DNA of 14,223 nt from a candidate division WOR-3 bacterium (GCA_965649115.1 CBFGJN010000050.1:1-14223); one strand, 5' to 3'; positions 1-14,223 are shown, numbered from the stretch's first letter. Notes: generated by a model not told the origin, from the sequence alone. Numbers and translations are program-made.

Positions 1-189
1 TAATGATAAGTCCTTGATTATCAATAGTTTATAAAAATTTTAAAGAAGTTATAGATTTAATGGGGGGTCTAATGGGGGGCAAAGCCCCCCAAAGCCTAAA
101 AATGGGCATTTATAAGCCGAAGGCTTAAATATAGGGTGGGTGGGAAAAATATAGAAAAATATATATTTTTGGAATTATTAGACAAAGCA
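1..189 (+). mobile_element. MITE-like repeat copy 1 (left end cut by window edge), non-autonomous derivative of the IS903-group element
   Basis: Ends in GGAATTATTAGACAAAGCA (171-189), an imperfect reverse complement of the IS left end TGCTTTGTCCAATAAAT. Contains the GGGGGGC-AAA-GCCCCCC (74-90) and TAAGCC-GAA-GGCTTA (113-127) hairpins and GGGTGGGTGGG shared with other copies. Confidence 0.85.
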
Positions 190-208
190 TTTTAACCAAA
201 TTTTTATG

Positions 209-217
209 CTTTAAAAT
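209..217 (+). promoter_or_regulatory. CTTTAAAAT -10-like box, 9 nt upstream of ATG 227
   Basis: The motif recurs before most transcription-unit-first genes; no SD-like sequence lies between the box and the ATG. Confidence 0.6.
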
Positions 218-226
218 TTTAGAACC

Positions 227-613
227 ATGCTTTTGACACTTTTGAGCTTAACATTACAAAGTGGTGGACAAGCTACTCAGCAAACTTCTACACAGACTCA
301 AACTCAAACACAAACTCAAACTGAAACGAAAACTGCTACTCAAACTCCTGCTAAGACTGAAAAATATGTTGGTGGTTATTACTTGTTCATAGTAAAAGGA
401 ACTGAGAAATGGTCCTTTGAATTACCAAAGGATAAGACAATTGATAAGGAAGCTTTCAAAAAAGAAATATCTTCAGTAAAAGGTGTAAAGGAAGTTCAAT
501 TTGATGAAAAGACAAAAACTTGGACAGTAAAAGTTGATAAGGAAGATGAAGTTGTAAAAGTCATAAACAAGTACGGTTTTGTAAAACACGATAAAAAAAC
601 AGAAACAAAGTAA
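227..613 (+). CDS. Small exported protein with TQ-repeat linker and HMA/ferredoxin-like C-terminal domain lacking CxxC
   Basis: Hydrophobic N-terminus MLLTLLSLTLQ and a (TQ)n tract. ISSVKGVKEVQFDEKTKTWTVKVD resembles the HMA-domain helix/strand pattern. No Cys in the protein. Confidence 0.65.
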   Translation: MLLTLLSLTLQSGGQATQQTSTQTQTQTQTQTETKTATQTPAKTEKYVGGYYLFIVKGTEKWSFELPKDKTIDKEAFKKEISSVKGVKEVQFDEKTKTWTVKVDKEDEVVKVINKYGFVKHDKKTETK

Positions 614-617
614 GCAA

Positions 618-636
618 AAGCCCCCTTTGGGGGCTT
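618..636. terminator. Perfect GC-rich hairpin AAGCCCCC-TTT-GGGGGCTT, terminator-like or RNA-structural element
   Basis: 8-bp stem with 3-nt loop directly after the stop at 613 and 2 nt before ATG 639. No U-tract follows on the + strand. Confidence 0.5.
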
Positions 637-638
637 AG

Positions 639-3101
639 ATGATAATATTTTTAGTTTCTCAATTTCAAATACCAAAACTTTCAAATTATGCTATTATAAA
701 TGCTAATATCTTTTTAAAAGATAGTATTATTAAAAATGGAACAATTATTGTAAAAAATGGCAAAATTTACAACGTTGGTAAAAACATAAAAATTCCTAAT
801 GATGTTTTAGTTTTAGATTATTCGGGAAAATATGTATATCCAGGATTTATTGAAATAATTTCAGAAATATCAATTGATACATTAAAGGAAATTGAAAAAT
901 TAAGAAATTTAGGATTTACAATTGTTCAAATTATTAACAAAGATAGTATATTAAGAGGATTTACGAAAATTGTTTTTACAGAAGATAGCATAAAAAAAGT
1001 TTCAGAAAACTCATATTTTGTTATTTCATTTCAAACTAATAAAGAAACATATCCTGTTTCTTTGATGGGAACAATTGCTAAAATAAGGCAGTTTCTTTAT
1101 GATGAAAATTTAAAGAATGTTTTATTTCTTACAAATAAAAATGAACTCAATGTTTTAAGAGCACAAAAAATTACTGATGAATTTAAACTAAATTCTTTAA
1201 TTTTTGGAACTAATAAGGAATTTAGGATTATTGAAAACCTGAAAAAAAATCAAAATTTAATTTTACCTTTGAAATTCGTAGATAGTTTAAGGAAAGAGCC
1301 AAGTTTAAATGAGCTCATAGATTGGAAGTTTTCAAGAGAAAATCCTAGAATTTTAGTTGAAAATGGTTATTCTTTTGCTTTAAGTTCAAATGAAATAAAA
1401 GAGCAGAATGAATTTTTAAAAAGTTTAAGAGAATTATCTAAAAGAATGGATGAAAATAAAATTATTTTATCATTAACCTTAATTCCCGCTAAAATGTTAG
1501 GAATTGATAATAATTATGGTTCAATTGAAAAGGGTAAAATGGCTAATTTTACGATAACTGACGGTAATATATTTAGTAAAAATAGCTCAATATTTGAAGT
1601 CTGGATAAATGGAATTATTTATAGAATTTCTAAATATCCAAGAAAGTTTTTTGGAAATTGGGAAGCAAAAATAAATGATAGTACTTTTAGCCTTAAAATT
1701 TATAAGGAAGGTAAGAGTTTGAAGGTTAAAATAAATGACAAAGCTTATTCTAATGTTTATTTTGAAAATAATGTCTTGGAAGTTGATAATTATAAATTTT
1801 ATTTTTCTGATGATGGTTGCTTAAATTGTAAATATATTTCAAAATTAGAAGAGGAAGAAATTAAGAAAATTAAAGAAAAAGAAAATCCACCGAAAATTTA
1901 TAAATTATTTCCAACTTTCAAAACAATTTTAATTAAAAATGGAACAATTTGGCTACCGGATACAATTTTAGAAAATACTGATATTTTTATAAAGAATGGA
2001 AAGATTGTAGAAATAGGAAAAAACTTGAATTTTAATGCTGAATATGTAATTGATGCAACTAATAAGCATATTACACCAGGTATATTTGACGCCCATTCGC
2101 ATATAGCAATAGATGGAGATGTCAATGAATGGTCGGAATCAATAACACCAGAAGTTAGAGTTATTGATGTTATAAATCCTTTTGATATAAACATTTATAG
2201 AGAACTATCAGGTGGTGTTACAACAGCTCATATTATGCATGGTTCAGCTAATGCTATTGGTGGTCAAAATGTTATAATTAAACTTAAATGGGGACTTCCC
2301 GCAGATAGCTTAGTATATAAAAATGCTCCAAGGACAATAAAATTTGCTCTTGGTGAGAATCCAAAAAGAAGTAATTGGTTAGAAAATTCAGATAGATATC
2401 CAAGAAGCAGGCTTGGAGTTATTTCAATTATTGAAGATGCTCTTTTAAAAGCAAAAAATTATAAAGGAAAAAAGAATTTGAGGATGGAAGCTTTAAAAGA
2501 TATTTTAGATGGCAAAATTCAAATCCATTGTCATGCATATAGACAAGATGAAATGTTAGCCTTAATGGAAAGTTTAAAAAAATTTGGTATTCAATTAAGA
2601 ATGTTTCACCATGCACTTGAAGCCTATAAAATATCCAAAGAATTAAAAAGGGAGAATGTTTATGTTTCTACATTTTCTGATTGGTGGTCTTATAAATTTG
2701 AAGCTTATGATGCTATTCCTTATAATGCTTTTATTACAACGAAAAATGATGTTTTAACTTCATTAAATTCAGATTCTCCTGAACTTGCAAGAAGATTAAA
2801 TAGTGAAGCAGGGAAAATGTTAAAATATGGATTTACAAAAGAAACTGATGCTTTAAAACTTATAACATTAAATCCTGCTAAACAATTCTCCATAGATAAA
2901 TTTATTGGTTCTCTTGAAAAAGGTAAAGATGCAGATTTTGTAATTTGGAATGGTAATCCATTATCCCCATATAGTATTGTTCTTGAAACTTGGATAGAAG
3001 GAAGAAAGTTTTTTGATAGAGAAGAAGACCTTAAAATTAGAAAAGAAATTAAACTATTGAAGGAAAAACTGATAAATGAATTTAAAAACTATTCAGAATA
3101 A
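639..3101 (+). CDS. Amidohydrolase-family protein with two tandem amidohydrolase modules (N-terminal one degenerate)
   Basis: Two 'IKNGTI...IKNGKI...PGFI/PGIFD' starts and two 'GSIEKGKMANF/GSLEKGKDADFVIW' ends. Metal ligands DAHSH, HCH, HH and NSD occur only in the C-terminal module. Confidence 0.9.
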   Translation: MIIFLVSQFQIPKLSNYAIINANIFLKDSIIKNGTIIVKNGKIYNVGKNIKIPNDVLVLDYSGKYVYPGFIEIISEISIDTLKEIEKLRNLGFTIVQIINKDSILRGFTKIVFTEDSIKKVSENSYFVISFQTNKETYPVSLMGTIAKIRQFLYDENLKNVLFLTNKNELNVLRAQKITDEFKLNSLIFGTNKEFRIIENLKKNQNLILPLKFVDSLRKEPSLNELIDWKFSRENPRILVENGYSFALSSNEIKEQNEFLKSLRELSKRMDENKIILSLTLIPAKMLGIDNNYGSIEKGKMANFTITDGNIFSKNSSIFEVWINGIIYRISKYPRKFFGNWEAKINDSTFSLKIYKEGKSLKVKINDKAYSNVYFENNVLEVDNYKFYFSDDGCLNCKYISKLEEEEIKKIKEKENPPKIYKLFPTFKTILIKNGTIWLPDTILENTDIFIKNGKIVEIGKNLNFNAEYVIDATNKHITPGIFDAHSHIAIDGDVNEWSESITPEVRVIDVINPFDINIYRELSGGVTTAHIMHGSANAIGGQNVIIKLKWGLPADSLVYKNAPRTIKFALGENPKRSNWLENSDRYPRSRLGVISIIEDALLKAKNYKGKKNLRMEALKDILDGKIQIHCHAYRQDEMLALMESLKKFGIQLRMFHHALEAYKISKELKRENVYVSTFSDWWSYKFEAYDAIPYNAFITTKNDVLTSLNSDSPELARRLNSEAGKMLKYGFTKETDALKLITLNPAKQFSIDKFIGSLEKGKDADFVIWNGNPLSPYSIVLETWIEGRKFFDREEDLKIRKEIKLLKEKLINEFKNYSE

Positions 3102-3116
3102 TTATCTTAAAATATA

Positions 3117-3254
3117 TGCTTTGTCCAGTAAATAATGTTAAGTAAAAAGCCCCCCGAAGCCGAAATATGGGTATTTTAAAGCCAAAGGCTTAAATATAGG
3201 GTGGGTGGGGAAAATATAGAAATAATCATATTTTTAGAATTACTAGACAAAACA
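3117..3254 (+). mobile_element. MITE-like repeat copy 2 (138 bp)
   Basis: Left end TGCTTTGTCCAGTAAATAATGTTAAG, right end GAATTACTAGACAAAACA, internal AAGCC-AAA-GGCTT and GGGTGGGTGGGG. Confidence 0.85.
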
Positions 3255-3272
3255 CATAGCCTTATTTATTAC

Positions 3273-3281
3273 CTTTAAAAT
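3273..3281 (+). promoter_or_regulatory. CTTTAAAAT -10-like box, 7 nt upstream of ATG 3289
   Basis: Recurrent motif; no SD before the ATG. Confidence 0.6.
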
Positions 3282-3288
3282 TTTATTT

Positions 3289-3729
3289 ATGAAAAATGGA
3301 AAAATTGAAATAGCATTAAAAAAATTAAATTTAGCAAAACGATATTTAGAAAATGCCAGAGAGTTATTAAAGCAAGCGGGAATTGACAGAAGAAGAAATG
3401 CTTATTCAGACTTAAAATATGTTTCTATGGCATCTGGAACAGCTTATTTATCAGCACTTGAAGCCTTAAAGGCAATATTTATACTGAAACTGAATGTAGA
3501 TGAAGAATTTATAAAGAAGAAAATTAAGGATATTTCAGTTTATAAGCAATATATTAAAGAGCTGAAAATTGGAAAAGATAAGGATTATATTCAAGGATTA
3601 TTAACTGATATTTATGACATTCTTCATCTTGGTGGCTATTATAGAGAATTACAAGATAAAAAAGCAATAGATAGTGGTTTTGAGAAAGTTGAAAAAATTA
3701 TTAAAATTGTTGAAAGTTATGTTAAGTAA
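3289..3729 (+). CDS. DUF5618-family (HEPN/PaREP1-like helical) protein
   Basis: AKRYLENARELL...Y.D.KYV.MA.GTAY..AL.AL and YDILHLGGYY patterns recalled as typical of DUF5618; 146 aa, predicted all-helical. Not confirmed by a search. Confidence 0.7.
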   Translation: MKNGKIEIALKKLNLAKRYLENARELLKQAGIDRRRNAYSDLKYVSMASGTAYLSALEALKAIFILKLNVDEEFIKKKIKDISVYKQYIKELKIGKDKDYIQGLLTDIYDILHLGGYYRELQDKKAIDSGFEKVEKIIKIVESYVK

Positions 3730-3744
3730 ATTCATTATCCTTTA

Positions 3745-3907
3745 TGCTTTTTCCAATAATTAATGTTAAGTAATTGATTATCAATAACTTATAAAAGCTT
3801 TGAGGAAATTATAGATTTAAATAGGTATTTTAAAGCCGAAGGCTTAATTTCAGGGTGGGTGGGAAAGTGTAGAAATGAATATAATTTCCGAATTATTGGA
3901 CAAGACA
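3745..3907 (+). mobile_element. MITE-like repeat copy 3 (163 bp)
   Basis: Left end TGCTTTTTCCAATAATTAATGTTAAG, right end GAATTATTGGACAAGACA, internal AAGCCGAAGGCTT and GGGTGGGTGGG. Confidence 0.85.
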
Positions 3908-3926
3908 AAAGCTTTAATTATCTTAA

Positions 3927-3935
3927 CTTTAAAAT
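3927..3935 (+). promoter_or_regulatory. CTTTAAAAT -10-like box, 10 nt upstream of proposed TTG start 3946
   Basis: Recurrent motif at the same distance from the repeat end as in the other copies. Confidence 0.55.
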
Positions 3936-3945
3936 TTTCAATAAA

Positions 3946-5892
3946 TTGTTATTTTTTCTGTTTTTGGAGATTGATACTACAAGAATTATTTTTAAAGGAA
4001 AAACTTTAATCTATCTTTCTGATAGCAATAAAGTTATATTAATAGATAGTGCTTATGTTAAAAGAGGAAATATTCAACTCTATTCTGACACAATTGAATA
4101 CTATATAAAAACGAAAATTGTTAAAGCGAGACCAAAATTTAAATTAGTAATTGATACATCAACAATAAAAGGTGATAGTTTAACCTATTTGTTAGATGAG
4201 CAAGAAGGATTAGCTTTTAATACAAAAAATTATATTCAAAAAGGATGGCTAAATTCAAATGAGCTTTATAAACTTAAAGGAGATACAATATATGTGAAAA
4301 GTGGTTATTTTACTACTTGTAATTTAGATACACCGCATTCTGCATTTTATGGAACAGAAATGTTAGCTATTAGAAATGATATGGCATTTATTAAAAATAT
4401 CGTTTTAAAAATAAAAGGAATACCTGTCTTATATGCTCCATTTTGGATGTTTCCATTAAAAGAAAATAGAAGTAGTGGTTTTTTGGCACCAAACTTTGGA
4501 TTTAATAGCATAGATGGAAGATATATTAGAAATTTGGCATTTTATTGGGCAATAAATAATTATATGGATGCCACAATTTATTCTGATATTGTTGAAAGAC
4601 AAGGGATTCGCTTAGGAATAAATTTTGTTTATAACGTTTATAAAAAATTCAACGGCACTATAAATGCTAATTTTTCAAATGATTTTGTTTTTCAAGGTAT
4701 TAGAAGAAGATATGCTATTGAAGGAAATCATAATCAAGATTTGTATAAATTTAGGATTTCAAGTAGATTTTCTATTGTTTCTGACCAAAGTTATTTTCAG
4801 GATTATGCAGAAAATAAAAATCAATGGCTAAAAACAGAAACTTATTCTTATTTACAAATTAGTAGAAATTTCTTTTTTGGTGGTTTCTCTTCAAATTTTG
4901 ATTGGACAAAAAATCTCATTACAAATCAAAGCAACTCAAACTTACCAAATTTAGTAATAACTTTCAATAGTATTAATTTGTATAGCTTTTTAATATCTCA
5001 AAATTCATCTTTCAATCAGAACATATTCATAGATAGCCTTGGAAATGAATATAGAAATTTATCTTTTGGTTATAATTTTTCAATTACAAGACCTTTGAAC
5101 ATTTTAAACATATTAAAACTTTCAAATAATGCTAATTTACCATTTTCAATAAAAAAAATTGCTAATGATAGCCTTTGGAGAGGAAATTTAGTTTTGAATT
5201 ATTCAAGTGGTTTATCAACAACAATATATGGAAGAAGTTTATTTAGAATTTGGAAAATTGAAAAATTTTATCATGATATAACGCCTTCTGTTGGAATTAG
5301 TTATTCCAAATCACTTATAAATATCTATACTGACACAATTCCTTCAAGTTTTAATTACACTTACTCCATAACAAACCAATTCTCTGTAAAAATTAACAAT
5401 AAGAAGTACTCAATTGGGACACTTTCATTAAGTGGAAACTATAACCCTAAATCAAATTTCCCATTTTCTCCTTTATCAATAAGCTTGGTTTTACCAAGAT
5501 TTTTAAATATATCTGCAAGCTTTTCAACAAGTTATGATTATTATACGAAAAGCTTTTCTCAAATAAATGGTAATTTTAATTATAGTCAATCAATTTTTGG
5601 TTATAACTTATCTGCTTCCATGTCAATACCACAAAATATATTAAATTTTTCAATTTCAGGAAAATTAACAAACAAATGGAGTTTTAGTTATTCAACAAGT
5701 AGAGATTTTAATTTAGGTGTTTTTCAGGGTCAAAATTTATCATTGAAAAGAGATTTACATGAATGGACTGCTGAAATTTCTTATTCATCAATTGGAATAT
5801 TTTCCGTTTATGATTTTAGAATTTATCTAATAGCAATTCCAGAAATCAAAATTACAAAAGGTTTATTAAACCTTTTCTTCCCCACTCAATAA
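3946..5892 (+). CDS. lptD: LPS-assembly outer-membrane protein LptD/OstA family; start re-assigned from 3859 to TTG 3946
   Basis: OstA-like N-terminal beta-jelly, FTTC motif, [11 protein letters not shown]...[20 protein letters not shown]-terminal RDLHEW barrel segment. The GTG at 3859 lies inside repeat copy 3. Confidence 0.85.
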
Positions 5893-7131
5893 AATGTTAT
5901 AAAATGGAAATTGCTTACATAGTTCTTTCACTAATCCTTTTGCCCAAATTTTTGTTTTATCATCAGGATTCTTTAAAACTTTTGCAATTATTTTACCAAC
6001 AATTTTCAATTCTTCTTCTTTCATACCCCTTGTAGTTAAAATTGGTGTTCCAATTCTTATTCCACTTGTAATTGTTGGTTTTTGAGGATCAAACGGAATT
6101 GTATTTTTATTAACTGTTATACCTATTTCTTCAAGCAGTTTTTCAGCATCTTTTCCTGTTATATTCAAATTTCTTAAATCAACAAGAACTAAATGATTAT
6201 CTGTTCCATTTGTAACTAACTTCAAACCTTCTTCTATAAGGCTCTCAGCTAATGCTTTACTATTTCTAACAATTTGCTCCCCATACTTTCTAAATTCAGG
6301 CTTTAAAGCTTCTCCAAATGCTACGGCTTTGGCAGCAATAATGTGCATAAAAGGACCACCTTGAATTCCTGGAAAAACAACCTTGTCTATCTTCTCTGAA
6401 ATTTCTTTATCATCTGTTAATATCATACCCCCTCTTGGTCCTCTTAATGTTTTATGTGTTGTTGTTGTTATAACATGAGCATAACCTTTTGGTGAAGGAT
6501 GGACATTAGAAACTATAAGTCCTGCGATATGAGCTATATCCGCCATCAAATAAGCATTAATTTTATCAGCTATTTCTCTAAATTTTTCCCATTCAACGAT
6601 TCTTGGATAAGAGGAGTATCCAGCAACAATAATTTTAGGTTTATATTCAATAGCAAGTTTATAAACAAGGTCAAAGTCTATCCTTTCAGTTTCTTTATTA
6701 ACACCATAATGAATAACATTATAAAATTTTCCAGAAAAACTTACTTTTGCCCCATGACTTAAATGTCCTCCATGAGAAAGTTCCATAGACAAAATGATAT
6801 CACCAGGTTCAAGCAAAGCAAAATAAACAGCCATATTTGCTTGACTACCTGAATGTGGCTGAACATTAACATAATTTATATTAAATAATTTTCTTGCTCT
6901 TTCTTGGGCTAAAAGCTCTGCTTTATCAACAAATTCGCAACCTCCATAATATCTTTTATTAGGATAACCCTCCGCATATTTATTATTTAGTGGTGTTGCC
7001 ATAGTTAAAAGAACTGGTAGAGAAGGATAATTTTCAGAAGCTATCATTTCTAAGGTCCATTCTTGTCTTTTTATTTCATTAATAATTACTTCATAAATTT
7101 CAGGGTCGTTTTCTTTTATAATTTCATACAT
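5866..7131 (-). CDS. glyA: Serine hydroxymethyltransferase
   Basis: [55 protein letters not shown] (PLP lysine), [16 protein letters not shown]. Confidence 0.98.
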
Positions 7132-7162
7132 AAGTTTTTAAAGTTTAAAGCCAAAATTAAAA

Positions 7163-7312
7163 TGCTTTGTCCAATAAATAATGTTAAAGGAAATTATTGA
7201 ATTTTAGCCCCCCATAACCGAAAAATGGGTATTTTTAAGCCGAAGGCTTAATATCAGGGTGGGTGGGAAAAATATAGAAAAATAAATAATTTCAGAATTA
7301 TTAGACACACCA
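7163..7312 (+). mobile_element. MITE-like repeat copy 4 (150 bp) flanked by 9-bp direct repeat AAATTAAAA
   Basis: First 25 nt match the IS left end at 14008 in 24/25 positions. Right end GAATTATTAGACACACCA. AAATTAAAA occurs at 7154-7162 and 7313-7321. Confidence 0.9.
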
Positions 7313-7321
7313 AAATTAAAA

Positions 7322-7382
7322 TGCCTTGTTTAGTAATTCCGAAGATATATATTTTTTGCCCACCAGCCCTATAATTGAGCTC
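7322..7382 (-). mobile_element. Inverted right-end fragment of the same repeat family
   Basis: Reverse complement reads ...TATAGGGCTGGTGGGCAAAAAATATATATCTTCGGAATTACTAAACAAGGCA, matching the right end of copy 1. Confidence 0.75.
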
Positions 7383-7398
7383 ATGGAAATTTTAATTA

Positions 7399-7407
7399 CT
7401 TTAAAAT
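7399..7407 (+). promoter_or_regulatory. CTTTAAAAT -10-like box, 9 nt upstream of ATG 7417
   Basis: Recurrent motif; no SD before the ATG. Confidence 0.55.
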
Positions 7408-7416
7408 TTGAAAGTT

Positions 7417-8484
7417 ATGAACAACACTAAAACTACTCCACTCTATCCACTTCATTTAGAGCTTAAAGCAAAAATAACTAATTTTCACGATTGGTTAATG
7501 CCCCTTTACTATGAAAGTATAATAAATGAGCACATTTGGACAAGAAATAATGTTTCAATTTTTGATGTTTCCCATATGGGTAGAATTTTAATAAAAGGAA
7601 AATTCTCACAAGATTTCTTAAATTACATTACAACGATAAACATAAAAGAATTAAAGAATTACCAAGCAAAGTACGGTTTAATGTTAAATGATAATGCTGG
7701 AATAATAGATGATATAGTAGTTTATAAATTTTCAGATGAGGAATTTATGATGGTTGTAAATTCAGGAACAAAAGAAAAAGATTTAAAACATATGTTTAAA
7801 TATTCAAAACAATTTAATGTTGAAATTGTTGATATTTCAGAAAACTTATCTCAAATAGCTGTTCAAGGTCCAAAATCAAAGGAAATTCTTGAAAGCTTTC
7901 TAAAAATAAATTTAGATATTCCATATTACCATTTTATAAAAAAAGAAAATTTTATAATTTCAAGAACAGGATATACACCAGAGGATGGTTTTGAAATTTA
8001 TATTAGTTCATCTGAAATTCTTGAATTTACTAAATCATTACTGAAATCTGAATTAGTTAAAATGGCAGGGCTTGGAGCAAGAGACACACTTAGACTTGAA
8101 GCAGGATATTGTTTATATTCAAATGATATAAGTGAAGAAATAGACCCTATCAGTGCTAAACTAAAATGGACTGTTTATTTTGATAAGGAGTTTTTAGGCA
8201 AAGAAAAATTATTAGAAATTATTAAAAATGGAAATGAACTTACAAGAATAGGTTTCATTTCAATTGAAAACACAATTCCAAGAAAAGGGAATGAAATTTA
8301 TATTAATTTTAATAAAGTTGGTTATGTTACAAGTGGAACATTTTCTCCTTCATTAAATAAAGGTATTGGAATGGGTTATATAAAGAAGGAATTTTCAGAA
8401 GTTGGAAATGAAATTTTAATAAATTCAAAGAAATACAAAATTGTTAAACTTCCTTTTGTAAGAGGGAGCTTAAAACGTCAATAA
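7417..8484 (+). CDS. gcvT: Glycine cleavage system aminomethyltransferase T (start likely ATG 7417)
   Basis: KTTPLY..H, FDVSHMG, GIIDDIVVY, IAVQGPKS, SRTGYT.EDGFEI, GLGARDTLRLEAGYCLY, VTSGTFSPSL.KGIGMGY. Confidence 0.97.
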   Translation: MNNTKTTPLYPLHLELKAKITNFHDWLMPLYYESIINEHIWTRNNVSIFDVSHMGRILIKGKFSQDFLNYITTINIKELKNYQAKYGLMLNDNAGIIDDIVVYKFSDEEFMMVVNSGTKEKDLKHMFKYSKQFNVEIVDISENLSQIAVQGPKSKEILESFLKINLDIPYYHFIKKENFIISRTGYTPEDGFEIYISSSEILEFTKSLLKSELVKMAGLGARDTLRLEAGYCLYSNDISEEIDPISAKLKWTVYFDKEFLGKEKLLEIIKNGNELTRIGFISIENTIPRKGNEIYINFNKVGYVTSGTFSPSLNKGIGMGYIKKEFSEVGNEILINSKKYKIVKLPFVRGSLKRQ

Positions 8485-9550
8485 CATAATTAATTTCTTC
8501 ATCTTTTAAATTTGGATAAAAAGGCAGACTTAAAACATGATTTGAAAACCAACATGCATTTTTAAATTGATTTTCGTTATAACCAAACTTTTCTCTATAA
8601 AACTTCAATAATGGTATAGGTTTTGGATAATGAACTGAAACTTCAATACCATTTTCAATTAATTTTTCCATTATTTTATCTCTTTCTTCAACTAAAATTA
8701 CAAAAAGATGGTAAGCACTCTTGCCATAAATTTTTGGCATATTTACATTTAAATTTTTAAGAGCATTATAATAAGTCTCGTAAATTTTTTTCCTTTTCTG
8801 CCATAAATCATCAATCCTTTTCAATTGAGTTATTAACATACTTGCTTGAAAATTCGTTAAATTATATTTCCATCCTAACAACTCCATATCATATAAAATT
8901 TTGTGTTTCCTTCTATCAAGTCCGTGAAGTCTCAATAATTTTAGCTTTTCTAAAAACTTTTCATTATTAAAAACAATAGCTCCACCTTCTCCACAAGTTA
9001 TATTTTTTGTCGCATAAAAACTAAAACAAGCAAAATCACCAAATCCTGGTTTATATCCATCTCTTTCCCCTTCTATGCAATGGGCACTATCTTCAACTAT
9101 ATAAACTCCATATTTTTCTTTTAAAAATAGTAAATCTTTTGGAGAAACCATCTGACCATAAAGATGAACTGGCATAATTACTCTAATTTTTTTATCTCTT
9201 TTAATTAAATCTTCAACAATATTCAAATCCATTAGTCCTGTTTCCCTATCAATATCAACAAACACAACTTCTCTATTAGCCATTAAAACCGCATTAGCAG
9301 ATGCCATAAATGATAATGCAGGAACAATAACCTTTTCGTCGTAGTCTAATTCTAATGCTAAAATTGATAAGTGTAACGCAGAGGTGCAACTATTAACACT
9401 TAAACAATACTTTACATTTAAATATCTTGAAAAAAGTTCTTCAAATTCCTCATTTTTATTTCCACTTGTTAAATAAGGTGATTTTAAGGTATTTATAACT
9501 TCATTAATATCTTCTTCATTTAAAGAATGCCTGAAAAATGGAATTTTCAT
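8444..9550 (-). CDS. DegT/DnrJ/EryC1/StrS-family PLP-dependent nucleotide-sugar aminotransferase
   Basis: VNSCTSALHL, PVHLYGQ, VEDSAH, CFSFYATKNITCGEGG (PLP lysine), LSLPFYP. Confidence 0.95.
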   Translation of the reverse strand: MKIPFFRHSLNEEDINEVINTLKSPYLTSGNKNEEFEELFSRYLNVKYCLSVNSCTSALHLSILALELDYDEKVIVPALSFMASANAVLMANREVVFVDIDRETGLMDLNIVEDLIKRDKKIRVIMPVHLYGQMVSPKDLLFLKEKYGVYIVEDSAHCIEGERDGYKPGFGDFACFSFYATKNITCGEGGAIVFNNEKFLEKLKLLRLHGLDRRKHKILYDMELLGWKYNLTNFQASMLITQLKRIDDLWQKRKKIYETYYNALKNLNVNMPKIYGKSAYHLFVILVEERDKIMEKLIENGIEVSVHYPKPIPLLKFYREKFGYNENQFKNACWFSNHVLSLPFYPNLKDEEINYVIDVLSSLLQKEV

Positions 9551-9831
9551 TTAAAACTTACATTTGAAATTTCACCATTACAATTTCCATTAATTGTTAA
9601 AGGAATTTTATAAGGTTTTCTTCTTGTAGGAATGATTTTAGCTTCACTTAAATTTATAATTTTTTTTCCTTGACCATTAATTTCTGTTTCAAGTTTATAA
9701 ACTTCATAGCCCTTTGAAAATGTTATATAAATTTTACAAGCATTATTAACTTTGTAATCAATTTCTATTTGAGTTTTTCCTTCAAGCTCATAATTCTTTA
9801 ATTCATAAAAGAGAGCAAAAAGAAAAATCAT
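9547..9831 (-). CDS. Small hypothetical protein with short hydrophobic N-terminus
   Basis: Fills the gap between co-oriented genes: 3-nt gap upstream, ATGA overlap with the DegT gene. Begins MIFLFALFY. Confidence 0.7.
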   Translation of the reverse strand: MIFLFALFYELKNYELEGKTQIEIDYKVNNACKIYITFSKGYEVYKLETEINGQGKKIINLSEAKIIPTRRKPYKIPLTINGNCNGEISNVSFK

Positions 9832-9834
9832 GTT

Positions 9835-11238
9835 TTAACCTCCTATTTTATAAACTTCGTTATTTATCTTCAAAATATAAGCCCCTCTTTTATTTAAATT
9901 GAAAATCTCATTAAAACCAGGCTTAACATCTATTTTAGATTCATAAACAAGCCCACCATTAATTTTATAGACCTTCATATCAATTTTTTCGTTTTTATTT
10001 GAAATGTAAATAACTTTTTTGCCTTTTATAAGTATTTTATTTTCAGAGAATTTTTCATTTGCCTTAACAATCAAGTTATTTATTTTAGCATAGGTTGAAT
10101 AAACATGAAAGTATCCGGTTCTATTGTCAGCCCAAGCAACATAAACATTTTGGCTATCAGCATAGGCCTCAATATAATGACCAGGCCAACAATTATAATT
10201 TACATTATCAACACTACCGCAATCATTTTCCTCAACGAATTCAAACGTTGTATCACTTACTCTTATAGGAGAGCTCCAACTACTTCCAAAATTTACAGAA
10301 TATGAATAGAATAAAGCCCATTTTTTATATGAAATTTTATAGAAATAGAATAAATGAGCATTTCCATAGGGATCAAATATAATAGCAGGCATATAATATG
10401 TTGAATTGTTTCCGTTTGGAGCAACCATAAATGTATCCCAAGAAATTAGATTATATCTTAAAATATAAACTCTCCAATCATTTCTACTACCTGTCCTTGT
10501 ATGCATGTATGCATTCAATACTCTACCATTATAAGCATCCGCATGAATGCCTTGTGGATAGGGATTTGGGATAATAACTGAATGCATAATAGCAACTTTT
10601 TGAGAATTAGTCCAATTTAAGCAATCCGTTGAACTTGATACATAAATCCCAACATTTGTTGGATCATCACCCCAGAAGAAAACCCAAAATTTACTTTTAT
10701 CACTTGTTATAATTGGGACACCACCATTAGTAGAATTTGGAACATTTACAATTGTCCAATTATTTCCATTATCAAATGAGCAAGCAACTCTTATAATACT
10801 TGAACTACCAGAATATGAAGCAAAAACAATAGCAATTGTATCTTTCTTAATAGCCATCCATGGATGGTCAAGGCTACCAGTTGAAATTATTTTGGTAGTA
10901 GTAAAGGAATTTCCAAAATCCATAGTCTTTCTATAAGCAATTGAAGTAGAATTCAACCAAACAATATGAATTATGCCTCCATTTTCTTTAACAACAGGGT
11001 CGCAACAGTCACTGTTTCCAAATATAGAATTATTATCATTACCCCAAGTTTTCGTTGTATCAAGACTTCTATCGTACCAATTACCTCCTGTTGTTCCATT
11101 ATCAACCCAGCTTGAAATAGATTTAAATTGTGTTGTAGTAATAGATATTTCAGCCTGCTCATTAGAGCCTGTTTTATCATCTATTTTTACATTTGGTTTA
11201 AAAGGAAAATCAAGAATTAAAAAATTTAAAAGAAACAT
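9835..11238 (-). CDS. Secreted BNR/Asp-box (sialidase-like beta-propeller) protein with T9SS type-A-like C-terminal domain
   Basis: Asp-boxes SLDTTKTW, TMDFGNSF, SFDNGNNW, STDCLNW, SVNFGSSW; VYVAWADNR; C-terminal VYKINGGLV...GAYILKI. Confidence 0.8.
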   Translation of the reverse strand: MFLLNFLILDFPFKPNVKIDDKTGSNEQAEISITTTQFKSISSWVDNGTTGGNWYDRSLDTTKTWGNDNNSIFGNSDCCDPVVKENGGIIHIVWLNSTSIAYRKTMDFGNSFTTTKIISTGSLDHPWMAIKKDTIAIVFASYSGSSSIIRVACSFDNGNNWTIVNVPNSTNGGVPIITSDKSKFWVFFWGDDPTNVGIYVSSSTDCLNWTNSQKVAIMHSVIIPNPYPQGIHADAYNGRVLNAYMHTRTGSRNDWRVYILRYNLISWDTFMVAPNGNNSTYYMPAIIFDPYGNAHLFYFYKISYKKWALFYSYSVNFGSSWSSPIRVSDTTFEFVEENDCGSVDNVNYNCWPGHYIEAYADSQNVYVAWADNRTGYFHVYSTYAKINNLIVKANEKFSENKILIKGKKVIYISNKNEKIDMKVYKINGGLVYESKIDVKPGFNEIFNLNKRGAYILKINNEVYKIGG

Positions 11239-11244
11239 ATGAAA

Positions 11245-11253
11245 ATTTTAAAG
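11245..11253 (-). promoter_or_regulatory. CTTTAAAAT -10-like box, 6 nt upstream of ATG 11238
   Basis: Minus strand reads TACCTTTAAAATTTTCAT-ATG; no SD. Confidence 0.6.
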
Positions 11254-11272
11254 GTAAAAAATGTTTATTTCC

Positions 11273-11456
11273 TGCTGTGTCCAAAAATTCTGGAATTATT
11301 TATTTTTCAAAAGCCTTCGGCTTTAAAATACCCAATTTTTCGGACTTGGGGGCTTTGCTCCCATAAATTCCCTCCATTAAAACTATAATTTCAGAAAATT
11401 TCTCATAAATTATCAATCACTTAATTTCTATATTTTGCCCAATCGCCCTGAAATAA
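11273..11456 (-). mobile_element. MITE-like repeat copy 5 (minus strand, rearranged, left terminal repeat not recognisable)
   Basis: Minus strand ends GAAAAATAAATAATTCCAGAATTTTTGGACACAGCA and contains GGGAGCAAAGCCCCC and GGGTATTTTAAAGCCGAAGGCTT. A degenerate CAGGGCGATTGGGCAAAATATAGAAA block lies out of order at about 11425-11456. Confidence 0.8.
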
Positions 11457-11504
11457 CGGAGGCTTCACTTAAACAAATCAGATTTTTTAAGCGATAACAT
11501 TAGG

Positions 11505-11540
11505 CTTTAAAATTTTGAAGAATTTTTTAAAGGAGGGTGA
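11505..11540 (+). promoter_or_regulatory. CTTTAAAAT -10-like box (11505-11513) followed by a strong Shine-Dalgarno AGGAGG (11531-11536)
   Basis: Seen directly in the sequence. SD spacing favours ATG 11543 over GTG 11537. Confidence 0.65.
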
Positions 11541-11542
11541 TT

Positions 11543-13945
11543 ATGATATGGATCTTTTTATATACTGATTTAACTGATAAGTTTATCTACAAGTATGTAA
11601 AAACCTATAATGTTTCGTATGATGAAGTTGTAAGTTTCATAAGAGATGCTAAATTAGAGGTAATTTCCTCTTATGTTCAAGAATTTTTCAATATATCCCC
11701 TCAAAAGGAAGCTTATCATTATGCTGAGTTAATAAAGGAAGATATTCTCAACAATAAACCAAATAAAAACAAAGATAATAATCCTGTGATAAATGTTAGT
11801 TATGTGGGTTGTGGTCCTGCTTCTTCTAAATGGCAATGGGGTAACGATAACGGGGGACCTTCTTGCACAGGTGCTAATAGGTGTTGGGGTACAATTCTAA
11901 ATGGAAACTATCTTCCAAATATGGAGGATACACTTTATTCACCAGTAATAAATGCTAGTGGATATAATAATATCGTTTTGAGATTTAGACAATGGTACGA
12001 TACTGAAAATAATTATGATCAGGGTTTTGTCTTGTGTTCAAATGATGGTGGAACTACTTGGTATCAAGTTGCTGGACCTTATCAAGGAAATTCTGGTGGT
12101 TGGATAAATACAACCCTTAATCTTCCTGCACAATGTCAAAATACTTCACAACTTAGAATAGCTTTTAGATTTAAGAGTGATGGTTCTGTTCAATACTATG
12201 GTTGGTATATAGATGATGTTGTTATTGAAAATCAGAATTTATCAGGAACAACAGTTTTATATGCAAGTTCATTTGAGGGTGCTGATAATGGGGATTTAAA
12301 TCCTGTTTCAATTTCAGGGACTGCCCCTTGGCAGAGAGGTGTTCCAACAAGTGGTCCAGCTTCTGCCTATGATGGAAGTAATGTATGGGCTACAAATTTA
12401 AGTGGAAATTATAATAATAATGCTGATGAGGCAATTGAAAAGCAAACTGCTATTAATTTAAGTTGTGCAGGTTGTTCTAATTATTATATGAGATTTTATC
12501 ATTATGTTCATACAGAAACAGGTTATGATAGTGGATGGGTTGAATTAAACACAGGTGCTGGATGGTTTAAATTCTCGCCATCATATAGAGGAAATGGTTT
12601 TTCTGGTCCATTAACACCAACTTGGCAGTTAGTTCAACTTGATTTATCCTCTTATGCAGGAAGTTCTATTAGATTTAGGTTTAGATTTAAGAGTGATGGT
12701 TCTGTTAATTATCCAGGATGGTATATAGATAGTTTAAGTATAATTGGCGCTAATGTTTCTACAACAACAATTGCTTCTTATGATTTTAATGCTAATGATG
12801 GTGGATGGACTGCTACCCAAGCAATTTCAATATCAGACCCTTATCAATTAACTAATGGTTATCTTGAATGGTATATAGATATTTTAAATACTAACGATTT
12901 AGGAACATATACTGCAAGAACTGGTCCAAGTCATCCATCTGGAATAATTAGCATTTTATTTGGAGCACAATTTTCTCCACCAAGTGCTTGGTCATCTTGG
13001 ACTACAATTAGGTCTAACTATTCTATGAGGGATTACATTACCAAAAATAGTTCTGCAACACCACCAGCAGGTTATACATCAGTCCAATTAAAGCCTTATG
13101 CTCAAACTGTTATATGTGAGCCTGCAATTCCAAGGTTAACAATTATTTATAGAGTAAATGATGGAACAGATAATTTCACAGCAAAGGAGATATTTTGGAT
13201 AACGGGAAGTGATGCTAATTCTTCAAGATTGTGGCACAAAACTGTAATTATAAATAACGCATCTAATATAAGATATTATGGTGTAAGATGGGAATATGAT
13301 ACGCATGTCGGCTCTAATGATAATCCCGCTCATTTTAGATGTGATTTTTATCCTTCTTTAACATTAAATTGTACTCCTCAAATTACAACTGAACAAACAG
13401 TTAATCCTGTTCCAAATACATTTGACTTTTTAAGAGAAAGCAATTCAGATCCACCTACTGCATATCATTTATTTGTAGTTTATGGTGATGGAGGCTCTCC
13501 GAGTGGTATTACACCTCCTGATTTTGTTCAGCATATAAGATGGGGTGATGCTCATGCTTATACTTGGGATCAAGGCGTCAATGGTGAAGATATAAGTTTA
13601 TCAACAGGTTATGATAACGCATTTAATTACTTTTTCAATCCAAGACCAGTTAATCCGAATGATAGCATTTCGTTTAATCATTATATAGGTTCTCCTATTA
13701 ATCCAACACCAATAAATTATGATGAAATAAAACTTGGAAATTATCGTGTTAAAATCTATAAGACAAATGAAGGATTTAATATATATTATGATGGGAAGGA
13801 TGTGATTGAAGTTTCAATTTATGATATAAATGGTTCTCTTGTTAAGCGTGCTAATTTGAAAAATGGAAACAACTATGTTAAAATTCAAAGAAGTGGAGTT
13901 TATATTATAAAAGGTGAAAATTGGATAATAAAGGCAATTAGGTAA
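11543..13945 (+). CDS. Large secreted protein with two cleaved-adhesin/MAM/InhA-like jelly-roll domains, an uncharacterised C-terminal region and a T9SS-like sorting domain
   Basis: Duplicated 'WQ.G...GP......W.T.L.GNY...LRF...YDTE..YD.G.V...W...FRFKSDGSV.Y.GWYID' unit; C-terminal VSIYDINGSLVK...SGVYIIK. Confidence 0.8.
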   Translation: MIWIFLYTDLTDKFIYKYVKTYNVSYDEVVSFIRDAKLEVISSYVQEFFNISPQKEAYHYAELIKEDILNNKPNKNKDNNPVINVSYVGCGPASSKWQWGNDNGGPSCTGANRCWGTILNGNYLPNMEDTLYSPVINASGYNNIVLRFRQWYDTENNYDQGFVLCSNDGGTTWYQVAGPYQGNSGGWINTTLNLPAQCQNTSQLRIAFRFKSDGSVQYYGWYIDDVVIENQNLSGTTVLYASSFEGADNGDLNPVSISGTAPWQRGVPTSGPASAYDGSNVWATNLSGNYNNNADEAIEKQTAINLSCAGCSNYYMRFYHYVHTETGYDSGWVELNTGAGWFKFSPSYRGNGFSGPLTPTWQLVQLDLSSYAGSSIRFRFRFKSDGSVNYPGWYIDSLSIIGANVSTTTIASYDFNANDGGWTATQAISISDPYQLTNGYLEWYIDILNTNDLGTYTARTGPSHPSGIISILFGAQFSPPSAWSSWTTIRSNYSMRDYITKNSSATPPAGYTSVQLKPYAQTVICEPAIPRLTIIYRVNDGTDNFTAKEIFWITGSDANSSRLWHKTVIINNASNIRYYGVRWEYDTHVGSNDNPAHFRCDFYPSLTLNCTPQITTEQTVNPVPNTFDFLRESNSDPPTAYHLFVVYGDGGSPSGITPPDFVQHIRWGDAHAYTWDQGVNGEDISLSTGYDNAFNYFFNPRPVNPNDSISFNHYIGSPINPTPINYDEIKLGNYRVKIYKTNEGFNIYYDGKDVIEVSIYDINGSLVKRANLKNGNNYVKIQRSGVYIIKGENWIIKAIR

Positions 13946-13974
13946 GTGCTTTAAAGTCAAAGACTTATTAGAAA

Positions 13975-14006
13975 TAATAGGGGGAATTAAGGGGGTCAAG
14001 TCTCCT
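13975..14006 (+). repeat. Possible degenerate internal fragment of the MITE family abutting the IS left end
   Basis: TAATAGGGGGAATTAAGGGGGTCAAGTCTCC resembles TAATGGAGGGAATTTATGGGAGCAAAGCCCCC (copy 5) and TAATGGGGGGTCTAATGGGGGGCAAAGCCCCCC (copy 1). Confidence 0.5.
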
Positions 14007-14007
14007 A

Positions 14008-14223
14008 TGCTTTGTCCAATAAATAATGTCAAGGGGGGTTTAGGGGTTAAGAATTTAGGATTTAAAATTTTGGAATGGGGAAGATAAACTGGCAAAAATA
14101 TAACAAGGAATTGGTAAGGAGGGGTGAAATATGGGTGAGCAAGGAATTAATAGGGAAAATAAAAGAGAAAGAGGACGATGAGAAGGAGAAGAGAGGGAGG
14201 CCATACAAATATCCTACTTTTTT
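14008..14223 (+). mobile_element. Left end of an IS5-family (IS903-group) insertion sequence, truncated by the window
   Basis: Terminal TGCTTTGTCCAATAAAT resembles the IS903 inverted repeat as I recall it (GGCTTTGTTGAATAAATC). A transposase N-terminus starts 67 nt further in. Confidence 0.85.
14075..14223 (+). CDS. IS5/IS903-group DDE transposase, N-terminal part (absent from ORF track, runs off the window)
   Basis: Manual translation MGKINWQKYNKELVRRGEIWVSKELIGKIKEKEDDEKEKRGRPYKYPTF carries the NW..YN..L..RG and RGRP..Y motifs of IS903-type transposases. TAAAAT lies 6 nt upstream of the ATG. Confidence 0.85.
   Translation, partial: MGKINWQKYNKELVRRGEIWVSKELIGKIKEKEDDEKEKRGRPYKYPTF

Follow-up and report, generated by a model that had tools for sequence, protein, structure and literature searches.

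Right ends of an IS5-family insertion sequence and its derived MITE lie at a fixed distance upstream of putative promoter boxes in a candidate division WOR-3 bacterium

Some eukaryotic retrotransposons, among them Ty3 and Ty1 of yeast and TRE5-A of Dictyostelium, are guided by the transcription machinery to sites a set distance upstream of transcription units, tRNA genes among them; their integrases are tethered to Pol III factors. For the phasing described herein, a tether of this kind would be conjectural. In bacteria, oriented insertion upstream of promoters has been described for the Mutator-like TnGBS, ISLre2 and ISKra4 elements, whose site lies 15-17 bp upstream of the -35 hexamer; in the accessible part of that report, which refers to Brochet et al. 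2009, unequal ends are given as the reason for the orientation, and a motif of Mutator-like transposases is linked to promoter targeting (PMC3942029). Compared with that part of the report, the element family studied here is alike in its fixed distance upstream of promoters, in the right repeat adjoining the promoter and in the sparing of genes. It differs in that its transposase is of the IS5 family, an unrelated superfamily; in that it lies 21-22 nt upstream of a -10-like box, at the -35 position, with no -35 motif; and in that it is present as a MITE with hundreds of copies, tandem stacks and a second register at 13-16 nt. The original prediction had taken promoter-phased placement to be undescribed, which does not hold given the Mutator-like elements but stands for IS5-family elements and MITEs, for which none was found in the literature as far as its text was accessible (PMC3942029). 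Promoter-upstream homing as such was already known, and it appears here in an unrelated transposase family.

Among MITEs, MITEAba12 of Acinetobacter derives from the IS5-family element ISAba12, has 90 copies across 31 genomes and makes 9-bp duplications, 40% of which are still recognisable; its inverted repeats start GGCTTTGT..., close to the TGCTTTGT... of the present element. Unlike the latter, it has no orientation preference, its target trend is AT-richness only, and the accessible part of the report contains no promoter phasing (PMC6382973). The Correia elements of Neisseria are likewise abundant MITEs, mostly just upstream of genes. According to the accessible text, they carry their own promoter sequences (PMC10969869), whereas here the box is the host's and lies beyond the inverted repeat and the duplication, and the box-like string inside the present element is never a target.

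The window is the whole stretch of DNA that was analysed, 14,223 nt from a candidate division WOR-3 bacterium with a 1.85-Mb genome (GCA_965649115.1 CBFGJN010000050.1:1-14223). Its features are as follows, the boxes being putative promoter boxes.

1..189, plus strand: MITE copy 1, left part cut by the contig start; right tip at 189, then a 22-nt gap
209..219, plus strand: box CTTTAAAATTT of gene 227-613; ATG 9 nt after TAAAAT
3117..3254, plus strand: MITE copy 2, 138 nt; right tip at 3254; no clean duplication (3/9)
3273..3283, plus strand: box of the DUF5618 gene 3289-3729; 21-nt gap from tip 3254
3745..3907, plus strand: MITE copy 3, 163 nt; right tip at 3907; duplication partial (6/9)
3927..3937, plus strand: box of an LptD-like gene (probable TTG start at 3946); 22-nt gap
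7134..7143, minus strand: variant box CTTTAAAAAC of the serine hydroxymethyltransferase (SHMT) gene 5866-7131 (minus strand; Pfam SHMT)
7163..7312, plus strand: MITE copy 4, 150 nt, reversed relative to the SHMT promoter
7322..7380, minus strand: inverted right-end fragment; tip at 7322
7399..7409, plus strand: box of an aminomethyltransferase (GcvT) gene (Pfam); ATG at 7417
11243..11253, minus strand: box of gene 9835-11238 (minus strand); 22-nt gap from tip 11273
11273..11422, minus strand: MITE copy 5; right tip at 11273, left tip missing
about 11423-11470: further right-part fragment beyond copy 5
11504..11514, plus strand: unoccupied box of gene 11537-13945, which has a leader with AAGGAGG
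14008..14223, plus strand: left end of a full-length IS; tip at 14008, runs off the contig
14061-14068: the IS's own box; transposase ATG at 14075

As had been noted for the window, TAAAAT at 212, 3276, 3930 and 11250 (minus strand) is separated by gaps of 22, 21, 22 and 22 nt from the right tips at 189, 3254, 3907 and 11273 (minus strand), and the coordinates confirm that the right end is turned toward the gene in all four copies. At the SHMT gene, it is the left tip of copy 4 that faces the variant box, at 22 nt, and a perfect duplication, AAATTAAAA (9/9; 7154-7162 and 7313-7321), flanks this copy. When copy 4 and one duplicate are taken out, the tip of the neighbouring fragment at 7322 comes to lie 22 nt from the SHMT box, and this fragment may represent an older phased insertion there. 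Two window copies begin 14-15 nt past an upstream stop codon.

The MITE is a non-coding element of about 203 nt (median 203-204 nt) containing GC-rich hairpins, and it is too short to code and hence non-autonomous. Profile searches with nhmmer gave 548 right-end and 363 left-end matches and 236 complete copies in the genome; MITE and IS together make up 96.9 kb, or 5.2% of it. The tips TGCTTTGTCC... and ...GGACAAAGCA are common to the MITE copies, the IS left end at window position 14008 and the IS right ends. The full-length IS, judged from end pieces at contig ends only, is about 1.1 kb long, makes 9-bp target duplications and encodes a 300-aa DDE transposase, P0001, which shares 96% identity with a 52-aa N-terminal piece whose coding sequence is window 14066-14221. 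P0001 matches NCBIfam NF033579 with 245.5 bits (cutoff 140) over profile positions 2-288 of 289, and matches PF01609 and PF13737 as well; the window piece alone matches the family profile with E = 1.3e-5. The NF033579 match spans residues 5-292 of 300, so that no extra domain able to account for targeting was found, and no Mutator-type family was among the Pfam and NCBIfam matches. P0001 has about 30% identity, over 96-97% of its length, to the transposases of plasmid-borne ISVa1 and ISAba10. The body of the transposase is absent from the assembly, whose contigs are all at least 2.8 kb, and none of its left-right pairs 600-3000 nt apart codes for a transposase. Searched against 40 relatives, the N-terminal piece had a single match, a fragment at a contig end in G013, and a contig scan with P0001 as query found no relative. 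A 9-bp duplication is the mark of the IS903 group (ISfinder), and the present element is like IS903-type members of the IS5 family in this as well as in the full-length NF033579 match, PF01609 and PF13737. The family is therefore best classed as an IS903-like IS5-family insertion sequence with a derived MITE. Hu and Derbyshire reportedly described in 1998 that IS903 prefers a symmetric pattern around the duplication, without a link to promoters; here, unlike that preference, the anchor is one-sided and lies 11-21 bp from the duplication.

The distances were then counted for all ends located by the profiles, a box being at most one mismatch from CTTTAAAATTT. Matches with an unresolved tip (profile start >6; 83 right, 28 left) or less than 60 nt from a contig end (7 right, 6 left) were excluded, which left 458 right and 329 left ends. 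Among the right ends, 183 had the box at a gap of 21-22 nt and 58 at 13-16 nt, 112 adjoined another element's tip about 9 nt away, 15 had a box elsewhere within 50 nt, and 90 had neither. The corresponding left ends numbered 3, 4, 133, 18 and 171. The genome-wide distribution is thus not broad; the right-end counts peak sharply (17-19 nt, 0; 20, 2; 21, 46; 22, 137; 23, 5; 24, 1; 25-50, 4), and the right repeat is the one that adjoins the promoter (183/458 versus 3/329 at 21-22 nt; Fisher's test, odds ratio 72, p = 8e-47). An unselected logo of 347 terminal right flanks showed CTTTAAAATTT at positions 20-30, with at most 0.09 bits at positions 1-12. The 22- and 14-nt registers have a cut in common, about 13-14 nt from TAAAAT on its upstream side. 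The full IS behaves alike: of its 10 right ends at contig ends, 5 are 22 nt from a box with at most one mismatch, 2 have weak box variants and 3 adjoin a tip at 9 nt. So do diverged relatives. At 19 loci of a second species (G002), 10 gaps were 21-23 nt, 7 were 14-15 nt and 2 were neither, and among 7 resolved right ends of metagenome relatives with 63-75% identity, 3 had a canonical and 1 a variant box at a gap of 22.

The box belongs to the host gene and, by its position and conservation, is probably a promoter. Upstream of the orthologs of gene 9835-11238 in the sister species G001, G002 and G004 there is a box, equally far from the ATG, and no element, and the G002 ortholog of the DUF5618 gene has a box variant and no element. 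At both promoters compared, then, the box is kept and the element is absent in sister species, so that those insertions are young. No empty site emerged from contigs of four hot-spring DNA runs compared with the window, as no joint skipped exactly one element among the 15 of 187 listed; such contigs break at repeats. A start codon follows 423 CTTTAAAAT boxes by 3-13 nt; a right end lies 21-22 nt from 120 of these and 13-16 nt from another 33, so that 153 (about 36%) of these leaderless-like promoters are occupied. Unoccupied leaderless-like promoters with the same box number 261. Occupied promoters are of every kind, leaderless-like, leader-bearing and tRNA. None of 1686 TTTAAAAT strings with neither the C nor a start codon close by was occupied, nor was any box not followed by TT, including the 133 inside the element. 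The bases TG precede the box, as in the tip TGCTTT, at 11/20 gap-14 sites versus 59/338 unoccupied ones (p = 3e-4). We also considered the box as a mimic of a subterminal repeat and rejected this; the MITE right end has TCTAAAAT at positions 17-24 and the full IS right end lacks it. The element edge had been predicted to fall at a sigma-70 -35 position, and this stands as geometry only; no -35-like motif was found in the box promoters (at most 0.14 bits from -50 to -8). A canonical sigma-70 scan of the window gave 93 matches versus 86.3 +/- 9.0 in shuffles.

Sequence information in the gap itself is about 0 bits over positions 1-14, and 111 of the 112 gap sequences occur only once. The 9 nt that open the gap are the right copy of the target-site duplication in 54 of 85 complete phased copies. 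Duplications of 8-9 nt were found around 127/224 complete copies overall versus 217/4480 shuffled partners (54/85 at gaps of 21-22, 15/24 at 13-16 and 58/115 for the others). Of 32 stacks of complete copies, 28 end at a box, and successive copies in the stacks occupy the same 9 bp again even though neutral DNA is available in the upstream element. The dimer as a unit was flanked by the duplication in 5/29 cases, which explains some copies that have none of their own, and only the distal copy had one in 1/29; tip-abutting insertion as a separate mode was therefore dropped, and most 9-nt junctions would stem from repeated insertion at the promoter site or from dimers moving as a unit. We make no claim that the copy closest to the promoter is the newest: the proximal copy scored higher in 20 stack pairs and the distal in 15, and duplications were perfect in 12/32 proximal versus 9/32 distal copies.

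Beside these observations (phasing, orientation bias, duplications, a host-owned box and the like behaviour of the full IS and diverged relatives) we set the reading that transposition is targeted, orientation-specific and anchored on the promoter box, which we regard as highly probable and which the count of 183/458 versus 3/329 strongly supports. The IS and the MITE would transpose into a preferred stretch of 9 bp that begins 22 nt and ends 14 nt before TAAAAT of the host box CTTTAAAATTT, with the right inverted repeat toward the promoter, an orientation that may come from unequal left and right ends. The duplication would restore the target site at each insertion, so that the promoter from about -34 downstream stays intact and the same site can be used again, giving head-to-tail stacks with 9-nt spacers. 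Against targeting count the 31/85 phased complete copies (about one third) lacking a duplication, the 90/458 right ends with neither box nor neighbouring tip, the 15/458 with a box at another distance and a transposase in which no additional domain accounts for the targeting. The anchor would be the box itself. Whether the transposase complex reads the box DNA directly or is tethered to polymerase stands at roughly even odds, the former slightly likelier. The unoccupied TT-less boxes and the tip mimicry at gap-14 sites hint at direct readout, although the TT-less boxes fit a tether too, since they are possibly not promoters. Against direct readout, the transposase would have to reach far, 11-21 bp past the duplicated 9 bp, to contact the box, and the insertion point at about -34/-35 coincides with the expected end of the polymerase footprint.

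The strongest competitor, a substantial possibility if somewhat short of an even chance, is that the anchor is a bound protein, the RNA polymerase holoenzyme or a sigma factor, which positions the transposase complex at its upstream edge. The junction at about -34/-35 (TAAAAT as -12 to -7) is the upstream border of the footprint, promoters of all kinds are used, box-like strings outside promoters are unoccupied (0/1686 and 0/133), and an unrelated transposase superfamily has the same habit, as the accessible part of that report describes (PMC3942029). In the 14-nt register, however, tip mimicry is enriched, which points to DNA readout, and the transposase has no extra domain. In a stricter form, the transposase reads no DNA and is positioned by promoter-bound holoenzyme, as an independently evolved counterpart of Ty3/TFIIIB; the two registers would then be two docking modes on the upstream face of polymerase. 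We hold this form to be tentative and rather doubtful.

It is improbable that, besides being targeted, copies are kept as a host upstream module, either a read-through insulator or an AT-rich upstream element. The occupation of about 36% of leaderless-like box promoters, the GC-rich hairpins and a family that fills 5.2% of a compact genome would suit such a role. Yet the congeners G001 and G004 have no match to the 138-nt copy as query, both orthologous promoters are empty in sister species, and a simple terminator scan found no terminator-like site in the window copies. The evidence calls for no domestication as a regulatory or insulating module, which the original prediction had offered.

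Near-random insertion into AT-rich intergenic DNA, with selection keeping the copies just upstream of an intact promoter, is very unlikely. Intergenic regions are short, copies landing in genes or core promoters would not persist, and two window copies do start close behind a stop codon. However, promoter positions -22 to -9 carry no sequence information, so that gaps of 18 and 22 would be alike to selection, yet gaps of 17-19 nt are absent and those of 21 and 22 abound; left ends lack this pattern (3/329), and the stacks return to one 9-bp site despite the neutral DNA upstream. Still less credence can be given to adjacent deletions that trimmed the flank from the element end to the essential promoter. 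The missing duplications in 31/85 phased copies, among them copies 2 and 3, which lack clean ones as had been noted, would fit, but deletion would remove the first 9 nt of the gap, where 54/85 copies keep the duplication; the dimers flanked as a unit account for some of the missing ones, and full IS copies and diverged relatives have the same 22 nt. That gap and box are part of the element, with its own outward promoter, can practically be dismissed: some BLAST matches between copies continue through the box because it is a near-identical string of 11-12 nt, whereas the gaps are unique, the inverted repeat stops before the gap, the duplication lies within it, orthologs in G001, G002 and G004 have the box and no element, and 261 unoccupied leaderless-like promoters share it.

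If true, targeted insertion would mean that promoter homing, precise to a single nucleotide, exists in a second bacterial transposase lineage unrelated to the first, and it argues that, in compact genomes, the DNA upstream of promoters offers mobile elements a safe haven in general. The family is unusually widespread, with about 5% of the genome given to it and about 36% of recognisable leaderless-type promoters occupied without gene loss. For the study of target choice by DDE transposases, a 300-aa enzyme whose target rule is one-sided and measured by distance is a tractable system. For this uncultured hot-spring lineage, the element flags promoters, and box promoters may tolerate arbitrary sequence upstream of about -34.

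The window carries copies of a transposon-like repeat with inverted tips, the left beginning TGCTTTGTCC and the right ending in GGACAAAGCA. The original prediction held that the right ends, which face the gene, lie a fixed 21-22 nt upstream of TAAAAT, and the coordinates of tips and motifs bear this out, with gaps of 22, 21, 22 and 22 nt. Each of the four TAAAAT motifs is embedded in CTTTAAAATTT (the box), and at the three genes whose ATG is clear, TAAAAT precedes the start codon by 5-9 nt.

Element features in the window
Right tip at 189; TAAAAT starting at 212
Right tip at 3254; TAAAAT starting at 3276
Right tip at 3907; TAAAAT starting at 3930
Right tip at 11273 (copy 5); TAAAAT starting at 11250; both on the minus strand
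7163-7312: a further copy (copy 4), with a perfect 9-bp duplication
From 14008: full-length insertion sequence (IS), left end, with transposase start at 14075

Copy 4, in the 7154-7380 region, occupies a 9-bp site adjoining the tip (7322) of an older inverted right-end fragment, and a variant box of the SHMT gene is 22 nt away from its left end, implying that one promoter-phased site received two insertions, the later one in the uncommon reversed orientation. The truncated inner end of the inverted fragment (about 7379-7380) lies 22 nt upstream of the GcvT promoter TAAAAT (7402) and has no element tip there, a spacing that may have arisen by chance or may mark where a phased copy was lost. At 11423-11470, a short piece of the right part of another copy adjoins copy 5, itself without a left tip, and resembles a remnant of nesting or recombination. 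On the bottom strand, each copy has a GC hairpin (AAGCC-loop-GGCTT) leading directly into CTTTAAAAT and then ACCC, for example at 11311-11329 (plus strand) and 3174-3192. Gene 227-613, whose protein had no Pfam match, contains a 12-nt tandem repeat in three copies (284-332) encoding a Thr/Gln-rich stretch.

The ends were then located across the assembly (1.85 Mb, 99 contigs, 27.6% G+C), in which the window is contig C50, by nhmmer with profiles spanning 70 nt inward from each tip, built from exact-tip copies. The search matched 548 right and 363 left ends. Removal of ends with an unresolved tip (83 right, 28 left) or <60 nt from a contig end (7 right, 6 left) retained 458 right and 329 left ends for gap counts. 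When an exact TTTAAAAT was required, the gap between tip and TAAAAT was 22 nt at 112 right ends and 21 nt at 40, and only 3 left ends had a gap of 21-22 nt. Right and left ends differed strongly (Fisher's test, p = 8e-47), and no right end (0/458) had a gap of 17-19 nt. A logo of 347 terminal right flanks, taken without preselection, displayed the box at positions 20-30 and nothing at 1-12.

Flanks of the retained ends by class (box, at most one mismatch to CTTTAAAATTT)
Box at gap 21-22: right 183/458; left 3/329
Box at gap 13-16: right 58/458; left 4/329
Abutting another element's tip about 9 nt off: right 112/458; left 133/329
Box elsewhere within 50 nt: right 15/458; left 18/329
Neither box nor neighbouring tip: right 90/458; left 171/329

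Judged by its position and conservation, the box is probably a promoter. The genome contains 386 occurrences of CTTTAAAATTTT (about 7 predicted by our composition estimate), and 423 CTTTAAAAT boxes are followed at 3-13 nt, mostly 6-10 nt, by the start codon of a reading frame of 60 codons or more. Since the start codon lies 6-10 nt past TAAAAT in most recognisable promoters, leaderless or near-leaderless mRNAs are implied. Of the 45 tRNA genes, 32 have a box whose end precedes the mature 5' end by 7-11 or 14-20 nt (modes at 8-9 and 15 nt, the latter also taken as 14-15 nt), a bimodal spacing that suggests tRNA leaders of two length classes. No -35-like signal was found in 261 unoccupied promoters (0.14 bits or less between -50 and -8), and a canonical sigma-70 scan of the window was at chance level. 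The conserved part of recognisable promoters is only roughly TTAT[GC]CTTTAAAATTT.

Occupancy was also counted from the promoter side. A right end was present at 21-22 nt from 120 of the 423 boxes and at 13-16 nt from 33 (together about 36%); the corresponding numbers were 17 and 6 for 100 boxes with a longer leader, and 10 and 2 for 80 TTTAAAAT strings lacking the C but with a close start codon. With neither the C nor a close start codon, TTTAAAAT strings were never occupied (0/1686). Boxes without TT after them were essentially never occupied, among them the box-like strings inside the element (0/133).

In complete copies, the 9 nt outside the left tip recur as the first 9 nt of the gap. In a minor register, peaking at 14 nt, this 9-nt duplication directly adjoins the box. 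By simple arithmetic, the edge of the duplication nearest the promoter in the major register and the edge farthest from it in the minor register coincide to within one base, roughly 13-14 nt ahead of TAAAAT. A TG before the box, which creates a TGCTTT as at the tip of the element, was present at 11/20 gap-14 sites compared with 59/338 unoccupied promoters (p = 3e-4).

These results call for transposition that is both targeted and oriented, with the box as its probable anchor. Targeted insertion at promoters, one of three alternatives offered with the original prediction, is strongly supported by the phasing, the orientation and the duplications. The transposase would read the box DNA directly, or it may be tethered by polymerase bound at the box. 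A tether would fit insertion at the upstream edge of a polymerase footprint and the confinement of insertions to real promoter contexts; the enrichment of tip mimics and the requirement for TT past the box lean towards DNA readout. On balance, direct readout seems slightly ahead.

Insertions also stack. Right ends abutting a recognised left tip numbered 109, at exactly 9 nt in 94, and complete copies form 29 pairs and 3 triplets, 28/32 of these chains terminating at a box. All three 9-mers agreed in 10/29 pairs. In 5/29 (contigs C4, C64, C5, C1 and C3), only the outer two matched, indicating that the pair moved as one composite unit. The C1 and C3 dimers are nearly identical in their inner spacer, as though both derived from a single dimer by copying. 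Selection acting on random insertions cannot give the observed pattern: the peak is two bases wide in a region without sequence constraint, the exclusion of left ends is left unexplained, and the same 9 bp are re-used beside neutral element DNA.

With one mismatch and tip offsets no larger than 2 tolerated, the duplication was called in 54/85 complete copies with a gap of 21-22 nt, 15/24 with a gap of 13-16 nt and 58/115 others, compared with 217/4480 shuffled partners; a strict count (8-9 of 9 matching) gave 44/85 in the first class. These duplications contradict the alternative, also raised originally, that adjacent deletions trimmed the flanking DNA as far as the promoter. A promoter brought by the element itself is contradicted by unique gaps and empty orthologs. 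Where the gap measures 22 nt (112 copies), its sequence was unique in 111 (mean pairwise identity, 37%), with 0.0-0.1 bits at gap positions 1-14. Two occupied promoters were compared with those of orthologs. For gene 9835-11238, all three orthologs, in the congeners G001, G002 and G004, have CTTTAAAAT equally far from the ATG and lack an upstream element; for gene 3289-3729, the G002 ortholog has a box variant directly past the stop codon of the upstream gene, and no element.

The 52 residues encoded at the end of the window match an IS5-family profile and are 96% identical to P0001, a 300-aa DDE transposase. P0001 matched NF033579 over its full length (245.5 bits) as well as PF01609 and PF13737, and the transposases of plasmid-borne ISVa1 and ISAba10 are about 30% identical to it. 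The IS body is absent from the assembly; contig ends bear at least 10 left and at least 10 right ends of the full IS. Ten of these right ends comprised 5 whose 22-nt gap leads to a box with no more than one mismatch, 2 with weak variants and 3 abutting a tip at 9 nt, indicating that the autonomous element obeys the same spacing rule as its short, MITE-like derivative. The short copies include 236 complete ones (median length, 203-204 nt), and the family totals 96.9 kb, or 5.2% of the assembly. On contig C51 (6377-8158), two genes are enclosed by a right and a left end separated by 1782 nt; on visual inspection, one resembles a DNA methyltransferase, next to a partner ORF, and the pair may have been captured between two copies.

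A 138-nt copy was used as the query against 4 congeners and 36 more distant relatives. It matched 34 times in G002 and twice in G003, and no match was found in G001, G004 or the 36 others. At 19 G002 loci around the best matches, picked regardless of flanks, terminal right ends had a box at 21-23 nt in 10, at 14-15 nt in 7 and at neither in 2. Metagenomic contigs encoding transposases 63-75% identical to P0001 yielded 7 resolvable right ends: 3 with a canonical box at 22 nt, 1 with a variant box at 22 nt, 1 with a left tip at 9 nt and 2 with nothing. Public runs containing the window sequence are labelled hot-springs metagenomes.

Searches of full-text literature returned no description of promoter phasing for an IS5-family element or MITE. 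The relevant parts of a 2024 review of prokaryotic MITEs (PMC10969869) and of the MITEAba12 paper (PMC6382973) do not describe it, the latter giving MITEAba12 no orientation preference. As outlined in PMC3942029, TnGBS, ISLre2 and ISKra4-group elements, which have Mutator-like transposases, insert in an oriented manner, their right repeat nearest the promoter, at a site that precedes the -35 of sigma-A promoters by 15-17 bp. Going by that outline, oriented insertion upstream of promoters is common to both, whereas the present element differs in enzyme family, distance and promoter type, and adds MITE amplification and stacking.
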